A stretch of DNA of 64,000 nt. Origin: Candidatus Pacearchaeota archaeon. Lineage in GTDB: Archaea; Nanobdellota; Nanobdellia; Pacearchaeales; JAPDKA01. Numbering within the stretch: the stretch's first letter is position 1; each line of letters begins with the position of its first letter. Shown here piece after piece: positions 1 through 64,000 of the stretch. The stretch covers positions 35,356-99,355 of the forward strand of contig JAWAFA010000002.1 in the NCBI GenBank assembly GCA_038890875.1, in the 5' to 3' direction. The notes beneath the pieces are model-generated. The model was not told the origin of the DNA, did not search any database, and saw nothing but the letters and a program-made list of their open reading frames with translations. The position numbers and the translations under genes are program-made.

Positions 1-89
1 GCATAGTTGATTGTGAAATTTTCTTCATAAGCATAGGCAAAGCTAATAATAAAAAATATAAAAAGAATAACTAAAAAAACTTTTTTCAT
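1..89 (-). CDS. N-terminal fragment (signal-peptide-like) of a secreted or membrane protein that continues past the left window edge
   Basis: Reverse strand has ATG at 89..87, then MKKVFLVILFIFFIISFAYAYEENFTINY, open to position 1. Absent from the ORF track because it is truncated. Confidence 0.35.
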   Translation of the reverse strand, partial: MKKVFLVILFIFFIISFAYAYEENFTINY

Positions 90-645
90 TTTTATACATT
101 TTCCTTGTTTTACCTCTTTTATTTTATAATAAAAAATTAATTTAAAAACTTTTCATATTTTAAAAATGCCCAGTTTGTAACCATTATTTTGGCACAAGAT
201 AAATGAAAAATTCTTGTTGTTTTTGAAGATTTTCCTTTTAATTGTCTTAGCAATTTCCTGCTCTACAAAATTGCCGACATGGCTTTTAAGCTGTGGCAAA
301 ATAGGATTTGAGTTTAGATCAGCTATAGAGGGAAAAGCGAGAGCTTTAAAATAAGCGCAATGAATGATTATGCATTTTCGCGAAATCTTTCAAAGAAAGA
401 TAAAAGCTCCAAATGTTTTTCTATTTGATTTAAAGGACTTGGCCAGAATTTTAAAATTATGAGAACTAAAAAATTAGGGTGAAGCTGAGCGGCAGAGCAA
501 AGGCAGAGAGTAGTCCGGAAACTCAACTTAGACCAATACTTCTTAATGAAGTTATGATAAAACATAAAATTTATATACCAAAAGAGAATATAACTGGTTG
601 AGCATAAAAAAATTAAACATATTCCGAGAAGGAAGGTAAGATAAG

Positions 646-2160
646 ATGAAATCTAATGGTGCAAATTTAGGTTTTGAACAAAAACTATGGCAAGCAGCAG
701 ACAAGTTAAGAAGCAATATGGATGCTGCAGAATATAAGCATATTGTTTTAGGCTTGATTTTCTTAAAATACATTTCTGACTCTTTTAAAGAAGTTTATGA
801 CGAATTGAAAAAAGATCCAGAAGCTGATCCAGAAGATGTTGATGAATATATTGCAAGAAGAGTTTTTTGGGTTCCTAAAGAAGCGCGATGGGAATACTTA
901 CAGGCTAATGCAAAAAAACCAGAGATAGGCGAGTTAATAGATCATGCGATGGATATTATCGAAAGAGACAATCCGTCATTAAAAGGAGTTCTTCCAAAAA
1001 TTTATGCTAGACCTGCATTAAGTAAACAACGCTTAGGAGAGCTAATAGATTTAATTGGTACTATTGGTTTAGGTGATAAAGAAAATAAAAGTAAAGATAT
1101 TCTTGGCAGAGTTTATGAATATTTTCTTGGACAATTTGCAGATGCTGAGGGCAAGAAAGGCGGCCAATTCTACACGCCTAGGTGCATTGTAAAATTACTT
1201 GTTGAAATGCTCGAACCATACAAAGGAAGGATATTTGACCCTTGCTGTGGTTCAGGAGGAATGTTTGTTCAATCAGAAAAATTTGTTGAGGCTCATGGCG
1301 GGAAAATAGGAGACATCTCAATTTACGGCCAAGAAAGCAATCAAACAACATGGCGTTTATGCAAAATGAACCTTGCGATAAGAAGAATTGATGCAAACAT
1401 AAAGTGGGGCGATTCATTTCATGATGATCAGTTTAAAGATTTAAAAGCAGATTTTATTCTTGCTAATCCTCCTTTTAATGACTCTGACTGGGGTGGCGAA
1501 TTATTACAGGAAGATGTTAGATGGAAGTTTGGTATTCCTCCAAAAGGAAATGCTAATTTTGCATGGGTTCAGCATTTTATCCATCATTTGTCACCAACAG
1601 GAATTGCTGGTTTTGTTCTTGCTAACGGCTCTTTAAGCTCAATGACTTCTAATGAAGGTGAGATAAGAAAAAATATTGTTAAAGCTGACTTAGTTGATTG
1701 CATAGTTGCTTTACCTTCTCAGTTGTTCTATAATACAATGATTCCAGCTTGCTTATGGTTTATTTCTCGTGATAAAAAAGATAACAAGTTTAAGGATAGA
1801 AGAGGCAAGATTTTGTTTATTGATGCAAGAAAAATGGGGGTGATGGTTGATAGGAGACATAGGGAATTGACAGATGAAGAAATAAAGAAAATTGCTGATA
1901 CATATCATGCATGGAGAGGAGAAAATAAACTTGAGTATAAAGATATTCCTGGCTTTTGTAAATCTGCCACATTAGAAGAAGTTGAAAAAAATAATTTTAT
2001 CTTAACACCAGGCCGTTATGTTGGCTTTGAAGAGCAAGAAGAGCCAGAAGAAGTTTTTGAAGAAAAAATGAAAAAGCTCACAGCAGAACTAAAACAACAA
2101 ATGGAAGAAAGCAAAAAGCTCGACGAAGAAATCAAAAGAAATTTGGAGATGCTGGGATAG
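646..2160 (+). CDS. hsdM: Type I restriction-modification system, DNA methyltransferase subunit HsdM
   Basis: N-terminal HsdM-type helix (LWQAADKLR), AdoMet motif [10 protein letters not shown], catalytic NPPF (FILANPPFN). First gene of an hsdM/S/R operon. Confidence 0.93.
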
Positions 2161-2170
2161 AGAGTTTGAG

Positions 2171-4003
2171 ATGAAAATTAATGAAGATTTTTTATTAGCT
2201 GTTGATGATATATTTGGTATCTTGAACTGTATCAAAATAGTAAGTAATCTAGAGAATTTCAAAAATTGGTTAAAAAGTGAACATAAATTAAAAAATGTTG
2301 AAGGCGTGTTTGATGGATACAAGTTTTTTCTAGAATCTGCAATTAGGACATTTTTAAATACGTTAATTTACAATTCTTCTTTGGGCATAGATGAAGATTT
2401 TGTTTTTTATAGAGCAAGATTTGTAGGAGTAGAATTAAATAAAATACCTAACACTTGTGAAAAAACTATTTTGATTAAAAATATCAATGAAAAATTGAAA
2501 TTAATAAAGAAATCGAAGAATTATGAAGAATTAAAATCTGCTATAATCCAATTTAATAGTATTTTAGATATTTTCAAGATAATATATGATAATAATGTAG
2601 AAGTTAATCCTAAACTAAATATAAACAAAGATTTAGCTCTGAAGTATTTAACTATGTTTTATACATATATTTATCTGAATGATACTTCAAGATTTATACC
2701 ACATGGATATTGGGTCAGCATATTGAATAACGAAATTCCGCCCGAAAAGCTCAAGAAAAATTTCAAAGGATATAAATATACTCTTCAATTTTTATGGTCT
2801 GTCTTATTAGGAGAAAAATATGTTTCAACGAGTATTGCTAATTTACATAAAGCCGATGATTGGAGTAGTGAAGATGATTTCCTGTTTGATTTAAGTCGTG
2901 AAAATAAAACAATAACTCAAAGAGAAGATTTAGATAGTTATTTTAGAAAGATTCGAAAGGAAATAATCGAGCCAATAGAGAAGGAATTAAAGATAAATTT
3001 AAATTTCACTAAAATTCTTTACTTGAGAAATAAAATTTTAAAAAAGATTTTTAAAGATTTATTAAAACAACCTAAAGAGCCGCAATTAAATGAAAAAGAG
3101 AAATTGGATTATAATTTATTATGGTATCAGATTGAGTTTTTGGATTCTTCAAAGATCCGTATTTTCGATGGAGTGCCAGCCTTTATTTCATTATTAGTTG
3201 GAACTGCTGAACTTAAAAGAATATTTTCAGAAAATGAAAAGGCGTATATTTGTAAATTTATCCATCCGAATAAATCAGTAAATGGGAATGATTTTAGTTA
3301 TGGGGTTTTAATAGAGGCGTTTGGAAGTATTGGTGATTACTCAGGTTGGATTTTGTTTTTTGATTGTTGTGGCGATTATTCGGGACTTTCTGGTTCTGAG
3401 CATACTATGGCCGAAAAGTTTATTGAAGAATACAAAAAGAAAGGCCGGATAGAAGTCAGAGAAATGACTATAAGTAAAGATAAACTAAAAGAATATATTG
3501 CTGATAAAATAACAAGTGGGAAAAGAGAAGAAATTTTGCAGGCTCTAAAAAAAGAAGCTAGAATAAGACAAGAAAGAGATATTATTAGCGAAGCACAAGG
3601 TTTAGTTCTTGAACTGATAACTTATTATACTCTTTCAAAAAAGATTTATGATTTAGTTGATTGGAATGTAAATCTAAATAAAGATCAATTAGACATAATC
3701 GTAGAAACAAAAAATGAATTTAAACTTATAGAGTGCAAGTCTACTCCTAATAACATAAACATAAATGACGAGATCAATAAATTAAGAACAAAATTGAAAA
3801 ATTGTAACACAAATAAGACTAAGAAAGGTGAATTTTGGTTTTGGATACGACCTACAGAAAACATAATTAAAAAACTAAATAAAGAGGGGATAAGTTTTGT
3901 AGTAGTTTCTGAGTTAATAGATTTGGATGATATTTGGAAAAACAAAAAGAAAGACAAACTTAAAACAATTTTTAATTTTAATAAAAAAATAATGAGGAAT
4001 TAG
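2171..4003 (+). CDS. Uncharacterised 610-aa protein with a C-terminal PD-(D/E)XK nuclease-like motif, embedded in the Type I R-M operon
   Basis: Long ORF starting 10 nt after hsdM and ending 4 nt before hsdS. C-terminal pattern: E481 (LVLELI), D508 (QLDIIV), E521-C-K523 (LIECK). Duplicated GDYSG motif at residues 388-405. I recognise no named family. Confidence 0.6.
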   Translation: MKINEDFLLAVDDIFGILNCIKIVSNLENFKNWLKSEHKLKNVEGVFDGYKFFLESAIRTFLNTLIYNSSLGIDEDFVFYRARFVGVELNKIPNTCEKTILIKNINEKLKLIKKSKNYEELKSAIIQFNSILDIFKIIYDNNVEVNPKLNINKDLALKYLTMFYTYIYLNDTSRFIPHGYWVSILNNEIPPEKLKKNFKGYKYTLQFLWSVLLGEKYVSTSIANLHKADDWSSEDDFLFDLSRENKTITQREDLDSYFRKIRKEIIEPIEKELKINLNFTKILYLRNKILKKIFKDLLKQPKEPQLNEKEKLDYNLLWYQIEFLDSSKIRIFDGVPAFISLLVGTAELKRIFSENEKAYICKFIHPNKSVNGNDFSYGVLIEAFGSIGDYSGWILFFDCCGDYSGLSGSEHTMAEKFIEEYKKKGRIEVREMTISKDKLKEYIADKITSGKREEILQALKKEARIRQERDIISEAQGLVLELITYYTLSKKIYDLVDWNVNLNKDQLDIIVETKNEFKLIECKSTPNNININDEINKLRTKLKNCNTNKTKKGEFWFWIRPTENIIKKLNKEGISFVVVSELIDLDDIWKNKKKDKLKTIFNFNKKIMRN

Positions 4004-4007
4004 AAAT

Positions 4008-5288
4008 ATGAAACCCCAAACCCAAACTAAAAAATTCAAACAAACCGAAATCGGAATGATTCCTGAGGATTGGGAAGAAACAACAATTGGGGTTATCTGC
4101 AATATTAAAAATGGTAAAACTAACACGCAGGATGCTGTAGAGGATGGAGAATACCCTTTATTTGATCGTTCAGCGCAAATTAAACGAAGTAACAAATTTA
4201 TATTTGATTGTGAAGCAATAATTGTGCCTGGTGAAGGAAAAGAATTTCTACCACGATATTTTGAAGGGAAATTTGATTTACACCAAAGATCTTATGCTAT
4301 TTGGAAAAAAGAAAATGTTAATCTAAAGTTTGTTTATTATTGGATTCTTAAAAATAGAGATTATCTCTCTAGAGTTGCTGTTGGTTCTACTGTTAGATCT
4401 CTAAGAATTGGTCATTTACAAAGTTTTCCATTAGGTTTACCTCCCCTTCCCGAGCAACGCGCCATTGCTAAAGTTCTTTCGGCATTTGATGATAAAATCG
4501 AATTATTGCAAAAAATGAACAAAACCCTTGAGGCAATTGGCCAGGCAATTTTCAAGCACTGGTTTGTTGATTTTGAATTTCCAAACGAGGAAGGCAAGCC
4601 CTACAAGTCATCAGGAGGAGAAATGGTTTATAATGAAGAATTAGGCAAAGAAATACCGAAGGGGTGGAGGGTTGGAAAGTTGGGGGAGATTGGAATTTTC
4701 AAAAATGGAGTTAATTATCTAAGAGATGGAAAAGGAGATACAGAATTTTTTATTGTGAATGTTAGAGACATAGCAAATAATAAATTTCTATTAAAAGAGA
4801 AATTAGATAAGATAAGGATAGAATATAATAAAGCAAAAGATTATTTATTATTACCAAACGATATCATTATTGCAAGGAGTGCAAGCCCTGGGGAGGTTTC
4901 TCTGGTTGTTGGCGATACTAATAATATAATTTTCTCGGGGTTCAGCATTCGCTTAAGATTACATAATATTAATAATTGGTTGTATATTTTTTTATTATTG
5001 CAGAATCTAAAACAACAATTAACTAGTTTTTCTATAGGAACGACACTTACTAGTGTTAATCAAGAAACATTAAAAAATATGCCAATCATTCTACCATCTG
5101 AAACTGTTTTAAGTAATTTTAATAAAATCATTGAAATTGTCTTTAACAGGATTGCATATAATCTCAATCAGTTCCTCACTCTCTCCGCTCTTCGCGATTC
5201 TCTCCTTCCTAAACTTATGTCTGGCAAAATCAGAGTTCCTGTGGAGATGATAAAAGAAATGGAAAAGGAGATTGAAAAATCTGCTTAA
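4008..5288 (+). CDS. hsdS: Type I restriction-modification system, specificity subunit HsdS
   Basis: Two target-recognition halves separated by the conserved central helix (LPPLPEQRAIAKVLSAFDDKIELL). Conserved C-terminal helix (LRDSLLPKLMSGKIRV). Confidence 0.9.
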   Translation: MKPQTQTKKFKQTEIGMIPEDWEETTIGVICNIKNGKTNTQDAVEDGEYPLFDRSAQIKRSNKFIFDCEAIIVPGEGKEFLPRYFEGKFDLHQRSYAIWKKENVNLKFVYYWILKNRDYLSRVAVGSTVRSLRIGHLQSFPLGLPPLPEQRAIAKVLSAFDDKIELLQKMNKTLEAIGQAIFKHWFVDFEFPNEEGKPYKSSGGEMVYNEELGKEIPKGWRVGKLGEIGIFKNGVNYLRDGKGDTEFFIVNVRDIANNKFLLKEKLDKIRIEYNKAKDYLLLPNDIIIARSASPGEVSLVVGDTNNIIFSGFSIRLRLHNINNWLYIFLLLQNLKQQLTSFSIGTTLTSVNQETLKNMPIILPSETVLSNFNKIIEIVFNRIAYNLNQFLTLSALRDSLLPKLMSGKIRVPVEMIKEMEKEIEKSA

Positions 5289-5295
5289 AGCAAAA

Positions 5296-5395
5296 TGTTA
5301 ATATTTTTTAACACTTGTTAATTATTTTTAACATTAGATTTTATTATGGTTTAATTTTCAAAAGATTTAAATATTAATGTTAATTATTCTTAACA
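5296..5395. promoter_or_regulatory. Internal promoter/operator region: three copies of the palindrome TGTTAA-N6-TTAACA plus a TATA-like box
   Basis: Palindromes at 5296..5313, 5316..5333 and 5378..5395. The first two are spaced 20 bp apart. TTTAAATA sits at 5366..5373, about 24 nt before the ATG at 5397. The third palindrome lies between the TATA box and the start codon. Confidence 0.5.
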
Positions 5396-5396
5396 T

Positions 5397-5909
5397 ATGT
5401 TAGAAATATTTAACACTTTGAAACCTTTCTTTGAAGATTGTTATAGACGTATTAATGTTCGCGAATATGCAAGAATTCAAAAAATAAGCCCTCCGACAGC
5501 TTCAAAGATTCTTGAAAAATTGCATAAAGAAGGTTTGCTAAAAAAAGAAAAAGAGAATCTTTATAATTATTATTTCGCAAATAAAGATTCTGAGTTTTTC
5601 ATAGAATTATCAAGAATTTATTGGAAAAGAATATTAGAAGATTCAGGATTGTTAGAAGAGCTAGAAAAAAACCTGCTAAATCCGATAATTTATCTTTTTG
5701 GTTCTTTATCAAAAGCAGAAGCGAAAGTTGATTCTGACATTGATATAGCAATTTTTACACCAAAGAAAAAAGAAATTAATCTTGAAAAATTTGAAAAACT
5801 TCTAAAAAGGAAAATACAGATTTTTGTTTTTAAGGATATGAAAGATGTAAAAAATGAAGAACTGCTTAAAAATATACTAAATGGATTTAAAATAAAAGGA
5901 AGCTGGTAA
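5397..5909 (+). CDS. Minimal nucleotidyltransferase (MNT) with an N-terminal winged-helix DNA-binding domain
   Basis: wHTH-like segment VREYARIQKISPPTASKILEKLHKEGLL. Pol-beta NTase motif GSLSKAEAKVDSDIDIAIF. Confidence 0.8.
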   Translation: MLEIFNTLKPFFEDCYRRINVREYARIQKISPPTASKILEKLHKEGLLKKEKENLYNYYFANKDSEFFIELSRIYWKRILEDSGLLEELEKNLLNPIIYLFGSLSKAEAKVDSDIDIAIFTPKKKEINLEKFEKLLKRKIQIFVFKDMKDVKNEELLKNILNGFKIKGSW

Positions 5910-6314
5910 ATGGACTGGAAAGAGTGCTTAAAACAAAGAATTGTGAAAGAAACAAAAGAAGATAAAAATCTAGTAAAATCTTTATTAGAAACAGCAGAAA
6001 TAAAATTAAAGTCTGCTGATTCTTTGGCCGATGAATTTTTTATAAGTAAAATTTCTCTATTATATGATTCTCTAAGAGAAATTCTAGAAGCACTAGCTAT
6101 TAAAAAAGGATTTAGGATTTATAACCATGAATGCTATGTTGCTTTTCTAAAGGAGATAATGGGTTTATCAAGAGAAGCAGAAATTTTTAATAATTTGAGA
6201 AAAACTAGAAATGATATAAATTATTATGGAAAAAAACTTGAAAAAGAAGAAGCAAAAGTAATTATAGGAAAATTAAAGAATTTAATTTCGAAATTTAAAA
6301 ATGTGATAAAATGA
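5910..6314 (+). CDS. HEPN-domain protein, partner of the preceding MNT
   Basis: About 130 aa and all-helical. Starts at the base after the MNT stop and overlaps hsdR by 4 nt. Motif [12 protein letters not shown] resembles the HEPN Rx4-6H region but has Tyr where His is expected. Confidence 0.65.
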
Positions 6315-9300
6315 AAAAAGCAATCTCTGAATCAGATGTTGAAGAATTTGTTTTGTCTTTGCTAGAGAAATTAGGTTATGAAATAATCAGAGGGAATAAT
6401 GAGAATTACTTGCCAAATGGAAAATATGCGCTAAGGCAAAGATATGAAGATGTTGTGCTTGTTGATAGATTGCGACAGGCTTTGAGAAGGATTAATCCAC
6501 AGGTATCAGAAGAAGCTAGAGAACAAGTAATAAAAGAAATTCTAAGAATAGGAAGCCAAAAGTTGCTTGTTGACAATGAAACCTTTCACAGAATGCTTAC
6601 TGATGGAGTCAGCATTCCTATAAAAAAAGAAGGTGAAGAAAGACACGTTTTGATTAATCTATTTGATTTTAAAGATATAAAAAATAATGATTTTCTCGCT
6701 GTTAATCAATTTACAGTAATAGAAAAAGATGAAAGAAGACTTGATATTGTTTTATTTGTTAATGGTTTGCCTCTAGTTGTTATAGAGTTAAAAAATCCTA
6801 CTGATGAAAATGCAACAATCTGGACAGCATATAATCAACTTCAAACATATAAAGAGCAGATACCATCTTTGTTCAAGTATAATGAAATTTTAGTTATTAG
6901 TGATGGAATAGAAGCAAGAGCAGGTACAATTACATCTGAGCCAGAGAGGTTTATGCAGTGGAAAACAATAGATGGAGAAAAACCAAAAAAGGGGTTAACA
7001 GAGATAGAAATTTTAATTAGAGGTATGTTTGGCAAAAACAGACTTCTGGATATTGTAAGAAACTTTATTGTTTTTGAAAAAGATAAAGAAACAAAAAAGA
7101 AATTAGCGGCATATCACCAATATTGGGCGGCAAATAAAGCAATAGAATCAACATTGCAAGCAAGAAAAACAAACAAAAAAGCAGGCATTGTATGGCATAC
7201 TCAAGGTTCTGGAAAATCTTTAACAATGATTTTTTATGCTGGAAAAATAATCCGAGAGATGGATAATCCAACAATAGTTGTTATTACAGATAGAAATGAT
7301 CTTGATGACCAGTTATTTGGAACTTTTAGCAAGTGTCAAGATATATTAAGGCAAAAACCAGTTAAGGCAAACACAAGAAAAGAATTAATGGAATTGCTTA
7401 AAGTTTCTTCTGGTGGAGTTGTCTTTACAACAATTCAAAAATTCTTTCCTGAAGAGGATAGAGAAAAATACCCTACACTATCAGAGCGAGATAATATTAT
7501 TGTAATAGCGGATGAAGCTCATAGAAGTCAATATGGATTTCCTGCAAAAATACTAAAGAAAGAAGATAAAGCATTAATTACTTATGGCTATGCAAAGTAC
7601 TTAAGAGATGCTTTACCAAATGCTTCATTTATTGGTTTCACAGGAACTCCAATAGAAAAAGCAGATAGATCAACACCAGCAGTATTTGGAAAATATGTTG
7701 ATGTTTATGATATAGAACAAGCAGTGAATGACGGCGCTACTGTAAGAATATTTTATGAAAGTAGATTGGCAAAGTTAGATTTAAAACCAGAAGAAAGACC
7801 AAAGATTGATCCTGAATTTGAGGAGGTAACAGAAGGCGAAGAAGTAGAACATAAAGAAAAATTAAAGAGCAAATGGGCAAGACTCGAAAAGATTGCAGGC
7901 GCTCCTAAAAGAATAAGAAGGATTGCAAAAGACATCGTGAATCATTTTGAGCAAAGGCTTTCTGTTCTTGATGGAAAAGGAATGATTGTATGCATGTCAA
8001 GAAGAATATGTATTGACCTTTATAATGAGATAATAAAACTAAGGCCAGAGTGGCATAATCAAGATGATGATAAAGGCTTTATCAAAGTCGTAATAACAGG
8101 CTCTGCTTCTGACCCGAAAGAATGGCAGCAATATATAAGAAACAAAGCCAGAAGAAAGAAAATAGGTGATAATTTTAAAGACCCAAAACATGAAACTAAA
8201 TTGCTTATTGTAAGAGATATGTTCTTGACAGGTTTTGATGTACCATCTTTACATACAATGTATCTTGATAAACCAATGAAGGGCCATACTTTAATGCAAG
8301 CTATAGCGAGAGTAAACAGAGTTTATCCTGGAAAGGAAGGTGGTTTAGTTGTTGACTATATGGGTGTTGGTGCTGAATTGAAAAAAGCTTTGATGGAGTA
8401 CACAGAAAGCGGGGGTAAAGGGAAACCAACACTAGATCAAGAAGAGGCAGTAAGATTAATGTTAGAAAAATATGAAATTGTAAAAGATATGTTTTATGGT
8501 TTTAATTACAAGAAATTTTTTGAGCTTTCGCCAAAAGAAAGGTTAGCTTTCATACCAAATGCAATAGAGCATATACTAAAAGAGCCTGGTAAAAAAGAAA
8601 GATTTGAAAAAGAAGCCACTGCTCTTGTTAAAGCATTTTCTTTAGCAGTTCCTCATGAAAAGGCAATGAAAATTAAGGAAGAAGTTGGTTTCTTCCAGGC
8701 ATTAAAATCAACAATATCAAAAACAATTGAAACTAAAAAAGACACAAAGGAACAGTACGAAACAGCGATCAAACAGATTATCTCAAAAGCAGTAATCTCT
8801 GATAGAATTATAGATATATTTGAAGCTGCTGGAATTCAAAAGCCGGAACTTTCTATTCTATCAGAGGGCTTTTTGGCCGAAGTAAAAGAGATGCCTCAGA
8901 AAAACTTAGCATTTGAAGCGCTAAAAAAATTATTGAACGATGAGATTAAAATAATTTCAAAAAGAAACCTTGTTCAAGGCAAATCTTTTATGGAGATGCT
9001 AGACAGAACAATAAAAAAATATACGAATAGAGCTGTAGAGGCCGCGCAAGTTATAGAAGAATTAATAGAGTTAGCAAGAAAAGTTAGAGAAGAAAAAAAC
9101 AGAGGAAAAGAGTTAGGAATGAGTGAAGATGAACTTGCATTTTATGATGCACTTGAAGTTAATGATAGCGCGGTTAAAATACTTGGTGATGAGACTCTAC
9201 GAAAAATAGCACTCGAACTAACACAAATGATAAGAAAAAGTGTTACAATAGACTGGACACAAAGAGAAAGTGTTCAAGCAGAGTTGCGCCTCAAAGTAAA

Positions 9301-9406
9301 GAAAATACTAAGAAAATACGGCTATCCACCTGATAAAGAGAAAAAGGCAACAGAAACAGTTTTAAAACAGGCAGAGTTAGTTGCCGGAAATTTAGTTGGT
9401 GTGTGA
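6311..9406 (+). CDS. hsdR: Type I restriction enzyme, restriction (helicase/endonuclease) subunit HsdR
   Basis: N-terminal nuclease core ([17 protein letters not shown]). SF2 motifs: [12 protein letters not shown] ([10 protein letters not shown]), [12 protein letters not shown]. Confidence 0.93.
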
Positions 9407-9502
9407 GGCCAGACATTTGCCAATTCATTTAACTTAAGAAATCTCCACGTTATTGCGAACGATTGTGGCAAGATTTTTAAAAACTAAATTCATGCTTTTT
9501 TT

Positions 9503-11425
9503 ATGAAGGCGTTATTTTTGCATTGCAACAGTATTTATTTTAGGCCGCTACAAAAAGCGATACCCAGTGCTGAAGAAGTTTCGGAGAAATTAAAAAAAGA
9601 AGGTGAAAAAATTAATGAAGCATTAGTTGTATTTACGAGTGTAGAAGTTAATGACGATGAAGGTTGTGTTCTACAACTTACTGATGAGATAAAAAATGTT
9701 TTAAAGCAAATCAAGGCAAAAAATGTTGTTATCTACCCTTATGTCCACTTAAGCCAAAGTCCAGCTCAACCTAGTCTCGCATTAGACCTTTTAATGAAAG
9801 CAGAGAAAGAAGTAAAAAAACTTAAAGGGATAGAAGTTGTAAGAGCTCCATTTGGCTGGTATAAAGAGTTTGATATTAATGTTAAGGGCCATCCATTATC
9901 AGAATTAAGTCGAGAAATAAAACCTAGCGAAGCGAAAAGCAAAGAAAAAAAAGTTAGTGAAAAAGAGGAAATAAGTAAAGCATTAAAGGCTGAAGAAAAG
10001 GCAATAAGTAGTTGGTATATTCTTGATCTAGATGGAAATCTTCATAAAATAACTTTGAAAGGAGAAGAGATTAGTGGGTTTGATTTTTCTGAATATGAAA
10101 ATTTAGAAAAATTTGCAAGATATGAAATGAAAAAAATCAGAGCGGTTAATGTTGAACCACCACATGTTAAATACATGCGTGAGCTTGAACTTGTCGATTA
10201 TGAGAATGCTAGCGATCCAGGAAACTTTAGATTTTACCCCAAAGGTAAGATTATAAAGGCATTACTTGAGGAATTTGTAACAAAACAGATTCTTGATTAT
10301 GGTGCTCTTGAAGTTGAGACGCCAATTATGTATGACTTTGAACATCCAGCTTTAAAAGCATATCTTAATAAGTTTCCTGCTAGACAGTATTCAATTATCA
10401 CTCCAAATAAAAAAGTTTTTTTAAGATTTGCCGCTTGCTTTGGCCAATTCATTATGGCAAGCCAAGCAGGAATAAGTTATAAACACTTGCCACTTAGACT
10501 TTATGAACTTACAAAATATAGCTTTAGAGTTGAGCAGCATGGTGAGTTAGTCGGTTTACGTCGATTGCGTACTTTTACCATGCCTGATTGCCATTGCTTA
10601 TGCAAAGATTTAGAACAAGCTAAAGAAGAAATGAAGATAAGATTTGAATTAGCTAAAAGAACTTTAAAAGGGATTGGTTTCACCTTTCCAGATGATTTCG
10701 AATTAGGTATCAGAGTTACAAAAGATTTTTGGCAAGAGAATAATGAGTTTATTAAATCATTAGTAAAACTTTTTGGTAAACCAGCATTAATTGAAATGTG
10801 GCCAGAACGCTATTTTTATTTTGTGCTAAAATATGAGCTAAATTTTATAGATGCACTAAATAAAGCATCAGCACTAGCAACCGATCAAATTGATGTAGGC
10901 AATGCTCAAAATTATGGGATAACTTATATCGACAGTAATAATGAGAAAAAATATCCAGTAATCTTACATCTATCTCCTAGTGGGAGCATAGAGCGGGTTA
11001 TGTATGCTTTGCTTGAAAAAGCTTACCTTCAGGAAAAAGCTAGAAAAAAACCAAGTTTACCATTTTGGCTTAGCCCAATTCATGCAAGAATTGTCCCTGT
11101 TAGTGAAAAATATGTTGACGAAGCTATTGAAATAGCTAAAGACCTTAATGAGCATAATGAACTTAGAGTAGATGTTGATGATCGTGATTTACATGTTGGT
11201 TATAAAATTAGGCAAGCCGAAATGGAATGGATCCCTTATATTATTGTCATAGGCAAGAAAGAATTAGAGAACGAAGTGTTTACTGTAAGGATCCGCGAAA
11301 CTGGAGAAATTAAAGAGATACCTCCAGGAAAGTTTAGAGAGATGGTTAAAAATAAAATGGAAGGAATGCCGTTTCGACCTCTCTCTCTTCCATTCCTTCT
11401 TAGTAAAAGACCTAGATTTGTGTAA
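9503..11425 (+). CDS. thrS: Threonyl-tRNA synthetase, archaeal type with an N-terminal editing domain
   Basis: 640 aa. Archaeal-style N-terminus (MKALFLHCNSIYFRP), class II catalytic core and C-terminal anticodon-binding domain. Confidence 0.9.
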   Translation: MKALFLHCNSIYFRPLQKAIPSAEEVSEKLKKEGEKINEALVVFTSVEVNDDEGCVLQLTDEIKNVLKQIKAKNVVIYPYVHLSQSPAQPSLALDLLMKAEKEVKKLKGIEVVRAPFGWYKEFDINVKGHPLSELSREIKPSEAKSKEKKVSEKEEISKALKAEEKAISSWYILDLDGNLHKITLKGEEISGFDFSEYENLEKFARYEMKKIRAVNVEPPHVKYMRELELVDYENASDPGNFRFYPKGKIIKALLEEFVTKQILDYGALEVETPIMYDFEHPALKAYLNKFPARQYSIITPNKKVFLRFAACFGQFIMASQAGISYKHLPLRLYELTKYSFRVEQHGELVGLRRLRTFTMPDCHCLCKDLEQAKEEMKIRFELAKRTLKGIGFTFPDDFELGIRVTKDFWQENNEFIKSLVKLFGKPALIEMWPERYFYFVLKYELNFIDALNKASALATDQIDVGNAQNYGITYIDSNNEKKYPVILHLSPSGSIERVMYALLEKAYLQEKARKKPSLPFWLSPIHARIVPVSEKYVDEAIEIAKDLNEHNELRVDVDDRDLHVGYKIRQAEMEWIPYIIVIGKKELENEVFTVRIRETGEIKEIPPGKFREMVKNKMEGMPFRPLSLPFLLSKRPRFV

Positions 11426-11429
11426 AGAG

Positions 11430-11939
11430 ATGATAAAACAAAAGTTTGCTGAGTTGAAAAGACAACCAATATTTAAGCTTGAAAAAGGCTTTCAACTTTT
11501 TCTTGTTTTTTGCATAACTGATTCAAGCCTGAATATTGAGCAGATTGATTTCAGTTTTATAAGTTCAAATTCAAGCGGCAAAAATAAAAATGAGAAGGAA
11601 TATAAACCTCATAAAATAAAAAATTTCTCTTTTAAAGGAGGGGTTTGGCAGTTTCACAAAAGTGAAGAAGAAAAAAATTTTGGCACGATTAATATTAAGG
11701 ATGTAAAAGATATTCCAGAGCTTTTACCAAAAATTAAACACCTTTTGGAAGATAAAAAACTTAGTATTGACAAATTTATTTTTATACTAGAGAATAAAAA
11801 AGGCTCTGAAATTTACAGTGTGACTTGCCTGTGCAAAGACTTTTTTGTCTATAAGATAACATTTGACGCAAAAACTTTAAACTTACTCGATACAAAAATG
11901 CATAACTTGTTCGACTTTTTCCAGATTAAAAAAGTATAA
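11430..11939 (+). CDS. Hypothetical protein
   Basis: The ORF is open from a TTG at 11418. The first ATG, at 11430, lies just after the thrS stop. No recognisable motif. Confidence 0.4.
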   Translation: MIKQKFAELKRQPIFKLEKGFQLFLVFCITDSSLNIEQIDFSFISSNSSGKNKNEKEYKPHKIKNFSFKGGVWQFHKSEEEKNFGTINIKDVKDIPELLPKIKHLLEDKKLSIDKFIFILENKKGSEIYSVTCLCKDFFVYKITFDAKTLNLLDTKMHNLFDFFQIKKV

Positions 11940-11977
11940 AAGTATAAAAACTTATTGCTGCAAAAAGAAGCTGCTGA

Positions 11978-12429
11978 TTTTGCTTTTTCTCGCATTACTC
12001 TTTTTGTTGGTTTTATAAGCAAAATTCTTCAAAATTTGTCTCGAAAGCTAGCAATGAGATAGTAATTAATAACTTTGCTTTTGATCCACCAGAATTGATT
12101 GTTGATGCTGATACAGAAGTGATATGGAGGCAAGAAGACGATGTTGTTCACAATATTGTTTCAGATGAAAATTTATTTATGAGCGATGTGTTAAAAAAAA
12201 GGGAATCAAACAAAATTGCGGCTCTAAAAAAACAAAAGAAGATTGGGAAACTGTTTAAAGAGACATTGATTGTTAGTATTTGTGTCTCGTCTTAGATTTT
12301 TTATTTCACCTTCTTTTAACAAGACCGATGGAATCTTTGACTTACTTTATCATAAAACTTCTGGCTTTTTTTCTCGCAACAGGAATGCTTAGTTTAGCGA
12401 TTTTTAAAATAAAGAAAAAAAGAATATAG
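11978..12429 (+). pseudogene. Possible decayed cupredoxin-like (plastocyanin-fold) gene with a detached C-terminal membrane anchor
   Basis: Frame open from 11978 with no ATG. It reads NNFAFDPPELIVDADTEVIWRQEDDVVHNIVSDENLF, a cupredoxin N-terminal pattern that includes the first His ligand. It then stops (ICVSS*) where the Cys-His-Met ligand loop is expected. A separate 33-codon TM-anchor ORF occupies 12328..12429. Confidence 0.3.
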
Positions 12430-12622
12430 ATCATAACTTTAACTATTTGATTTTTAGCACTCTAATGTCAATTTATTATAGGGCATGGGAGCTAGGAGAA
12501 GCAAAAGTTTCATTTGGCTCGAGAGCGCCGGATATTATTTTTTTATCTCGAGACACCATCTTGTTTAGTCTAACATGGGGCTTGGGCATGCTTTGTTTTT
12601 TATTGTAGGAGTTATAATTGCA

Positions 12623-13765
12623 CTAAGTTAAAAAATTCCGTAAGAGCCACATCTCCTTTCTCACTTTACTTGTTGAACAATGTAGGGATTTACTTAGTTC
12701 TTCTACAAGTTTTTTTTCTTCACTAACCTTCCTTCGATAAAGTTCAATAAAATAAGAAGGATAGCTATATTTTACAAATACTTTAGTTTTTTTATTAGCA
12801 ATGTTAGCATAAGGCCCAACTGCGCATAAAAAGATGTTTACATAAGCAAGAAAACGCCAATACTGCCATCTTATGATTCTGTGAATGTATAGATCTGCCA
12901 AGCTAAGCATTTCATAAGCTCTTGCTAATGCTTCTTTTTCATACTCACGATACAAATTTTCATCAATCCATCTAATAATCTCTTCCATTTCAATATCAAC
13001 ATTTTCAAAAAGTTCTGATGTAAGGATAGTTGAATTAAACAATAACCTTAGTGCATCAAAAATTTTTTGTTCTTTGTCTCTTGACGAAAATCGCAAGTAT
13101 TCACTCACTTCCCCAAGTAAAACTTTTTTATTCCTCTCAGCAAGAGTTTGCAAGTCATTTATAGCTGCACGTGCATCACCTTTAGCATTAGCTGCAATAA
13201 GTTTTAATGTTTCATCACTAACATCGATCTTCTCATTTTTTGCAACTCGTTTTAGTATTTTTATAATATCAACGATGCTCAATTTCTTTGTTTCGATGAT
13301 TAATTGATGTTTTTTTCTTAATTCCGTGAATCTTTTATTGTAAGGATCATTAGTAATCAAGAGAATTGGGTAGGGAGAACTATCAATAATTAATGAAAGT
13401 TCAGCTAAACCGCCCCTATCTTCTTGCCCTGAAATACCTTCTAATTCATCAATAATTATCAACTTGTTTTTATCAAATAAACTCTTCTGTTTTATTGCTT
13501 CACTAACTGTTTGTTTTATGTGTGCTTTGTCACGAAAATCACTGGCATTTAGCTCTATGAGCTCGAGTTTAAGTTGATTGGCTAAGGCATAAGCTAAAGC
13601 AGTTTTGCCTGTACCAGGCGGTCCATAGATTATGCATGCTTTAGCTTTTTCTTTTATATTTTCATAATTTTTGATAAAACTATATACTTTTATCTTTTCT
13701 TCTTCCAAATTTTGTAATTCATTTAAATTGCGTGGCCTATATTTTTCCGCCCATATTTCAGCCAT
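12623..13765 (-). CDS. rfcL: Replication factor C, large subunit
   Basis: WAEKYRP start, Walker A GPPGTGKTA, Walker B IIIDELEG. Adjacent to rfcS. Confidence 0.85.
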   Translation of the reverse strand: MAEIWAEKYRPRNLNELQNLEEEKIKVYSFIKNYENIKEKAKACIIYGPPGTGKTALAYALANQLKLELIELNASDFRDKAHIKQTVSEAIKQKSLFDKNKLIIIDELEGISGQEDRGGLAELSLIIDSSPYPILLITNDPYNKRFTELRKKHQLIIETKKLSIVDIIKILKRVAKNEKIDVSDETLKLIAANAKGDARAAINDLQTLAERNKKVLLGEVSEYLRFSSRDKEQKIFDALRLLFNSTILTSELFENVDIEMEEIIRWIDENLYREYEKEALARAYEMLSLADLYIHRIIRWQYWRFLAYVNIFLCAVGPYANIANKKTKVFVKYSYPSYFIELYRRKVSEEKKLVEELSKSLHCSTSKVRKEMWLLRNFLT

Positions 13766-13775
13766 TTTGGTGTTT

Positions 13776-14762
13776 TTATTTTCCCAATGAAGAAATAAAA
13801 GCGATCAAGCTTTCTAATTGAATTAACTCATCAGCTCCTTCAACAAGTCTAAATTCAATCTCAGCAATTTTTTCTATTAATTTTACCTTTTTTTCGATTG
13901 GCATATCCCTTTCAAGTAATTCTTTTTGTATTGTTTTTATAATATCAGTTCCATAAACTCCTTGATTGATTAAAATTTTAAAAAGAATTTCTCGTGCTTT
14001 CTCAAAATTTCCATTTAAGGCATTTGTTAGCATTTCCGCAACATCTTTTGGTTTAGCTTCAGCAATAATACTATAAACAACATCTTCAGTAATTATTTTA
14101 TTAACACTAGCACATGTTTGCAACAAATTTATTGCTCTTCGGCAATCCCCTTCGCTAATATCATAAAGCGCCCTAATAGCATTTTTATCTATTTTCAATT
14201 TTTCTGCTTTTGCAATTTTCTCAATAATTTTTTCAATATCATTTTCTGTCAAGGGTTTAAATCGGAAAAGGCTAGTTCTTGATTGTATTGGATCGATAAT
14301 CTTACTTGAATAATTACAACTTAAGATGAAGCGACAAGTTGTAGTAAAATTTTCCATTGTCCTTCTTAGTGCTTGTTGCGCTTCTTTTGTTAATGCATCT
14401 GCTTCATCAAGGAATATGATCTTGAATGGCACATTACCAATAGCTTTAGTCCTAGCAAAATCTTTAACTTTTAGTCTTATTACATTTATTCCTCGCTCAT
14501 CACTTGCATTTAGTTCAAGATAGTTTTCTCTCCAATTTTTTCCGAATAGATTTTTTACAATTACTAATGCCAATGTAGTTTTGCCTGTCCCTGCCGGGCC
14601 AGCGAAAAGCAGGTGAGGCATATTTCGCTGTTCAACGAAAGCTTTAGCACGCCTTACAATTTCATCTTGGCCGATGATTTCACTAAACTCGCTTGGTCTA
14701 TATTTCTCTGCCCACACTGTTTCTTCGTAACTCTCAAGCTTGCCTTCTTTTATTTCTTTCAT
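13776..14762 (-). CDS. rfcS: Replication factor C, small subunit
   Basis: WAEKYRP, GPAGTGKTT, IIFLDEADALT, and an SRC-region equivalent (IQSRTSLFRF). Confidence 0.93.
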   Translation of the reverse strand: MKEIKEGKLESYEETVWAEKYRPSEFSEIIGQDEIVRRAKAFVEQRNMPHLLFAGPAGTGKTTLALVIVKNLFGKNWRENYLELNASDERGINVIRLKVKDFARTKAIGNVPFKIIFLDEADALTKEAQQALRRTMENFTTTCRFILSCNYSSKIIDPIQSRTSLFRFKPLTENDIEKIIEKIAKAEKLKIDKNAIRALYDISEGDCRRAINLLQTCASVNKIITEDVVYSIIAEAKPKDVAEMLTNALNGNFEKAREILFKILINQGVYGTDIIKTIQKELLERDMPIEKKVKLIEKIAEIEFRLVEGADELIQLESLIAFISSLGK

Positions 14763-14791
14763 TTTTGTTTTTTATTTATTTTCACTTATTT

Positions 14792-15508
14792 TTACTTATT
14801 TTTAACTTTTTTTGTCGGTCTTATCAATGACATTATTTCATCATCACTTATTGAACAACCATACGCTTTAGCCCCGTACATCAGAGCATCTAATCCTTCT
14901 CTTTCTTCTTCAAAACCAGTTTTCTTTTTTTCATAACCAATAAACAAAATCTCACTAGAGCGAATTATTTTTATCCTTTTACTCTTGAAAAATGTGGCAA
15001 GTTCATTGTCTATATAAATTTTTTTATGGACTTTATTTGCAATAAGTTCAGCAACGCTTGCCGGATTTTCCAGAATCATCCTTGTTGTCCTTTCATCAAT
15101 AACTAAAGCTTTGTTATTTATTTTTAATAATTCATAGACAGCAATACAGCTTGCCTCTCCTCGATGAACTAAATTTATTTTTTCATGGTCAGTATAAACT
15201 ATTGAATTAATTTTTTCCAGTATCTCTTGAGTTTTTGTAATTATTTCCTGACCACCAACAACTTCTAATACTCTACCTTCAACCAGTTTTTTTATCATAA
15301 GTGCCCGTAACTCATATTTTTTTATTTCCATAGGCACATTTACACATTCATTATAGACATCTTGTGTAATTAAAAACTTACCATCAAAACCAACTTTAAG
15401 TTCCTTTAATAGATCATTCATTCCTAACATATTTAAAGTTATTAGACTTGATGAATCAAAGATTAATGCCTTATTTGCTTTTATTTCATCAATTTTTAAT
15501 ATCCTCAT
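14792..15508 (-). CDS. PIN-domain protein (COG2405/DUF3368-like) with a C-terminal extension
   Basis: Acidic and PIN-type motifs: LIFDSSSLI, YNEC, RGEASCIAVYELL, LVIDERTTR. The preferred ATG at 15508 lies 1 nt after the upstream stop. The track ORF extends to 15547. Confidence 0.5.
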   Translation of the reverse strand: MRILKIDEIKANKALIFDSSSLITLNMLGMNDLLKELKVGFDGKFLITQDVYNECVNVPMEIKKYELRALMIKKLVEGRVLEVVGGQEIITKTQEILEKINSIVYTDHEKINLVHRGEASCIAVYELLKINNKALVIDERTTRMILENPASVAELIANKVHKKIYIDNELATFFKSKRIKIIRSSEILFIGYEKKKTGFEEEREGLDALMYGAKAYGCSISDDEIMSLIRPTKKVKNK

Positions 15509-15509
15509 T

Positions 15510-16139
15510 TTATTCAAAAAGTTCATGCACAATTTTGATCCTTTCAAAGATCGGCTTGGTGATTGTTAAAGGTACATTTGCTATACCTGTTTGGCCAATA
15601 TATTCTGCTAATTCCCATTGCGTTATTCCTAAAATCTCAGCAGTCTTACCAAAACTTATACCATGTTCATATATTCGCGAACCTTTGTTTATTCTTGCTT
15701 TTCTAAAAACTTGAATAACATAATCTCGTAGATGACCACTTAATTTATTAACACTTGTAGTTATATTATTTAAACTAGTTCTAAACATTTCTAAATTTTT
15801 TTCTTTCAAAGCCTGGTAACATATTTCGACATCTTTTTTAATTGTCTCATAAAATTCTGGCCATTCTTTATATTCTCTATATTTTGGTCTTTCTATTATT
15901 TTTGCTAAAGCATAGATAATGACGGCAATGCTTATGCTCTCAGTATCTTGATAAATACTTGCACTGTGAATAGTAAGATTACTTAACTCTTTAATTTTAA
16001 GTGCATTCCCTTCTTTAAGGTAAATATTTAAATTTTCGAAGATTTTTAGAACATGTTCATGCTCTCTTAATTCTCTTAACCCTCCTAATTCTTTATTTTC
16101 TTGGCTTTGATTATTTGTCATAGAAAAAAATAAAAACAA
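15510..16139 (-). CDS. UPF0175-like HTH protein (antitoxin-like C-terminus) with a long N-terminal helical domain
   Basis: C-terminal GISFGKTAEILGITQWELAEYIGQTGI matches the UPF0175/COG2886 pattern. Sits immediately upstream of the PIN gene. An alternative start exists at 16121. Confidence 0.45.
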   Translation of the reverse strand: MFLFFSMTNNQSQENKELGGLRELREHEHVLKIFENLNIYLKEGNALKIKELSNLTIHSASIYQDTESISIAVIIYALAKIIERPKYREYKEWPEFYETIKKDVEICYQALKEKNLEMFRTSLNNITTSVNKLSGHLRDYVIQVFRKARINKGSRIYEHGISFGKTAEILGITQWELAEYIGQTGIANVPLTITKPIFERIKIVHELFE

Positions 16140-16157
16140 GTATATATAAGTCTTTTT

Positions 16158-16445
16158 ATGACAATTATGATTAATTTTGAAATCCCTAAGCTAATAAGAT
16201 TAATAAAAGCGAAAAAAGCAAAACTTGTGCTACTTCAGTTCCCTGATGGTTTAAAACCAAGAGCATTAGAAATTGCGAGTGCTATTGAAAGTAAAACAAA
16301 GGCGAGATGTTTTATTTGGCTTGGAAGTTGCTTTGGTGCTTGCGATATCCCTCAAAATGAAAAAATTGAAAATTTTGATTTGATAATTAGTTTTGGTCAT
16401 TCTCTCTGGCCTTTTAAGAAAAAAATCAAAGCTAAAGAGCTTTAA
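16158..16445 (+). pseudogene. dph2: Truncated Dph2 (diphthamide synthesis radical-SAM enzyme) N-terminal fragment
   Basis: 95 aa: EIPKLIRLIKAKKAKLVLLQFPDGL...GACDIP...DLIISFGHS matches the first ~85 residues of archaeal Dph2 (~340 aa). The ORF then stops, and a convergent gene begins 13 nt later. Confidence 0.55.
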
Positions 16446-16457
16446 GAATTTGATGCC

Positions 16458-17870
16458 TTACTCAGTTTCAGATTCTTTTTCAATAAATAAAGTAGCTGTA
16501 TTACTTTGTTTGATAATCTTGTGACCTTTTACATCAATGTACTTTAGCTTGGCTGGAGGCAACTCAAGACGGCCTTCATATTTTAATTTACTCACACAAA
16601 TATAATTTATGTTTTTCTCCTCTCCAGGAAGTATTTCTCCAATCTTCCAATAAAGCTTATTATTCTCAACTTTATCAGGAATAGTTATCCCATACTCGTG
16701 ATATTTCATTGATAGAGGAATGAAATCAAGTAAAGCAACATCTTTTAATGGCGAAAAGGTTTTGTTTTTTATTGTTAAATATACTCTAAGTGCGAAACCT
16801 GCTTTTGTTTTAACTTTTCTTGCTTCTTTTATTATGACTATGTATTGTCTCATAGTAAAGTAAACAAGTAAAGCGAGTATAATGATAATTACTAGAGGTA
16901 TAATAAGCCAAGCATAATTAACTTTAATATCAATACTCACACTCTCGCCAGGCTGTAAGAAGCTTTCAAAAACATAAACATATTTTCCTTCTCTTTTCTT
17001 AACTTCAATTGGCTCTGCACTAGCTTTGGCAAAAAGCTTTTCAAAAGCACTAAGAGGTATTTCAAATATGACTTTAGTTGCGGCATTGCCTAAATTTGTC
17101 TTTTTAACTCCAATTGTTTTTCCAATAAAGATTATATTTTCATAAGTTTTACTTACAATATTTTTATATTCACTAATCAAGATACTTGCCTCAAATCTGT
17201 ATTTTTCATTTTCTTTTTCACCTGATGCCAAAACAAAAACAACAAGTTTTTCACCAGCTTTCTCCTGCATTAATTTTTCATTAATTTTTAGTGTCAATTC
17301 TTTTTCTTCGTAAGGCTTTAAAGAAATCTCTTGTTTTCCTTCAATAAATTCAGACTCGGAACTAAAGATTAGCTTATCAAAACCAATATTAAGATTATTT
17401 TTTATTTTTACCTTAAGTTCACTATCTCCATAGTTGAGAGGTTGAAAAACAATATTAAATGCATTTTTTGCTTTGATTATTTCAAAAGTATACCTATCTT
17501 CATAAACTTCTTGGGAATTTTTAATATAATAAGTATAAGTATATTTTCCTGGAATTCTTAATTTAGGATAAATAGTGAGTTTGATATCTTTAGTTTCCAT
17601 TCCATCAAATTTTATTGAATCTGAAGGGAAAAGCAAAACATCAAGCAAGGAGAAAAATTTATAATAATCAGTAAAAATTTGAGTATTTTTAACTTGAAGA
17701 GTATATTCAAGAGGGATATTAGCAAATTCTGCAACAATTATATCTCTTACTGGTGTTTTTTTAAATACAAATGTTTCTTGAGCTTGAACTAAAGAACTAA
17801 ACAATATTATGATTAGAAAAATTTCAAACAAATAAACCAGCTCATTTTTTATTTTAATCATTGCATTCAT
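16458..17870 (-). CDS. Membrane protein with a large beta-rich extracellular region and a DUF11/CARDB-like C-terminal domain
   Basis: N-terminal signal anchor. TM helix near residue 320 (YAWLIIPLVIIIILALLVYF). Beta-strand-like repeats. No enzyme motif. Confidence 0.55.
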   Translation of the reverse strand: MNAMIKIKNELVYLFEIFLIIILFSSLVQAQETFVFKKTPVRDIIVAEFANIPLEYTLQVKNTQIFTDYYKFFSLLDVLLFPSDSIKFDGMETKDIKLTIYPKLRIPGKYTYTYYIKNSQEVYEDRYTFEIIKAKNAFNIVFQPLNYGDSELKVKIKNNLNIGFDKLIFSSESEFIEGKQEISLKPYEEKELTLKINEKLMQEKAGEKLVVFVLASGEKENEKYRFEASILISEYKNIVSKTYENIIFIGKTIGVKKTNLGNAATKVIFEIPLSAFEKLFAKASAEPIEVKKREGKYVYVFESFLQPGESVSIDIKVNYAWLIIPLVIIIILALLVYFTMRQYIVIIKEARKVKTKAGFALRVYLTIKNKTFSPLKDVALLDFIPLSMKYHEYGITIPDKVENNKLYWKIGEILPGEEKNINYICVSKLKYEGRLELPPAKLKYIDVKGHKIIKQSNTATLFIEKESETE

Positions 17871-17981
17871 TGTAAAAGCATATGCTTATTTCTTTAAAAA
17901 CTTTTCTCTACTTGAATACTAAAAATATAGCTGACGAAAAATTTAAAAATAAAAACCTACTAACTTTTTAGTTAAAATAAG

Positions 17982-18137
17982 ATGGCAGAGTTAAAAAAAT
18001 TTCAATGTGGAAATTGTGGGTATGAATTTAATTCATATAGACAACCAAAACTTTGTCCCTATTGTGGCAAGGAAAATAGTGTTACGCCTATAAAAACAGC
18101 AAGTGAAATTTTAAATGAGATAACTAGTGAAGAATAA
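17982..18137 (+). CDS. Small zinc-ribbon protein (51 aa)
   Basis: MAELKKFQCGNCGYEFNSYRQPKLCPYCGKENSV... has CxxC-x13-CxxC. Below the ORF-track size cutoff. Confidence 0.45.
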   Translation: MAELKKFQCGNCGYEFNSYRQPKLCPYCGKENSVTPIKTASEILNEITSEE

Positions 18138-18240
18138 AACAAGAGATTAAAAAGACAGCTTGAATTCATCATATTTTTCACAAGCTTCGTTGATATCGAA
18201 AGATTTTTAAATAAAATATTTTTAAAATTAAATTCAAAAA

Positions 18241-18270
18241 GTTCAAATAAGTTTAAATAAGTTTAAATAA
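18241..18270 (+). promoter_or_regulatory. Tandem 10-bp repeat carrying consensus TATA boxes upstream of rpoH
   Basis: gttcaaataa / gtttaaataa / gtttaaataa. TTTAAATA at 18252..18259 and 18262..18269. The rpoH ATG is at 18284, so the mRNA is probably leaderless or has a very short leader. Confidence 0.4.
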
Positions 18271-18283
18271 GTGTTTATCAATC

Positions 18284-18505
18284 ATGGTGCACGTATTACA
18301 ACCAAAACATTCTATATTGAGTAAGAAAGAAGGTGAAGAATTATTAGAAAAATATAATATAAGTAAAGAGCAGTTACCAAAGATAAAAGTAAGTGATCCT
18401 GCTCTACCAAAAGAAGCAAAAGTAGGAGATATAATCAAGATAGAAAGGAAAAGCGAAGAAGGCGAGGGAAAAAAAGTTGTTTATTATAGAGTTGTTGTTA
18501 AGTAA
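18284..18505 (+). CDS. rpoH: DNA-directed RNA polymerase subunit H (Rpb5 homologue)
   Basis: HVLQPKHSILSKKEGEELLEKYNI...LPKI...DP...GDIIKIER...YYRVV. First gene of the RNAP operon. Confidence 0.9.
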   Translation: MVHVLQPKHSILSKKEGEELLEKYNISKEQLPKIKVSDPALPKEAKVGDIIKIERKSEEGEGKKVVYYRVVVK

Positions 18506-18506
18506 A

Positions 18507-21500
18507 ATGGAAAAAAACTTTGATTTTGATGTTGAGAAAGGAAATTTGTTAATAAAAAGTTATCTAAACGAATTCTCGTTAACTCAATCAAATCTAGACA
18601 GCTTCAATGATTTCTTTGAGAGGAGAATACAACAGCTAATTGAAAGTTTAAATGAGCAATTGAAGCAAGACAAATCAGAGATAGAATTAGGGAGAATATG
18701 GCTTGGAAAAGCTGAGTTTATAGAAGTTGATGGAACGAAAAAAGAGATAAAGCCCATAGAATGTAGAATAAGAAAATTAACATATACTGCTCCTCTTTTT
18801 TTAGAAATTTCTTATAAAGGAAAAGAAAAGCAAGCTATCGAAATCGCAAGAATTCCAGTGATGGTTAAAAGTAAACTTTGTAATACTTATGGTTTAAGTC
18901 CTAATGAGCTTATCGCTGTTGGCGAAGACCCGATGGATCCTGGAGGTTATTTTATTATTAATGGTAATGAGAGAGCAATTATGATGATGGAAGATTTGGC
19001 AAGTAATAATATTTTTGTTGAAGAAACTGACAAGGGGCTTAGTTTGCGTTTATTTAGCCAGCGAGATAGTTATAGGATACCATTGCAGATTTATCTCGAT
19101 AAAGAAGGAATAATTAAAGTTAATTTCTCGCGCTTTAAAGATATCCCGGCTATAATTCTAATCAAAGCGCTTGGATTAACAAAAGATGCTGAAATTGCTG
19201 AAAAAATTGGATTAGAAAATGATGAAGTTATTGTCAATATTTATGAATTTGCTGAAATAAACAGCGTCGATAGTGCATGGCAATGGTTAACAGAAAAATT
19301 TGAACTTAGCGGAACAGCTAAAGAAATTAAAGATATAATAAAAACAAGACTTGATAATGGACTTTTACCGCATATAGGCTTTAAACCTTCTGATAGGGTG
19401 AGTAAGGCAGAATTGCTTTGTAAATTGATAAAATTATTCTTGATTTATAAGCAAGAGAAGATTATGACTGATAAGGATCATTGTGCTAATAAGCGCATAA
19501 GATTGTCAGGAGACTTACTTTATGATCTTTTTAAGGCTCATCTAACATTATTTGTTAAGGATATTGAGCAAAGCATTGAGAAATATGCTCGACGAGGAAA
19601 ACTTCCTGATTTACGAACAATTGCAAAATCAATTCTATTGAGTAACCGTATTGAGTCAAGCATTGCAACAGGAAATTGGGTTGGTGAAAAAAGAGGTGTA
19701 ACTCAAAATATAGATAAAACGAATCACTTGTCAAAACTTTCACAACTTTTACGTGTTGTAAGTTTATTAAGTTCTGAGCAAGAAAACTTTCTTGCCAGAA
19801 CACTCCACCCAACACAATATGGTCGATTTTGCCCGGTTGAAACACCTGAAGGAACAAATATTGGTTTAAGAAAAAATCTTGCTCTTTTAGCAAGAGTAAC
19901 AACTGAAATTGTATTAGATCATAATAAGTTTGTCAATTTTCTTTCTAATATTGGTTTAACTGATAGAGGGGAGTATGATGTATTATGGAATGGAAAATTT
20001 ATTGGTAAATCAAATTTAGATTTTGTAAAGAATTTTAAAGAAAAAAGAAGAAAAGGGGAGATAAATAAATTTGTAAGTATAAGTTACGATTCAAGTGCAA
20101 AAATAATAAGTATATTCTCTGACGCAGGCAGAGTTGTTAGGCCATTGATAGTAGTTAAAGAAGGAAAGCCAGCGTTAACAGAAGAGCATTTAAATTTATT
20201 GCGAGAAAATAAATTAAAATTTAGTGATTTGTTAAACGCTGGTATTATTGAATTCATTGATGCTAGTGAAGAAGAAAATTCGCTGGTCGCTTTAAATGTT
20301 GAACAATTGAATAATCCTAATAATCAAGAATATGATTATCTTGAAGTAGATCCTCTAGCTATGCTTGGTGTAGTAACAGCCTTAGTTCCTTATGCGAATT
20401 GTAATCAAACATCAAGACTTAATAGGGGTAGTAAAACTCAAAAGCAGGCGCTCGGCTTATATGCAGCAAACTTTTCTTTGCTTACTGACACAGATGTACA
20501 TCTTTTGCATTATCCCCAACTTCCTCTTGTCAGAAGCATAGTTTATGATAGTGTAAAAAAGTGGCCTGCTGGTCAGAACATGATCGTAGCTGTCACTCCC
20601 TACTATTCCTACAATATTGAGGATGCAATTATTTTAAATAAAGGGAGTGTTGACAGAGCTCTTGCAAGAAGTCATTATTTCAGACCATATTCAACAGTCG
20701 AGATGCGCTATACAGGAAACTTACGTGATAGAATTTGTATCCCTGAAAAAGATGTTAAAGGCTACAAAGCTGAAAAGCTTTACAATCATCTTGAAGATGA
20801 TGGGATCGCTTATGTTGAAGAAGAGGTTGATCAAGGAGAAGTTGTTATTGGAAAAGTGAGTCCACCAAAATTCTTGATAGAGATGGAAGAATTAACAATA
20901 GAAAAAGTAAAAAAAGAAAATTCCGTGACTGTGAAAGAAGAAGAAAAAGGTATCATCGATGCAGTATTCATAAGTCTTGATGCTAATGGTGATAAAATTG
21001 TTCAAGTAAGAACTCGGGAAGAGAGAATTCCTGAAATAGGAGATAAATTTTCTAGTTACCATGGACAAAAGGGGGTGGTAGGATTTATATTTGATGAAGT
21101 TGACATGCCCTTCACAGCAAGAGGAATAAGGCCAGATGTTATTTTTAATCCACATAGTATTCCTAGCAGGATGAGTGTTGGTTATTTGCTTGAGTTACTT
21201 GCTGGGAAAACAGCTAGTTGTCTTGGTAAAATTGTTGAAGGAACGGCTTTTCGCAAACCTAATGAAGAAGAGCTTGAAAAAATGCTTCTTAAGCTTGGTT
21301 TTAGGCCAGATGGTAAAGAGATGATGATAGACCCAATTAGTGGAAGAACCTTCGAAGCCAAGATATATATTGGAAGTATGTATTATCTAAGGTTGAAATA
21401 TATGGCGGCGAACAAATTGCATGTCAGAGGGTTTGGAAAAGTTGCTCTTCTGACAAGACAACCGGTTGAAGGTAGGGCCAAAGGTGGTGGGTTAAGGCTG

Positions 21501-21773
21501 GGAGAAATGGAAAAAGATTGTCTTGTCGCTCATGGAGCAAGCTTGCTTTTAAAAGAGCGTTTTGGCAGTGATGATGTTGTAATCTATGTCTGCCAAAATT
21601 GTGGTTCTATCGGCTACAAGGACTATTTAAAAAATAAACCAGTCTGTCCTTTGTGCAACGGCAACCGTCTTGATCCTGTTGAAATAGCTTATGCTTCAAA
21701 ACTCCTTTTTGAAGAATTACAAAGTATGCATATTAAAATCGATCTTAAACTAAAAAATAAATTTGAAGAATAA
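18507..21773 (+). CDS. rpoB: DNA-directed RNA polymerase subunit B (unsplit)
   Basis: About 1088 aa from the ATG at 18507, 1 nt after the rpoH stop. Conserved Rpb2 blocks (GEMEKDCLVAHGA) and a C-terminal Zn ribbon CQNCGS...CPLCNG. Confidence 0.95.
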   Translation: MEKNFDFDVEKGNLLIKSYLNEFSLTQSNLDSFNDFFERRIQQLIESLNEQLKQDKSEIELGRIWLGKAEFIEVDGTKKEIKPIECRIRKLTYTAPLFLEISYKGKEKQAIEIARIPVMVKSKLCNTYGLSPNELIAVGEDPMDPGGYFIINGNERAIMMMEDLASNNIFVEETDKGLSLRLFSQRDSYRIPLQIYLDKEGIIKVNFSRFKDIPAIILIKALGLTKDAEIAEKIGLENDEVIVNIYEFAEINSVDSAWQWLTEKFELSGTAKEIKDIIKTRLDNGLLPHIGFKPSDRVSKAELLCKLIKLFLIYKQEKIMTDKDHCANKRIRLSGDLLYDLFKAHLTLFVKDIEQSIEKYARRGKLPDLRTIAKSILLSNRIESSIATGNWVGEKRGVTQNIDKTNHLSKLSQLLRVVSLLSSEQENFLARTLHPTQYGRFCPVETPEGTNIGLRKNLALLARVTTEIVLDHNKFVNFLSNIGLTDRGEYDVLWNGKFIGKSNLDFVKNFKEKRRKGEINKFVSISYDSSAKIISIFSDAGRVVRPLIVVKEGKPALTEEHLNLLRENKLKFSDLLNAGIIEFIDASEEENSLVALNVEQLNNPNNQEYDYLEVDPLAMLGVVTALVPYANCNQTSRLNRGSKTQKQALGLYAANFSLLTDTDVHLLHYPQLPLVRSIVYDSVKKWPAGQNMIVAVTPYYSYNIEDAIILNKGSVDRALARSHYFRPYSTVEMRYTGNLRDRICIPEKDVKGYKAEKLYNHLEDDGIAYVEEEVDQGEVVIGKVSPPKFLIEMEELTIEKVKKENSVTVKEEEKGIIDAVFISLDANGDKIVQVRTREERIPEIGDKFSSYHGQKGVVGFIFDEVDMPFTARGIRPDVIFNPHSIPSRMSVGYLLELLAGKTASCLGKIVEGTAFRKPNEEELEKMLLKLGFRPDGKEMMIDPISGRTFEAKIYIGSMYYLRLKYMAANKLHVRGFGKVALLTRQPVEGRAKGGGLRLGEMEKDCLVAHGASLLLKERFGSDDVVIYVCQNCGSIGYKDYLKNKPVCPLCNGNRLDPVEIAYASKLLFEELQSMHIKIDLKLKNKFEE

Positions 21774-24700
21774 GAACAAAATGAGATTAATGCTTCCATT
21801 AAGAAAGCAGGTAAAGGAAATAGGGTTTAGACTTTTTAGTCCCGAAGAGATAAAAAAAATAGCTAAAGTCAAAATCATAACTCCTGAACTTTATGATGTA
21901 GATGGATATCCTGTAGATGGTGGGCTCATGGATTTAAGAATGGGGGCAATTGATCCAGGGGTTAGATGTAGAACTTGTGGTGGTAGCTTCAAGGAATGCT
22001 TGGGACATTTTAGCTATATTGCTCTTGCCAGACCAGTATTGCACATAAGCTTTATTTCGATTATTGAGCTTTTCCTAAAAACAACTTGTGAAGAGTGTGG
22101 TCGAGTTTTAACAACGAAAAAGATTAGCCTTAATGAAATAAAAAAATTAAGGAGTGTAAAAAAATGTCCGCACTGTGGGGCGATTCAACAAAGAATAAAG
22201 CTTGAAAAACCATACTTTTTTTACAAAGGTCAAAACCGACTTTTTCCAACAGAAATTAGAAGTTGGTTAGCAAAGATTCCTAATGAAGACCTTTTACTTT
22301 ATGGATTTAATCCTGAAACATTTAGGCCAGAGAATGCTGTCTTAACTGTTCTTCTTGTACCTCCAGTCACAATAAGGCCATCGATTACTCTTGAAACCGG
22401 AGAAAGAAGTGAAGATGATTTAACCCATAAGATTGGTGATATCGTGAGAAGTAATCAAAGGTTAACAGAGAACATTAATGCAGGAGCACCAGAAGTTATT
22501 ATTGAAGATCTTTGGGACTTACTTCAATATCATGTAGCCACATTTATTGATAATGAAATATCACAATTACCACCAGCAAGACATAGAGGAGGGCAGCCAT
22601 TGAAAACTATAAGTGAAAGAATTAAAGGAAAAGAAGGGCATATAAGACATAATCTTGCGGGAAAGAGAGTTAATTATAGTAGCAGAAGCGTCATCAGCCC
22701 TGACCCTAATATTAATATCAATGAAGTTGGAGTTCCTTTTGAGGTAGCTAGAGTTTTAACCATTCCTGAAAAAGTTACCCAGTATAATATTGATTATTTA
22801 AAAAAACTCATCTCAAATTATCCTAACTACCCTAGTGCTGAATACATAATCAGACCAAATGGCCAGAAAAAGAAAATAACTGACGAAACAAAAGATGAAA
22901 TACTCAATGAGCTGGAGATAGGATGTATTGTTGAAAGACATATAAGAGACGGGGATGTTGTTCTTTTCAATCGCCATCCATCATTGCATAAAGCAAGTAT
23001 TATGGCACATTTTGTTAAAGTATTAAAAGGAAAAACATTCCGATTACATCCAGCAATATGTTTCCCATATAATGCTGACTTTGATGGAGATGAAATGAAT
23101 ATTCATGCTCCTCAGACAGAAGAAGCGCGAGCTGAAGCAGAAATAATTCTTAATTCAGCTAACTCACTTATAAGCCCTAAAAATAATACAAACCTAATTG
23201 GTTGCATAAGAGACGCGATAACTGGATGTTACTTATTAAGTAAAGCTAACCTAACTAAAGATGAAGCTATCCAATTATTAATCAGTTCAGGCATCGACGT
23301 TGATGAAATCGATCCTAACGATTTCGGTGAAAAAGTAGCTGGCTTGAAAGTATTTTCAGTTATATTGCCAAAAAATTTGAATTTTGAAATAAAAACAAAA
23401 GAATGTAAAGGAAGTGGTTGTGAAAATTGTAAAAAACCAGATTCCACTTGTAAGCTTGTGATAAAGAATGGTAAAGTTTTAAGAGGAGTATTTGACAGCA
23501 ACTCAATTGGAACAGAAAAAGATGGATTAATAAAAGAATTGGACAAAATACTTAGCAAAAGCGAGACAATAAAAGTGGTAAAAAGAATATTTAGTCTTGG
23601 GGTAAATTATTTAAGTAAGATCGGGTTTACTCTTGGAGTAAGTGATGTCAAACCAAATGATGTTCTTGTTAAATCATCAAATGAGATAATAAAAAAAGCT
23701 TATGCCCAATGCAATGAAGTTATAAAAAACTATAATGAGGGTAAACTTGAAATAATTCCGGGTAAGAGCTTGGAGGAAACAAGAGAAATAAAAATTATCC
23801 AAATTTTAAATGAAGCAAGAACACAGGTAGGGGAAGTTGTTAAAGAAACTATTGACGACAAAAATTCAGTCAAAGTTTTAATTACAAGTGGAGCTGGAGG
23901 AAACATATTACATCTTGTTCAGATTACTGGGTTTGTCGGACAACAAGTATTATGGGCAAAAAGAATTGGCCTCGGTTATAAAAATAGAACTTTAAGTTTC
24001 TTCAAAGCTAATGATTTAAGTCCTGAAGCGAGAGGTTTCATCGAAAGCAGCTACTTTACCTCTCTTAAACCATATGAATTTTTCTTTGCTTGTATTACCG
24101 GAAGAGATGGTCTCATGGATACTGCTTTAAGAACACCAAAATCAGGATATTTATATAGAAGGTTAGTTAATGCATTGCAAGATTTGAGAGTTGAATATGA
24201 TGGAAGTGTGAGAGACAGTGGAAGTAGATTAATCCAGTTTGTGTATGGTGAAGACGGAGTAGATGTAAGTAAGGCTCATAAGCAAGATTCAAAAATTGAA
24301 CCTGCTGAAGCTGTTGGCGTTATAACAAGCCAAAGTTTTGGTGAGCCAGCAACTCAGATGACGTTAAATGTGTTCCATTTTGCTGGGGTAAGCGAAATGC
24401 AGATTACTACAGGTTTGCCAAGACTTATCGAGATCTTTGATGCAAGAAAAACTCCAAGTACACCACAAATGGAGATATATCTTGAAAAAGAATTTAATAA
24501 CGCTGATGGGGCAAAAAAGATTGCTGAAAAAATAAAGCAAGTGCTTTTAAAAGAGGTTGTTAATGAAATAAGTGTTGATTATGCTAATAGAAAAATAAAT
24601 ATTATCCTCGATAAACAGTCCTTGAGAGAAAAAGGACTTAATATAGATAAGATTTCGGAGATGATAAAAATAAAAGATTTTAAGAAAACGGTTAAAGATA

Positions 24701-25311
24701 ATGAAATAACTTTAAGTGAGATAAGCAAAGGAAAAGAGATGCGAAAACTTTCAGAACTTTATAAAATTAAAGAAAGATTAAAAGAAACGATTGTTGGTGG
24801 TATCGAAGGAATAACACAAATTTTGATAGTTAAACGCGATCGAGATTATGTTATCTTAACTGCAGGGAGCAATTTAAAAGAAGTTTTAAAAATTAAGGGA
24901 GTTGACACTGAAAAAACATTAACGAATGATATTTTTGAAATGCAAGAAGTTTTTGGTATTGAAGCAGCAAGAGAGACGATAATAAGAGAGGTAAAGAAAG
25001 TTTTAAAAGAACAAGGTTTAGAAATTGATGAAAGGCACATTAAGTTAGTTGCTGACACTATGACATTTAATGGAGAGGTTAAGGGAACTACAAGGACAGG
25101 TATTGTTGAAGATAAAAAATCAGTCTTAGCTCGAGCAAGTTTTGAAATTCCAATAAGGCAATTTGTAAAAGCAGTTCTTGTTGGGAGCAGGGATCAGTTG
25201 ATTAGTGTGATTGAAAATATAATGCTTAACCAACCAGTTCCAGTTGGTACTGGCCTTCCTGGTTTGATGGTTAAAGTAACAGACATGAATGCTTTAGCTT
25301 TGCCCAAATAA
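21763..25311 (+). CDS. rpoA: DNA-directed RNA polymerase subunit A, with A' and A'' fused in one ORF
   Basis: N-terminal Zn motifs, catalytic NADFDGDEMN, and the A''-type block EPAEAVGVITSQSFGEPATQMTLNVFHFAG near nt 24300. No intervening stop. 1182 aa. Confidence 0.93.
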   Translation: MKNKNKMRLMLPLRKQVKEIGFRLFSPEEIKKIAKVKIITPELYDVDGYPVDGGLMDLRMGAIDPGVRCRTCGGSFKECLGHFSYIALARPVLHISFISIIELFLKTTCEECGRVLTTKKISLNEIKKLRSVKKCPHCGAIQQRIKLEKPYFFYKGQNRLFPTEIRSWLAKIPNEDLLLYGFNPETFRPENAVLTVLLVPPVTIRPSITLETGERSEDDLTHKIGDIVRSNQRLTENINAGAPEVIIEDLWDLLQYHVATFIDNEISQLPPARHRGGQPLKTISERIKGKEGHIRHNLAGKRVNYSSRSVISPDPNININEVGVPFEVARVLTIPEKVTQYNIDYLKKLISNYPNYPSAEYIIRPNGQKKKITDETKDEILNELEIGCIVERHIRDGDVVLFNRHPSLHKASIMAHFVKVLKGKTFRLHPAICFPYNADFDGDEMNIHAPQTEEARAEAEIILNSANSLISPKNNTNLIGCIRDAITGCYLLSKANLTKDEAIQLLISSGIDVDEIDPNDFGEKVAGLKVFSVILPKNLNFEIKTKECKGSGCENCKKPDSTCKLVIKNGKVLRGVFDSNSIGTEKDGLIKELDKILSKSETIKVVKRIFSLGVNYLSKIGFTLGVSDVKPNDVLVKSSNEIIKKAYAQCNEVIKNYNEGKLEIIPGKSLEETREIKIIQILNEARTQVGEVVKETIDDKNSVKVLITSGAGGNILHLVQITGFVGQQVLWAKRIGLGYKNRTLSFFKANDLSPEARGFIESSYFTSLKPYEFFFACITGRDGLMDTALRTPKSGYLYRRLVNALQDLRVEYDGSVRDSGSRLIQFVYGEDGVDVSKAHKQDSKIEPAEAVGVITSQSFGEPATQMTLNVFHFAGVSEMQITTGLPRLIEIFDARKTPSTPQMEIYLEKEFNNADGAKKIAEKIKQVLLKEVVNEISVDYANRKINIILDKQSLREKGLNIDKISEMIKIKDFKKTVKDNEITLSEISKGKEMRKLSELYKIKERLKETIVGGIEGITQILIVKRDRDYVILTAGSNLKEVLKIKGVDTEKTLTNDIFEMQEVFGIEAARETIIREVKKVLKEQGLEIDERHIKLVADTMTFNGEVKGTTRTGIVEDKKSVLARASFEIPIRQFVKAVLVGSRDQLISVIENIMLNQPVPVGTGLPGLMVKVTDMNALALPK

Positions 25312-25325
25312 AATAAAGATATAAA

Positions 25326-25661
25326 ATGGCAAAACAAGAAAAAGAAAAAATAAAAGAAAAAAAGGAAGGAATAGAGAAGAAAAAGAAAGAAGAAAGTGAA
25401 AAAAACAAAGATAAGGTAAGAAAAGAAAAAAGTGAAAAGATTATTGGATTCAAAAGAACAATAAAATTCTTGAAGCTAGGGAAAATAAAGAGTATAATTT
25501 TGGCCAAAGATTTTGAAGAGAAAAAGAAAAAAATATTGTTCGAGCTAGCAAAGGAAAAAAATGTCGAGATAGTTGAAAGTAAAAAAACAAGGCAAGAGAT
25601 TAGTGAGGAACTAAGAAAACCTTTTTATATAGGCTGTCTCGGAATTCTTAAGGAAAAGTAA
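25326..25661 (+). CDS. rpl30e: Ribosomal protein L30e with a Lys/Glu-rich N-terminal extension
   Basis: L30e/L7Ae-like core (IKFLKLGKIKSIILAKD...YIGCLGI). Canonical position between rpoA and nusA. Confidence 0.75.
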   Translation: MAKQEKEKIKEKKEGIEKKKKEESEKNKDKVRKEKSEKIIGFKRTIKFLKLGKIKSIILAKDFEEKKKKILFELAKEKNVEIVESKKTRQEISEELRKPFYIGCLGILKEK

Positions 25662-25662
25662 A

Positions 25663-26085
25663 ATGCAAATATCGAAAATTGATGCAGCGAAGATTCGCTA
25701 TCTAATTGCTTTTGAAAAGTATACAAGAATAAAGACGATTGAATGCTTTGAATTTAATGAATCATTAGTTTTTGTGATAAATCCTTCATTGCTAAAGATT
25801 GCTCTAGCAAAAAGAAAGCGCTTACAAGAGTTATCAAAATTTTTAAACAAAAAAGTTAAAGTTCTAGCCATCCCTTTACAAAAAAACGAAGAGAATATTA
25901 CAAAATTTATAGATTCTTTAATCTCTCCAAACAAAATTAAAAATGTGCAATTAAAAGACAACACTTTAATAATCAATGCAGGTCTAAGCAAAGCATTATT
26001 AATTGGAAAAGAAAGAAAGAATATTGTTTTATTAAAAGAGATTTTTAAAAAATATTTTGATATCGAAAAGATAGAAATAAAATAA
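25663..26085 (+). CDS. nusA: Archaeal NusA-like KH-domain transcription factor
   Basis: 140 aa with a two-KH architecture. Conserved operon position after rpl30e. Confidence 0.7.
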   Translation: MQISKIDAAKIRYLIAFEKYTRIKTIECFEFNESLVFVINPSLLKIALAKRKRLQELSKFLNKKVKVLAIPLQKNEENITKFIDSLISPNKIKNVQLKDNTLIINAGLSKALLIGKERKNIVLLKEIFKKYFDIEKIEIK

Positions 26086-26103
26086 GAGTATTTTATAACA
26101 ACT

Positions 26104-26811
26104 ATGAAGACTAAAGCAGCAATTCTGCTTTCTGGAGGCAAGGATAGTGTCTATGCTTATCATCAAGCAAGAGGCAAGAATATTGATATTGATACGGCAA
26201 TAATAATAATCCCTCAAAATCCTGCTTCTTGGATGTTTCATGCTATTAATGCCAAATATGCAGTGCATGTAGCTAAAGCACTAGGAATAAAGAATATCAT
26301 CACAAAAGAGACAAGTGGGATAAAAGATAAAGAGCTTGATGATTTAGAGAAAATAATAAAACAAGCAAAGGAAAAATTTAAGATTAAGATAATAGTAACT
26401 GGAGCAATTGCCAGTAAATACCAAAAGAACAATGTGGAAAAAATTCTAAAAAAGTATAAGATTGAACATTATGCACCAAGTTGGCAAAATCAAACTAATC
26501 AAGAGAATCAATATAAATATATGAAAGAGCTACTTAGTTATGGGATTAAATTTATTATCGTCGGGATTTTTTGTGAAGGTATCGATGCTAGCTATCTAGG
26601 GAAGATTATAACAAAAGATGATCTCGATAAGCTTTATGAAGCAAGTAAAAAGTATGGTTTTAACATAAGCTTTGAAGGCGGCGAAGCTGAGACTTTGGCG
26701 ATTGATGGGCCTCTTTTTAAGAAAAAGTTAAAAGTAAAAGGAAAGAAAATCAAGCTTAATAGCTATGAATGGGTCTTTGATATTGAAAATGTTAAACTAA
26801 TAGATAAATGA
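26104..26811 (+). CDS. dph6: PP-loop ATPase of the MJ0570 / diphthine-ammonia ligase (Dph6) family
   Basis: AILLSGGKDSVYAYHQA PP-loop. Size and layout match the MJ0570 family. Confidence 0.7.
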   Translation: MKTKAAILLSGGKDSVYAYHQARGKNIDIDTAIIIIPQNPASWMFHAINAKYAVHVAKALGIKNIITKETSGIKDKELDDLEKIIKQAKEKFKIKIIVTGAIASKYQKNNVEKILKKYKIEHYAPSWQNQTNQENQYKYMKELLSYGIKFIIVGIFCEGIDASYLGKIITKDDLDKLYEASKKYGFNISFEGGEAETLAIDGPLFKKKLKVKGKKIKLNSYEWVFDIENVKLIDK

Positions 26812-26819
26812 TTGATAAA

Positions 26820-27821
26820 TCAAAGCGTGCAATCTTCTAGCTTTTTATCAAAGCGCAAGCGCAAGAAGCTAGGCGCTCGAAGTTCATCCGCCCTCGTTAA
26901 CTCAAGAAACTTAACTTCAGCAATTAAACTTGGTTTGATCCATACAACCTCACTTGACGGCTTTTCCTTGTAAATTTTCTCTTGTTCTTTAGCATCAAGT
27001 ACTGAATTTTTTGTTTTTAGTTTCTTCATCATTTCATAAAGCTGGTTTAACAAAGCTTTATCAAATCCTGTTCCTACTCTACCAATATAAACAAGTTTGC
27101 CTTCTTTGTAAGCTGCCAATATCAGAGCACCAAAGTTTCTTACTTTTGAGCCAAGAGTAAAACCTACAATTATTGCGTCGATTGTGTTTAAATTTTTTAT
27201 CTTAAGCCATTCATGCGAGCGTTTAAATTCATATATTGAATCAAGACGTTTTGCCATAACTCCTTCTAAGCCTTGCTCAACAACTTTTTTCCAGAGCTCT
27301 TTTCCATTTGTGGTGTAGGGACACAGCACAATATAAGGCGAGTCTTGGATAAGAGCTTTGAGCTTTTCTTTTCTTTCATAAAGCCTTCTATTGACATAAC
27401 TCTCACCATTAACTTCAAGCAAATCAAAAACAAAAAGCGTGGCAGGAAATTTCTTGCTTCTTAACTCAATTAAAAACCTTTTATCAAGCTGCTCTCTTTG
27501 TTGTAATAAATTAAAATTTGGCTTGCCACTTTTGTCAAGCACAACAAGTTCTGCATCAAGTATGCAGTGCTTTGCCCTTATATTTTTGCCAATCTCAGCT
27601 AATTCAGGATAACGATATGTTATATCATTTTTCCTTCGGTTTATTAATCTTATCCTATTTTTATTTTTATAAACTAGCACGCGTGTTCCATCAAGCTTTG
27701 GCTCATAAATCCAGCCCTTTAAGCTAAGATCTGCCTTGCTCCCAATTTCTGCAAGCATAACATTTGTGCCACTGCCCTTGCCATTTATGCTTTTGCCATT
27801 CCTCATTTTTTCGAGACCCAA
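26820..27821 (-). CDS. ATP-dependent DNA ligase (compact, LigD-ligase-domain-like)
   Basis: Motif I YEPKLDGTR, motif IV EGVMAK, motif V WLKIK. The start is uncertain: the ORF start overlaps mpg by 19 nt, and internal Met codons lie at 27806 and 27758. Confidence 0.85.
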   Translation of the reverse strand: MGLEKMRNGKSINGKGSGTNVMLAEIGSKADLSLKGWIYEPKLDGTRVLVYKNKNRIRLINRRKNDITYRYPELAEIGKNIRAKHCILDAELVVLDKSGKPNFNLLQQREQLDKRFLIELRSKKFPATLFVFDLLEVNGESYVNRRLYERKEKLKALIQDSPYIVLCPYTTNGKELWKKVVEQGLEGVMAKRLDSIYEFKRSHEWLKIKNLNTIDAIIVGFTLGSKVRNFGALILAAYKEGKLVYIGRVGTGFDKALLNQLYEMMKKLKTKNSVLDAKEQEKIYKEKPSSEVVWIKPSLIAEVKFLELTRADELRAPSFLRLRFDKKLEDCTL

Positions 27822-28492
27822 GGATTATCTTTTATATAAAAACGCCATGGCAGATTCTTGCATTCCATTGCATACTCAATTCCAATTCGCTTGGTTGCTA
27901 CGATCTGATTTGGCTTTATTTTTTCGCCTTCAGCAAGCCAAACACGCTTACTTTTGCAAAGATCTTCACCATAAAAACTTGCATCAAGTTTAAAGTTTGT
28001 GCAAAAAAGGCCTGGCCCTTTTGCACCCTTAAAGTTTGATATTGGCTCAGCTGCTCTAATTAAAACGCACTCAGGAACTCCTTCTTGCGAGGTTGTTACA
28101 TTACACTGGTAATAGTTTCCATAGATTAAATAAATGTAAATATGTCCCCCTTTTAAATATTCGGCGATATTTCTATAGGTAACCTTTCCTTTACCTTTAA
28201 TCAACCTTAAAATAAACTTTTCTTTATTATCAACATAATTGCTTATCCTCTGAAAAGCTTTTTTTATTACTTTTAATTTTTCTTTTTCTGTTTGAATTTT
28301 TTTTGAATAAGCATGTGAAGCTTTATCATCAGGTCCAATATAAGCTTCTGTTTCCACAATTTTACCGACAAGCAATTTTCCCTTATAGTTTCGCACAAAA
28401 TATTTTCCCAGCAATTCTTTTGCAGCTTTTAAAGTCGGTTGCATATAAAAACTTCGCCCAAGCCTTTGAAAGTAAATACTTGATGTTTGCAT
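27803..28492 (-). CDS. mpg: 3-methyladenine (alkylpurine) DNA glycosylase, AAG/Mpg family
   Basis: LLGKYFV...GKIVETEAYIGPDDKASHAY...GGHIYIYLIYG. It carries an insertion of ~40 aa after ASHAY. Confidence 0.85.
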   Translation of the reverse strand: MQTSSIYFQRLGRSFYMQPTLKAAKELLGKYFVRNYKGKLLVGKIVETEAYIGPDDKASHAYSKKIQTEKEKLKVIKKAFQRISNYVDNKEKFILRLIKGKGKVTYRNIAEYLKGGHIYIYLIYGNYYQCNVTTSQEGVPECVLIRAAEPISNFKGAKGPGLFCTNFKLDASFYGEDLCKSKRVWLAEGEKIKPNQIVATKRIGIEYAMECKNLPWRFYIKDNPWVSKK

Positions 28493-28497
28493 CTTTT

Positions 28498-29268
28498 TTA
28501 TTTCTCTTTTTCTTCTTTTCTTTCTTCCTTTCCTTCTTTTTTTATACTAAGCTGCAAGGCTTCTAAAAGTTTTTTAGGGCTTGGTTTCTTAACCTTTTCA
28601 ACTTTTCCCAAAATTACTTGCTTAAGTTTTTCTTCAAAACTATCTTTATATTTTTCTAACTCCGGCTCTTTAACTAAACTCAAAACAAGTTTTTTCGCAA
28701 GTTCAAATTCCTCTTTTTTAAATGTAACTTTTTCTTTTAATTCTCTAAAAACAGTTATATCACGAATTTCATAAGTATAATGTAAAGTTGTGAGAAGAAG
28801 GCCGCCTAAATATGGTCTTATTAAGGCAATATGTTCTTTGTTATGCAAAATTATTTTCGCTAGAGCAACTTTTGCAATAGCTCGAAGAACATCCCTTAAC
28901 AAAGAATAAGCTTTTGCATCTCCTTGAGGGATAACATAATAATTGCTTGCAAAGTAAATAGGATCAAAGTTATCAAAATTTGTAAAACTAATAATCTCGA
29001 TTTGTTCAGCTTTTGCTGGCTTTAACTTTGCTAGCTGTTCTCTTGTAAAAATATGCCATTTGCCTTTCTCTATAGCAAAACCATAAAGCACATTTTGCCA
29101 TGCTACTTCAGCTTTACATTTAGGACAAAAACGCTGATATTTTAAAGGCGTCTTGCATTTTCCACAGAGCATATGAAATGAAAATTGTTTTGGCTCAACT
29201 GCATTATAAAGTTTTACTGGAATACTCACAAGCCCAAAAGATATCACTCCCTTCCAAATAGCCTTCAT
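28498..29268 (-). CDS. ku: Ku protein (prokaryotic NHEJ end-binding protein)
   Basis: MKAIWKGVISFGLVSIPVKLYNA, an internal Cys pair region (CGKCKTPLKYQRFCPKCK), and a basic Lys/Glu-rich tail. Confidence 0.92.
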   Translation of the reverse strand: MKAIWKGVISFGLVSIPVKLYNAVEPKQFSFHMLCGKCKTPLKYQRFCPKCKAEVAWQNVLYGFAIEKGKWHIFTREQLAKLKPAKAEQIEIISFTNFDNFDPIYFASNYYVIPQGDAKAYSLLRDVLRAIAKVALAKIILHNKEHIALIRPYLGGLLLTTLHYTYEIRDITVFRELKEKVTFKKEEFELAKKLVLSLVKEPELEKYKDSFEEKLKQVILGKVEKVKKPSPKKLLEALQLSIKKEGKEERKEEKEK

Positions 29269-29327
29269 CTCAAAAGAAATTAATTAATGTTTAAAAAGTT
29301 TCTTTTTAGCTTTTTACTTCTCCTTCT

Positions 29328-29612
29328 TTATTTTTCCTTTTCCTTAATTGATGTTGCTGCGTAAATTGTAAGTCCTAAGAATATTCCTGCCATTATTCCA
29401 TATGCAAATCCGGGAATGATATCAGGACCGACAATTTTTTGCGCTGCCTCACTGGCTTTCTCAATAGCTTTATATGTTATATTTGATTCTCTTGATAAGT
29501 AATCTTGCACCAATGCAGTTTTTGTAGCTGCATAATCAATAAAATTTTTAGCTGAAAGAGCTGTAAGTAGCCCTGTAATTCCCCCACTTAGTATCGTAAG
29601 TTCTAATTTCAT
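29328..29612 (-). CDS. Small membrane protein (two hydrophobic helices)
   Basis: 94 aa with Gly/Ala-rich helices at both ends. No motif. Confidence 0.4.
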   Translation of the reverse strand: MKLELTILSGGITGLLTALSAKNFIDYAATKTALVQDYLSRESNITYKAIEKASEAAQKIVGPDIIPGFAYGIMAGIFLGLTIYAATSIKEKEK

Positions 29613-29775
29613 TTTAAATTAATTTTTCTTTTTTTTTTATAAATCTTTCGCTTTTATCACTTTTAAAGTACAATATACCTCCAGATTTTCTATTTCTTCA
29701 GAATTTAAAAAAGTTTTTAAAGGTTTTGGTTATAAAATAATATAAAAAACAGAATAAAAACAGAAAAGAGGTAAA

Positions 29776-29934
29776 ATGGTAAGAGATTCTGAAGGCATAA
29801 GAGAGGCAGAAAATAAGATAAGAGATATAATAAATAACATTGAGATAATGGTAGTTGATGAAAAAATTGATCCTGAAGCGGCTGATGAACTAAAGGATCA
29901 GCTAAAAGAACTTGCAGGGCTCTTAGGGTTTTGA
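29776..29934 (+). CDS. Small acidic helical protein (52 aa), hypothetical
   Basis: ATG preceded by aaagaggtaaa. MVRDSEGIREAENKIRDIINN...LKELAGLLGF. Below the track cutoff. Confidence 0.3.
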   Translation: MVRDSEGIREAENKIRDIINNIEIMVVDEKIDPEAADELKDQLKELAGLLGF

Positions 29935-29939
29935 TTAAG

Positions 29940-30377
29940 ATGAAAAAAGTTAAGAGAAAGCATGATGTTTTAATAATAGCCTTAGTACTAATAATAATTA
30001 TAGTAATACTTTCAACTTATTTCTTACTTTCACGTCCAGTTAATTGCCAAGATGAAAACTGTTTTTTGACAAACCTTAAAAATTGCCAAAAAACTAAGTA
30101 TAGCAGTGAAGAATGGTATTTTAAAATCAGAGGTACACAAAATGAAAAGTGCCGGGTTTATGTTGAGAATATTGAGCTAAAAGATGCGGAAGCTGATATT
30201 GTTGAAAGATTGAAAGGGAAGAGTATGGAATGCTGGATTCCATTAAGTGAAGCTGGTAGTTATTTGCCACATGAAAACATTGATGTTTGTCATGGTGAGC
30301 TAAAAGAGGAAGTTCTTAACTTGATGATAGAAAAACTTCATCTCTATATAGTGCAGCAAATAGGCCAAATTAAATAA
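29940..30377 (+). CDS. Membrane-anchored Cys-containing protein, hypothetical
   Basis: N-terminal TM helix followed by a domain with six Cys. The ATG at 29940 is preferred over the TTG at 29931. Confidence 0.45.
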   Translation: MKKVKRKHDVLIIALVLIIIIVILSTYFLLSRPVNCQDENCFLTNLKNCQKTKYSSEEWYFKIRGTQNEKCRVYVENIELKDAEADIVERLKGKSMECWIPLSEAGSYLPHENIDVCHGELKEEVLNLMIEKLHLYIVQQIGQIK

Positions 30378-30386
30378 TAAGGTCTC

Positions 30387-31220
30387 TTAATAACCTCCCA
30401 ATTTTATTCCAAGTTTAGCAAATATATCTTTAATTTTAAGTGCATCCTTGTCTGGCCAGGGCTTTGATTCAGCAATGATTGTAATGCTGCACTTTCTTTT
30501 CAAGATTTCTTTTGCAAGAGGCAAGAAATCAGGGCATTTATCAATCATTTGATGTATATCAACATAGCCCTTTTTCTTTGCATCATATTTCATATTTGAG
30601 AAATGGCTATTTATGTGTTCAAGCTTGAGGGGCTTCAATTTTTCAAAAATCTCAGCATAATCGATACTAGCTTTATAACAAAAGATATGGGCCCAGTCAA
30701 TATAAGGAACTACTTGTTTATGTTTGATATCTTGACAAAAGGCAATGCATTCATCAAGTGTTGGAAACTGATTTGGCTTTGCCATTGTTTCTATACCGAG
30801 CTTTACATTTTTTATTCCAGCTTTTTTTATCCTTTCCAATACTTCAAGAAGTTCTGCTTTAACAATCTCAGCAGTTTTTTCACGTTGCTTGGCATAATAT
30901 GCTATGTGCACTGCGATTGCATCAGCTCCAAGCCTTTCAGCCCTATCAGCGCTATCAAAAAGCATTCTTTTGCTTGCTTCAACAACAGCCTTGCTCTCAC
31001 TGGCAAGATTTATGAAGTACGGCGCATGAACAGAAAGCCTTATGCCAAGTTGTTTAGCAAGTTTGCCAACGGCCTCAGCTCTCTCAGGCTTTAAATAAAT
31101 GCTCCTAACAAACTCTATTTCCTGCGCATTAAGCCCGTTCTCCGCAAGCCACTTCAGCGAGCCCTCTGTGCCAGGCTCCTTAGCCATGCTCGCATTCCCC
31201 GCCGGCCCAACAAATATCAT
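30387..31220 (-). CDS. AP endonuclease family 2 / endonuclease IV-like TIM-barrel protein
   Basis: FVGPAGN...LNAQEIEFVR...IRLSVHAPYFINLAS. His and Glu metal-ligand blocks are present later in the protein. Confidence 0.7.
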   Translation of the reverse strand: MIFVGPAGNASMAKEPGTEGSLKWLAENGLNAQEIEFVRSIYLKPERAEAVGKLAKQLGIRLSVHAPYFINLASESKAVVEASKRMLFDSADRAERLGADAIAVHIAYYAKQREKTAEIVKAELLEVLERIKKAGIKNVKLGIETMAKPNQFPTLDECIAFCQDIKHKQVVPYIDWAHIFCYKASIDYAEIFEKLKPLKLEHINSHFSNMKYDAKKKGYVDIHQMIDKCPDFLPLAKEILKRKCSITIIAESKPWPDKDALKIKDIFAKLGIKLGGY

Positions 31221-31290
31221 AAGCTTAATTGCTTCTATGATTTTTAATTTTTTTGTTTAAATAAGAATAGCTTCAGATTTTTGACTTCAC

Positions 31291-31322
31291 AAAAGAAAAA
31301 AAAGAAAAAAGAAAAAGAAAAA
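31291..31322 (-). terminator. Oligo-T tract terminator downstream of the S-layer gene
   Basis: On the minus strand, runs of T (TTTTTCTTTTTCTTTTTTCTTTTTTTTCTTTT) begin ~16 nt after the stop at 31338. Confidence 0.4.
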
Positions 31323-31337
31323 CAAGCAGCGTTATCT

Positions 31338-33740
31338 TTATTCAGCAATTACTGCTGTTGCAGCACTTGTGTCAAGCCTTACGCTTGCCTTGCCAGCAAT
31401 GCCTGGAATACCTTCAACAAGTGCCTTTGCAGCTTTTCTCGTATCACTACCACTCCATCCAGCTACTAGCAATGCTTGCTTGCCAGCAGTGTATGGATTG
31501 TCAAGCAACTTCAAGATAGCTTGACCTTCTCCAGTCACTCCAGTAGCAGTTTGCCATGCATTACTGCTACCATATGTTGGGTATGGCAAGTCAAGTGCTT
31601 CAGCAGCTGCTCTGTTAATCGCGCTACCTCCAACAATGATCAAGTTCTTAGCCTTAACTTCAGATGTCAACTCTGTATCAAGCACAACTGGATTTCCAAG
31701 GCTTACTGGTGCTCCACTGGCTCCAGCTACAAGTTCTGGTATTGTAGCTAGCTCCTCAGAAACATAAACATTAGCAACTACTTTATCTTCAGGGTATTCA
31801 ATCGTTAAATCCTGTTTTTCTTTACCGTCGTACCTAACAAAAGTTCCCCATCCTGCGTTATCTCTTGCAACTTGCCAATCAGAGTTCTCTTCTTCTTTTA
31901 ATGGGGAAGTTATATCTTCAGGGCTTGCAAATTCAATATCTTGATCTGAACTTTCATCAACAGTGAAACCCACTTGAGCTACTGGCGTGCTCTCTGAATT
32001 GTAAAGTTTAAATTTAACTCCACTAGCACCTAGATTTTCCAAGTCAACATAGCCTAACAATGATGTTCTAAAGTCATACGTAGGACATTTCATTGTATCT
32101 ACAGCCGCGACAACATCATTAGTTTCACTTATGTTTAACGTTACTTTGGTAAATCCTAAATCGAATTCTGTATCATCTTCTGGAGTGTAGGTAAATGTCT
32201 CTTCCACTCCCTTAAACTTTATTTCATGTGTTCCTTCTCTTATTCTAGCAATTTCTATAATTCTAGCTTCGCAACCATCTGATACTGCCAAGAACTTCAT
32301 TCCGTTAACATTGTCTAAGTCAGTGTCGGCATCGAATTGATCAACACCTACACCGCCATCTCCTATCAACAAGTTACCAATGCTTGGTTGACCATCTGTT
32401 GTGGTCGTAACGGAGCTTCCTGGTATTGTTGTCATTTCAGTAGCAGCTAGCATATCACCAAAAGATACTTGACCACTATCATCGTTAATTAATGGTATAA
32501 CTAATTTATCTTCTTTGACATTTTTCAATGTGATGCTGCCATCATCACTTCCACCTTCAAATGTTATTGTTTCTGTGTTCTTTTTAATGCCTTGGAAAGT
32601 ATACTTAAATCTTCCAAGCACAGGATCGGTCCAACTTTCACCTTTGTCAAGGTAGACCTCGTCTTCTGGTGATGCCCATATATAAATGGCTTTTAGTTTA
32701 TGGTTGGTTGTGTCTACATCCAAAAGAGCCTCTGAACCGTCAATCTCTTTATCATTTACTCTTACTGCTTCTCCTGAAGTAAGCTCAATTTTTTCAGCTC
32801 CTAACCAAAATTGTACTCTATCATTTCCAGGCGCTCCTGGAACCGGACCCTCTGATCCTTCATTAGCTAGCGTAGCCTTAATACCAATCGTTGTCCCATC
32901 ACTTAAAGTATAGATCTCGCCTTCTGCCAACTTATCTGTTACTTCTCCATTAACCTTTAACAGCACTGATACTGGCTGTTCATTGTCATATACCCCTACA
33001 ACTTCAACTGTATAGGTCTTTCCCATAAATTGGTAAGTTTGGGTGGTATATTCTACTTGGTCAGCTTCTAGTGCACCGCCCATTAATGTCAAGCCTGTTA
33101 AGTCCCCGCTGCTATCTGTTTCAACATCGACAATTGTATAGTCCCTCCCAAGCATATTTAATTTTGTTAGTCTAAAGTCTTTCAATGTTTGGGCAGGATC
33201 ATACCTTACAGCAGTGTCAAATTTCAAACTATAGTTATAAGCAGGTAAGTTATAGTTGTCATCGATGAATAAGTAGTTCGTAGCTTTCCTTGGAGATTCT
33301 CTTTCACGCAAAAGATCGAAAGTATTTGTATTATCTACAAATTCTAACTTTTGCGTGTAAGTTACAGTATTTACTGTTACTTTTTGGTCATTGTATTTTC
33401 CATCTGCTAACAATATAGGTAAGTCTGTTTTATCTAATACTTCATCAACATCCGCAAAGCTTTCACCATAGTTTAACTCATTTCCTGGAGCTTTTATCAA
33501 ATGAGCCTCACCAGTTACAGGCGTTGTTGCGGCACCGCTCAAAGCAGCTTGCAAAGCAGCTGTAAAGTCATTACTTGCAATTGTATCTTCGCTAGCAGCA
33601 TTGGCACCGATAATTATCGCTGTATCAGTGCCGAAGCTTTTCCATTGATCAACACTTGAGATTGCGGCAGCAGCAAAGCTACTACCAACTAGCAAAGCGC
33701 TAGTTAAAATTGGAATTGCTTTTTTTAAGTTCAGTTTCAT
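31338..33740 (-). CDS. S-layer (surface) protein
   Basis: Signal peptide MKLNLKKAIPILTSALLVGSSFAAA. 800 aa, Thr/Asp/Gly/Val-rich and Cys-poor. C-terminal block NLIIVGGSAINRAAAEAL resembles archaeal S-layer C-terminal domains. Codon usage is visibly more GC-rich than in neighbouring genes. Confidence 0.75.
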   Translation of the reverse strand: MKLNLKKAIPILTSALLVGSSFAAAAISSVDQWKSFGTDTAIIIGANAASEDTIASNDFTAALQAALSGAATTPVTGEAHLIKAPGNELNYGESFADVDEVLDKTDLPILLADGKYNDQKVTVNTVTYTQKLEFVDNTNTFDLLRERESPRKATNYLFIDDNYNLPAYNYSLKFDTAVRYDPAQTLKDFRLTKLNMLGRDYTIVDVETDSSGDLTGLTLMGGALEADQVEYTTQTYQFMGKTYTVEVVGVYDNEQPVSVLLKVNGEVTDKLAEGEIYTLSDGTTIGIKATLANEGSEGPVPGAPGNDRVQFWLGAEKIELTSGEAVRVNDKEIDGSEALLDVDTTNHKLKAIYIWASPEDEVYLDKGESWTDPVLGRFKYTFQGIKKNTETITFEGGSDDGSITLKNVKEDKLVIPLINDDSGQVSFGDMLAATEMTTIPGSSVTTTTDGQPSIGNLLIGDGGVGVDQFDADTDLDNVNGMKFLAVSDGCEARIIEIARIREGTHEIKFKGVEETFTYTPEDDTEFDLGFTKVTLNISETNDVVAAVDTMKCPTYDFRTSLLGYVDLENLGASGVKFKLYNSESTPVAQVGFTVDESSDQDIEFASPEDITSPLKEEENSDWQVARDNAGWGTFVRYDGKEKQDLTIEYPEDKVVANVYVSEELATIPELVAGASGAPVSLGNPVVLDTELTSEVKAKNLIIVGGSAINRAAAEALDLPYPTYGSSNAWQTATGVTGEGQAILKLLDNPYTAGKQALLVAGWSGSDTRKAAKALVEGIPGIAGKASVRLDTSAATAVIAE

Positions 33741-34030
33741 TTTATCCTCTTTTTTGATTTAATTTAATTTTTAGAGCTTACTTTTTGCATGCACTTGTAA
33801 GCTCTCGAGCTTATGCTCCCTATGCCTCTTTTTCTGAAGCTTGCTTGCTATGCAAGCAGGTCGCATAAGCTAATTTGGTTTCGAGAATTACTTCTACACT
33901 ACACTTTCCGCTGCAGCGCTTATTATACTTAGCTAAGTTCCTGCCAAAAGCAATGCTTTTGGCGTAAGATACCATATTTCGACCCTTTAAAAAGCTTTTT
34001 CTTTTCAGGGAAAAAACAGCCAAGAATCAG
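33741..34030 (-). promoter_or_regulatory. Stem-rich, GC-enriched leader or independent structured RNA candidate upstream of the S-layer gene
   Basis: Hairpins or helices at 33773..33805, 33840..33860, 33944..33962. Long-range pair 33808..33816 with 33863..33871. Palindrome at 33909..33918. AT-rich TATA-like sequence lies beyond ~34040. Confidence 0.3.
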
Positions 34031-34382
34031 TGTTTTATTTAAAAATCTTACAGTGCCACTTTTAAATAGATATAAATAATTTACTTTGTTTGTTTATTTT
34101 TTGCTATTTTTTATTTATTTTTAAGTAAATTTTAAACCCCCTTTATTAATACAATCATTCCAATTAAATACTTTTTTTAAACCCCTAACTAAAAGATAAC
34201 TTTTAAAAAATATTTTTTTCTCGACGGACTTTTTACTAAATAATTTATTTTTGATGCATAATCAAAATCTTGCTTTATTTTTTTATAGTTTTTGCTATAA
34301 TTTTAATAATAATTGCTCTTAATTTATACTGAATGTCAGCAGCTTTGCAAAAACTATAAAAAGCACAGGAGTTTATATTTTT

Positions 34383-36107
34383 ATGGTTTTGCTTGATGAA
34401 CAGCTAATTAAGGCATATGCCCTAGAAAATGCATTGCTGCATGATGGTAAAGCTAGAGTTGATGCTGTATTAGCTAAGCTCTTTAGGCATGGACTAAGTA
34501 AGAGCGATATTCCTGAAATAATGCCTTTAATAGAGCAGATTGTTGAACAAGTTAATAGTATGGATGAAGCAAAGCAAAGTGCACTTTTTGAAGGTTTGAA
34601 AGTGTTGCTTCCTGAAAAACAGCGCGAAAGAAGGCTTGAATTACCTAATGTTAAAGGTAAGGTTGTCTTGCGGCTTGCACCTTTTCCAAGCGGACCCTTG
34701 CATATTGGCAATGCTAGGCCCTGTGTGCTCAATGATTATTTTGTAAAAAAGTATGGGGGTAAGCTCTTATTTGTAATTGACGATACTATTGGAAGTGAAG
34801 AAAAGCAAATTGTGAAAGAAGCTTACGAGCTTATTCCTGAAGGGCTTAGATGGCTTGAAGTTAGCTTTGAAGAGCCTATAATCTATAAAAGCGATAGGCT
34901 TGAAACTTACTATAAATATGGTGAGAAGCTTATCGAGCTTGGAAAGGCTTATGTTTGTTTTTGCAATGCTGAAACATTGCGCAAGAATAGGGAGAAAGGT
35001 ATCGAATGCGAGCATAGAGCGTGGAGTACAGATAAAAACCTTGACGAATGGCAGGCTATGCTCAATGGTAAATATAGGGAAGGAGAAGCTGTAGTGCGCA
35101 TTAAAACAAGTATGAAGCATAGCAATCCTGCATTTCGTGATCGCGTGCTCTTTCGAATTAGCGAACGGGAACATCCGAGAGTTAAGGCGAGAGTGTGGCC
35201 AATGATGGAAATGGCCTGGGCAATAGACGATTATTTACTTGGAGTAACACATGTTATAAGGGGCAAGGAACTTGCTATAGAAACTGACATGGAGAAACTT
35301 ATCTTCGATATATTTGGATGGCCTAAACCAGAGTTTATCCATACTGGTCTATTTGAAATAGAAGGACTAAAGCTTAGTAAAAGCAAAAGCCAAGAAGAAG
35401 TTGCCAAAGGTATTTACTTTGGTTGGGATGATCCAAGAACATGGAGCCTACAAAGTTTAAAGCGCCGTGGTTTTAAGCCTGAAGCAATTCGCGAGTTTTG
35501 TTTAAGTTTTGGTCTACAACAAAGTGAGGTTACTGTTCCTCTCGAGCTTCTCTATAGCTTTAACCGCAAGTATGTTGAGGAAAGCAATCGCTACTTTTTC
35601 ATTGCAAACCCTGTAGCAATAGAGATACAAGCTGCTCCGAATTTAAAAGCCCAGATGCCATTACATCCTGATAAGCCTGAAAGAGGCCATCGCATTTTAT
35701 GGACCGATAAGGACTTTTGGATAAGTTTAAATGATTATCAACAGATAAGGAAAGCCAAAGAAGGCACAATCTTCAGATTTATGTATCTTTTCAATTTTTA
35801 TAAGAAAGGGGAGATTTTATATTTTCATAGTATTGAGTACAATAAGGAGTTAAAAACAAAAATGCTCCACTGGCTGCCACAAAAAGAAAATCTTAGTGCA
35901 AGAGTACTGATGCCAAATGGTGAATGGATTCCAGGATTGCTTGAAAAGAATGCTAAACTAAGACCAGGGGATATCGTCCAATTTGAGCGTTTTGGCTTTG
36001 TGCGACTTGATGGGATTAAGAAAATTAAAGAAAAAAATGAGATTGAACTTGAAGAAGAGAAAAAAAGAAAAGAAAGGGTTTATGAATTTTGGTTTACGCA
36101 TCCTTAG
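34383..36107 (+). CDS. gltX: Glutamyl-tRNA synthetase (archaeal/eukaryal type)
   Basis: HIGH motif PSGPLHIGNA and KMSKS-like LKLSKSKS. 574 aa. Confidence 0.92.
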   Translation: MVLLDEQLIKAYALENALLHDGKARVDAVLAKLFRHGLSKSDIPEIMPLIEQIVEQVNSMDEAKQSALFEGLKVLLPEKQRERRLELPNVKGKVVLRLAPFPSGPLHIGNARPCVLNDYFVKKYGGKLLFVIDDTIGSEEKQIVKEAYELIPEGLRWLEVSFEEPIIYKSDRLETYYKYGEKLIELGKAYVCFCNAETLRKNREKGIECEHRAWSTDKNLDEWQAMLNGKYREGEAVVRIKTSMKHSNPAFRDRVLFRISEREHPRVKARVWPMMEMAWAIDDYLLGVTHVIRGKELAIETDMEKLIFDIFGWPKPEFIHTGLFEIEGLKLSKSKSQEEVAKGIYFGWDDPRTWSLQSLKRRGFKPEAIREFCLSFGLQQSEVTVPLELLYSFNRKYVEESNRYFFIANPVAIEIQAAPNLKAQMPLHPDKPERGHRILWTDKDFWISLNDYQQIRKAKEGTIFRFMYLFNFYKKGEILYFHSIEYNKELKTKMLHWLPQKENLSARVLMPNGEWIPGLLEKNAKLRPGDIVQFERFGFVRLDGIKKIKEKNEIELEEEKKRKERVYEFWFTHP

Positions 36108-36115
36108 GTTTTGGA

Positions 36116-36913
36116 TTAATATGTTTTAGAGATAGCCTTAGAATGGCTTAAAACATAATTTTTTATTAACTCTTCAAAACAAGTAACTGCATCTTCCCAG
36201 AGTTTTATGACTTGTTCTTTGTTTTGACAAAGCTTATTTAGCCTTTTCGGATCGCACATTAAGTATTTTATCTTATTTAAGGTTTCTAAAGTTTTATAAC
36301 TAAAATTGAACTCATTTCTCTGCTTTATTTTTTCATAAGCAGTTTCCCAGTTATAGTTTTCTCCAAGCATACAAAGTAAATTCTGAGGAGCACGTTTAAC
36401 AAAATGAAGTGTTTGATAAAAATGTTCAAATATCGATTCAATTTTGCCATGCCTGTAGTAAAGTAAACTTTTCCTTGATTCACTCAAAGTATAGCGTAGG
36501 CGAGCCTGGCCATTTAGTAAAGGTAGAGTATAATGAAATTTATTTCGGTAATCAGGACCAAAGAAAACTTTACCACTATCAATTACTTCTTTAAAGCTAG
36601 GTTCATAGACGTTAAATCTTCCATCAATAAGCAACTCGATATCAAAAACTCTTAAGTCTAGAGGAATTTTCTTCTTTACTGAAGTAAATATATGGGCTAC
36701 TTCACTAAGGAAAGATTTATCAATTATGAATTTATCAGGAAAAACTAAAATTCCGTCAATATCGCTTCTTCCAGGGACAAATCTTTTTTTATTCAAGTAA
36801 GAACCAAAAACCAAAAAGCTTAAGTTTTTATTGCCAAGCTTTTCTAGGTTTTTAACAAAATTCTCAATAAAACTGTTATAGTCCTTTCTTTTCAGCCTTA
36901 ACAACTCAAGCAT
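36116..36913 (-). CDS. Pol-beta superfamily nucleotidyltransferase-domain protein
   Basis: LVFGSYLNKKRFVPGRSDIDGILVF (GS...DxD), followed by a helical C-terminal domain. Confidence 0.55.
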   Translation of the reverse strand: MLELLRLKRKDYNSFIENFVKNLEKLGNKNLSFLVFGSYLNKKRFVPGRSDIDGILVFPDKFIIDKSFLSEVAHIFTSVKKKIPLDLRVFDIELLIDGRFNVYEPSFKEVIDSGKVFFGPDYRNKFHYTLPLLNGQARLRYTLSESRKSLLYYRHGKIESIFEHFYQTLHFVKRAPQNLLCMLGENYNWETAYEKIKQRNEFNFSYKTLETLNKIKYLMCDPKRLNKLCQNKEQVIKLWEDAVTCFEELIKNYVLSHSKAISKTY

Positions 36914-37016
36914 GTATTAGTATTTTTCAAAAGTTTTTAAACCTTATGATTGTAATTATTTAAAAATTACAACAAAAACTTCAAAAAAATTTTAAAGATT
37001 TTTATCAACAAAGCGA

Positions 37017-37526
37017 ATGAGGCTTGAGAAGGATGATTATTATCTTAGGATTGCTCAAGAAGTTGCTAAGAGATCATCATGCACTAGGAGAAAATATGGT
37101 GCGATTATAGTTAAAAATGATGCTATCGTGAGTACTGGTTACAATGGTACTGCCAGAGGAAGTATTAATTGCTATGAAGTTAGATGTATAAAAGATATAC
37201 TTAATCTACAGCATGGTTCTGCTTATGATCTCTGTCCAGCAGTACATGCTGAAGAAAATGCAATTATAAATGCTGCAAGACAAGGAAGTTCTGTTTATGG
37301 AGGAAGTCTTTACATAGCTGGTTATGAAGAAAAAGAAAGCAAGGATATCATTGTTGATGCTGTTCCTTGTCAGCGCTGTAAAAGGGCCATTATAAATGCT
37401 GGGATTGAAAAAGTTATTATGAGAAAGATAAATGATATTGAAGTTGTGCTTGTTGAAAGTTGGATAAAAGAAGATAAAGAAGAATACTTAAAAAACCTCG
37501 AAAAGTTTTTAAGAGGCGGCCAATAA
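37017..37526 (+). CDS. dCMP deaminase (ComEB/Dcd-type cytidine/deoxycytidylate deaminase)
   Basis: Zinc motifs HAEENAI and PCQRCKRAI. Confidence 0.88.
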   Translation: MRLEKDDYYLRIAQEVAKRSSCTRRKYGAIIVKNDAIVSTGYNGTARGSINCYEVRCIKDILNLQHGSAYDLCPAVHAEENAIINAARQGSSVYGGSLYIAGYEEKESKDIIVDAVPCQRCKRAIINAGIEKVIMRKINDIEVVLVESWIKEDKEEYLKNLEKFLRGGQ

Positions 37527-37533
37527 TTTAATT

Positions 37534-38784
37534 ATGCTTGATCCAAAGTTGATAAGGCAGAATCCAAGAATTATAAAAGAGGTTCTAAGAAAAAGGTTCA
37601 TGGATACCTCACTAGTTGATGAATTCTTAAAAGTTGATAAATCTTTTTTGCAACTAAAAAAGAAAGTTGATGATTTAAGAAAAGAGAAAAATAAGATTAA
37701 TGCAGAAATAAGTAAGATAGGGAAGGATGAGAAGAAGGCAGCACTTATTAAGAAAAGTAAAGAAATTGAAAAAGAATTGCGTGAGATTGAAAAACAGCTT
37801 CTTGAAATTGAGCAAAAGCATAGTCAGTTACTTTATAGTTTTCCCAACTTGCTTTCTGATGAAGTTCCTATTGGTAACGAAAAAGCAAATAAGGTTATTA
37901 AGCAGAGTGGTAAAACAGAGAAGAAAGCTCCACATCATCAAGACATCTTGCCATCAAGCTTACTTGATACAGAAAAAGCAAGTGAGGTTAGCGGAGCTAG
38001 ATTTTTTTATTTGAAAGGCAAGCTTGCTGAGCTTAATTTGGCTTTGCAAAAGTTTGCCCTCGATAAAATTGTTGCTAAGGGGTATATGGCTATAATACCC
38101 CCTTATATGATAAAAAGAAGGCCATATGAAGGGGTTATTAGTTTTGAAACATTTGCTGATGCAATTTATAAAATTGAACAAGAAGATTTGTATTTAATAG
38201 CAACAAGTGAGCATAGTATAGCCGCTTTGCATATGAATGAAGTGTTAAATGAAAAAGACTTGCCATTAAAATATGTTGGTATAAGTCCTTGTTTTAGAAA
38301 AGAAGCAGGAGCGCATGGTAAAGATACTAAAGGAATCTTTAGAATTCATCAGTTCAACAAAGTCGAGCAGTTTATTTTCTGCAGACCTGAAGATAGTCAG
38401 AAATTACATGAAGAAATAATAGCTAATAGTGAAGAGATCATCAAAGCTTTAGAGATTCCTTATCGTCTTGTCCTCCTTTCAAGTGGAGAAACAGGAAAAA
38501 TTAGTGCAAAAACTTATGATATTGAAGCCTGGTTTCCTGGACAGCAAGCATATCGTGAAATTGTAAGTGGAAGTAATTGTCTTGATTTTCAGGCAAGAAG
38601 ATTAGGGATAAAGTATTATAAGAATGGAGAGCGGATTTTTGTACATACTCTAAATTGTACCGGTTTAGCTATCGAGCGGACATTGGCATGTCTTGTTGAA
38701 AATCACTATGATGCAAAAAGCAAAAGCATAAAAATTCCTAAAGCACTTTGGCCTTATACAGGCTTTAAAGAGATTAAGTTATAA
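37534..38784 (+). CDS. serS: Seryl-tRNA synthetase
   Basis: N-terminal coiled-coil arm plus class II core (FRKEAGAHGKDTKGIFRIHQF, GSNC). Confidence 0.93.
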   Translation: MLDPKLIRQNPRIIKEVLRKRFMDTSLVDEFLKVDKSFLQLKKKVDDLRKEKNKINAEISKIGKDEKKAALIKKSKEIEKELREIEKQLLEIEQKHSQLLYSFPNLLSDEVPIGNEKANKVIKQSGKTEKKAPHHQDILPSSLLDTEKASEVSGARFFYLKGKLAELNLALQKFALDKIVAKGYMAIIPPYMIKRRPYEGVISFETFADAIYKIEQEDLYLIATSEHSIAALHMNEVLNEKDLPLKYVGISPCFRKEAGAHGKDTKGIFRIHQFNKVEQFIFCRPEDSQKLHEEIIANSEEIIKALEIPYRLVLLSSGETGKISAKTYDIEAWFPGQQAYREIVSGSNCLDFQARRLGIKYYKNGERIFVHTLNCTGLAIERTLACLVENHYDAKSKSIKIPKALWPYTGFKEIKL

Positions 38785-38804
38785 ATTATATAACTTTTTC
38801 TAAA

Positions 38805-39347
38805 TTAACTTTTCTTCAACTTTCTAAAAAATTGCTTAAGATCATTTAACCACTCTTTTTGCAATTTTTTGAATCTCATGACAGCAGATGGGTGATAGGT
38901 AGAGAAAAAGAGAATTCCATTCTTTTCAAAAAATTTTCCTCGTACAGTTTTAAGTTCTTTAGAAAGTAAAGCTTTTGTTGCAATCTCACCAAGTAGCAAG
39001 ACAGCTTTTGGTTTTATGGTTTCAATTTGTGCTAGAGTATATGGTAAGCATGTAGCAATTTCATCTTGCCTTGGTTTTCGGTTGCGTAAAGGAAAACATT
39101 TGACAATTGAGGTGATAAAAAAATTATTTCGCTGTTTACCAAACTGTTCAAGAGTTGAAGTTAAGAATCTTCCTGCTCTGCCAACAAAAGGTCTTCCTGT
39201 AGCATCTTCTTTCTTTCCTGGAGCCTGACCTATTATCATTATTTCTGCTTTTGCATTACCTTCACCAGGTACTGCATGCTTGCGTGTTTTCCACAGCCTG
39301 CATTTCCTGCATTTAGAAATCTCTTTTGCCAGTTCTTCCAGTTTCAT
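38805..39347 (-). CDS. udg: Uracil-DNA glycosylase, family 4 (Fe-S type)
   Basis: CRKCRLW, GEGNAKAEIMIIGQAPG, YHPSA. The start is moved to the Met at 39347 because the track ORF N-terminus (to 39404) runs into tRNA-Tyr. Confidence 0.85.
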   Translation of the reverse strand: MKLEELAKEISKCRKCRLWKTRKHAVPGEGNAKAEIMIIGQAPGKKEDATGRPFVGRAGRFLTSTLEQFGKQRNNFFITSIVKCFPLRNRKPRQDEIATCLPYTLAQIETIKPKAVLLLGEIATKALLSKELKTVRGKFFEKNGILFFSTYHPSAVMRFKKLQKEWLNDLKQFFRKLKKS

Positions 39348-39357
39348 TTCAAAAAAG

Positions 39358-39507
39358 TCCCCGCGGCCGGACTCGAACCAGCAACCCCTCGGTATCTGCA
39401 TCATAACTTAAATGAGCACGAGCTGGACAGCTCTCATTGATGCTTAAGCTTGGCTTAAGCTGCTCAAGCTTCTACAGCCGAGTGCTCTACCGTTGAGCTA
39501 CGCGGGG
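39358..39507 (-). tRNA. tRNA-Tyr (GTA) with an intron of ~78 nt at the canonical 37/38 position
   Basis: Acceptor CCCCGCG/CGCGGGG with C1:G72 and discriminator A. D arm GCTC-AACGGTA-GAGC. Anticodon stem CTCGG/CCGAG interrupted after CTGTAG. T arm GCTGG-TTCGAGT-CCGGC. No encoded CCA. Confidence 0.85.
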
Positions 39508-39542
39508 ATAAAGAATAAAGTAAAAACAATATTTAAATTTTT

Positions 39543-40643
39543 TTAAGACAATTTTAATTCCATTAACTTATTATAAATCTCTTTTTTATTATAAAAAAGA
39601 ATGTCATGACAAAAATTTTCTAATTCCCATTGACATCTTTTACAATGATCAAATTGTGGAGATGCAATGAAAGGAACAAAACTTTTCCCGAAATCTCTGA
39701 TTAATGTTATTAAGTAATTTACATCAATATCGTCTCTACCTGTTGGTTTTTCACAAATTTCAAGATCTTTATTGCTGGCAAATAAGGGTAAGAAATATAA
39801 GATAATTGCTGGTTCTATAGAGCGCGGGACTTTTATGATTCCTTCGTCTCTTAAAGCATTGAAGGCAAGTTTATAAATTGTAAGTTGCACTGACAAATCT
39901 CTAGTTATATTACTTACAGGGTTTCCTGTTTTATAATCAATTATTGCAATTTTATCTTGATTTAATTCAACTTTGTCAAATACTCCCACAAATCTATAAG
40001 TAGTTCCTTTAAGATTGATTTTTACATCAAATTTATATTCAATAAGTAGATTAGTCCTCGGTTTATCTTTTTCTTTTTCATAAAATTTTTCCAAGATTTT
40101 TTTTCCATTATTAAAAATTATATACGGCTGTTCTTTATAGTCGAAGTATATATCTTCTGAATGCACTTGTCTGTACCATCTTGCTTTCCATCCAAGAATT
40201 TTACTTTTCTTTCTATTTTTGACTATCTCTTTCCCATCAATTAATTCTTCAAGAGTAGAAAGATTACCTCTATTAAAATCAGCAATTACGTTATGCATAG
40301 CTGCTCCAGCTTTAATGTTTACTGGAACTTTTCTTGGTTTAAGGTTCATTACATATTGTAAAAAATAAGCAAAGGGGCAGCCACGATAAGTTGTTAATTT
40401 TGATGCACTTATTTCACTAATTACATCCTTATTTTTAATTAAAGTAGGCTCCTTAAGTTCATCGAGTTTTGCATTTATTTTTTCACAGATTTCTTCTATG
40501 CTCTCTTTGCTTTTCTTTGCACCATCCACTTGTGTTTTATCTATTTTAATTCCCGATTCTTCAATCCTCTTTTGCTTTATTTCTTCAATTTTATATTGGG
40601 GAAGGCTATATTTCTCAATATTGAACAAATTTTTCCTCACCAT
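39543..40643 (-). CDS. PD-(D/E)XK nuclease of the Cas4/RecB-AddB type with Fe-S cluster cysteines
   Basis: N-terminal Cys (YRGCPFAYFLQY), IIDYKTG motif, C-terminal CKRCQWELENFC. Confidence 0.7.
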   Translation of the reverse strand: MVRKNLFNIEKYSLPQYKIEEIKQKRIEESGIKIDKTQVDGAKKSKESIEEICEKINAKLDELKEPTLIKNKDVISEISASKLTTYRGCPFAYFLQYVMNLKPRKVPVNIKAGAAMHNVIADFNRGNLSTLEELIDGKEIVKNRKKSKILGWKARWYRQVHSEDIYFDYKEQPYIIFNNGKKILEKFYEKEKDKPRTNLLIEYKFDVKINLKGTTYRFVGVFDKVELNQDKIAIIDYKTGNPVSNITRDLSVQLTIYKLAFNALRDEGIIKVPRSIEPAIILYFLPLFASNKDLEICEKPTGRDDIDVNYLITLIRDFGKSFVPFIASPQFDHCKRCQWELENFCHDILFYNKKEIYNKLMELKLS

Positions 40644-40651
40644 TATAAAAA

Positions 40652-40924
40652 TTATTTCAAATATTCTACCTTATCTTCAATTGTTCTTGATTTTTGTACT
40701 TCATTTAAGCTTTTATAACTTCCATCGTTTTGTTGTAAGTAAATAAATTTATCTCCTCGTTTTGTTGTTACAACTATATCAGGTCTGTTATCCCCATTTA
40801 TGTCATTAATATACACTGAATCAGGTTTAAAACTCCATTGTAAAAAGCTGAACCACATGATTGATACCCCTAAAAGAAAATATGTCGATATAAAGTATGA
40901 TCTTTCATTTTTTTCTTCTTTCAT
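40652..40924 (-). CDS. Small membrane-anchored protein with a single FG-GAP/VCBS-like repeat
   Basis: One TM helix, then DINGDNRPDIVVTTKRGDKFIYLQQNDGS. Confidence 0.45.
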   Translation of the reverse strand: MKEEKNERSYFISTYFLLGVSIMWFSFLQWSFKPDSVYINDINGDNRPDIVVTTKRGDKFIYLQQNDGSYKSLNEVQKSRTIEDKVEYLK

Positions 40925-41032
40925 CTTCCAATTCTAATTTTTAACTTCATTAGGTTATTTGATTATACTTTATAAATCTTACTATTTTTATCACTTAAAA
41001 AAGAATATAAAAGATTATGATAACAAACTCAA

Positions 41033-41106
41033 TGCGCCGGCCGGGATTCGAACCCAGGTTACGAGCTTGGCAAGCTCGTGTCATAGCCAGTCTAGACCAC
41101 CGGCGC
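41033..41106 (-). tRNA. tRNA-Gly (GCC)
   Basis: Cloverleaf: GCGCCGG acceptor, anticodon stem CGAGC/GCTCG with loop TTGCCAA, T arm CTGGG-TTCGAAT-CCCGG. Confidence 0.92.
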
Positions 41107-41162
41107 TTTAATAAAGGAAAGTGCTAAATTTTATAAAACTTATTATAAACTTACTTTTAAGC

Positions 41163-41354
41163 TTACTTTTGCTCTTTGTTTTCTTCGTAAGAAATTAAAC
41201 CTTGCCATAAATCTCCTCTTGTCTTAGCTTCTTCCATTCTATTTATAATTGTTCGAAACATTCTTTCACCCCACACTTTGTTCCCACAATCATCGCATAC
41301 ATCGACGGGACGTTCGTCATTTATTTGAGCATTGCAATAAACACACTTCTTCAT
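41163..41354 (-). CDS. Small zinc-ribbon protein
   Basis: MKKCVYCNAQINDERPVDVCDDCGNKVWGERMF. The Met at 41354 is preferred over the track start at 41399. Confidence 0.45.
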   Translation of the reverse strand: MKKCVYCNAQINDERPVDVCDDCGNKVWGERMFRTIINRMEEAKTRGDLWQGLISYEENKEQK

Positions 41355-41422
41355 TTTCACACTTTTTATCCTCTTTTTTATTTTTCGTTCTTCCTTCAAT
41401 CACCTTTTATTTAAAAATTTTA

Positions 41423-41495
41423 TGGCCCCGCCAGGATTCGAACCTGGGACCTTTCGCACGTCAAGCGAACGTCTTAACCACTAGACCACGGGGCC
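41423..41495 (-). tRNA. tRNA-Val (GAC)
   Basis: GGCCCCG acceptor, D arm GTCT-AGTGGTTA-AGAC, anticodon stem TTCGC/GCGAA with loop TTGACGT, T arm CCAGG-TTCGAAT-CCTGG. Confidence 0.92.
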
Positions 41496-41526
41496 TAAAA
41501 TAATTAAGTTATCACTTTTAAAAATT

Positions 41527-43083
41527 TTAATCCTTGTACAATTTTTTTCTTAGATCCGCAAATTCATGTTGCCCACCGAGAAGCAAAGTTGTGATAGGGG
41601 CTTCTTGCTTAACCAAATAAGAGATATTATTAAAAAGTTTCCTTATTTCCCATTGGGCATTTTCATCTTCTCTAGTTCGCGAAAGATGATAGAGTTGTCG
41701 CAAATTTGTTGCCAGCAAAACTCTTCTCTTATGTGCATTTGTTAAGCAATATTCAGCAGCTTTGCCATATTTTGAAAATTCATAATAGAGTTCACTTGAA
41801 GCATCGCAAACTTCTTTTAATTTTTTATCAAAACCAATTTCTTGAATATTTGGGGGGATAGTATAGCCAAGTTCAGGATTATAGTCCTGGGCGAGGAGAG
41901 TGTTCATTCGGTGTCGTTTTAACTGAGCAAAACAACTTGCGCTAACAATTGCTTCAAAAATTAATCCTGAGATTTCAAATTCTCTAGGCATTTTGTCATA
42001 TTCACTTAAGTATTTTAACCCTTCAAGAAAAAAATTTTTATCATCATTATTTTGGATTAATAAAATTGCTAATGCATAACATTCTACGATACTTAATTTG
42101 GAATTTCTATGGATTAATGCGGCAAGAATATTTACATCAAGATTACCATGGATAACACGAATAACGTTTCTATCAGGGCTTTTGTTTGTAAAAAGAGTTT
42201 CACAAGTTTCGACATTAATTTTTTTTAAATATTTTTTTATTGTTTTTTCAACCACTTCTTCCAAATTTTTTCGTGTAGACTTAAAATTATCTTCAACGAG
42301 TTTTTTGCCTTGAATCTGCTCAAATAATTCAGCATCAGTCAATTGAATTAATGAAGGTGCTATCTTAACTGTTTCTTCAAAAAGCTTTTTTGCAAATTCT
42401 CGCTGTTCATCGAGCTTGCCATATTTGTTCACTCTTATTGCATATTCTAAAGTTTGGCCAGTATAAGAACAACCAAGCTGTGTTTCTGTTGCCAAACTAA
42501 GGCTATATCTTGCATCCTCCTTAGCCGAATTTTCTAATTTTTTTAAAATTTTTTCTTTTTCGTTTTCACTCTTCATTTCTCCAATTTTTTTAGCGTATTT
42601 CTCCTTTAGATAATCAAACAGTTTTTTATTAGCTTCGAAATAAAAATTATTTTGTAAGGCAACTAGTTTTTCAAATTTTTCTAAATCTTCTTGTGAAAAT
42701 TCTTTTGGCCTTACATAATCGCCAGTTAAGGTAACATATCTTTGTGATTTTTCTGTATAGCCGGCGAGACGTCTTTCTTCAATAGCTTCAACAGCAAGTC
42801 TTGAAACTTTTTGGATATTAAAATTAAATATTGCATGATCAGCTATACTTTGATGTCCGATGCCAAGAATATTAGTGATCGACCTTCGCGCACTTTCAGT
42901 GTCATTAATTGAGTTTTCAAGCAATTCATCAACTGAAAGATTACTTCGTGAAATTCTGGCATAAGCAGCAGTTATTGTCTCAGGAGTTAATGCATTTTTT
43001 TCTGCGTCACTTAAACTTAAGCCTTGCTTTATTTTCTCGAGGAGCTTTAAAGGAACGTTAATCCCAACTAATTTAACTTCCAT
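41527..43083 (-). CDS. thyX: FAD-dependent thymidylate synthase ThyX, tandem-domain form
   Basis: First half: GHQSIADHAIFNF...VSRLAVEAIEERRLAGYTEKSQRY (degenerate RHR-S motif). Second half: LKRHRMNTLLAQ. 518 aa. Confidence 0.7.
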   Translation of the reverse strand: MEVKLVGINVPLKLLEKIKQGLSLSDAEKNALTPETITAAYARISRSNLSVDELLENSINDTESARRSITNILGIGHQSIADHAIFNFNIQKVSRLAVEAIEERRLAGYTEKSQRYVTLTGDYVRPKEFSQEDLEKFEKLVALQNNFYFEANKKLFDYLKEKYAKKIGEMKSENEKEKILKKLENSAKEDARYSLSLATETQLGCSYTGQTLEYAIRVNKYGKLDEQREFAKKLFEETVKIAPSLIQLTDAELFEQIQGKKLVEDNFKSTRKNLEEVVEKTIKKYLKKINVETCETLFTNKSPDRNVIRVIHGNLDVNILAALIHRNSKLSIVECYALAILLIQNNDDKNFFLEGLKYLSEYDKMPREFEISGLIFEAIVSASCFAQLKRHRMNTLLAQDYNPELGYTIPPNIQEIGFDKKLKEVCDASSELYYEFSKYGKAAEYCLTNAHKRRVLLATNLRQLYHLSRTREDENAQWEIRKLFNNISYLVKQEAPITTLLLGGQHEFADLRKKLYKD

Positions 43084-43205
43084 TCGTCAAAAAAATTTAG
43101 TAATAAATAAATCTTTGTAATTGAATACCAGTAATAAAATCAACTACATTTTTGTCTATTAATAAATTTTCAAAAAATTTTTATATTTTAGCTTTAAGAT
43201 TAAGT

Positions 43206-43460
43206 ATGATCTCAGACAAATTATTTACAATTGGTATCTCCCTTATAATTATAGGGATAATAATTGTATTTATCGCATCTCTAGGTAGTTTGTTTGGAAA
43301 AAAAACAAAAACTGAGGTAGGTTTTGGTGGGTTTATAGGCCCAATCCCTTTTGGAGTTTTTTCTAGCAAGCAAGCCTTCTGGATTTGGCTTGCTCTTTTC
43401 TTACTTTTTATATTTATCTTAATTATTTTTATTATTATTAACAAATTTATCTTCAAGTAA
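43206..43460 (+). CDS. Small membrane protein (DUF131/TIGR00304-like)
   Basis: Two TM helices flank GFGGFIGPIPFGVFSS. The ATG at 43206 is preferred over the TTG at 43152. Confidence 0.5.
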   Translation: MISDKLFTIGISLIIIGIIIVFIASLGSLFGKKTKTEVGFGGFIGPIPFGVFSSKQAFWIWLALFLLFIFILIIFIIINKFIFK

Positions 43461-43461
43461 C

Positions 43462-45267
43462 ATGTGTGGCATAGTGGGCTATGTAGGCAAAGAAATTGAG
43501 GTCAGCAAGGTAGCAATTAAAGCTTTGAAAAGACTGGAGTATAGAGGTTATGATAGTGCTGGGATTGCGTTTAAAAAAAGTAATATTGTGGAGATAAGAA
43601 AAAATAAAGGGAAAATAGATTCTATTAAAGAACTTATCTTCAACCATAGAGAGAGCTCATTCATTGCCCATACGAGATGGGCGACGCACGGAGCTCCAAA
43701 TCAGATCAATGCGCATCCTCATGCCGATTGTAAAAATACTTTAGCTATAGTCCACAATGGTATTATAGAAAATTATTCATCGCTTAAAGAAATATTAATC
43801 AAAGAGGGACACAAATTTAAAAGTGAAACAGATAGCGAGGTTATTGCTCACTTAATAGAAAAATTTTATGAAGGCGATTTTATTGAAGCATTCAAAAAAA
43901 CATTAATGCTTCTCGAAGGAGCTTATGCAATAGTTGCGTTACACAGAGATCATGATTTTTTATTAGCTACAAGAAAAGGAAGCCCTCTTGTTATTGGTAT
44001 AAAAGATAAAGAAAAATTTGTTGCTTCTGATGTTGCCGCTTTTTTAGAGTATACAAAAAAAGTCATCTATCTTGAAGATAATGAAATTGCTTTATTAGCG
44101 AAAGATAAAGTAAAAGTTTTTCATAAAGACAAAGCAATTACAAAAGAAATACAACAAGTTGAGTGGAATCTTGAGCAATTAGAAAAAAAAGGCTACAAAC
44201 ATTTTATGTTAAAAGAGATAATGGAACAGCCGGAAGCAGTTGAAAACACATTAAGGGGTAGGCTAAAGAAAAGGATAAAGATAAGTGTGAATGTTCCAGA
44301 AAAAATTAATAAAATTATTATTATTGGTTGCGGTACAAGCTGGCATGCTGCTCTGGTTGGTAAGTATATTATAGAAAGTTTAACTAGAATTCCTGTTGAG
44401 GTAGACTATGCTTCTGAATTTCGGTATAGAAATCCTATAATAAATAAAGATGATCTCCTTGTTGTTATAAGTCAATCAGGTGAAACTATAGACAGTCTAT
44501 TTGCATTAAAGCTTGCCAAAGAAAAAGGAGCTAAAACTTTAGGCATAGTTAATGTTGTAGGTTCTACTATAGCAAGAGAAGTTGATTCAGGAATTTACTT
44601 GCATGCTGGTCCTGAAATTGGGGTTGCATCAACAAAAGCATTTACATGCCAAATTGCGGCATTAACATTGCTTGCACTTTATCTTAATGAAAAAATTAAC
44701 AAAGTTGATTGGAAAATTGATTGGAAAATAAAAAGCTTTAAACAAGAGCTTAAAAAAATCCCTGAAAAAATTGAAGAAATACTTAAAAATCATAAGAAAA
44801 TTAAAAAAATTGCAGAAAAATTTAAAGATGCAAAAAACTTTTTGTTTCTTGCTAGAGGGATTAATTTTCCAACAGCTTTAGAAGGAGCCTTAAAATTAAA
44901 AGAGATAAGCTATATACATGCTGAAGGTTATCCTGCTGGAGAAATGAAACATGGGCCTATTGCTTTAGTAGATGAGAATGTTCCTAGTATATTTATAGCA
45001 ATTAAAGGTAAAGATCACAAAAAAATTTTAAATAACATGCAAGAAATCAAGGCACGGAAAGGAAAAATTATAGCAATAGCCACTAAAAAAGATGATGAAA
45101 TAAAAAAGTTTGCTGATTATTTAATTTATATTCCTAAAACAATTGAAGAGCTATCACCAATGTTGACTGTTATTCCATTACAACTTCTTGCTTATTATAT
45201 AGCAGATTTAAAAGGGTGTGATGTTGATAAACCAAGAAACTTGGCTAAAAGTGTAACAGTTGAATAA
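43462..45267 (+). CDS. glmS: Glutamine--fructose-6-phosphate aminotransferase
   Basis: MCGIVGYVG N-terminal nucleophile, two SIS domains, C-terminal KSVTVE. Confidence 0.95.
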   Translation: MCGIVGYVGKEIEVSKVAIKALKRLEYRGYDSAGIAFKKSNIVEIRKNKGKIDSIKELIFNHRESSFIAHTRWATHGAPNQINAHPHADCKNTLAIVHNGIIENYSSLKEILIKEGHKFKSETDSEVIAHLIEKFYEGDFIEAFKKTLMLLEGAYAIVALHRDHDFLLATRKGSPLVIGIKDKEKFVASDVAAFLEYTKKVIYLEDNEIALLAKDKVKVFHKDKAITKEIQQVEWNLEQLEKKGYKHFMLKEIMEQPEAVENTLRGRLKKRIKISVNVPEKINKIIIIGCGTSWHAALVGKYIIESLTRIPVEVDYASEFRYRNPIINKDDLLVVISQSGETIDSLFALKLAKEKGAKTLGIVNVVGSTIAREVDSGIYLHAGPEIGVASTKAFTCQIAALTLLALYLNEKINKVDWKIDWKIKSFKQELKKIPEKIEEILKNHKKIKKIAEKFKDAKNFLFLARGINFPTALEGALKLKEISYIHAEGYPAGEMKHGPIALVDENVPSIFIAIKGKDHKKILNNMQEIKARKGKIIAIATKKDDEIKKFADYLIYIPKTIEELSPMLTVIPLQLLAYYIADLKGCDVDKPRNLAKSVTVE

Positions 45268-45279
45268 TCAATCGAGTAA

Positions 45280-46485
45280 TTAATTGAGCCATTTTCTTTT
45301 TAATTTTAAAAATTTTCCTTCTAAAATTGATTGTCTTATTTCATCAAGAAGATATTTAAAATAGTGGACATTATGATAACTAAGCAATGTATAAGCTAAA
45401 AGTTCTTTATTAATAAATAAAAACCTGATGTAAGCTCGAGAAAAGTTCTTACAAACATAACAATTGCAATGCTTATCCAGAGGAGAATTATCATATTTAA
45501 AGGTTGCTGCCTTAATGTTAGCCCGAAATTTATTACTTTGCTTTCCTCCACTTTCCGGCCTAATAAAGAAATATCCAACTCTTGCAAGCCTAGTTGGAGT
45601 TACACAATCAAACATATCAATTCCTTGCTCAATACAAAAGAATAAATCTTCAATTGTGCCGATACCAAGCATATGCAATGGTTTTTCTCTATCGAGATAT
45701 TTTAAAGTGTATTTTGTCAGTTCTTGCATTTCATTTTTGTTTCTTCCAAGAAAGCCACCGATACCTATACCATCAAAATCATGTGCTGAGACAAATTCTG
45801 CTGATTCACGTCGTAGATCTTTAAAAATTCCTCCCTGGATAATACCAAAAAGTGCATTTTTACTCTTTTTTGCTTCAAGACATCGAAGTGCCCACCTATG
45901 TGTTCTTAAGAGGGATAGTTTTGTATAGGCATAATTATTAAAGACAGATGTGCACTCATCAAAAACAAACATGATATCAGAACCAAGTTTTTCTTGTATG
46001 TTTATACTTTTTTCAGGGGTAAATCTATGAATCGAACCATCAATGTAAGACTTAAATGTCACACCTTTATCATCGACATAAGCAAATTTTTCTTTTGGCT
46101 TTAAATTTTTTCTTATTTTTTCCACTATATCAGCATCATCATTAAAATAACCTATTTTATTTATTCCATGTTCAATGTAAAAGCCAAGACTAAAAACCTG
46201 GAAACCGCCGGAATCTGTGATAATTGGTTTTTTCCATCCAATAAATTTATGTAAACCTCCTTGTTTAGCTATATAATCAATGTTACCTTTCAAATATAAA
46301 TGAAAAGCATTGCTAAGAATTGCTTCAACTCCGATTTCTTCAAGCTGTGCTGGGGTCAGAGCTTTAACACTCCCAGCAGTTGCTATTGGAAATAAAATTG
46401 GAGTTTTAAAAATTCCATGATTTGTTTTTATTCTCCCAATTCTTGCTTCTGTTTTCCCATCCTCAGCTAAAATTTCAAATTTCAT
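45280..46485 (-). CDS. tgt: tRNA-guanine transglycosylase, catalytic domain only (bacterial/eukaryal-looking)
   Basis: MKFEILAEDGKTEARIG...TPILFPIAT...ITDSGGFQVFSLG, LFGIIQGG, Zn site CNCYVCKNFSRAYIRFL...HN. There are no C-terminal PUA-type domains. Confidence 0.85.
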   Translation of the reverse strand: MKFEILAEDGKTEARIGRIKTNHGIFKTPILFPIATAGSVKALTPAQLEEIGVEAILSNAFHLYLKGNIDYIAKQGGLHKFIGWKKPIITDSGGFQVFSLGFYIEHGINKIGYFNDDADIVEKIRKNLKPKEKFAYVDDKGVTFKSYIDGSIHRFTPEKSINIQEKLGSDIMFVFDECTSVFNNYAYTKLSLLRTHRWALRCLEAKKSKNALFGIIQGGIFKDLRRESAEFVSAHDFDGIGIGGFLGRNKNEMQELTKYTLKYLDREKPLHMLGIGTIEDLFFCIEQGIDMFDCVTPTRLARVGYFFIRPESGGKQSNKFRANIKAATFKYDNSPLDKHCNCYVCKNFSRAYIRFLFINKELLAYTLLSYHNVHYFKYLLDEIRQSILEGKFLKLKRKWLN

Positions 46486-47330
46486 TTTATAATTTCAATT
46501 TGCTCTTGATTTTCCAAAATTATTTCCGGCTTTCCTTTATATTCTTTTATAATTCCTTTCACTTTAACAATTTTGTTTTTATAAATACTTACATCTTGAA
46601 AATTATTTAGGCTAGAAGAAAAAATAACTGCAGTGAAACATTGATAAGGGTATGGTTTTTCAAAATTTAAGAAAGTAGTGTTTGTCTTACTCTTGCCGAT
46701 ATCAACAACTGTTCCCTCAACAATTTTTTCTTCACCAATATAGTTTTTCGCATCGCAAGCATAAATAGAATCATTCAAATTCTGTAAGTTAGCTGGTCTT
46801 AAGGATTCTGAAAAGGTGTTGTTCCATTTGCATCCCATCCTATTTTCTCTCGCTTCCCTTTCCGCCTCAATAAATAGATCTTTATAAGGGTCATCACTCA
46901 CGCGAGCAATAACATCTCCCTCTCTTACAAGTTTCAAATTAATATTTTCTCCATTTAAGATTATATATCGCAACATTCTTCCATAAGAATCCCTATCTTC
47001 ATTGAAGTATTCTAAATAAACTTCTTCATTGAGCAAGAATTCTTCAAGCCGCTTTTTGGCTGCATTGTAACAAGGATAACCCTTTTCATCAGCATCAACA
47101 CCGAGAAGTCTAACACTCTCGCCTTCGATAATTATAGTATCTCCATCAATTATTTTTGTCACCACTTTTGGCCCACTCACATGTTTTTCAAATTTTTCAA
47201 ACCTTGAATCATCAACACTACTACCATCCCCTCCTCTATTTTTTTCTTTTAGATAGTCAATAGCAACAAAAAGTATTATGGCAATCAATATTACTACTAA
47301 CCCTTTAATCAGATTGCTCTTGAATTCCAT
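46482..47330 (-). CDS. Membrane-anchored staphylococcal-nuclease (SNase) homologue with a C-terminal OB-fold
   Basis: IDGDTIIIEGESVRLLGVDADEKG and GRMLRYI, followed by an OB-like C-terminus (VEGTVVDIG...VKVKGIIKEYKGKPEI). 4-nt overlap with tgt. Confidence 0.78.
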   Translation of the reverse strand: MEFKSNLIKGLVVILIAIILFVAIDYLKEKNRGGDGSSVDDSRFEKFEKHVSGPKVVTKIIDGDTIIIEGESVRLLGVDADEKGYPCYNAAKKRLEEFLLNEEVYLEYFNEDRDSYGRMLRYIILNGENINLKLVREGDVIARVSDDPYKDLFIEAEREARENRMGCKWNNTFSESLRPANLQNLNDSIYACDAKNYIGEEKIVEGTVVDIGKSKTNTTFLNFEKPYPYQCFTAVIFSSSLNNFQDVSIYKNKIVKVKGIIKEYKGKPEIILENQEQIEIIK

Positions 47331-47383
47331 AAAGGAAGAAAAGTTTTTAAAATAAAAACTTATCTAAAATAAAGAAGAAAAGA

Positions 47384-48061
47384 ATGAAAACAAAATCAAA
47401 TTTTATATTTGTTTTTCTCTTAGTCTTAGTCTTAACTATAATCTTTCTTGCTGGATGCAAAAAAAGTGCTCAAAAACAAGTAGAAGAAAGCATTACAACT
47501 GAAACAGAAGAAGTAGGAAAAGAAAGCATAGGATTACCTGCTGAAATAATCTGGCTGTTTGAAAAAAGTGCAAATGTCAAGAGTATGCAATATGTTTATG
47601 TAAGCTCAGTTTTGGTAGACAATGATAAATACAAAGTTAAAGGCAATAAAATAAAAGTAGAATTAATGCATATGTATAGATTTAATAAAACTGATTACTA
47701 CGATGTTGTTTATCTTGATACTAACGAGAAAAAAGCAAAAGCTTATTGTGAGCTTGACAGAGATTGTTATGCAATAAAGGATAGAGAGTACGAAGTTGGT
47801 TTTGCTTATTATTATCGAAACACACCTCTTGATTGGATTGAAAAACTCAAAAGTGCTAAAGATTTTGTGAAACTCAACACAGAGCTCATTGAGAATAAAC
47901 AATCAGTACATTATTCTTTCACTCTGGAAAATAAGAGTGGGGAAGTTTGGATATGGGAATATTGGGGCCTCCCACTTAAGATTATTTTGAATGGCAAGAG
48001 CTATGCATTCATTGGGCTTACGGTTAATAGCTTACAAGATAGTGATGTTGTGAGAGGGTAA
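47384..48061 (+). CDS. Secreted or lipobox-bearing protein, hypothetical
   Basis: Signal peptide ending IIFLAGCKK. No other motif. Confidence 0.5.
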   Translation: MKTKSNFIFVFLLVLVLTIIFLAGCKKSAQKQVEESITTETEEVGKESIGLPAEIIWLFEKSANVKSMQYVYVSSVLVDNDKYKVKGNKIKVELMHMYRFNKTDYYDVVYLDTNEKKAKAYCELDRDCYAIKDREYEVGFAYYYRNTPLDWIEKLKSAKDFVKLNTELIENKQSVHYSFTLENKSGEVWIWEYWGLPLKIILNGKSYAFIGLTVNSLQDSDVVRG

Positions 48062-48100
48062 TGGGACAATATAAATGTGGTACAAACTTTCTAATAAAAA

Positions 48101-48493
48101 ATGAATGAGCATAAATTAAATAAAGTTGAAGGGTATAAAGAGGTAATCCCTTATGTATATGTTGGAATGAACAAATGTTGTCGACCAACTTTTGCAATGA
48201 TTAATGGAGAAAAAGTTGATATAAATTTTAATGGACCACTAAATACAGATCTGCTAGGTAATGGAGCAAATTTTATTGCTTCACTTATTAAACAAAAAAT
48301 AAAGGTTTGTATAAATTATGAAAACCAGAATACAAAAGCAATATTTTTTCTTATTGCTTATTTTATTATGAAAGGAAAAAGCATCGATGATTCAATAAGC
48401 CTTATAAAGAAAAAAATAAATATATTTAATATAAATAATCAAGAAAAAAAATTGCTTCAGGATTTCCAAAAACAATTTAAAAATGAAAACTAG
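48101..48493 (+). CDS. Hypothetical protein with a degenerate dual-specificity-phosphatase-like layout
   Basis: VYVGMN...IKVCINYENQNTKAIFFLIAYFIMKGKSIDDSISLIKKK resembles the DSP P-loop region, but the HCxxGxxR catalytic signature is absent. Confidence 0.3.
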   Translation: MNEHKLNKVEGYKEVIPYVYVGMNKCCRPTFAMINGEKVDINFNGPLNTDLLGNGANFIASLIKQKIKVCINYENQNTKAIFFLIAYFIMKGKSIDDSISLIKKKINIFNINNQEKKLLQDFQKQFKNEN

Positions 48494-49400
48494 ATTGCCT
48501 TACTCTGATGTTGAACTTATGAAAAAGATTCCTTGCAGCAAAGAAGAACTTCTAATGTTCAAAAAAGTAAGAGAAGAAACATTGAAAGAAGCAGCAGCAT
48601 ATAAAAAAAGATATTTTTCTAAGCAAATAAAAATTTTAGGCATAAGTGGAAGTATGCGAGCTAAAGATGATTGCCCAAAAGAAGATTCAACCACAGAATT
48701 TCTTTTGAAAGCAGCATTAAAGAAAGCTAATCAGCTTGGTGCAAGGACTGAACTTTTAAAATTAAGAGAGTACGAAATAAGGCCATGTAAAGGATGTTAT
48801 AGTACAACCAACACTCAATGCCATTTTCCTTGTAGTTGCTATCCTTTCGGCGAGTATGGAGATGACATGACAAATAAGTTATATTGGAAAGTTTTGGATG
48901 CTGATGGGATTATTTGGGCCACACCAGTGCATAATTTCAAAATTTCTTCATTAATGGCCCTCTTTCTTGATAGGTTAATAAGCATGGATGGAAGTTTAAG
49001 ACCGGCCAATCTAAATGATATAAAAAATAAAGAGCTAAACATAAAGCATACAAAGTTTATAGAATTAACAGCCGATGATAAAATTTTTGGATCTGGTTTT
49101 TTGAGAAGATTTATTGGAAAAGTTGCTGGGATAATTGTAAGTGGGCATGAAGTAGGAGCATCACTAACTATTTCCTCTCTTTTCATGACACTAAATCATT
49201 TTGGAATGATTTTTCCTCCATTTAGTAATATATATGCGATAAATACTGTTTGTGAAGGTACTTATCATGACTCGAAAAAACTAAAAAGTGAATGTTACTT
49301 AAAAGAAGCAGAGAGACTAGCTGAGAATATTATTACAACAATAAAAATTGTCAAGCAAAATCCAAGGTTATTTTGGAAGTATGACCAAAAGAGTAACTAA
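48483..49400 (+). CDS. NADPH-dependent FMN reductase / iron-sulfur flavoprotein-like protein
   Basis: ILGISGSMR flavodoxin-like start. Cys cluster CKGCYSTTNTQCHFPCSC. Confidence 0.65.
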   Translation: MKTRLPYSDVELMKKIPCSKEELLMFKKVREETLKEAAAYKKRYFSKQIKILGISGSMRAKDDCPKEDSTTEFLLKAALKKANQLGARTELLKLREYEIRPCKGCYSTTNTQCHFPCSCYPFGEYGDDMTNKLYWKVLDADGIIWATPVHNFKISSLMALFLDRLISMDGSLRPANLNDIKNKELNIKHTKFIELTADDKIFGSGFLRRFIGKVAGIIVSGHEVGASLTISSLFMTLNHFGMIFPPFSNIYAINTVCEGTYHDSKKLKSECYLKEAERLAENIITTIKIVKQNPRLFWKYDQKSN

Positions 49401-49423
49401 ATAATATAAAAATATAAAAGATC

Positions 49424-49936
49424 ATGAAAAACCGAATTGTTGGTTTTATCATATTAGGAATCGCTGTTCTAATTGGGTATATAATATTATCATTCAATAG
49501 AGCGCTAACCAGTATAGTGAATGCTATATGTACTCATGGACCTTCTTGTCCGATGTCAGGAACAATCAAATTTCAAACAAATGTAAGCTTAGGAATAATG
49601 ATTTTTATTATTATTATTGCACTTTATCTAATTTTCTTTGGCGAAGAAGAGAAGGTAATAACAAAGACTAGAACAATTAGACCACGAATTGAACCAAGGA
49701 AAATTACAAAAGAACATTATCAAAAAATATTAAAAAGTTTAAGTGATGATGAAAGGGCTGTTTTAGAAAGAATAATTGAATCTGAAGGAGCTATATTTCA
49801 ATCAGATTTAGTTGATAAGGCTGGATTAAGTAAAGTTAAAATTACAAGAATTCTTGATAAATTAGAAGGGAGAGGGTTAGTTGAAAGGAGAAGAAGAGGA
49901 ATGACAAATGTTGTGATTCTTAAGCATGAAGCATAA
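49424..49936 (+). CDS. Membrane-tethered winged-helix transcriptional regulator (COG2512-like) with a Cys/His/Met loop
   Basis: Two TM helices flank ICTHGPSCPMSG. C-terminal wHTH: ERAVLERIIESEGAIFQSDLVDKAGLSKVKITRILDKLEGRGLVERRRRG. Confidence 0.65.
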   Translation: MKNRIVGFIILGIAVLIGYIILSFNRALTSIVNAICTHGPSCPMSGTIKFQTNVSLGIMIFIIIIALYLIFFGEEEKVITKTRTIRPRIEPRKITKEHYQKILKSLSDDERAVLERIIESEGAIFQSDLVDKAGLSKVKITRILDKLEGRGLVERRRRGMTNVVILKHEA

Positions 49937-49938
49937 AG

Positions 49939-50112
49939 CTAGTGGCAACAACTGGGGCCATGATTCTTTTTTTCATGCGTTTTTAATTGTTTTTTATATT
50001 CATTTAAACATTTCTGTGAGCAAAACCACTCTCCATACTTTTTAATTCCTCTGCCTTTTTCTTCTTTCATTCCACATATTGGATCTTTTTTCTTAAATAA
50101 ACTAAATACCAT
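49939..50112 (-). CDS. YHS/TRASH-domain metal-binding mini-protein (57 aa)
   Basis: MVFSLFKKKDPICGMKEEKGRGIKKYGEWFCSQKCLNEY...NHGPSCCH (DPxCGM...FCSxxC). Below the ORF-track cutoff. Confidence 0.7.
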   Translation of the reverse strand: MVFSLFKKKDPICGMKEEKGRGIKKYGEWFCSQKCLNEYKKQLKTHEKKNHGPSCCH

Positions 50113-50148
50113 TTTGTAGCATATTCTTATATTTTAAATTTTTTACTC

Positions 50149-50997
50149 TTATTTTTTTTCTAAAATCTTTAGCTCAATAATTACATCAAGGCCAGCAAAT
50201 TCTGGATTGCTGTCTAGCACAATAGACGTTTCATTTAAATTCACTACTTTTCCTTGAGTATTGCCTAAAATAATTATATTGTCAAGAGCAGGAGTTAACG
50301 TAAGATAGATGTAATCTTTATCTATTGAAATTGTCAAATTACCGGCAGGAATCTTGATTGTCTGTTCATATGCATTAAGCTTTGCCTTTATTTTATCCGA
50401 AGTAACTTCAGTTATGTTCATGAACATTATTTCATTTAAAGGGATTATTTTTCCTGGTTGGGCATCTATGATCAGCTCAACATCCGTGCCATTTATTTTC
50501 AACACTTTATACTGTAGAGGATCTCCAGGAACGTTATATGTTTTGTTTACAACTGGCGTTTCACCAAAAACTTGAATAACATTTTGTAAAGGAAGATTAA
50601 AGATTCTATCCATTTCTCTTTCTCTAATAATTTTTTCTGTTCGATTGATAATAAAAACCTTATTTAAATCATACTCACCGAAAGCATCCTTTGCTGCAAG
50701 CTTTAAATGTACTTCTTCGCCTTCACTCATGTTAATAATTTTATTATCAATAACAAGAGAGTTAAGACCTAAGTCACGAGAAACTTTTCCAATTACAGAA
50801 TCAAGCATTCCTGATTTAAGAACAGTTTCATTTTCAAGTTTTATTACATATTGTAGCTTTACGCTTGATATTGCCTTTGTCGTCAATTCATTCTTTATTC
50901 CCGAAATAATAAAGAGGTTGGCAATAAAAATTATTATTATCACTGATGCTAAGAGCAAAGTAATTTTGTTAAAATCAAATTTTTTCATTTTTTGCAA
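50149..50997 (-). CDS. Membrane-anchored protein with an FKBP-type PPIase-like segment
   Basis: N-terminal TM helix. GEEVHLKLAAKDAFGEYDLNKV resembles the FKBP/SlyD core. Weak call. Confidence 0.4.
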   Translation of the reverse strand: MQKMKKFDFNKITLLLASVIIIIFIANLFIISGIKNELTTKAISSVKLQYVIKLENETVLKSGMLDSVIGKVSRDLGLNSLVIDNKIINMSEGEEVHLKLAAKDAFGEYDLNKVFIINRTEKIIREREMDRIFNLPLQNVIQVFGETPVVNKTYNVPGDPLQYKVLKINGTDVELIIDAQPGKIIPLNEIMFMNITEVTSDKIKAKLNAYEQTIKIPAGNLTISIDKDYIYLTLTPALDNIIILGNTQGKVVNLNETSIVLDSNPEFAGLDVIIELKILEKK

Positions 50998-51050
50998 GCT
51001 TTATTATTTATAAAGTTAACTAGGAAATGCTTAAATTTGGCAATTCCATC

Positions 51051-51257
51051 TCAACAACCTCCTACCATCCCTGTTGATCGTGCACTTGAAGTAGTGCTTG
51101 GACTTGAAATTGAACTCTGTGTCGATTGTGTTAAACTTGTTTTTATGCTAAAACCAGACAACTTTGCTTTTATACTGCCAAGTTCAATTGTCTGCACGAT
51201 GGAAAAGACTAAAAGCACTCCAAGTACTATTGCTAAGATTATTTCAATTTTTACCAT
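51051..51257 (-). CDS. Small membrane-anchored protein with a Ser/Thr-rich linker, ending in MVGGC
   Basis: MVKIEIILAIVLGVLLVFSIVQTIELGSIKAKLSG...STTSSARSTGMVGGC*. The ATG at 51257 lies 1 nt after the upstream stop. Confidence 0.55.
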   Translation of the reverse strand: MVKIEIILAIVLGVLLVFSIVQTIELGSIKAKLSGFSIKTSLTQSTQSSISSPSTTSSARSTGMVGGC

Positions 51258-51258
51258 T

Positions 51259-51948
51259 TTAACAACCACCCACCATTTCTCCACCAGAAGTGGTTCCTCT
51301 TTCTATTCCTCTATATTTATTTGAAGCAAGATTAATATAATTAAGCTCTATGCCTTTTTCTTTTAAAACAGCCGCCTTTTGCTCATGAATGCCTGGAAAG
51401 AATAATACTTTCCATTTTCCTAATTCCTCTAATATTTGTTCATTTGACATCTCTGGATGATATGTCAATAAATATTTTGCTAATCCGCGCATTGCATAGC
51501 TATGAGCGCAACCACAAGCCGGGCTTCCATCTTTGAAAATAATTGCTGCCGCACCACAGCAATATTCACATGATATTTGTAAGCCTATTTCTATATATCT
51601 CTGCAATTTTTCACCACTTAAAGTTATTTTATTATCAAAAGACCCTAATTTAGCGATTGTCTCATCAGCAAGTCTTGGATTGTTGGGAGATACATCATCA
51701 TATCTTATCCCTAACTCAGAGCCATAAACTGGTGGAACTCCTGTCGGGATAATATCAGAAATAGTAAAACCTGTTATTTGAGCTGAGTTCGAACTTATTT
51801 TTTTCGCGATCGAAGAAATTTGAAATTGATTATAAACTAACAAAATCGCGATAATAAACATAAGGCCTATTAGGGTATACAACAAATTATTTTTGCTTTT
51901 TCCTTTTTCAACATCATAACTTGTATCACTTATTTTACTCATATTCAT
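51259..51948 (-). CDS. Membrane-anchored Cys-rich (CxxCCG / ACGCAH) protein, also ending in MVGGC
   Basis: TM anchor plus QFQISSIAKKISS. Cys block ISCEYCCGAAAIIFKDGSPACGCAHSY. C-terminus TTSGGEMVGGC*. Confidence 0.6.
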   Translation of the reverse strand: MNMSKISDTSYDVEKGKSKNNLLYTLIGLMFIIAILLVYNQFQISSIAKKISSNSAQITGFTISDIIPTGVPPVYGSELGIRYDDVSPNNPRLADETIAKLGSFDNKITLSGEKLQRYIEIGLQISCEYCCGAAAIIFKDGSPACGCAHSYAMRGLAKYLLTYHPEMSNEQILEELGKWKVLFFPGIHEQKAAVLKEKGIELNYINLASNKYRGIERGTTSGGEMVGGC

Positions 51949-52014
51949 TATTTCATCTTTTTTGATTTTGCTTCGTTTTTGTTTTTACTTTAATTTTTTC
52001 ATCCTAAGTTCCTA

Positions 52015-52071
52015 TTTGAAACACTTTAAAAACTTATCTATGAAACTAGTTTCAAACAAAGCTTTAAAAAC
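52015..52071. promoter_or_regulatory. Divergent control region: perfect 14-bp palindrome flanked by repeated TATA-like decamers
   Basis: TGAAACTAGTTTCA at 52041..52054, an extra half-site TTTGAAAC at 52015..52022, and CTTTAAAAAC at 52024..52033 and 52062..52071. Lies between divergently transcribed genes. Confidence 0.3.
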
Positions 52072-52131
52072 CATTTCTCACAAACGAATAAAAGAAATAA
52101 AAGAAAATTAAATTTAATTGTTGATATAACA

Positions 52132-52554
52132 ATGAGTGAGGATTCGATGAAGATAATTTCAGTGCTTATTATAGCAGGATTAGTGGCGGCAGGATTTTTG
52201 ATATTTGTGCTTCCAGCAATAACTGGGAATATAGTTAGAGATGGAAGATTACCACCATATGCTCAAAGTGGAAAAATAAGAGAGGCTTATCAATTTGCCG
52301 CTACAAATCCTTCTGACCTAGAAGGAATTCCCTGTTCATGCGGATGTATGCAGCATTTACATGATGGTAGGATACATAGGAGGGGCCTACTCGATTGCTT
52401 TATGAGAGAAGATGGTAACTTTGAGAGACATGGTTCACAATGTGAGATGTGTATAAACGCTGTGCTTGATGTTAAAGAATGGAAAGAACAGGGATTTAGT
52501 TATGATGAAATCAAAGCAAAGATAATTAAAAAATATGGTGGTGGATTTTATTAA
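52132..52554 (+). CDS. PCYCGC-motif family-like membrane-anchored protein
   Basis: TM anchor, then GIPCSCGCMQHLHDGRIHRRGLLDCF and CEMC. Confidence 0.6.
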   Translation: MSEDSMKIISVLIIAGLVAAGFLIFVLPAITGNIVRDGRLPPYAQSGKIREAYQFAATNPSDLEGIPCSCGCMQHLHDGRIHRRGLLDCFMREDGNFERHGSQCEMCINAVLDVKEWKEQGFSYDEIKAKIIKKYGGGFY

Positions 52555-52555
52555 A

Positions 52556-53044
52556 ATGAAAAATGCAAAGAAAACATTAATTGTTTTAGCTATTTTAATA
52601 TTGATAAGCTCTTTTGTCTTTGCCCATACGCAGGAAGAAATTGTTGAGGCCAAAAAGATTATTGATGCTAATATAAGTTGCAGTAATCTTTCAGAAGAGC
52701 AGTTAAATATTTTAGGAGATTATTTTATGGAGCAAATGCATCCTGGAGAGGTGCATGAATTAATGCATGAAATGATGGGCGGTGAAAATTCCTCTTTGGT
52801 GAAACAGATGCATATTAACATGGCAAGAATGATGTATTGTAATGGAGGGTATGAGGAAAGAATAACGGAAGGAAGAATGATGGGAGCTTGTATGATGGGA
52901 AGAATGATGGATATGGATAATATTTATAATTATAAACAAAATTCTTATCAAAGTATATTTTATATAACCATGGCCTTACTTGCAATTTCGTTAGTTTTGC
53001 TTATAGCAATAATAATGTTAGTTATTATTAAAGCAAAAAAATAA
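52556..53044 (+). CDS. Secreted Met/His-rich protein with a C-terminal TM anchor (probable Cu-binding)
   Basis: MEQMHPGEVHELMHEMMGG...MHINMARMMYC...GRMMGACMMGRMMDMD. The ATG at 52556 lies 1 nt after the upstream stop. Confidence 0.55.
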   Translation: MKNAKKTLIVLAILILISSFVFAHTQEEIVEAKKIIDANISCSNLSEEQLNILGDYFMEQMHPGEVHELMHEMMGGENSSLVKQMHINMARMMYCNGGYEERITEGRMMGACMMGRMMDMDNIYNYKQNSYQSIFYITMALLAISLVLLIAIIMLVIIKAKK

Positions 53045-53051
53045 AGAAAAA

Positions 53052-53561
53052 ATGAAAAAAAATTTAATCTTCCAAACTTCAATCTTGCTTGCAATTTTGT
53101 TTCCCTTAATTATTCCACTTGCCTCCGCTCACTGCCCATTATGTACTGCAGGAGCCGCTGTTGCTGCAGGAGCAGCCACATGGTTAGGAGTTAATATTAT
53201 GGTAATAGGTTTGTTTATTGGAGCATTCGCAACTTCACTTGGGTTTTGGGTATCTAATCTATTAAGAAAAAAGTTCGTAAGTTTCCCTCTGCAAACATTA
53301 TTAATTGTAACAGTTTCATTTTTGCTAACAGTACTTCCGATTATTCCTGTGGTTGAAGGTAGTGATGTTAATTTTTCAGTTAGTAGAGTTAATAACTTCT
53401 TGATTGGGAGCGTGATTGGTTTAGTAATCGTTGCATTATCCCCTCTTTTAAGTAGCGGGATGACAAAAATAAGGAAAGGAAAATTCTTCCCATTCCAAGG
53501 TATAATAATTACAATATTATTATTAATTGTAGCAGGAGTAATCATTCAATTTTTAACTTAA
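53052..53561 (+). CDS. Polytopic membrane protein with an N-terminal CPLC motif
   Basis: Signal-like start, then SAHCPLCTAGAAVAAGAA, then about four TM helices. Confidence 0.5.
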   Translation: MKKNLIFQTSILLAILFPLIIPLASAHCPLCTAGAAVAAGAATWLGVNIMVIGLFIGAFATSLGFWVSNLLRKKFVSFPLQTLLIVTVSFLLTVLPIIPVVEGSDVNFSVSRVNNFLIGSVIGLVIVALSPLLSSGMTKIRKGKFFPFQGIIITILLLIVAGVIIQFLT

Positions 53562-53562
53562 A

Positions 53563-54024
53563 ATGAATCTCTTTTATATAACTCTAGCAATAACCTTGCT
53601 TTTCTTTGTGCTTTTAATAGTGAAAGCAGTGATAAATAAATTCAAAAAGTTTGATTTTTGTGTTATCTGCGCTTCTGTTAGCTTAACCTGGCTTTTCTTA
53701 CTTGTTCTTTTTTATTTAGGGTTATATGGGAATATCGTATTAATTGCCCTATTAATGGGTGGGAGTGTTGTTGGACTTTTTTATTTTATTGAAAGAAAGA
53801 TAGCCAAAACAAAAAATAAAGAGCTTACATTGTTCAGGCTTCCCTTTTTATTAACATTGATATTTATTGCCTATACTCTTTTATTTTATTCATATTTTGA
53901 TATAAGAGTAGTTTATTTACTTGCCTTACTGTGGCTTCTATTCTTTTTTATTTTTTTATATAGAAAAAATCCTAAATTAAAAAAAATAATAAATAAAATC
54001 ATTGAATGTTGCAAAAGATGGTAA
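53563..54024 (+). CDS. Polytopic membrane protein with an intramembrane CVIC motif and a C-terminal CC
   Basis: Four or five TM helices, FDFCVICASVSL, ...IECCKRW. A DsbB/VKOR-like role is only a guess. Confidence 0.45.
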   Translation: MNLFYITLAITLLFFVLLIVKAVINKFKKFDFCVICASVSLTWLFLLVLFYLGLYGNIVLIALLMGGSVVGLFYFIERKIAKTKNKELTLFRLPFLLTLIFIAYTLLFYSYFDIRVVYLLALLWLLFFFIFLYRKNPKLKKIINKIIECCKRW

Positions 54025-54491
54025 AAAAAAATGCAAGAAATAAAGTAATAGTTAAATCAGTTTTAAAAGGAATTTTGGCTTCAATTATCCTACTTGCATT
54101 TTTCTTCCTAATTTTTACTTGGGTAAGTGGCATTACTTTTGCTTTAAATCAGTTAATGCTACTCTGGCCATTCGTTTTTGCTTTATCGTTTGGTTTTGGC
54201 TTACAGTTTGGGCTTTATTCTTTTTTAAAAGATGCTTTAAAAATAAAAAATATAGTAGCTAAAACTACAGTAACTGGGAGCGGAGTTATTTCTACTGGCT
54301 CTATGGCTGCTTGTTGTGCGCATTTTATTCCTTCCTTAATACCTATTTTAGGATTGTCTATTGCTCCTGGCCTCTCAGGAGTTTTGATAGAATCAATGAG
54401 ATATCAAAAACTGTTCTTTAGCATCGGTATCATAGCAAATATCATTGGAATTATAACGATGGTAAGAATGATAAAAACAAGGCCTAAATAA
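54006..54491 (+). CDS. Polytopic membrane protein with a vicinal-Cys motif (AACCAHF)
   Basis: Four TM helices and GSMAACCAHFIPSLIP. The start is uncertain (54006 or 54018). Confidence 0.45.
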   Translation: MLQKMVKKNARNKVIVKSVLKGILASIILLAFFFLIFTWVSGITFALNQLMLLWPFVFALSFGFGLQFGLYSFLKDALKIKNIVAKTTVTGSGVISTGSMAACCAHFIPSLIPILGLSIAPGLSGVLIESMRYQKLFFSIGIIANIIGIITMVRMIKTRPK

Positions 54492-54492
54492 A

Positions 54493-54762
54493 ATGAAAAA
54501 AGAAAAAATAAAAGAAGAAAAGGAAATAAAAGAAAATAAAAACAATAAAGCTAAGTATTTTATAATTAGTTTTTTAATTTTTTTATTAGTTTTATCAATC
54601 ATTGGTTTTATAATATTGAGCAAAACAAGTACAACGATGACGATAACGCAGAGTTACATTGACTCAGATAAATGTAAGCCTCCCGCAGGGTATAATGAAG
54701 AAGAGTGGCGAGAACATATGAGCCATCATCCAAACATATATAAGGAATGTTTAAATAATTAA
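54493..54762 (+). CDS. Membrane-anchored small protein with a Cys...HH...Cys ectodomain
   Basis: Lys/Glu-rich N-terminus, one TM helix, then DKCKPPAGYNEEEWREHMSHHPNIYKEC. Confidence 0.45.
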   Translation: MKKEKIKEEKEIKENKNNKAKYFIISFLIFLLVLSIIGFIILSKTSTTMTITQSYIDSDKCKPPAGYNEEEWREHMSHHPNIYKECLNN

Positions 54763-54794
54763 ATTTTGTATATTAATACAAATTAACATAGAAA

Positions 54795-55013
54795 ATGGCT
54801 GAAGATAAAACTTTGAGGTTAATAGTCGGGGTAATACTTGTAATAATTGCTCTGCCTAGTTTAGGGATGATAACTATGATGAGTTCGATGGGTTTTGGAA
54901 TGATGTGGTATAATAATTTTGGTTTTTTGATGATGTACCTTACAGGCTATTTGTTAACAATAGGGTTATTAATTTTAGGGATCTACTTAATTTATCAAGG
55001 TTTGAAAGAGTAA
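54795..55013 (+). CDS. Small two-TM Met-rich membrane protein
   Basis: MITMMSSMGFGMMWYNNFGFLMMYL. Confidence 0.4.
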   Translation: MAEDKTLRLIVGVILVIIALPSLGMITMMSSMGFGMMWYNNFGFLMMYLTGYLLTIGLLILGIYLIYQGLKE

Positions 55014-55020
55014 ATGTAAT

Positions 55021-55629
55021 ATGGTAAATAAAAAAATAAAAATTTTGATTGTAGTAATTGTTCTAATCCTAATAGCAATATATTTTATAGCAAAATCTAA
55101 GACGTTAAAGATAGATCTTAACGAGCCTACAATTGGTTATGATAATGCTAGCATAACAATTACTGAATTTAGTGATTTTGAATGCCCTTTTTGTGCTAGG
55201 TATAGCAGGGAGGTTTTTCCGATAATCAATGAAGAGTACATAAAAACAGGCAAAGTCAAATATATTTTTAGAAATTTTCCTTTAAGCATTCATAAAAACT
55301 CTAAAGAAGCTGCTGAAGCTTCAGAATGTGCAAATGAGCAAGGAAAGTTTTGGGAATATCATGAGATATTATTTGAGAGACAAAGTGAATGGAGTAATAA
55401 TTTAAAAAAGTTGAATGATTATGCGAGTGATCTTGGGCTCGATATTGAAAAATTTAATGCATGTCTGGCTTCTAAAAAATATAGGTGGGAGGTTAAGGAA
55501 GATTTTGCTGATGGATTGAAGTTAGGGGTAAGTGGAACACCAACATTTTTTATAAATAATATTAAGATTGTTGGCGTGCAAAATTTTAACATTTTTAAGC
55601 AAGTCATAGAGCGAGAATTAAATAAATAA
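55021..55629 (+). CDS. DsbA-like thioredoxin-fold thiol:disulfide oxidoreductase, membrane-anchored
   Basis: TM anchor, FSDFECPFCARY (CPFC active site), and GVSGTPTFFIN cis-Pro loop. Confidence 0.85.
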   Translation: MVNKKIKILIVVIVLILIAIYFIAKSKTLKIDLNEPTIGYDNASITITEFSDFECPFCARYSREVFPIINEEYIKTGKVKYIFRNFPLSIHKNSKEAAEASECANEQGKFWEYHEILFERQSEWSNNLKKLNDYASDLGLDIEKFNACLASKKYRWEVKEDFADGLKLGVSGTPTFFINNIKIVGVQNFNIFKQVIERELNK

Positions 55630-55644
55630 AATAATAAAGAAAAT

Positions 55645-56253
55645 ATGGCAACAACAAAAGAAAAGTATAATGCTATAGCAAGGTTTTATGACATTTATGA
55701 AAAAATTCCAGAAAAGCTTTTGTTTAGCAAATGGCGCACGCGATATTTAAGCAAATTGAAAGGTAAAATTCTTGAAGTTGGTATTGGAACAGGCAAGAGC
55801 CTTGATTATTACAATGATAAAGCAAGAGTAATCGGTATTGATTTTTCTGAAGAAATGCTAAAAAAAGCAAAACAAAAATTAAAAAAACTTGGAAAAAAGA
55901 ATATTATTTTAAAACAAGGCGACGTTGAAAATCTAAAGTTTAAAAGTAATAGCTTTGACTATGTTGTAACATTTTTTGTTTTTTGTTCTGTGCCAGATCC
56001 AGTAAAGGGGTTGAAAGAAATAAAGCGAGTTTTAAAACCGCGAGGGAAGGCTATTTTTATAGAGCATGTGCTTAGTAAAAATAAATTTATTGCTTTTTTC
56101 CAGCATTTATTTAATCCTTTGAGCAGAGCATTATCAGGAGTAAATATAAATCGAAATACCAAATTGAATATCCTTAAGGCAGGACTAAGAATAGAAAAAG
56201 AAAAAAATCTTGCTCTCGGAGATATTTTTAAATTATTTGTTGCAAAAAAATAG
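55645..56253 (+). CDS. Class I SAM-dependent methyltransferase
   Basis: ILEVGIGTGKSL motif I, then DYVVTFFVF and LKPRGKAIFIEH. Confidence 0.85.
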   Translation: MATTKEKYNAIARFYDIYEKIPEKLLFSKWRTRYLSKLKGKILEVGIGTGKSLDYYNDKARVIGIDFSEEMLKKAKQKLKKLGKKNIILKQGDVENLKFKSNSFDYVVTFFVFCSVPDPVKGLKEIKRVLKPRGKAIFIEHVLSKNKFIAFFQHLFNPLSRALSGVNINRNTKLNILKAGLRIEKEKNLALGDIFKLFVAKK

Positions 56254-56265
56254 AAAATAATAAAA

Positions 56266-56412
56266 ATGATTAAAATAGTTAAATATTATGCTTGTAGCAA
56301 ATGTGGATTAAAATATAAGTCTAAGAGATTGGCTAAAAAATGCGAAGAATGGTGTAAAAAATATAAAAGCTGCAATCTCAAGATCGCTAAACATGCAATA
56401 AAGGATCAATAA
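56266..56412 (+). CDS. Small Cys-rich protein (48 aa)
   Basis: MIKIVKYYACSKCGLKYKSKRLAKKCEEWCKKYKSCNLKIAKH (CxxC-x12-C-x3-C-x5-C). Abuts the next gene. Below the track cutoff. Confidence 0.45.
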   Translation: MIKIVKYYACSKCGLKYKSKRLAKKCEEWCKKYKSCNLKIAKHAIKDQ

Positions 56413-57018
56413 GTGAAAATGAAAGAACCTAAAATGAAAGAATTTTGTATATATCATCTCAAAAATTTAGATAAAAACAGAGAAAAGATAAAAAGTAAGC
56501 TAGAGCTAGGCCACCCAATTCATACTTTAATGTCCGAGCATGAAATAATTTTAAGTTTCTTAGATAAAATTAAAAAAATTAATTCAAAAATTCAAAAGAT
56601 GAAGAGCTATAGAAAGGATAAGAGTTTTGAAATTTTAAAAAATACTGCAGAGCATTTAATAGAAGCTGAATCTCATCACGAAAGAGAAGAAAAAGTTTTA
56701 TTTCCAGAACTAGAGAAAAGAGGTATTTTTGGTCCACCAGAGGTAATGAAAGAGGAACATAGAATCTTAAGAAAAGCTAAGAAGGAACTTTCAGGTCTAG
56801 CTAAAATGCCGATCAAAAATTTTTCTCAATTTAAAGAAAGATTAAAAGAGCTGGAGAATTTGATTACTCCAACATTAAAAGATCATATTGCCAAAGAAGA
56901 CAATATCCTTTATCCAATGTCTTTGCAAGTGATTAAAAACGAAAAAGAATGGGCAATGATCAAGAAAAAATGCGATAAGATAGGATATTGTTGTTTTACA
57001 CCAAACAAAAAATGTTAA
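56413..57018 (+). CDS. Hemerythrin-like (HHE cation-binding) domain protein with a Cys-rich tail
   Basis: HPIHTLMSEHEIIL, ESHHEREEKVLFPELE, MKEEHR, DHIAKEDNILYP. Tail CDKIGYCCFTPNKKC. The start is GTG at 56413 or ATG at 56419. Confidence 0.65.
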   Translation: MKMKEPKMKEFCIYHLKNLDKNREKIKSKLELGHPIHTLMSEHEIILSFLDKIKKINSKIQKMKSYRKDKSFEILKNTAEHLIEAESHHEREEKVLFPELEKRGIFGPPEVMKEEHRILRKAKKELSGLAKMPIKNFSQFKERLKELENLITPTLKDHIAKEDNILYPMSLQVIKNEKEWAMIKKKCDKIGYCCFTPNKKC

Positions 57019-57102
57019 CTAGTACAAGAATATTTATCTTAAAGGGATTATATAATCATTTCATCTTTTGCACAGTTTTGGAAACAAAGTCAAGATAAAA
57101 AA

Positions 57103-59520
57103 ATGGGGAAAATGAAAAAAATAATAATTCCAATTTCAGGAATGCATTGTGCTTCTTGTGCCCAAAAAATAGAATCAACTATTCAGCGATTAAAAGGGGT
57201 TGTTAAGGCGAGTGTTAACTTCGCTACAGAAAAAGCGATTGTTGAATTTGATGAGGCTTTGATTAATGAAAATGAGATAAATAATGCTATTGAGCAACTT
57301 GGCTATAAAGTTATCAGCGAGAAAGAAGAAACAAGAGAGATTAGATTAAAGATAATTGGTATGGATAACCCACATTGTATTAACGAAGTTAGCAATGCTC
57401 TAAAGATAAGGGGAGTTATTTCTAAAGAGCTTTTGCAGAATGAAAAAGGAATTATAAAGTATAATCCTAAAATAATCGACGCAGAAAAAATAAAGAAAGT
57501 AATAAAAAATGCCGGATATGAGCCAATTGAAGAAGAGGAAGAGTTAGTTGATAGAGAAAAGGAAGTGCGAGAGAAGGAAATTAGAAGATTAAAAAATCTT
57601 TTTTTAATTTCGCTTATACTATCAATTCCTATTTTTATTCTTTCATATCCTCAATGGTTCAAAATAACGATTCCTTACGAGAATATTGTGCTCTTTATTC
57701 TTACAACTCCAGTTCAATTATTTGTAGGATATAGGTTTTACAAAGGGGCTTTTTTTGCGCTAAAAGCAAAAACAGCCACAATGGACACTCTTATTGTTAT
57801 TGGTACATCAGCTGCTTATATTTATAGTATACTTGCGACATTCACACCTTATTTTGGCAATTATACTTATTTTGAAGTTTCTGCAATAATAATAACATTT
57901 ATTATTTTAGGAAAATGGCTTGAAGCTGTAACAAAAGGGAAGGCATCAGAGGCTATTAAAAAATTAATAGGTTTACAGCCAAAAAATGCAATTGTTATAA
58001 GAGAAGGGAAAGAAATACAAGTTCCAATAAATAATGTTGTTGTTGGTGATATTGTTGTCGTAAAACCAGGACAAAAAATACCCGTCGATGGTGTAGTTAT
58101 AGATGGCCATTCCTCAGTTGATGAATCGATGATTACAGGAGAAAGTATACCTGTAGAAAAAAAGAAGGGGGATATAGTAATAGGAGGAACAATCAATAAA
58201 CATGGCTCATTCAAGTTCAAAGCAACAAAAGTTGGGAAGGACACTGTCCTTAATCAAATAATAAGGTTAGTTGAAGAAGCTCAAGGAAGCAAAGCACCAA
58301 TACAAAAATTAGCAGATAAAGTTAGTGGTTATTTTGTTCCGACAGTTATTATTATTGCAGTTTTAGCTTTCATAATCTGGTATTTTGTTGTAGGCCAAAG
58401 CTTTGTTTTTTCACTTAGCATCTTCATAGCAGTCTTGATTATAGCTTGTCCTTGTGCACTTGGCCTTGCAACGCCAACAGCGATAATGGTAGGAACTGGC
58501 AGAGTAGCTCAGCTAGGAATATTGATTAAAGAAGCTGAAGCATTAGAAAAAGCCCACAAATTAACAACTATTGTCTTTGATAAAACTGGAACCTTAACAG
58601 AAGGAAAACCTATTGTTACTGATATTCTCGCTATAGATAAAGTTGATAAAAAAGAAATTTTAAAATATGCTGCAACTGCCGAGAAAAGCTCCGAGCACCC
58701 CCTTGCTGATGCTATAATTAATAAAGCAAAAGAAGAAAAAATTAAAATTCCTGATGCTAATTTTTTTGAAGCAGTTCCCGGACAGGGGATTATTGCAAAA
58801 TATGAAAGAAAAAAGATTTTTTTTGGTAATAGGGCTTTAATGAAAAAGTGGGGGATAAAATTTGAAACCATTGAAGAAACAATTAGAAGTTTAGAAAATG
58901 AGGGAAAAACAGTCATGATCTTAGCGATTAACAAAAAAATTGTTGGCCTAATTGCTGTTGCTGACACCCTAAAAAAATTTTCTAAAGAAGCCGTCCAAAA
59001 ATTGAAAAAAATGGGTAAAGAAGTTATCATGATTACCGGCGATAATAAAAGAACGGCCAATGCTATAGCAAGACAGCTGGGCATTGATTATGTTCTTGCT
59101 GAAGTTTTTCCAGAGGATAAAGAAAAAAAGATTAGCCAATTACAAAAGAAAGGTAAAATAGTGGCAATGGTTGGTGATGGCATAAATGATGCTCCTGCAC
59201 TTGCGAAAGCTGATATTGGCATTGCTATTGGGGCTGGAACAGATGTCGCACTGGAAACAGCGCAAATAGTTTTGATTAAAAATGATTTAAGAGATGTAAT
59301 AACTGCAATCGATTTAAGTAGTTATACTATTAAAAAAATTAAACAAAATCTTTTTTGGGCATTTTTTTATAATTCTGCAGGCATACCTATAGCCGCAGGC
59401 ATTTTATATCCCTTCACAGGATTTTTACTTAATCCAATTATTGCCGGAATGGCTATGGCATTTAGCTCTGTTTCTGTTGTTTCAAATTCTCTACTGATGA
59501 GAAGATATAACCCTAAATAA
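57103..59520 (+). CDS. copA: Copper-translocating P1B-type ATPase
   Basis: HMA domain GMHCASCA, a second degenerate HMA ([10 protein letters not shown]), TGES, CPC ([11 protein letters not shown]), [15 protein letters not shown]. Confidence 0.95.
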
Positions 59521-59579
59521 AAGCTAAATTGTAAAAAAGAGATAATAAAATTTATTAACTCAATTTCTTTTTCTTTTAA

Positions 59580-60857
59580 ATGAGAATAAAACCAGGAAAG
59601 ATAGTAAAAATAGTAAAAAAAGATGGTGAAACGGTTGAAGGAGTAGTAATACCGACTTCTGAAGAAATTGAAGGGATTGTTATCAAATTAGAGAGCGGTT
59701 ATAATATTGGGATAAAAAAAGAAGAGATAAAAGAGATAAAGGAAGTAGGTGAGTCCAAACTTGAAAGGTTTCCTGAGGCCATGATTATTAGTAAAGCTAA
59801 TAAAACGATAGCAGTTGTTATTGCTGGCGGAACAATAAGTAGTAGAGTTGATTATACAACTGGAGCTGTAAGTTCACTAATGAAGCCAGAAAACTTGCTT
59901 TTTCTTGTGCCAGAACTGGCAAAGCTTGCAAATATAAAAATAGATTTTGCTTTTTCTATACTTAGTGAAAATATCACAGCTGATCACTGGAAAATTTTAG
60001 CAAAAAAGTGTGAGAAGTTATTAAATGATAAAAGTATCGATGGGATTATAATCACCCATGGTACAGATACACTACATTATACAGCTGCTACGCTTAGTTT
60101 TATGCTGAAAAATATCAACAAACCAGTCGTTATTACATATGCCCAACGAAGTTCTGATAGACCATCTACAGATGCTGTTTTAAATTTAAAAGCAGCAGCT
60201 ATTACTGCTTTGAGTGATATTGCTGAAGTTGTAGTTGTTGGGCACGCAGGTATTAATGACGATACTTGTTTTGTGTTGAGAGGAACAAAAGTAAGAAAAA
60301 TGCATACAACAAGAAGAGATACATTTAGACCAATAAATACCTTACCAATTGCAATAATTAAAGATGATAAAATGGAAATGATTAGTGAGTATAACAAAAG
60401 GCAAGCAAAAAAAGAAAAAGCGATTGCTGATACAGCTTGGGAGGATAAAGTTGCGCTGATAAAATTTCATCCAAATGCTGATCCAAAAATTTTGGATTTT
60501 TATGCAAAAGAAGGTTATAAAGGAGTTATCATAGAAGCTACGGGCATGGGTCATGTAGCTATCGAAGGTAAAAAAAGTTGGCTTGATAAAATAAAAAATC
60601 TAAGCAAGAAGATGCTCATATGTTTTGCACCACAAACAATTTATGGTTCACTAAATCAAAATGTTTATAGTACGGCAAGATTGCTTGAAAAAGCGGGAGT
60701 TGTTTATTTGCACGATATGCTTCCTGAAACTGCTTATGTTAAGCTTTCTTATGTTTTAGGAAAAACGAAGAATATGGAAAAAGCAAAAGAGATGATGTTA
60801 GAAAACATTGCGCACGAAATCAATATACGTGAGATTCCTGAAAGCTTTCTTTATTAG
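59580..60857 (+). CDS. gatD: Glutamyl-tRNA(Gln) amidotransferase subunit D
   Basis: GatD-type N-terminal beta domain, plus asparaginase motifs AGGTISS and THGTDT. Confidence 0.9.
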   Translation: MRIKPGKIVKIVKKDGETVEGVVIPTSEEIEGIVIKLESGYNIGIKKEEIKEIKEVGESKLERFPEAMIISKANKTIAVVIAGGTISSRVDYTTGAVSSLMKPENLLFLVPELAKLANIKIDFAFSILSENITADHWKILAKKCEKLLNDKSIDGIIITHGTDTLHYTAATLSFMLKNINKPVVITYAQRSSDRPSTDAVLNLKAAAITALSDIAEVVVVGHAGINDDTCFVLRGTKVRKMHTTRRDTFRPINTLPIAIIKDDKMEMISEYNKRQAKKEKAIADTAWEDKVALIKFHPNADPKILDFYAKEGYKGVIIEATGMGHVAIEGKKSWLDKIKNLSKKMLICFAPQTIYGSLNQNVYSTARLLEKAGVVYLHDMLPETAYVKLSYVLGKTKNMEKAKEMMLENIAHEINIREIPESFLY

Positions 60858-60859
60858 TT

Positions 60860-63781
60860 TTATAATTTCAAACTTATAACTTTACTTACTCCATCTTGCA
60901 TCGAAACTCCATAAATAAGATCGCCTTTGCTGATTGTTGCATCATTGTGACTAACAATTATACATTGACTATTCCCAATATGCTCCTTTAGAAGATTAGC
61001 CACACGTTCGCTATTATGTTTATCTAACTCAGCATCAATTTCATCAAAAATATAGAATGGATAAGGACTTAATTTTTGAATAGCAAATATAAAAGAGAGA
61101 GCCACGAGAACCTTTTCACCACCACTAAAGCTCATGGAATCAAATTGCTTTCTTCCAACCTGGATTATAACATCAACTCCTTTTTCAAATATGTTTTTTT
61201 CATCTTCCAATACTAGCTTAGCTTCTCTACCTTTCCAATCAAGTTTACTAAAATTCGTATTGAACTCTGAATTAATCTTTTCAAAAGTAGTTAAAAAAAC
61301 TTTTCTTTTCTCTTTATTTATTTTTTCTATTTGATTAATTATTTCCTGCTTTTCTAGAATTATTTTATTAAGTTTTTCATTAACCTCTTCATATTCTTTT
61401 TTTACTTTCTCATAAGTTTCTAAAGCAAGAAGGTTGACATTACCAAACTCTTCTAACTTTATTTTTGTTTTTTGAAACTTTTCCTCAAGTTTTTCTAAAG
61501 GAAGTTTTATTTTTTTGAGTTCTTTTCCTGTAAATTCTTTCATTTCCTCCTCAAGTGCTTTTAATTCTGCATCATATTTAGCAAGGTTTATATTCATCTC
61601 ATTAATTTTATTATCAATAATAAAAATTTCAGAGTGCAAACTTGAGGATCTTGCCTCTGTTTTGATTATCTCTTCATGTAGAATTTTTTTCTTTTCAATA
61701 AGATTCGAAAATTTTTTATAAATTTCATCATATTTTTCTTGTTTTTCTTTTAAAAGTGCAGAAATTTCTTGCAATTCATCTTCAACATTTTTTAAATTTT
61801 CTTCAGCTTTTGCTTTTTCTTTTTCTGTTCTGGTAAGAACGTCTTGTGCATTCTCAATTTCTCTTTCCTTTAATTCAACATCAAGAGTTAGCTGTTTATC
61901 AAAATCAAGTTTTTGTTTTATTTTTTCTTTTTCCAACAAATATGAATTAAGTTTACTTTTTATTTCAGAAAACTCTTCTTCTATCAAATCTTTTCCGCCA
62001 ACATCTGCTTCAAGCTCAGAAATTTTTTTATTTAAAGTTTCTATTTTGCTTACAATTTCTTTCTTTTCTTTTAATAAATTCTCAATTTGGCTTTTTAATT
62101 CTTTAATTTTATAATTAATAAGTTCATTCTCTTTTTCTTTAGCATCTTCTTTTTCTTTTTCTTTCATAATATCTAAAATTTTAATTTGTAGATTTTTATT
62201 CTCAGCTGTCAATACCTTTATCTCGGCCAAGGCATTTTTTTCTTTTACTTCAATATTTTTGATTTTTTCGTTATATTCATGTTCAAGCTTTTTTTTATGC
62301 TCATCTTCAAGCTCACGCTTGCATTTAGGGCAAATTCTTAATTCCTGTAAATCTTGCCATTCTTTCATATAAAGTTCTTTCTCTCGCAAAAGGCTAGCAA
62401 TTAGTTTTTCTTTTTCCTGGAGAGTATTGTTATTTTCCTCAAACTTTTTTTGTAAATTTTGCAATTCGGAACCGATCTCTTTATTCACCACATTTAATTT
62501 TGATTTTAATTCAGTTAGCGAGGCCTTCTTTTTTGTTATTTCTTCGCTTAATGTTAAAAAGTTTTTATTTAAGAAAGTGAGTCTTTCTTTTGATAATACT
62601 AATTCTCGTGCATTAGCTTCTAAAGTTTCCAACCTCTTTGTTAAATAGCTATATCTTTTTCTAGTTTCATCAATCTTTTTCTCACTACTTTCTAACTTTT
62701 TGTTTTCATCTTCCGCTAGCCTTTCTTTTTGTCTTCTCTTTAATTCACTAAGATCTTTTAAGCTTAGTTCAATTTCTTCTCTTAATTTTTTGATTTTTTC
62801 ATCAGCTGAAGCAAGTTGAGTTTTCAATGAACTTCGTTTCATTTCAAGCTTGGTTACTTGTGTTTTAAGTTCAAGAATACTTGCTTGCATTTCTTTAAGC
62901 TCGACTCCAGAAATACTTTCAATATAACTATCGATAGATTCTATTTCCTTCTTTATTTGCTCAATGTTTTCCTTTAATTTTTTTTGTTCTTGCTCTTTTG
63001 CATTTCTTTTACTCTCTTCTTTTCTGAGCAAATTCAATAGCTTTTCTTTTTCATTAGTTTTTTCGCTCAGTTTTCTCTCAACAATAGAATATTTCAGATT
63101 TTCAAGATGTTGTTTTATTTGATTATAAAAAAGTGCTTGTTTACGCTCAGCTTCAAGATTTTTTAGAAAATGCTCCTTCTCACTAGAAATCGCTCTTATC
63201 TCTCTTATTTTTTCTTCTGTTTTTTCGAGCTCGCGCAAAGCTCTTTCTTTTCTTTCTTCATAAACACTTATTCCAGCAATATCTTCTATTAATCTTCGTC
63301 TTTCTTCTCCCCGCATTTCTACAAATTTAACTATCTCTCGCTGCTGAATCAAATTAAATCCATAAGGGCTCAAGTGTGCTTGCGTTAATAATTCTAAAAT
63401 TTCACTTCTTGTTTTTGTTTTACCATTGATTTTATATATACTCGAACCATCTTCCTTCAGTATTCTTTCAATAACTACTTCTTCTGGAGTTTCATTATCT
63501 ATCACAAAAGACTTATCATGATTATTGAAGACAAGCTGAAGATGGGCTCGGTCACTTCCACCAACATTCTTGCTTCCTTTAAAAAGTAAACTTTGGGCGC
63601 TATCTGCACGTAAACTTTTCATCGCTAATCTACCTAACACAAAACAGATTGCATCGATAATATTACTTTTCCCACTTCCATTTGGTCCGACAATTACATT
63701 TAAACCATCACTAAGGATTATTTCGGTTTTCTTTCCAAAGCTCTTAAATCCATCAATTACTAGTTTTTTTATATAAGCCAT
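60860..63781 (-). CDS. SMC-family ATPase with SMC-type heads, no hinge, and a central CPKC zinc-hook-like motif
   Basis: Head N: FKSFGKK...GPNGSGKSNIIDAICFVLG. Head C: FSGGEKVLVALSFIFAIQKLSPYPFYIFDEIDAELD...YGVSMQDGVSKV. An uninterrupted Lys/Glu coiled coil lies between them. CPKC is at residues 484-487 of 973 (nt 62321..62332). Confidence 0.9.
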   Translation of the reverse strand: MAYIKKLVIDGFKSFGKKTEIILSDGLNVIVGPNGSGKSNIIDAICFVLGRLAMKSLRADSAQSLLFKGSKNVGGSDRAHLQLVFNNHDKSFVIDNETPEEVVIERILKEDGSSIYKINGKTKTRSEILELLTQAHLSPYGFNLIQQREIVKFVEMRGEERRRLIEDIAGISVYEERKERALRELEKTEEKIREIRAISSEKEHFLKNLEAERKQALFYNQIKQHLENLKYSIVERKLSEKTNEKEKLLNLLRKEESKRNAKEQEQKKLKENIEQIKKEIESIDSYIESISGVELKEMQASILELKTQVTKLEMKRSSLKTQLASADEKIKKLREEIELSLKDLSELKRRQKERLAEDENKKLESSEKKIDETRKRYSYLTKRLETLEANARELVLSKERLTFLNKNFLTLSEEITKKKASLTELKSKLNVVNKEIGSELQNLQKKFEENNNTLQEKEKLIASLLREKELYMKEWQDLQELRICPKCKRELEDEHKKKLEHEYNEKIKNIEVKEKNALAEIKVLTAENKNLQIKILDIMKEKEKEDAKEKENELINYKIKELKSQIENLLKEKKEIVSKIETLNKKISELEADVGGKDLIEEEFSEIKSKLNSYLLEKEKIKQKLDFDKQLTLDVELKEREIENAQDVLTRTEKEKAKAEENLKNVEDELQEISALLKEKQEKYDEIYKKFSNLIEKKKILHEEIIKTEARSSSLHSEIFIIDNKINEMNINLAKYDAELKALEEEMKEFTGKELKKIKLPLEKLEEKFQKTKIKLEEFGNVNLLALETYEKVKKEYEEVNEKLNKIILEKQEIINQIEKINKEKRKVFLTTFEKINSEFNTNFSKLDWKGREAKLVLEDEKNIFEKGVDVIIQVGRKQFDSMSFSGGEKVLVALSFIFAIQKLSPYPFYIFDEIDAELDKHNSERVANLLKEHIGNSQCIIVSHNDATISKGDLIYGVSMQDGVSKVISLKL

Positions 63782-64000
63782 GGGATACTAGCGAGAAAAT
63801 CTTTTAATTTTTTTTGTTTTGTTTTTTGTGTTTGCTTTTTTTTATAAGTTGCCCAGCTCTTTCTCATAAATTTTAATTTTTCATCGAGTTTTTTAAACTT
63901 TGAATAATTTTCTAAAAATTTAATAGTCCGAGGATCTGCAGGATAACCAGACCCAAAATCATAATTAAGAATTTTTTTTAATTTTGCTATTTCTCTTTCA
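63769..64000 (-). CDS. rnhB: Ribonuclease HII, C-terminal part (the gene continues past the right window edge)
   Basis: Reverse-strand frame open from the window edge: ...ILNYDFGSGYPADPRTIKFLENY...MRKSWATY...* (GSGYPxDPxT motif). The stop at 63769 overlaps the SMC start by 13 nt. Confidence 0.75.
   Translation of the reverse strand, partial: EREIAKLKKILNYDFGSGYPADPRTIKFLENYSKFKKLDEKLKFMRKSWATYKKKQTQKTKQKKLKDFLASIPWLI

What the first reader, a model, noticed from the sequence alone, without database searches (positions are those of the whole stretch)
646..9406. One operon, three layers: Type I R-M plus nuclease-like cargo plus MNT/HEPN module
All six genes lie on one strand with minimal spacing:
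- hsdM is followed after 10 nt by ORF610.
- ORF610 is followed after 4 nt by hsdS.
- hsdS is followed after 108 nt by the MNT gene.
- The MNT gene is followed after 0 nt by the HEPN gene.
- The HEPN gene overlaps hsdR by 4 nt (ATGA).

Because hsdR translation appears coupled to the HEPN gene, restriction-subunit dosage is tied to expression of the toxin-antitoxin-like pair.

MNT/HEPN pairs and R-M systems are known to co-occur in defence islands. This nested order, which splits M, S and R with two different cargo modules, is unusual. It suggests regulatory or functional coupling rather than simple adjacency.
Basis: partly seen in the sequence, partly recalled or inferred. Interest (0 to 1): 0.65.

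Follow-up and report, generated by a model that had tools for sequence, protein, structure and literature searches.

The report
Type I restriction operon carrying swappable defence genes
A tiny-genome archaeon carries an intact Type I restriction-modification operon with two unrelated defence modules inserted at two fixed slots; this is a new example of the known "embedded defence genes" pattern, not a purpose-built three-layer machine.

Summary
Six intact same-strand genes lie at the stated coordinates, with gaps of 10, 4, 108 and 0 nt and a 4-nt overlap.

The interpretation of specific functional coupling is mostly not supported.
1. The block (window ~256-9465) is a variable insert between genes that are syntenic in a same-genus genome.
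2. Four orthologous hsd operons in related genomes (hsdM 75-85% identical) use the same M-S and S-R slots. Their cargo is entirely different: PIN, AbiTii, Schlafen/AlbA, DUF3800, short pAgo+SIR2, and unknowns.
3. All 80 closest metagenomic MNT/HEPN pairs lack hsd genes within 6 kb. Most ORF610 homologs are solitary.
4. A 95%-identical MNT/HEPN cassette survives in another genome next to remnants of the same operon, without hsdR.
5. The ATGA overlap is common in this genome (29 of 374 pairs). The same cassette family overlaps pgk and other genes.

New details:
- The cluster is probably two transcription units. MNT/HEPN brings a strong leaderless promoter flanked by four TGTTAA-N6-TTAACA operators that co-vary with the MNT wHTH helix. 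hsdR has no promoter of its own, so it probably depends on this autoregulated promoter.
- ORF610 is an unannotated family with a C-terminal PD-(D/E)xK nuclease.
- The HEPN fold is confirmed, but the motif is RNxxNYY, with no His.

The parts
256..9465 (+). Variable defence block (island) between a conserved secreted-protein gene and thrS
   Evidence: In same-genus G001 the flanks match window 1-255 and 9466-9600. Between them G001 has only ~1.5 kb, encoding a 410-aa repeat protein.
570..577 (+). Predicted TATA box (TTTATATA) of the hsdM unit, 76 nt upstream of the ATG (leadered transcript)
   Evidence: Genome-derived BRE/TATA PWM scores 12.5 bits at -76. No box at the leaderless distance.
646..2160 (+). 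hsdM, Type I N6-adenine DNA methyltransferase (504 aa)
   Evidence: PF02384 at 7.7e-116, PF12161 at 1.5e-26, PADLOC MTase_I 777 bits.
2171..4003 (+). ORF610, cargo in slot 1. Unannotated family: helical N-domain, alpha/beta middle domain, C-terminal PD-(D/E)xK nuclease (E481, D508, E521-x-K523)
   Evidence: No library hit. 78 homologs, all 'hypothetical'. AF2 pLDDT 86. Foldseek matches to NucS/EndoMS, Can2, Card1 and R.BspD6I over ~110-130 C-terminal residues. Conserved catalytic residues. Sub-threshold Card1_endonuc/NERD/Mrr_cat hits.
4008..5288 (+). hsdS, specificity subunit with two target-recognition domains (426 aa)
   Evidence: Two PF01420 stretches at 1e-34. PADLOC Specificity_I 306 bits.
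5296..5333 (.). Distal operator pair O1 (5296-5313) and O2 (5316-5333), TGTTAA-N6-TTAACA. Their spacers hold T6 and T5 tracts that could also terminate the hsdMS transcript
   Evidence: Exact matches; 0.83 expected in the whole window. Repeat structure.
5358..5373 (+). BRE/TATA of the MNT-HEPN(-hsdR) unit (TATA TTTAAATA at 5366-5373, 31 nt upstream of the ATG), predicted leaderless
   Evidence: PWM 16.5 bits, 98th percentile of long ORFs; 0 of 1283 internal ATGs reach it. 70 of 73 family promoters have a TATA at -36 to -24, mode -31.
5378..5415 (.). Proximal operator pair O3 (5378-5395) and O4 (5398-5415, 1 mismatch, overlaps codons 1-6 of MNT), between the TATA box and the start
   Evidence: Operator type co-varies with the wHTH recognition helix across paralogs.
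5397..5909 (+). wHTH-MNT: N-terminal winged helix plus minimal nucleotidyltransferase (170 aa). Predicted autorepressor and antitoxin-like partner
   Evidence: PF18765/PF01909 and several wHTH families at residues 17-60. PDC-M05A at 8e-16. NCBIfam MntA 34 bits, below the cut-off of 60.
5910..6314 (+). HEPN-fold protein (134 aa). Motif R100-N101-x-x-N104-Y105-Y106 (no His); invariant H73, R56, E60, D53
   Evidence: AF2 pLDDT 95. Foldseek top hit AF_0298 HEPN 2hsb, TM 0.70/0.74, then TT1696, sacsin HEPN and HepT. Alignments. PDC-M05B at 2.9e-7.
6311..9406 (+). hsdR, Type I restriction subunit (1031 aa). Start overlaps the HEPN stop (ATGA); no promoter of its own
   Evidence: TIGR00348 658 bits; PF04313, PF18766, PF22679, PF11867. 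PWM -1.8 at the leaderless distance. Homology with orthologous hsdR starts at 6308.

Best explanation
The region is a ~9.2-kb mobile defence block. Its scaffold is an intact Type I R-M system of a lineage that circulates among small-genome (DPANN-type) archaea. In this lineage two junctions, hsdM|hsdS and hsdS|hsdR, act as docking slots where unrelated, self-sufficient defence modules are repeatedly gained, swapped and lost.

In this genome slot 1 holds ORF610. It is a solitary nuclease of an unannotated family, with sensor-like N-terminal domains and a C-terminal PD-(D/E)xK domain. Slot 2 holds a ~1.02-kb wHTH-MNT/HEPN cassette (PADLOC candidate PDC-M05) that brings its own promoter and operators.

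Expression is predicted as two units.
- (i) A leadered hsdM-ORF610-hsdS transcript.
- (ii) A leaderless MNT-HEPN-hsdR transcript. It starts from a strong BRE/TATA flanked by two pairs of TGTTAA-N6-TTAACA operators, which the wHTH of MNT is predicted to bind for negative autoregulation.

hsdR has no promoter of its own and overlaps the HEPN stop. Its expression is therefore probably a passive passenger of this autoregulated unit, possibly with some read-through from unit (i).

Shown: gene identities, folds, slot boundaries, cargo turnover, promoter and operator conservation, helix/operator co-variation. Inferred: transcription units, repression by MNT, nuclease activity of ORF610, any toxin/antitoxin activity.
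For: - Island boundaries come from synteny with G001.
- Orthologous operons share the slots but not the cargo:
  - G043: M-[391 aa]-[PIN_12]-S-[AbiTii, opposite strand]-R.
  - G038: M-[Schlafen AlbA_2/HATPase_c_4/wHTH]-[DUF3800]-[427 aa]-[DUF2283 gene + an unidentified 115-aa ORF, opposite strand]-R.
  - G016: M-[166 aa]-S-[564 aa]-[94 aa]-R.
  - G049: M-[wHTH]-[Piwi]-[SIR2_2]-S-R.
- DNA homology breaks exactly at the gene ends: 2177, about 4430-5230, and 6308.
- MNT/HEPN is autonomous. 36 of 61 relatives carry copies, up to 11 per genome. None of the 8 nearest genomic copies and none of 80 metagenomic copies is next to hsd genes.
- G058 has the cassette at 95% DNA identity (window 5292-6316), next to an hsdM stub fused to the hsdS 3' end, and has no hsdR in its genome.
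- Promoters: genome-wide TATA peak at -30 to -26. PWM scores are MNT 16.5, thrS 14.2, hsdM 12.5 at -76, hsdR -1.8, ORF610 -4.2 and hsdS 2.1.
- Operators: four copies against 0.83 expected. 70 of 73 family promoters share the TATA-operator-ATG layout. 54 of 58 SPPTAS-helix members have TGTTAA-N6-TTAACA, and other helices have other dyads.
- ORF610.
- HEPN fold.
- Literature: embedding in Type I R-M is frequent and 96.7% co-oriented, and PDCs were derived from it (10.1101/2024.01.29.577857). PDC-M05 is NTase + HEPN, archaea-enriched, with its antiviral role unconfirmed (PMC12988326).
Against: - The two-unit model and the dependence of hsdR on the MNT promoter rest on sequence motifs only.
- A weak TATA-like AATTTAAT box about 30 nt upstream of hsdR cannot be excluded in 28%-GC DNA.
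- ORF610 is not randomly placed. 7 of ~31 loci have an N6A methyltransferase nearby, and 4 are directly adjacent on the same strand. This hints at more than passive docking.
- Only five orthologous operons were sampled.
- No biochemical evidence exists for any cargo protein of these families.
Confidence: 0.7

Rival explanations
1. Dedicated functional coupling. Either MNT/HEPN acts as a controller of hsdR (C-protein-like delay or limit on the restriction subunit), or it acts as a PrrC-like second line that is held inactive by the R-M complex and released when restriction is blocked. The nesting would then be selected for.
For: hsdR has no promoter of its own and overlaps the HEPN stop, so R dosage probably does follow an autorepressed promoter. 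This is the only MNT/HEPN copy in this genome. PrrC-type coupling is an established precedent, and at least 16 HEPN clades are linked to R-M operons, including the classical HEPN clade that contains 2hsb (PMC3710099).
Against: - The cassette family is free-standing in 80 of 80 metagenomic loci and in 8 of 8 nearest genomic loci.
- It overlaps pgk, a PIN-PilT-like ATPase gene and a HerA-like gene in the same ATGA manner.
- It persists without hsdR in G058.
- Orthologous hsdR genes work from their own upstream regions or follow other cargo.
- The HEPN motif lacks the catalytic His.
Confidence: 0.15
2. ORF610 is not passive cargo. It is a nuclease subunit that works with N6-adenine methyltransferase/specificity modules, either as an alternative or additional restriction endonuclease of the M2S complex or as a modification-sensing Type IV-like enzyme.
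For: N6A MTase is the only recurrent neighbour of ORF610.
- L005 has hsdS-ORF610-hsdM with 2-nt gaps and no hsdR within 10 kb.
- L012 has an Eco57I/MmeI-type MTase-TRD protein overlapping the ORF610 homolog by 4 nt.
- L015 has a 574-aa MTase-TRD without a nuclease domain directly upstream.
- The PD-(D/E)xK catalytic residues are conserved.
Against: About 24 of 31 loci have no methyltransferase within 5 kb, with neighbours that include NACHT, AbiE and Cap4-NACHT genes. An unprotected classical restriction nuclease would be toxic there. The window also has an intact HsdR.
Confidence: 0.12
3. The locus is a decaying relic without current function.
For: Related copies are eroded. G038 has a split hsdM and no detected hsdS, G049 has a broken hsdR, and G058 has only an hsdM stub. 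R-M is under-represented in DPANN archaea (PMC12988326).
Against: All six ORFs in the window are full length with intact motifs. Promoter and operators are intact.
Confidence: 0.03

Closest known systems
Defence genes embedded in Type I R-M, BREX, DISARM and Hma loci ('guilt-by-embedding', Payne, Hughes, Fineran & Jackson 2024, bioRxiv 10.1101/2024.01.29.577857)
   Same: Same-strand cargo sits between hsd genes. The cargo are defence-type modules, and PDC-M05 is one of the candidates defined this way. The cargo differs between related host systems.
   Different: This is an archaeal DPANN-type hsd lineage in which the M-S slot is occupied in all five orthologous operons seen. One cargo, ORF610, is absent from PADLOC-DB v2. 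The S-R cargo supplies the probable promoter for hsdR.
PADLOC candidate PDC-M05 (nucleotidyltransferase + HEPN; PMC12988326)
   Same: Two-gene NTase-HEPN pair with hits to the PDC-M05A and PDC-M05B models; archaea-enriched.
   Different: The antiviral role of PDC-M05 is itself untested. This subfamily has an N-terminal wHTH on the NTase and RNxxNYY in place of RNxxxH.
Type VII toxin-antitoxin HepT/MntA (Shewanella SO_3166/SO_3165, PDB 5yep/7bxo; Aphanizomenon HEPN/MNT, PDB 7ae8)
   Same: Adjacent MNT and HEPN genes. The HEPN fold matches HepT structures (TM ~0.65). An NTase GS...DxD-type motif is present. Conserved tyrosines lie next to the motif, where HepT is AMPylated.
   Different: NCBIfam MntA scores below its cut-off (34 against 60 bits). 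The HEPN catalytic His is replaced by Tyr. The closest structure is AF_0298 (classical HEPN clade), not HepT. An extra wHTH domain is present.
EcoprrI-PrrC (anticodon nuclease embedded in a Type Ic hsd operon)
   Same: A HEPN-domain protein is encoded inside a Type I hsd operon. This is the precedent for R-M plus second-line coupling.
   Different: PrrC is an ABC-ATPase-HEPN fusion found almost only embedded in R-M. Here there is a small HEPN with an MNT partner, and that family is almost always free-standing.
Controller (C) proteins of Type II R-M systems
   Same: A small DNA-binding autoregulator is encoded just upstream of, and co-transcribed with, the restriction gene. Repeated palindromic operators lie around its promoter.
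   Different: The DNA-binding domain here is a wHTH fused to a nucleotidyltransferase, not an Xre-type HTH. The cassette is promiscuous and not dedicated to R-M. No activation function is evident.
NucS/EndoMS, Can2/Card1-type PD-(D/E)xK nuclease domains
   Same: The C-terminal ~110-130 residues of ORF610 superpose at 3.2-3.9 A with the E...D...ExK residues conserved.
   Different: There is no CARF or NucS N-terminal domain. The ~470 N-terminal residues have no structural or sequence match.

Membership tests
Type I restriction-modification system | HsdM: HsdM_N plus gamma-class N6-adenine MTase domain | tested here: met
   PF12161 at 1.5e-26 and PF02384 at 7.7e-116. The NCBIfam equivalog TIGR00497 scores 205.6, below its cut-off of 242.75, so this is not that exact equivalog.
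Type I restriction-modification system | HsdS with two target-recognition domains | tested here: met
   Two PF01420 stretches at 1e-34. PADLOC Specificity_I 306 bits across residues 94-412.
Type I restriction-modification system | HsdR: N-terminal nuclease, SF2 motor and C-terminal domain | tested here: met
   PF04313, PF18766, PF22679 and PF11867. TIGR00348 scores 658 bits against a cut-off of 284.55.
Type I restriction-modification system | Restriction and methylation activity | not testable with these tools
   No methylome or expression data.
PADLOC PDC-M05 candidate system | Adjacent genes matching the M05A (NTase) and M05B (HEPN) models | tested here: met
   PDLC04368 at 8e-16 for MNT and PDLC04379 at 2.9e-7 for HEPN. 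The genes abut with a 0-nt gap.
Type VII TA HepT/MntA | MntA-family adenylyltransferase (NCBIfam NF047752 above cut-off) | tested here: not met
   34.3 bits against a cut-off of 60. phmmer to MntA 5yep gives E=0.14.
Type VII TA HepT/MntA | HEPN toxin with the R-x4-6-H RNase motif | tested here: not met
   The motif is R100-N-D-I-N-Y105-Y106. Tyr is invariant across 19 and 9 homologs.
Type VII TA HepT/MntA | HEPN fold | tested here: met
   Foldseek: 2hsb TM 0.70/0.74 at rmsd 2.7; HepT 7bxo_F TM 0.65.
Type VII TA HepT/MntA | Toxicity neutralised by AMPylation of a HEPN tyrosine | not testable with these tools
   Needs expression and mass spectrometry.
PrrC/RloC anticodon nucleases | ABC-type ATPase fused to HEPN | tested here: not met
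   The HEPN protein is 134 aa with no ATPase domain.
R-M controller (C) proteins | Small Xre-type HTH protein dedicated to R-M loci | tested here: not met
   The domain is a wHTH (TrmB/MarR/HTH_24-like) fused to an NTase. The family is free-standing in 80 of 80 loci.
PD-(D/E)xK nuclease superfamily (ORF610 C-terminus) | Restriction-endonuclease-like fold with conserved E...D...(D/E)xK | tested here: met
   D508 invariant, E481 and E521 nearly invariant, E521-C522-K523. Foldseek probability 1.0 to NucS, Can2, Card1 and R.BspD6I at rmsd 3.2-3.9.
PD-(D/E)xK nuclease superfamily (ORF610 C-terminus) | Match to a curated family above threshold | tested here: inconclusive
   Only sub-threshold hits: Card1_endonuc best 4.5e-4 and NERD 2.7e-3, in 5-6 of 37 members.

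The most novel reading that the evidence does not exclude
The wHTH-MNT/HEPN cassette has been co-opted as the controller of the restriction subunit. MNT-mediated autorepression at the four operators would set, and after transfer to a new host delay, HsdR synthesis relative to HsdM/HsdS. This would be an archaeal, TA-derived analogue of C-protein control, with the HEPN partner possibly acting as a back-up effector when restriction is blocked.
Probability: 0.15. Interest if true: 0.7.

Novelty: new member of a known kind. Interest (0 to 1): 0.4.

Why it matters
It documents, in poorly studied small-genome archaea, that one Type I R-M lineage serves as a carrier with two fixed slots whose defence cargo turns over quickly.
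- The cargo seen includes PIN, AbiTii, Schlafen-like, short pAgo+SIR2, MNT/HEPN and an unannotated nuclease.
- This extends 'guilt-by-embedding' to DPANN-type archaea.
- It nominates ORF610 as a new defence candidate.
- It gives a concrete, testable promoter-operator model for the abundant archaeal wHTH-MNT/HEPN (PDC-M05) modules.
- It offers a natural case in which a restriction gene probably depends on a TA-type autoregulated promoter.

Tried and rejected
- Sequence searches of the PDB with the HEPN profile found nothing meaningful. MNT gave only marginal hits.
- A viral-contig scan for the HEPN family found no relatives.
- The BFVD fold search of ORF610 matched only the C-terminal nuclease again.
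- I considered PrrC-like, C-protein and canonical HepT/MntA membership and rejected each on a failed defining feature (see the membership tests).
- I considered that the ATGA overlap signals dedicated HEPN-hsdR coupling. I rejected it as specific evidence because the same overlap occurs with pgk, a PIN-PilT-like ATPase and a HerA-like ATPase downstream of family members, and in 7.8% of same-strand pairs genome-wide.
- I considered a conserved partner for ORF610 other than methyltransferases. None was found.


Full report

| Gene | Coordinates |
|---|---|
| hsdM | 646-2160 |
| ORF610 | 2171-4003 |
| hsdS | 4008-5288 |
| MNT | 5397-5909 |
| HEPN | 5910-6314 |
| hsdR | 6311-9406 |

- The gaps are 10, 4, 108 and 0 nt, and HEPN overlaps hsdR by ATGA.
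- HsdM, HsdS and HsdR are canonical and full length.
- The 170-aa protein is a winged-helix domain fused to a minimal nucleotidyltransferase. It and its 134-aa partner match the PADLOC candidate pair PDC-M05A/B.
- ORF610 matches nothing in Pfam, NCBIfam or PADLOC.
- The host is an archaeon, because thrS downstream has the archaeal editing domain. Its genome is 0.61 Mb and ~91% complete, i.e. DPANN-type.
- In this compact genome 39% of same-strand neighbours are 10 nt apart or closer, and 29 of 374 pairs overlap by exactly 4 nt. The tight spacing is real but ordinary.

**The block is an insert.** In a same-genus genome (G001) the two flanking genes lie 1.7 kb apart. These are a 392-aa secreted protein (81% identical) and thrS (75% identical).
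- DNA homology covers window 1-255 and 9466-9600 only.
- A 410-aa tandem-repeat protein occupies the site in G001.
- The R-M/cargo block is therefore about window 256-9465.

**The cargo slots are conserved but the cargo is not.** Only 9 of 61 related genomes have a Type I hsdR. Four of them carry orthologous operons (hsdM 75-85% identical, hsdR 62-81%). DNA homology with the window covers hsdM (643-2177), the conserved core of hsdS (within ~4430-5230) and hsdR from 6308, and nothing in between.

| Genome | M-S slot | S-R slot |
|---|---|---|
| G043 | 391-aa protein + PIN_12 | AbiTii (opposite strand) |
| G038 | Schlafen AlbA_2/HATPase_c_4/wHTH + DUF3800 + unknown 427-aa protein | opposite-strand pair: DUF2283 gene + an unidentified 115-aa ORF |
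| G016 | 166-aa ORF | 564-aa + 94-aa ORFs |
| G049 | small wHTH + short Piwi Argonaute + SIR2 | none |

G038 has a split hsdM and no detectable hsdS. G049 has a broken hsdR.

**MNT/HEPN is an autonomous cassette.**
- The family is expanded in the relatives: 36 of 61 genomes, up to 11 copies each.
- None of the eight nearest genomic copies has hsd genes next to it.
- None of the 80 closest metagenomic loci (46-66% identical HEPN) has hsdM, hsdS or hsdR within 6 kb.
- No relative was found on viral contigs.

G058, from another family of the same order, carries window 5292-6316 at 95% DNA identity. That stretch is the operators, MNT and HEPN.
- It is preceded by a second, different MNT'/HEPN' pair.
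- It is also preceded by an hsdM stub (residues 1-190, 94% DNA identity) fused directly to the last ~50 nt of hsdS.
- Homology ends at the HEPN stop, where a 253-aa ORF of unknown family overlaps by ATGA. G058 has no hsdR anywhere.
- The cassette therefore outlives the R-M system.

The ATGA-type junction after HEPN also occurs in other loci, so it is not specific to hsdR. The downstream genes there are phosphoglycerate kinase, a PIN-PilT-like ATPase and a HerA-like ATPase.

**Promoters and operators.** The 108-nt hsdS-MNT spacer and the first MNT codons hold four copies of TGTTAA-N6-TTAACA in two adjacent pairs. The positions are 5296-5313 and 5316-5333, then 5378-5395 and 5398-5415. Only 0.83 copies are expected in the whole window. 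A TTTAAATA box lies at 5366-5373, between the pairs.

Genome-wide, TTTAWAWA boxes peak sharply 26-30 nt upstream of ATGs, in 49 of 358 long ORFs. Leaderless transcripts are therefore the norm here. A BRE/TATA weight matrix built from those sites gave the following scores:

| Gene | Score (bits) | Position | Note |
|---|---|---|---|
| MNT | 16.5 | -31 | 98th percentile; 0 of 1283 internal ATGs reach it |
| thrS | 14.2 | -27 | |
| hsdM | 12.5 | -76 | leadered |
| hsdS | 2.1 | | |
| hsdR | -1.8 | | |
| ORF610 | -4.2 | | |

- Across 73 non-redundant family members, 70 have a TATA at -36 to -24 (mode -31), followed by a dyad and then the ATG.
- 54 of 58 members with an SPPTAS-type recognition helix have TGTTAA-N6-TTAACA.
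- Members with other helices have other dyads: INHTTVRQY with TTGTAA...TTACAA, KSPTTISKY with GGACAAtTGT repeats, LPLPSxIRY with TTGATA...TATCAA, and GQPSVTNY with TGATAT...ATATCA.
- This co-variation supports direct autoregulation by the wHTH.

The cluster is therefore best read as two units, hsdM-ORF610-hsdS and MNT-HEPN-hsdR. hsdR has no promoter of its own. Orthologous hsdR genes either have their own upstream region (G043, G038) or abut other genes (G016, G049).

**The HEPN protein.** The AlphaFold model is very confident, with pLDDT 95.
- It matches classical HEPN structures best: AF_0298 (2hsb) at TM 0.70/0.74 and rmsd 2.7 A, then TT1696, the sacsin HEPN domain and HepT toxins.
- The expected RNxxxH motif reads R100-N101-D-I-N104-Y105-Y106. 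The tyrosines are invariant in all homologs, and H73, R56, E60 and D53 are also invariant.
- Anantharaman et al. note that members of this clade lacking the motif His may use a conserved His elsewhere. They also note that this clade clusters with R-M operons in several instances (PMC3710099).
- MNT scores below the NCBIfam MntA cut-off.
- The pair therefore works like an MNT/HEPN toxin-antitoxin-type module but fails two defining tests of the characterised HepT/MntA family.

**ORF610.** It belongs to a family of at least 78 proteins, all labelled hypothetical, in diverse archaea and in some bacteria.
- The model (pLDDT 86, pTM 0.76) has a helical N-domain, an alpha/beta middle domain and a C-terminal domain.
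- The C-terminal domain matches NucS/EndoMS, Can2, Card1, Cdn1 and R.BspD6I PD-(D/E)xK nucleases.
- E481, D508 and E521-x-K523 are conserved.
- Sub-threshold Pfam hits in family members point the same way.
- Most homologs are solitary in defence-type neighbourhoods with NACHT, Cap4-NACHT, AbiEi/AbiEii or another Type I system.

The only recurrent neighbour is an N6-adenine methyltransferase, in 6 of ~30 loci plus the window.
- L005 has hsdS-ORF610-hsdM with 2-nt gaps and no hsdR within 10 kb.
- L012 has an Eco57I/MmeI-type MTase-TRD protein overlapping the ORF610 homolog by 4 nt.
- L015 has an MTase-TRD protein without a nuclease domain directly upstream.
- I keep an MTase-partnered or modification-sensing nuclease as a minority reading.

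**Comparison with what is known.** Embedding of defence genes within Type I R-M, BREX, DISARM and Hma loci is described. It is 96.7% co-oriented, and it was the basis for defining the PDC candidates (10.1101/2024.01.29.577857).
- PDC-M05 is reported as an archaea-enriched NTase + HEPN pair with unconfirmed antiviral function, and R-M as under-represented in DPANN archaea (PMC12988326).
- PrrC-like second-line coupling between R-M and HEPN proteins was proposed in 2013.
- The finding is therefore a new member of a known kind.

What is new here:
- The two-slot, high-turnover behaviour of one archaeal hsd lineage.
- The ORF610 family.
- The conserved leaderless promoter-operator design of wHTH-MNT/HEPN cassettes.
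- The probable dependence of hsdR on that promoter.

**Verdict.** 'One operon, functionally coupled' is only partly supported. The most likely picture, at about 0.7, is a Type I R-M scaffold carrying two independent, exchangeable defence modules, transcribed as two units.

Noticed in passing
L078 (G049:C84), reverse strand, about 2185-6008 of the reversed locus: A short Piwi-domain Argonaute (669 aa) and a SIR2_2 protein (426 aa), preceded by a 105-aa wHTH protein, are embedded between hsdM and hsdS of an orthologous Type I operon whose hsdR is broken. This looks like a SPARSA-like system as R-M cargo in a DPANN-type genome.
   Followed up: partly
L055 (G058:C1:378500-398400), 8722-12123 minus strand: Remnant of the same operon: an hsdM stub (200 aa) fused to the hsdS 3' end, two tandem MNT/HEPN cassettes with different operators (TTAAC-N4-GTTAA type and TGTTAA-N6-TTAACA), and a 253-aa ORF without any Pfam hit overlapping HEPN by ATGA.
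   Followed up: partly
whole genome G000: TATA boxes (TTTAWAWA) peak sharply 26-30 nt upstream of start codons (49 of 358 long ORFs), so leaderless mRNAs appear to be the rule in this organism. hsdM, with a box at -76, is an exception.
   Followed up: partly
L160 (G001:C1) 13433-14665: At the site that holds the R-M block in the window, the same-genus genome has a 410-aa protein made of ~30-residue tandem repeats (PQLFxQSPDTIExNIRDLVRRFEPEGLT).
   Followed up: no
L076 (G038) and L077 (G016), S-R slot: A shared unknown protein family fills the slot before hsdR in two orthologous operons (427 aa and the C-terminal part of 564 aa, motif KISxEFTNFYxxKIYGTxFKNKDYFLQNE). No Pfam match.
   Followed up: no
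window 39358-39507 (- strand): Rfam tRNA hit spanning 150 nt that ARAGORN did not report. It is probably an intron-containing archaeal tRNA.
   Followed up: no
window 256-645: About 390 bp of apparently non-coding sequence at the left edge of the island, upstream of hsdM. It is not shared with G001. Only short, probably spurious minus-strand ORFs are present.
   Followed up: no

Follow-up and report, generated by a model that had tools for sequence, protein, structure and literature searches.

The window, a 64,000-nt stretch from a contig of a Candidatus Pacearchaeota archaeon, carries a type I restriction-modification (R-M) operon in which an uncharacterised gene, here called X, lies between hsdM and hsdS (Table 1). 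The 10-nt and 4-nt gaps that the initial annotation read at its two ends hold exactly: the hsdM stop codon TAG is followed by AGAGTTTGAG and the ATG of X, and the TAG of X by AAAT and the ATG of hsdS, with both hsd neighbors confirmed by Pfam. The 3' end of X contains GAGG, a Shine-Dalgarno-like motif for hsdS. Judged from the gene spacing, co-transcription and translational coupling of hsdM, X and hsdS are plausible. No terminator-like site was found on the forward strand of positions 1–9700 with the patterns scanned, which are bacterial consensus patterns applied to an archaeal host; a sigma-70 promoter scan carries no information for an archaeon. Nested in the same operon, and separate from X, is also a PDC-M05 cassette.

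Table 1. Genes of the hsd operon and features of X, in window coordinates.
Feature	Position	Strand	Basis or remark
hsdM (HsdM_N + N6_Mtase)	646..2160	+	Pfam N6_Mtase 7.7e-116
X (610-aa ORF, member of an unnamed family)	2171..4003	+	ATG start
N-domain, X residues 1-440	2171..3490	+	candidate sensor/regulatory module, inferred
Duplicated GDYSG motif, residues 388-392 and 401-405	3332..3385	+	at the ends of strand 392-401; family-conserved
Nuclease domain, X residues ~451-610	3521..4003	+	model, fold matches, motif conservation
Candidate catalytic E481	3611-3613	+	conserved motif
Candidate catalytic D508	3692-3694	+	conserved motif
Candidate catalytic E521	3731-3733	+	conserved motif
Candidate catalytic K523	3737-3739	+	conserved motif
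hsdS (two Methylase_S target-recognition domains)	4008..5288	+	Pfam Methylase_S 1e-34
HTH-nucleotidyltransferase of second embedded cassette	5397-5909	+	PADLOC candidate PDC-M05A/B match (cassette 5397..6314)
HEPN-like protein of second embedded cassette	5910-6314	+	PADLOC candidate PDC-M05A/B match (cassette 5397..6314)
hsdR (HSDR_N, SWI2_SNF2, T1RH-like_C)	6311..9406	+	4-nt overlap with the HEPN gene stop

The GC3 of X (0.216) falls within the background of 0.241 ± 0.038 and is thus native-like, so that the low GC of the gene stems from its amino-acid composition; low GC is thus no ground for reading X as a recent foreign acquisition. Nor is X an insertion sequence or homing element: its two short junctions leave no room for terminal repeats, none are present there, no transposase-like domain was found in X, and the viral and phage collections contain no relatives.

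The C-terminal part of X had been recognized from its letters as having the layout of a PD-(D/E)xK nuclease, and both the predicted structure and the family alignment bear this out. The three motifs are present as described, LVLELI with E481, QLDIIV with D508 and LIECK with E521 and K523, and across 70 full-length homologues E481 is conserved in 96%, D508 in 97%, E521 in 93%, C522 in 97% and K523 in 90%. In the AlphaFold2 model of X (mean pLDDT 90, pTM 0.77), E481 sits on a long helix (residues 451–489) that is followed by a first strand (495–502), D508 on the second strand (505–512) and E521 and K523 on the third (516–523), after which a helix (531–543) and a further strand (550–557) complete the canonical alpha-beta-beta-beta-alpha-beta core of restriction endonucleases, with pLDDT of about 90–96 for its elements. 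Predicted fold and conserved motif together show the C-terminus to be a PD-(D/E)xK restriction-endonuclease-fold nuclease.

Searches with Foldseek against the PDB returned as best matches the nuclease domains of Can2 (8bao, 3.8e-4), VC1899, Card1 (6xl1; 111 aligned columns at 3.5 Å), NucS, Cdn1 and EndoMS, with a probability of 1.0 for Can2, Card1, NucS, EndoMS and AF1548; MspJI is also among the matches, and in BFVD the nuclease of X matches restriction endonucleases. A profile of the C-domain run against PDB sequences likewise finds Can2 (8bao, 0.0035; 7bdv, 0.021), aligning QIDvi...liECK over EIDCI...FVECK. By fold and by sequence profile, the closest solved relatives of the X nuclease are therefore the nuclease domains of Can2 and Card1. 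Named families match it only weakly: among 78 members the recurrent Pfam hits are NERD (18), UPF0102 (10) and Card1_endonuc (7), all of the PD-(D/E)xK clan, and none of the nuclease-domain matches to named families exceeds its curated threshold (for X itself, Card1_endonuc, PF09002, scores 15.5 bits against a gathering cut-off of 26.4). PADLOC models applied to the C-terminus alone gave weak CARF_PDDEXK matches only.

The remainder of X, residues 1–440, resembles nothing described, in keeping with the first impression that its first ~460 residues match no recognizable family. No match to the N-domain was found with X itself in Pfam, NCBIfam or PADLOC, with any of the 78 members in Pfam, or among PDB sequences by phmmer and profile search even at E<=10; Foldseek gave no credible match for the N-domain in the PDB or BFVD, the low-rmsd alignments of X being restricted to the ~110-column nuclease part. 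Specifically, Pfam and PADLOC detect no CARF domain in this region, and no modified-DNA reader (SRA, winged helix, DUF262 and similar) is recognizable there by Pfam, PADLOC or Foldseek. Pfam, NCBIfam and PADLOC show no ATPase or PrrC domain in X, and inspection of its sequence by eye revealed no P-loop.

In the model, residues 1–315 of the N-domain are mostly helical and residues 320–433 form an alpha/beta subdomain, whose predicted order of elements (beta-alpha-beta-beta-beta-alpha-beta, with consecutive strands) does not look Rossmann-like. Four residues are invariant (P177, G200, G344 and H365) and a further set is more than 90% conserved (D76, R81, N94, C96, K98, H226, D255, W318, Y319, D398, D402 and E415). 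Both copies of the duplicated GDYSG motif noted at the outset are present in FGSIGDYSGWILFFDCCGDYSGLSG; across 78 aligned proteins S391, G392, W393, D398, D402 and G405 are conserved at 94–99%, and the family consensus reads SDYSGWxLFFDCCGDYSG. Judging from such near-invariant polar residues (C96, K98, H226, H365, D398, D402 and E415), the N-domain could equally be an enzyme and not a passive sensor.

X belongs to a large family: clustering at 50% leaves at least 448 representatives, most of them from archaea and none of them annotated. They are distributed patchily over DPANN, methanogens, ANME, haloarchaea, Thermococcales, Thaumarchaeota and Asgard archaea, plus a few bacteria, and include proteins of the cultured hosts Haloarcula marismortui (WP_011222360.1), Methanosarcina sp. 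MTP4 (MSMTP_1018) and Thermococcus eurythermalis (TEU_09930). No member of the family occurs in 2.9 million viral contigs or 50,697 phage records, and plasmid records almost all lack one.

Upon examination of 213 family proteins, we found the N-domain to come first in every one, and what follows it to vary. The X-type nuclease follows in 163 (77%), nothing in 19 (about 9%) and another tail in 20 (about 9%), the remaining 11 being fragments. The alternative tails are TIR, Schlafen-like, apparently Mrr-like or of no recognizable kind. The TIR assignment of the P0186 tail comes from a precomputed Pfam match (PF13676) and from phmmer matches to AbTIR, BtTir and BtpA (2e-4 to 2e-3); the P0229 tail matches Schlafen proteins marginally (SLFN12 at 0.0035, then SLFN14, 8, 5 and 11); and the tails of P0125 and P0200 appear Mrr-like by motif inspection, a motif-level guess for P0200, whose tail has no phmmer match in the PDB.

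A short form of the family consists of a 445-aa N-domain protein. Downstream of it, in 25 of 91 surveyed loci, lies a gene for a protein of ~148 amino acids, at a median gap of 41 bp. The model of this partner (pLDDT 91) matches the folds of SfSTING-TIR, TIR-1/SARM1 and BtpA and of the N-glycosidases DNPH1/BcmB, reaching a TM of 0.70. Of 20 members, 11 show a weak similarity to DUF4062, all below the Pfam threshold; this domain is reported to act in defence as a TIR-like NADase (bioRxiv 10.64898/2026.05.01.722283; 10.64898/2026.06.25.731849). Because the partner has a TIR/DNPH1 fold and lacks any match to the C-domain (tblastn, HMM), the short form is not X split into two genes. From these alignments and architectures, in which one N-domain is combined with different effectors, we read the N-domain as a probable sensor with swappable effectors.

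Is X linked to type I R-M beyond the window? Among the closest relatives, the answer is yes. Six of about 15 informative close relatives lie in or against type I R-M genes, and few distant relatives do. At least four gene orders are represented, and the embedding recurs in at least three lineages. Four close relatives besides X are embedded in such operons (L095, L096, L099 and L104), and in a fifth locus, L018, the homologue is not enclosed by the hsd genes but follows hsdR and YgjP. These five loci occur in ~126 kb of flanking sequence, where ~0.07 systems would be expected by chance (background taken from PMC10609329 and PMC12988326), an enrichment of ~70-fold over chance for embedding or abutment. 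The HsdR proteins concerned come from different families, T1RH-like_C in the window and EcoEI_R_C in L104. The linkage of the family to type I R-M is thus enriched and not obligatory, and the expectation in the initial annotation that homologues would gather at R-M loci is borne out for the close relatives. X has no match to a housekeeping family, and its C-terminus does have the restriction-endonuclease core; a housekeeping match or a missing core were the other outcomes that the same annotation had named beforehand as speaking against its reading.

A wider survey gave a more diffuse picture. In the first 91 loci we saw R-M association in L018, L026 and L088 only, and among 95 immediate neighbors at 74 non-redundant loci, with ORFs called by a crude greedy ORF picker, no Pfam family occurred more than three times (N6_Mtase twice). 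A tblastn search with the HsdS of the window proved insensitive, missing Pfam-confirmed hsdS genes in L099 and L104. The conclusion that R-M linkage was absent is overturned for the close clade by its R-M-embedded loci. Other defence genes are scattered near family loci (AbiEi/AbiEii, AbiU/AIPR, PDC-S39, MADS, type IIG R-M and BrxL), and many homologues sit amid housekeeping genes with no defence neighbor (L001, L016 and L100). The 25 commonest Pfam/PADLOC families of the 95 immediate neighbors, where flanks were short, include no cas family. We also considered whether other ORFs embedded at these loci are cryptic relatives of X (368 and 330 aa in L018, 72 aa in L104, and 120, 229 and 300 aa in L099); none matches the N-domain, C-domain or partner HMM. 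Embedding in an R-M operon is itself predictive of a defence role, since seven systems so predicted were confirmed experimentally (bioRxiv 10.1101/2024.01.29.577857; TgvAB in PMC11411939).

A comparison of the operons reveals how loosely X is tied to its hosts. Between operons X is 71% or 67% identical, at the same time as HsdM is 33%, HsdR 30% and HsdS 25% identical, and nucleotide similarity between the window and L095 ends at the edges of X. This decoupling speaks more for an autonomous defence cassette docking in R-M operons than for a guard resembling PrrC. Such a guard would bind, and be silenced by, HsdM2S1 or the full type I complex, and its nuclease would fire when a viral anti-restriction factor inactivates that complex. 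The position of X between hsdM and hsdS with the spacing of translationally coupled genes, its recurrent embedding far above chance, the use of the same slot by unrelated type I systems, and PrrC as a precedent (PMC12707154) are all what a guard predicts. However, most family members have no R-M system nearby, whereas PrrC is found almost only inside such operons (bioRxiv 10.1101/2024.01.29.577857); X proteins that remain 71% identical beside HsdM proteins at 33% are hard to square with a co-evolving interface; the partner HsdR proteins belong to different families; and the L018 homologue lies outside the hsd genes altogether. We therefore regard a PrrC-like guard as distinctly unlikely. Of the initial proposal, a defence sensor or effector linked to the type I enzyme, the nuclease fold, the undescribed N-terminal part and the sensor-effector anatomy stand. 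The specific suggestion that X guards the type I enzyme or is guarded by it is not supported, given that most of the family stands apart from R-M systems, the identity decoupling, and the TIR and Schlafen-like effectors of its relatives.

The reading that we favor, at somewhat better than even chances, is that X is a self-contained, single-protein defence module combining sensor and effector, a passenger cassette that the type I R-M operon carries along. The N-domain would keep the C-terminal Can2/Card1-like nuclease inactive until it perceives an infection cue, which might be part of a virus or a change in the state of the cell, and would then release or assemble the nuclease. Cleavage of DNA could destroy the invader, or arrest or kill the cell as in abortive infection. 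Sister lineages would use this N-domain to activate a fused TIR, Schlafen-like or apparently Mrr-like restriction endonuclease domain, or a separate TIR/DNPH1-fold protein. Placement between hsdM and hsdS may provide co-expression and co-transfer with a first-line defence, with no obligatory physical partnership. A more specialized version, which we think decidedly improbable, would make the N-domain an archaea-centred immune sensor fold that drives at least four unrelated effectors, with one clade specialized to the hsdM-hsdS junction of type I systems that are otherwise unrelated, because there it monitors some conserved feature of the methyltransferase core or the failure of restriction. 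The four effectors would be a Can2-like DNase, a TIR NADase, a Schlafen-like domain and the TIR/DNPH1-fold partner. If true, this clade would be the archaeal equivalent of PrrC, armed with a DNase and relying on a new principle of sensing.

Several other readings share part of the evidence. X could be a type IV-like, modification-dependent or otherwise direct restriction endonuclease. Its N-domain would then recognize some mark of foreign DNA, for instance a modified base or a free end, and its nuclease would cut that DNA, complementing the type I enzyme as TgvAB, Mrr or GmrSD do. An N-terminal reader followed by a C-terminal PD-(D/E)xK domain resembles Mrr and MspJI, and MspJI is among the fold matches; systems of this kind embed in type I operons (PMC11411939); two relatives appear to bear an Mrr-like tail; and the DNPH1/BcmB-like fold of the short-form partner is reminiscent of enzymes with nucleotide substrates. 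Yet no known DNA-binding or modification-reader fold was detected in the N-domain, although it might hold a reader of a new kind, the Mrr-like call comes from motif inspection with nothing found by phmmer in the PDB, and swaps to TIR and Schlafen-like effectors, which are independent of binding to target DNA, better fit a signaling sensor, so that we consider this reading unlikely. Alternatively, X might have nothing to do with defence and be a nuclease of DNA repair, recombination or mobile-element maintenance, or its N-domain might be a metabolic enzyme, with X hitch-hiking in variable regions that include R-M operons. PD-(D/E)xK domains also serve in repair (NucS/EndoMS are among the fold matches), many loci have housekeeping neighbors only, the conservation of the N-domain is enzyme-like and the GC3 of X is native-like. 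We hold it to be highly unlikely, since the patchy distribution looks like the work of horizontal transfer and neither a partner nor synteny is conserved, the junctions of X have neither terminal repeats nor space for them, X is missing from the viral and phage collections and from nearly every plasmid record, and effector swapping of the TIR and Schlafen-like kind is unexpected for a repair enzyme.

The idea that X is an auxiliary or alternative nuclease subunit, using M2S1 for recognition in place of HsdR or alongside it, derives from L099, a tight hsdS-X-hsdM cluster with 2-nt gaps in which hsdR was not detected within 10 kb on either side. Against it, hsdR is present in the window, L096, L104 and L018, most family members lack any hsdM or hsdS, and orphan M+S pairs are common; this reading we find scarcely credible.

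Can2 and Card1, the CARF-plus-PD-(D/E)xK nucleases of type III CRISPR (PMC7969007), are closest to its nuclease, with D...ECK aligned, and follow the same logic of an N-terminal regulatory domain over a C-terminal PD-(D/E)xK domain, but X has no CARF, and its N-domain is about twice as large and unlike any known fold. The best functional analogy is Shedu (SduA, DUF4263), likewise a single protein with an N-terminal sensor/inhibitor over a C-terminal PD-(D/E)xK nuclease, in which diverse N-terminal sensor/inhibitory domains regulate the nuclease (bioRxiv 10.1101/2023.08.10.552793; 10.1101/2023.08.10.552762). By contrast with Shedu, which pairs a constant nuclease core with varying sensors, the X family keeps its N-domain and varies the effectors; DUF4263 is not among the Pfam matches listed for X, and full-length X matches zero families in PADLOC. 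As with PrrC/RloC and TgvAB (PMC12707154; PMC11411939), the gene is nested on the same strand among hsd genes, but X shares no domain with either: PrrC is an ABC-ATPase joined to an anticodon nuclease and is almost always embedded, whereas the X family is embedded in a minority of cases, and TgvAB is GmrSD-like.

The 145 PADLOC PDCs (bioRxiv 10.1101/2024.01.29.577857) were picked as uncharacterised genes lying within type I R-M systems, as X does, and yet in PADLOC-DB v2.0.0 full-length X hits none of the PDC or other models, likely because its family is mostly archaeal and metagenomic and the PDCs derive from RefSeq. Swarozyc and Evangelion, the DUF4062/TIR-like NADase systems, bear on the sister loci and not on X: they share with the short-form partner the TIR/NDT fold and a weak DUF4062 similarity, and couple a TIR-like core to auxiliary sensing regions (bioRxiv 10.64898/2026.05.01.722283; 10.64898/2026.06.25.731849), whereas in the short form the auxiliary module is a separate 445-aa protein matching no described family.

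The X family is invisible to Pfam, NCBIfam and PADLOC. If it is a defence system, it would add a new sensor domain to the defence repertoire and, with a single sensor joined to several effectors, would provide a clean natural experiment in effector swapping. The recurrence of X in the same slot of unrelated type I operons allows one to test why defence genes nest there, be it for co-regulation, co-transfer or real crosstalk, and the homologues in cultured hosts make questions about the family directly testable.

X is a genuine open reading frame with an ATG start, as translation of the window shows, and it belongs to a run of six genes on one strand (hsdM, X, hsdS, an HTH-nucleotidyltransferase, a HEPN-like gene and hsdR). 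It follows hsdM by 10 nt and precedes hsdS by 4 nt, exactly as the initial annotation had placed it, with every residue quoted there at its position, and the hsdS ribosome-binding motif GAGG lies within the 3′ end of X. Scanning window positions 1-9700 of the + strand with a bacterial consensus, which may not suit the archaeal host, found no terminator-like sites. The GC3 of X (0.216) is near the window background (0.241 ± 0.038), so its composition gives no mark of recent arrival. A DPANN archaeon is the probable host: at 90% clustering, the adjoining HsdM falls together with proteins named Candidatus Woesearchaeota. Between hsdS and hsdR the operon embeds a second cassette, the MNT/HEPN pair PDC-M05, reported to be probably of archaeal origin (PMC12988326); it is preceded by a 108-nt gap, has the lowest GC3 values of the operon (0.175 and 0.141), and its HEPN-like gene ends in a 4-nt overlap with the start of hsdR. 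Housekeeping genes surround the operon, encoding RNA polymerase B and A', GluRS, an SMC-like ATPase and an S-layer protein, with a ThrRS-like gene identified from its translation. One tRNA match farther along spans 150 nt and probably contains an intron, fitting an archaeal host.

Features of the window and of loci carrying X homologues (L-numbers; percentages are identity to X)
Location	Feature	Position	Strand	Remark
Window	hsdM	646-2160	+	strong Pfam match
Window	X	2171-4003	+	ORF, 610 aa
Window	hsdS	4008-5288	+	strong Pfam match
Window	HTH-nucleotidyltransferase, 170 aa	5397-5909	+	PADLOC candidate PDC-M05A/B pair
Window	HEPN-like gene, 134 aa	5910-6314	+	PADLOC candidate PDC-M05A/B pair
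Window	hsdR	6311-9406	+	strong Pfam match
Window	173-aa ORF	11418-11939	+	TTG start; overlaps 3′ end of ThrRS-like gene; no Pfam match
Window	470-aa ORF	16458-17870	-	no Pfam match
Window	tRNA match	39358-39507	-	
Window	two ordinary tRNAs	41033-41106, 41423-41495		
L095	hsdM-X			71%; 8-nt overlap
L096	[hsdM 3′ end]-X-hsdS-hsdR-YgjP			67%
L099	hsdS-X-hsdM	8820-13293		62%; 2-nt gaps
L099	PDC-S39/EMARD_N protein	6588-8471		upstream of hsdS-X-hsdM
L104 to L106	hsdR(EcoEI type)-HEPN-72aa-X-hsdS			54%
L104	252-aa HEPN protein and 72-aa ORF	2398-3371		directly upstream of X in EcoEI-type type I operon; also L105, L106
L018	hsdM-368aa-hsdS-330aa-hsdR-YgjP-X			51%
L018	368-aa ORF	2695-3798		hsdM/hsdS junction; matches C-terminal ~300 residues of long PADLOC MTase_I models
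L018	330-aa ORF	5044-6033		hsdS/hsdR junction; no match anywhere
L107	DUF8128 gene	3171-4022		one or two genes 3′ of X
L108	DUF8128 gene	4520-5410		one or two genes 3′ of X; locus related to L107
L108	AIPR/AbiU gene		opposite to X	upstream of X
L109	X homologue WP_011222360.1	8563-10407		plasmid pNG500
L057	long partner variant	6775-7710		
L062	long partner variant	2600-3541		
L072	long partner variant	3315-4250		

An AlphaFold2 model of X built on 78 homologues (mean pLDDT 90, pTM 0.77) places in the C-domain (residues ~451-610) a helix (451-489), three strands (495-502, 505-512 and 516-523), a second helix (531-543) and a last strand (550-557). E481 sits on the first helix, D508 on the second strand and E521 and K523 on the third, and these four candidate catalytic residues are 90-97% conserved among 70 full-length members. 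Foldseek against the PDB matched exclusively PD-(D/E)xK-fold nucleases, led by Can2 (8bao, 3.8e-4) and followed by VC1899, Card1 (6xl1; 111 columns, 3.5 Å), NucS, Cdn1 and EndoMS; the BFVD matches were restriction-endonuclease-like viral proteins. At the sequence level, too, a C-domain-only profile found Can2 (0.0035 and 0.021), and the alignment pairs the D...ECK motifs. The recurrent weak Pfam matches among the 78 members all belong to the PD-(D/E)xK clan (NERD 18, UPF0102 10, Card1_endonuc 7, DUF234 4). By its modelled fold the C-domain is a PD-(D/E)xK nuclease, and the restriction-endonuclease core proposed in the initial annotation is borne out by model, structural matches and conservation alike. 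Because every match to a named family fell under its curated threshold, X belongs to the superfamily, nearest the Can2/Card1 nucleases, yet lies outside that family.

The N-domain (residues 1-440), modelled confidently save for a variable loop at ~228-255, is mainly helical to residue 315 and forms an alpha/beta subdomain from 320 to 433. It is the best-conserved region of X, with P177, G200, G344 and H365 invariant and D76, R81, N94, C96, K98, H226, D255, W318, Y319, D398, D402 and E415 over 90% conserved. The duplicated GDYSG motif noted in X proved to be a family-wide feature. In line with the earlier statement that the first ~460 residues resemble nothing recognisable, the N-domain matched no entry in Pfam, NCBIfam or PADLOC, no PDB sequence in phmmer and profile searches relaxed to E ≤ 10, and no fold in Foldseek searches of the PDB and BFVD. 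Inspection of the X sequence by eye revealed no P-loop.

A word-indexed search returned 78 clusters, all named 'hypothetical' and none with Pfam domains, and an exhaustive N-domain profile search at least 448 representatives at 50% clustering (291 under 1e-30), with the N-domain N-terminal in every match. The archaeal hosts named are Nanoarchaeota, Aenigmarchaeota, Methanoperedens, ANME-1, Methanosarcina, Methanoregula, Halorhabdus, Haloarcula, Thermoplasmatales, Thermococcus, Thaumarchaeota and Atabeyarchaeia; the bacterial ones are a few Bacteroidetes, Spirochaetes and Dehalococcoidales. Searches of 2.9 million viral contigs and of 50,697 phage records returned no relatives, and 3 of 72,556 plasmid records matched, all haloarchaeal, one across just 11% of the query. 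A homologue on the Haloarcula marismortui megaplasmid pNG500 is full-length, keeps the ECK motif and is 25% identical (E 7e-48); a HEPN-domain protein and a PIN/AbrB pair are encoded close by. Besides this cultured haloarchaeon, cultured hosts include Methanosarcina sp. MTP4 (MSMTP_1018), Thermococcus eurythermalis (TEU_09930) and Halorhabdus salina.

What follows the N-domain varies. HMM classification of 213 family proteins (P-numbers) assigned the Can2-like nuclease to 163 (77%), the N-domain only to 19 and other tails to 20, with 11 fragments. The tails of P0186 and P0211 are TIR-like, that of P0186 being a TIR domain by a precomputed Pfam match (PF13676) and phmmer matches to AbTIR, BtTir and BtpA. 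Schlafen/AlbA_2-like tails are assigned to P0222 (NCBI name 'ATP-binding protein'), P0229, P0238 and P0241 from a series of marginal SLFN12/14/8/5/11 matches, and those of P0125 and P0200 look Mrr-like by motif alone; the JGI name of P0125, 'energy-converting hydrogenase A subunit M', looks like a mis-annotation. At least nine representatives (P0055, P0058, P0116, P0132, P0151, P0167, P0175, P0180 and P0187) share a ~200-aa C-terminal tail without assignment, helical and then bearing a segment that resembles 'GIEILGTGAKHIVTIP'; for P0167, Pfam gave no match. The short form, an N-domain alone, is followed by a same-strand gene of ~148 aa in 25 of 91 surveyed loci (median spacing 41 bp). The model of this partner (pLDDT 91) resembles TIR domains (SfSTING, TIR-1/SARM1 and BtpA) as well as the nucleotide N-glycosidases DNPH1 and BcmB, with TM up to 0.70, and 11 of 20 partners weakly match DUF4062, lately reported to be a TIR-like NADase defence effector (bioRxiv 10.64898/2026.05.01.722283, 10.64898/2026.06.25.731849). 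Partner variants of 312-314 aa have Leu where the partners otherwise conserve a Glu (E86 in the numbering of the 148-aa form) and add a ~165-aa C-terminal domain (DWGGExCDL...GFVFKG...GKNGDQ) that matches nothing in Pfam or PADLOC and may be a further effector substitution. A constant domain joined to several unrelated 'weapon' domains is an immune-sensor signature, and the mechanism proposed here, with the N-domain as a putative sensor, is based mainly on this swapping.

Family-wide, the 95 immediate neighbours at 74 non-redundant loci include no recurrent Pfam family (maximum 3), indicating that the long form, N-domain plus nuclease, has no obligate partner. Defence genes lie nearby sporadically (MADS, type IIG R-M, BrxL, AbiEi/AbiEii, AbiU/AIPR, PDC-S01, PDC-S09 and PDC-S39), and other loci have purely housekeeping neighbours. 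In the close clade, whose members are at least ~50% identical to X, type I R-M linkage occurs at 6 of ~15 informative loci, the window included, and R-M genes were not found at L001, L016, L098, L100, L102, L107, L108 and L015. Archaeal genomes have a mean size of 1.8 Mb (PMC12988326) and carry, on average, slightly fewer than one type I system each (PMC10609329); across ~126 kb of close-clade flank, ~0.07 systems are expected by chance, against 5 observed, all directly adjacent. A neighbour-joining tree distributes the linked members over at least three lineages, with unlinked ones in between. The enrichment within hsd loci expected of homologues is seen in the close clade; family-wide, N6_Mtase appears twice among the 95 neighbours. 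No hsdR was detectable within 10 kb on each side of the L099 cluster. The L104 operon is a second one with a HEPN module plus X, in a gene order unlike the window's.

X is decoupled from the R-M system around it. Compared with L095, the window's X is 71% identical and the adjoining HsdM 33%; compared with L096, X is 67% identical, HsdR 30% and HsdS 25%. Nucleotide similarity between the window and L095 (75%) is confined to window positions 2201-3988, wholly inside X, and the HsdR proteins accompanying X are of different families. X is conserved while its neighbours diverge, which places one gene in the same slot of unrelated type I systems. In these comparisons, X behaves as a discrete cassette preferring type I operons, rather than as a co-evolving subunit.

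These observations bear on how X relates to the type I enzyme. The initial annotation had suggested that X guards, or is guarded by, that enzyme in the manner of PrrC; repeated docking in type I operons speaks for this, but many homologues stand alone and X is decoupled from HsdM identity, both of which argue against it, and we consider such a guard improbable. A type IV-like enzyme that restricts directly ranks ahead of it and is still unlikely, a nuclease or enzyme outside defence ranks behind both, and that X would serve as an alternative R subunit is very doubtful.

We lean modestly towards X being an autonomous sensor-effector defence protein whose N-domain would gate a Can2-like DNase; the defence role, the autoinhibition, the trigger and the substrate are inferred along with it. 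The R-M operon would be a landing pad for X, giving co-expression and co-transfer, a situation already described for one such system, TgvAB (PMC11411939), and since put in general terms under the name 'guilt-by-embedding' (bioRxiv 10.1101/2024.01.29.577857). X matched none of the PADLOC v2 models, embedding-derived candidates included. The function of the family is a prediction. It is familiar in kind, as a modular single-protein immune sensor and as a defence gene nested within an R-M operon; its sensor domain and the family itself are undescribed in every resource queried, and that family is large and mainly archaeal.

Follow-up and report, generated by a model that had tools for sequence, protein, structure and literature searches.

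The C-terminal pentapeptide MVGGC, which closes two adjacent membrane proteins encoded in the 64-kb stretch of DPANN archaeal DNA analysed here (the window), is, as far as sequence comparison can tell, an almost invariant hallmark of a large and previously undescribed protein family. The analysis established its conservation, together with the architecture, predicted topology and gene context of the proteins that bear it. We tentatively propose that this ending, more generally [M/Q]VGGC-COOH, forms the active tip of a flexible swinging arm outside the cytoplasm, most likely carrying Cu(I), in a copper-stress operon. A literature search returned no published account of the tail or of the family of the longer protein, and only catalogue mentions of PCYCGC and DUF1573.

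DPANN archaea and CPR bacteria represent a large share of microbial diversity, but no function has been assigned to the majority of their envelope proteins. The signature described here, a C-terminal [MQ]VGGC and a CxxCC…CxCxH domain, is recognisable, widespread and sharply defined, and may serve as a handle both for biochemical work and for the annotation of “hypothetical proteins” in their thousands, among them very small ORFs at risk of being overlooked by gene callers. At least six gene families that match no model in Pfam (or in NCBIfam, where scanned) are united with it in one conserved operon with a candidate extracellular role in copper or thiol chemistry. If the tail is indeed a Cu(I) or sulfur arm, a swinging-arm carrier could be reduced to a bare tethered pentapeptide, and the system would show how ultra-small, host-dependent cells without an outer membrane cope with copper toxicity.

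Two Adjacent Genes and Their Common Ending

The two genes, called long and short here, are listed with their features and neighbours in Table 1. As the preliminary description had stated, they are separated by a single nucleotide, base 51258, which lies between the stop codon of the long gene and the ATG of the short one (at 51257), and both proteins terminate in MVGGC followed by a stop. The long ORF ends in ...GGEMVGGC, with the codons ATG GTG GGT GGT TGT TAA, and the short one in ...STGMVGGC, followed by TGA. An upstream in-frame GTG would extend the short protein to 77 aa, but the ATG start is more plausible. The Cys-rich domain reported earlier in the long protein is also there (SCEYCCG...ACGCAHS).

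Table 1. Positions of the two tail-bearing genes, their features and the neighbouring genes in the window.
Feature	Position	Strand	Remarks
Long protein gene	51259..51948	(-)	229 aa; cytosolic N-tail, TM anchor, linker, alpha-helical Cys-rich domain, G/S linker, MVGGC tail
TM anchor, long protein	L22-Y39, 51832..51885	(-)	predicted N-in/C-out
Juxtamembrane amphipathic segment NQFQISSIAKKISS, long protein	51790..51831	(-)	shared anchor motif
Cys/His motif, long protein	51499..51570	(-)	C127-x2-C130-C131-G ... C145-G-C147-x-H149
MVGGC tail, long protein	M225-C229, 51262..51276	(-)	stop codon 51259-51261
Short protein gene	51051..51257	(-)	68 aa; TM anchor, juxtamembrane motif, Ser/Thr-rich linker, MVGGC tail
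TM anchor, short protein	I4-V21, 51195-51248	(-)	
MVGGC tail, short protein	M64-C68, 51054..51068	(-)	
Two-TM wHTH regulator, MarR/DUF7343-like	49424..49936	(+)	Pfam; extracytoplasmic loop CTHGPSCPM
Small YHS/TRASH-like Cys protein, ending ...GPSCCH	49939..50112	(-)	sub-threshold YHS match
FKBP-like membrane-anchored protein	50149..50997	(-)	third same-strand gene; weak Pfam and PDB FKBP matches
PCYCGC/CYCXC-family protein	52132..52554	(+)	first gene of the divergent operon; PF13798 2.9e-11; NF041379 6.6e-17
Met/His-rich membrane-anchored protein (MHPGEVHELMHEMMGG...)	52535..53044	(+)	family in 23/78 loci
“HCPLC” multi-TM protein	53052..53561	(+)	signal peptide, then His-Cys-Pro-Leu-Cys
Four-TM protein	53563..54024	(+)	CxxC in TM helix; ...ECCKRW C-terminus
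“CC-TM” membrane protein	54006..54491	(+)	GxG...SMxxCCxH in TM helix
DsbA-like thioredoxin-fold protein	55021..55629	(+)	PF13462 8e-38; PF01323 1e-17
CopA, P1B-type ATPase	57103..59520	(+)	HMA domain; Cu(I)-type motifs CPC (in TM), YN, MxxSS; DKTGT

Conservation of the Tail and Level of Selection

MVGGC closes 117 of the 120 closest long-protein homologues and 105 of 105 small partner proteins, whose linkers are unconserved (the third count made across close relatives was 77/77). In distant members of the long-protein family, [MQ]VGGC is kept in most clusters even though the preceding sequence has wholly diverged, the last 40 residues ahead of the tail included. The first residue is the one that varies: of the 150 best distant clusters, 27 have Gln instead of Met and 3 have Trp. 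The expected chance occurrence of any one given pentapeptide is estimated at well below one. Within the six-frame translation of the window, [MLIV][VIL]GGC was found twice, at these two C-termini, and related loci amounting to 1.07 Mb contain 21,782 stop-to-stop ORFs, of which 182 have MVGGC as their ending, nearly all of these inside the operon. Likewise, when metagenome DNA was scanned for MVGGC-TAA, the matching ORFs of realistic length were almost all long-type or small TM-plus-tail proteins, the remainder being tiny chance ORFs, short featureless ORFs and one unrelated 136-aa ORF. Conservation in orthologues and a frequency above chance, on which the preliminary description had made its reading depend, are both what is observed.

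The tails vary freely at synonymous positions. The 187 that were compared comprise 117 distinct 18-mers and use every codon for V, G, G and C, as well as all three stop codons, and in 187/187 the stop codon directly follows the Cys. Consequently, selection acts on the protein rather than on the DNA or on a Shine-Dalgarno element, and a DNA-level cause of the shared ending, such as a Shine-Dalgarno sequence, a repeat or a recent duplication, can be discarded.

The Long-Protein Family

The long protein belongs to a family of at least 2042 clusters at 90% identity (319 at 50%), which spans DPANN archaea, one CPR bacterium (Magasanikbacteria) and Desulfobacterales. No Pfam family reached threshold with it and no NCBIfam model matched, its homologues carry no precomputed Pfam domains, and neither a fold nor a sequence match was found in the PDB. 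Across 226 diverse family members, C127, C130, C131, C145, C147, H149, G227 and C229 are all 100% conserved. The AF2 model (pLDDT 87.8) is mostly alpha-helical, with a helix at residues 20-52, and places the Cys/His motif in a small beta-hairpin or knuckle region; the G/S linker and the tail have pLDDT values of 76-84, from which those of free coil typically differ. The covariation of the Met/Gln state of the tail with columns of the domain was dominated by phylogeny and uninformative.

The domain and the tail are predicted to be extracytoplasmic, given the positive-inside rule and the signals found in bacterial members. In 120 homologues, Lys and Arg average 3.2 before the TM helix vs. 0.9 after it, the N-terminal side being the richer in 93%, and in bacterial members a Sec or lipoprotein signal replaces the TM anchor. 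Because of this location and the absence of a Tat signal, a CCG-like Fe-S cluster is an unlikely reading of the Cys motif.

Small Partners and Modularity

One or two small membrane-anchored proteins are encoded after the long gene in 79 of 80 related loci. Since a word-indexed homologue search with the short protein returned only itself, its relatives were recovered by synteny. In both proteins of the window a juxtamembrane segment that contains Q comes after the TM helix, NQFQISSIAKKI in the long and VQTIELGSIKAKL in the short one. The corresponding motif, [NQ]xΦ[QE][IL]xxΦ, is present in 44 of 105 small homologues vs. 28 of 4956 background ORFs, and it is enriched over background in long family members too. 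Such enrichment indicates that the anchor module proposed in the preliminary description is really shared, although it is not universal.

The modular layout noted earlier (anchor, optional cargo, tail) is correct, and the modules are even shuffled between long and small proteins, as seen for Met/His modules and the Cys domain. For instance, some small tail proteins carry the Met/His motifs MNYEMHG or YEEMMARMHP, and a domain paralogue devoid of the tail (L046, 15272-15970, and others) is encoded two genes upstream of a tail-only protein. This last arrangement suggests that the tail is able to act in trans.

Gene Context

The operon usually combines a membrane-anchored wHTH regulator with CopG/DUF411, a pair of membrane proteins bearing Cys motifs, proteins of thioredoxin fold and a CopA of the Cu(I) type. 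The wHTH family adjoins the long gene in 61 of 78 loci, CopA lies within 7 kb of it in 40 of 78, and in 35 loci the small genes have CopG/DUF411 (PF04214, 2.7e-24) right behind them. DUF2933, Met/His-rich proteins, ArsR/BlaI-CopY-type regulators, a YHS protein, DUF1573 and CYCXC (Sec/Cys redox-type) also appear in this context, and the operon encodes triple thioredoxin-fold and DsbA proteins. The HCPLC family is present in 51 loci, as well as in the CPR operon (L082), and is fused to a rhodanese in 3; its BLAST cluster has 5 further rhodanese-motif members without HCPLC. Rhodanese is also fused to distant domain paralogues ending in [GS]CGA. Vicinal CC motifs recur on the cytosolic N-termini and C-terminal tails of operon partners. 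Lgt (PF01790, 2e-73) is encoded close to the operon in 4 DPANN loci, and in the CPR locus it comes immediately after the operon; in most loci, the window included, no Lgt, peptidase or sortase-like gene was found nearby. Sox, Dsr and Hdr enzymes were found in none of the loci, and CopA was found near neither the CPR nor the Desulfobacterales locus (L081).

In the window itself, the cluster of copper and thiol genes described earlier is confirmed by the Cu(I)-type CopA, whose HMA domain and motifs are those of P1B-1 Cu(I)-ATPases, and by the YHS and DsbA-like proteins, to which related loci add CopG/DUF411; DUF411 and Lgt genes were not found in the window. The neighbour that had been called VKOR-like, presumably 53563-54024, has no Pfam match at all, VKOR included, and the label is unsupported. 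Its family occurs in 18 loci, where it alternates with a cytosolic family (fam5) that ends in the same CC tail. The CC-TM family is present in 51 of 78 loci with C99, C100 and H102 invariant; a homologue search returned the query alone, and the single-sequence structure model was poor (pTM 0.34). A related multi-TM module with CPVC is fused to the Cys domain in a Magasanikbacteria protein (P0251). On the other side, the FKBP-like protein matches (BLASTP 1e-11) a Desulfobacterales protein over its FKBP part, which there forms a fusion with the Cys domain and MVGGC. The Met/His motif of the protein at 52535..53044 resembles that of the class-c small tail proteins.

A Putative Copper Arm and Its Alternatives

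In the mechanism that we tentatively favour, the thiolate of the terminal Cys, assisted by the Met or Gln side chain and the free carboxylate, would bind a soft metal, most likely Cu(I); such binding is suggested by the gene context. The invariant CxxCC...CxCxH site of the long protein would be one docking place of the arm, and CopG/DUF411, HCPLC and the CC membrane proteins probably others. The long protein would supply domain and arm in cis, and the small proteins would be bare membrane tethers giving extra arms in trans, sometimes with copper-type Met/His motifs. Together they would capture and buffer Cu(I) on the outside of the membrane and pass it on, within a copper-stress operon putatively controlled by the membrane-anchored wHTH sensor. 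We likewise infer docking and the direction of transfer. C229 and G227 equal the five Cys of the domain and H149 in their invariance. The Val and both Gly are invariant in otherwise free linkers, which points to docking in a partner pocket, beyond mere ligand atoms. Vicinal CC motifs, such as those of the partners, are typical of soft-metal binding rather than of redox chemistry. The preliminary description, which had already suggested a tethered Met/Cys metal ligand, alongside a tag for processing or attachment and a substrate of thiol-redox proteins, holds as regards conservation, modularity and the copper/thiol context, but the replacement of Met by Gln implies that a Met thioether ligand is not obligatory. 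Against a copper arm, a lone Cys is a weak Cu(I) site, the invariance of V-G-G goes beyond the needs of ligand chemistry, two loci (L082 and L081) lack a nearby CopA, and the richness in thioredoxin-fold, DsbA, rhodanese, DUF1573 and CYCXC proteins fits a redox or sulfur role equally well.

A wider version of this proposal, which we consider doubtful, is that MVGGC is a five-residue C-terminal “cargo hook” of an unrecognised carrier system, common to the Cys-rich ectodomain and to the tail-only proteins, which would be a tether plus a hook. Joined by the HCPLC and CC membrane proteins, it would relay Cu(I) or Cu-sulfur species across the membrane through thiols, as a minimalist counterpart of SoxY- or MerA-type swinging arms without a folded carrier protein, in a cassette exchanged between DPANN archaea and CPR bacteria.

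It is also conceivable, if rather unlikely, that the arm is covalent or redox-active. The terminal Cys would then carry sulfane sulfur (persulfide or polysulfide), or shuttle a mixed disulfide, with the CxxC/CxC of the long domain at one end of the route and partners of the thioredoxin-fold, DsbA or rhodanese type at the other; its analogues would be the SoxY GGCGG arm, the DsrC arm or Scs/DsbD-like repair of copper-induced disulfide damage. CxxC and CxC are classic redox motifs, SoxY offers the precedent of a Gly-flanked C-terminal Cys, and the invariance of the whole pentapeptide fits docking in enzyme active sites; the rhodanese fusions, the triple thioredoxin-fold and DsbA proteins and the DUF1573 and CYCXC neighbours, which are known Cys/Sec redox-type families, are favourable too. 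However, the Sox, Dsr and Hdr enzymes are absent from every locus, Pfam reveals no SoxY or DsrC homology, sulfur energy metabolism plays little part in DPANN and CPR organisms, no evident electron or sulfur source was found, and the Met/His-rich modules and the linkage to CopA and CopG favour metal over sulfur.

A tag for processing or attachment, for instance S-lipidation of the terminal Cys or its cross-linking to an envelope component, seems improbable. An invariant terminal pentapeptide is typical of signals recognised by enzymes, VGGC formally fits the lipobox [LVI][ASTVI][GAS]C, and Lgt lies near the operon in the few loci mentioned above; moreover, the VQA|FQ that follows the hydrophobic segment at the N-terminus might be cut by a signal peptidase, and a C-terminal anchor would then be useful. 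Nevertheless, a lipobox works at the point where an N-terminal signal peptide ends, and its sequence is degenerate, never invariant; most loci lack a suitable enzyme gene nearby, neither a TM helix nor a basic tail follows the motif as in sortase, archaeosortase and rhombosortase signals, and the proteins are anchored already. We give equally little weight to a structural role, in which a permanent disulfide from the terminal Cys to a Cys of the long domain, or between tails, would lock a hetero-oligomer that the shared anchor helices keep together, without any carrier role. The even number of invariant Cys in the long protein (six), the common juxtamembrane motif, which could drive association, and the DsbA-like oxidase of the cluster agree with it, but it would leave unexplained the invariance of M/Q, V, G and G and the long, flexible, unconserved linker, tail-only proteins would have nothing to stabilise, and many host habitats are anoxic groundwater. 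Finally, the chance that the small ORF is no gene, and the shared tail an accident, a DNA repeat or a ribosome-binding element, is negligible: although the short protein alone finds no homologue and GGTGG in the tail codons of the long gene lies just upstream of the short ATG, small TM-plus-tail ORFs recur in nearly all loci, synonymous sites are free to vary, and the tails are equally conserved where the gene is the last and nothing follows.

Comparison with Known Systems

In SoxY, sulfur intermediates are borne by a swinging arm at the C-terminus, on the Cys of its GGCGG motif (PMC5336275, PMC6067878). As in SoxY, the Cys described here is extracytoplasmic by prediction, flanked by Gly and placed on a flexible arm at the very C-terminus, in a short and strictly conserved motif; that of SoxY must dock into partner proteins (PMC5336275, PMC6067878). 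In contrast with SoxY, the ending is [MQ]VGGC with Cys last, GGCGG being absent, neither fold nor homology is shared, there is no SoxZ, SoxAX, SoxB or SoxCD among the conserved neighbour families, and the arm sits on a helical Cys-rich domain or a bare membrane tether in a copper context, not one of sulfur oxidation.

The Mer relay (MerP-MerT-MerA) includes membrane proteins with a vicinal CC in a TM helix (MerT). In MerA, a flexible C-terminal Cys tail takes a soft metal and passes it to an internal Cys site, as we propose here, and a vicinal Cys pair is required at the carboxy terminus (PMC3466566). Unlike MerA, the present system has a single-Cys tail that is extracytoplasmic by prediction, no flavoprotein reductase and no homology to it, and the pump that goes with it is a CopA of the Cu(I) type. 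CopG/DUF411 is also extracytoplasmic and copA-linked; it binds a Cys-bridged Cu4 cluster through CxCC and helps copper resistance under anaerobic conditions, where it is important (PMC7558416). The long protein differs from it in its CxxCC...CxCxH cluster, its mainly helical fold and the lack of a DUF411 (PF04214) match, and CopG has no C-terminal Cys arm.

HdrB/DsrK-type CCG proteins have a five-Cys signature with “CCG” and, as substrate, the C-terminal Cys arm of DsrC, a combination similar to that of the long protein. However, the spacing in the long protein is far tighter (21 residues), PF02754 does not match and the CXnCCGXmCXXC signature is absent, the resemblance going no further than a compact CxxCCG...CxC. 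Unlike in bacterial lipoproteins, VGGC constitutes the last four residues and not the end of an N-terminal signal peptide; unlike in sortase-type signals, no TM helix and basic tail come after the Cys; and, unlike ubiquitin-like and ThiS-MoaD proteins with Gly-Gly termini, which are cytosolic and beta-grasp, the tail-bearing proteins have a helical domain or no fold and are predicted to be extracytoplasmic. With PCYCGC/CYCXC proteins, the long protein shares a CGC-x-H-like motif and a membrane-anchored extracytoplasmic layout. Homology was rejected, as neither the long nor the short protein matched PF13798 or NF041379 at E<0.1 and hhalign gave a probability of 0.4-3.7%, the highest value over 7 columns; the true member of that family is the protein encoded at 52132-52554.

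Architecture of the two proteins

The features in the preliminary description (ORFs, tails, helices and Cys-rich motif) were all found at their coordinates. A single nucleotide separates the stop of the long ORF from the ATG of the short one on the minus strand, and both proteins begin with a short basic segment, one hydrophobic helix (L22-Y39 in the long protein, I4-V21 in the short one) and, directly after it, a Gln-containing amphipathic segment. SCEYCCG...ACGCAHS is found in the long protein, whereas a Ser/Thr-rich linker is all that the short one has in its place. Across all six translated frames of the 64-kb window, [MLIV][VIL]GGC is confined to these two tails.

In the confident AF2 model of the long protein (pLDDT 87.8), a single long helix covers the TM and juxtamembrane stretches, the domain is mostly helical and the Cys motif falls in a small hairpin region; pLDDT is 76-84 in the G/S linker and tail. 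No solved relative was found by Foldseek or sequence profiles, and homology to the neighbouring PCYCGC protein was rejected. An N-in/C-out topology is predicted by the positive-inside rule (K+R 3.2 before the TM versus 0.9 after). Bacterial members of the family have a Sec or lipoprotein signal in place of the anchor, so that their domain would likewise lie outside the cytoplasm.

Features in the window and in related genomic loci (L-numbers)
Feature	Locus	Coordinates	Strand	Remarks
Long ORF	window	51259-51948	-	229 aa; final codons ATG GTG GGT GGT TGT TAA
Short ORF	window	51051-51257	-	68 aa; ATG at 51257; C-terminus STGMVGGC-stop
FKBP-like protein	window	50149-50997	-	
FMN-reductase-like protein	window	48483-49400	+	Cys-rich insert
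Two-TM winged-helix regulator	window	49424-49936	+	DUF7343/MarR-like; extracytoplasmic loop CTHGPSCPM
Inverted repeat	window	52015-52056		perfect, 8 nt; TTTGAAAC-N26-GTTTCAAA
Met/His-rich membrane-anchored protein	window	52535-53044	+	YFMEQMHPGEVHELMHEMMGG; resembles 'YEEMMARMHPDQ' module of class-c small tail proteins
HCPLC-TM protein	window	53052-53561	+	predicted mature N-terminus His-Cys-Pro-Leu-Cys (..ASA|HCPLC..)
Four-TM CC-tail protein	window	53563-54024	+	C-terminus IIECCKRW
Met/His-rich membrane-anchored protein	window	54493-54762	+	C..EEWREHMSHHP..C
Class I methyltransferase	window	55645-56253	+	
Hemerythrin-domain protein	window	56413-57018	+	C-terminus ...GYCCFTPNKKC
Distant Cys-domain paralogues	L065; L021; L167; L017; L006	4323-5513; 11755-12948; 569-1564; 5736-6317; 10885-11496		PCC...CNHG or PCC...CQCGHH
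Proteins with C2H2-like segment	L017; L046	7671-8396; 18379-19005		L017: DsbA-like
[ED]CC[KR]xW proteins	L005; L082	12258-12740; 5522-6037		
Lgt	L060; L082	7183-7926; 10418-11179		
DUF1573 gene	L081	7075-8004		Desulfobacterales DRHF01000376.1

Conservation of the tail

The tail proved to be conserved in relatives of both proteins. The long protein has 2042 database matches at E≤1e-3, none with a Pfam domain, and those named are Nano-, Pace-, Woese- and Aenigmarchaeota MAGs. Among the best 120 of these matches, 117 end in MVGGC and one each in LVGGC, MVGEC and MIGGC. More remote relatives were sought with a profile among 1.84 billion cluster representatives, which gave 319 clusters at 50% identity. 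In the best 150 of these, the sequence diverges completely downstream of a conserved 'WK.LFFP' segment and a related tail is still terminal, namely MVGGC (71), QVGGC (27), MVG[ADS]C (9) or rarer variants, often after 'LPx'. Eleven positions are 100% conserved in 226 full-length members (C127, C130, C131, G141, C145, C147, H149, G155, P185, G227 and C229).

In a synteny sample of 80 loci from GTDB species genomes, 79 carry one or two small ORFs immediately 3′ of the long gene and in its orientation; each encodes a membrane anchor, a low-complexity linker and MVGGC. Because the loci are phylogenetically related and many lie on short contigs, counts of loci are minimum values. The pentapeptide is identical in 105/105 small and 77/77 long ORFs. 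Judged from the sequences, selection is on the tail peptide and not on DNA or a ribosome-binding element, because 187 tails comprise 117 different 18-mers that use every V, G, G and C codon and all three stop codons. An artefact was excluded as the reading of the common tail.

When metagenome contigs were scanned without bias for MVGGC-TAA, the ORFs of credible length were almost all of the family: 25 long-type and 28 small TM-plus-tail ORFs, plus about six small ones that are cut or extended. What else matched was tiny ORFs due to chance, short ORFs without family features and one unrelated 136-aa ORF (locus L096), so that among these contigs hardly anything outside the long/small system bears the tail.

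Modular organization

The proposed layout of anchor, optional cargo and tail was correct. Small proteins combine the anchor with an S/A/T linker (class a, including the window's short protein), a 'GWTENEKMNYEMHGTIPAR' motif (class b), a 'ETYEEMMARMHPDQ' motif (class c) or a '...NLP[SG]MVGGC' ending (class d), and 44/105 share a juxtamembrane motif found in 0.6% of background ORFs. Long proteins, too, can contain Met/His modules, on either side of the domain (e.g., family proteins P0127 and P0154, and locus L079). One clade of Cys-domain paralogues lacks the tail, and in L046 such a paralogue is followed, two genes further downstream, by a class-d tail-only protein. From this shuffling, the Cys-rich domain and the Cys arm are seen as modules that can be separated but go together, in cis or in trans.

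More distant domain paralogues have GSC[SN][AV] or [GS]CGA at the C-terminus, some of them in fusion with rhodanese. In the five tabulated, the tail is a Gly/Ser-flanked Cys ([GS]CGA, GSCSA, GSCNV); the larger ones carry rhodanese, and two of these three have a lipobox-like start (L065 and L021: LLFFGC, LLAFGC). Several anchored extracytoplasmic island proteins, among them an L141 small tail protein, begin on the cytosolic side with a segment that resembles a C2H2 zinc finger (e.g., CEECGKKF..HKQAKH).

Gene neighbourhood

The window cluster consists of two divergent units: long, short and FKBP-like genes on the minus strand, and PCYCGC, Met/His-rich, HCPLC-TM, CC-tail four-TM, CC-TM, DsbA and others, with CopA last, on the plus strand. 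The copper/thiol setting originally described was borne out by this DsbA and by CopA, whose window copy carries CPC/YN/MxxSS motifs of the Cu(I) type and which occurs in 40/78 loci. The inverted repeat, in the 183-bp region between the long and PCYCGC genes, could be an operator or else chance in AT-rich DNA. Archaeal housekeeping genes (archaeosine TGT, GatD, Rad50) flank the island.

The canonical operon starts with the two-TM regulator with its Cys loop, a candidate membrane-bound operon sensor because its family adjoins the long gene in 61/78 loci. Next come the long gene and one or two small genes, then CopG/DUF411 (35 loci; PF04214, 2.7e-24), the multi-TM HCPLC protein (51 loci; rhodanese-fused in three), a cytosolic or four-TM protein ending in [ED]CC[KR]xW, and the CC membrane protein (51 loci). 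The variable part comprises thioredoxin-fold proteins, DsbA, Met/His-rich proteins, DUF2933, DUF5676, YgaP-TM and CopA. In HCPLC-TM, the His beside CxxC at the predicted N-terminus left by signal-peptide removal, a feature conserved in the 51 loci, suggests a metal site; five further rhodanese-motif proteins in its BLAST cluster lack HCPLC. [ED]CC[KR]xW-COOH is a second conserved Cys tail, and the four-TM and helical cytosolic proteins that carry it are unrelated and alternate at one operon position. Many operon membrane proteins have a cytosolic N-terminal 'DCC' motif.

In bacteria, a Desulfobacterales protein fuses an FKBP module homologous to the window's FKBP-like gene (BLASTP 1e-11) to the Cys domain and MVGGC. 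The Magasanikbacteria (CPR) locus keeps nearly the entire cassette (HCPLC-TM, cytosolic CC-tail, CC-TM, long, small, triple-Trx and Lgt) and two DUF1573 genes; its long protein is fused to a multi-TM CPVC module, and its 64-aa small protein ends in QMVGGC.

Proposed mechanism and alternatives

The data describe a module that is predicted to be extracytoplasmic and is very strongly selected. It combines an ectodomain with six Cys and one His, all invariant, and a flexible arm with [MQ]VGGC-COOH at its end; the arm is duplicated on tether-only proteins within a copper/thiol operon. The tail may be a swinging arm whose terminal thiolate would carry cargo to the domain's Cys site and to partner proteins. 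Whichever the cargo, two facts argue for docking of the tail into a protein pocket: Met gives way to Gln in 27 of the best 150 distant clusters, and V-G-G is invariant.

Cu(I) is tentatively favoured as the cargo because of the tight linkage to CopA and CopG, the Met/His copper-type motifs within the same small proteins, the vicinal CC motifs throughout the operon, the metal-type regulators and the precedent of MerA, where a C-terminal Cys tail feeds an internal Cys pair (PMC3466566). Rhodanese fusions, Trx/DsbA proteins in the operon and Sec/Cys redox-type neighbours would instead fit a covalent sulfur or disulfide carrier, similar to SoxY with its sulfur-carrying C-terminal GGCGG arm (PMC5336275, PMC6067878); we consider this main alternative rather unlikely. 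The VGGC sequence and the presence of Lgt nearby in five loci make a lipobox-like processing signal possible but weak and very unlikely, and a purely structural disulfide is equally unlikely.

The system is read as a cysteine carrier arm that would serve metal/thiol homeostasis. It would work like the cysteine arms of SoxY, MerA or DsrC and sits beside CopG, but membership tests placed it outside these families, as did those for PCYCGC, CCG and sortase-type signals. It was also placed outside the lipoproteins: V-G-G-C formally fits a lipobox but stands at the C-terminus instead of closing an N-terminal signal peptide. There is no Pfam model for the long, short, HCPLC-TM, CC-TM or two CC-tail families, nor an NCBIfam model for the window's long, short, HCPLC-TM, CC-TM and four-TM proteins, and no description of MVGGC was found in the literature searched. 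What is unusual is the reduction of putative carrier proteins to a tether and a pentapeptide, in a cassette common to DPANN archaea and at least one CPR bacterium.

Additional observations

The bacterial-type prolipoprotein diacylglyceryl transferase Lgt (PF01790, 2e-73) is absent from the window; it lies near the operon in four DPANN loci (L003, L060, L064 and L074) and directly after it in the CPR bacterium (L082). In the Desulfobacterales locus, a DUF1573 gene just upstream of the FKBP fusion contains an in-frame TGA (...EGC-TGA-SPEVVVG...) that links two called ORFs and probably encodes selenocysteine; published lists of selenoprotein families include DUF1573 (PMC9312934, PMC13188914).
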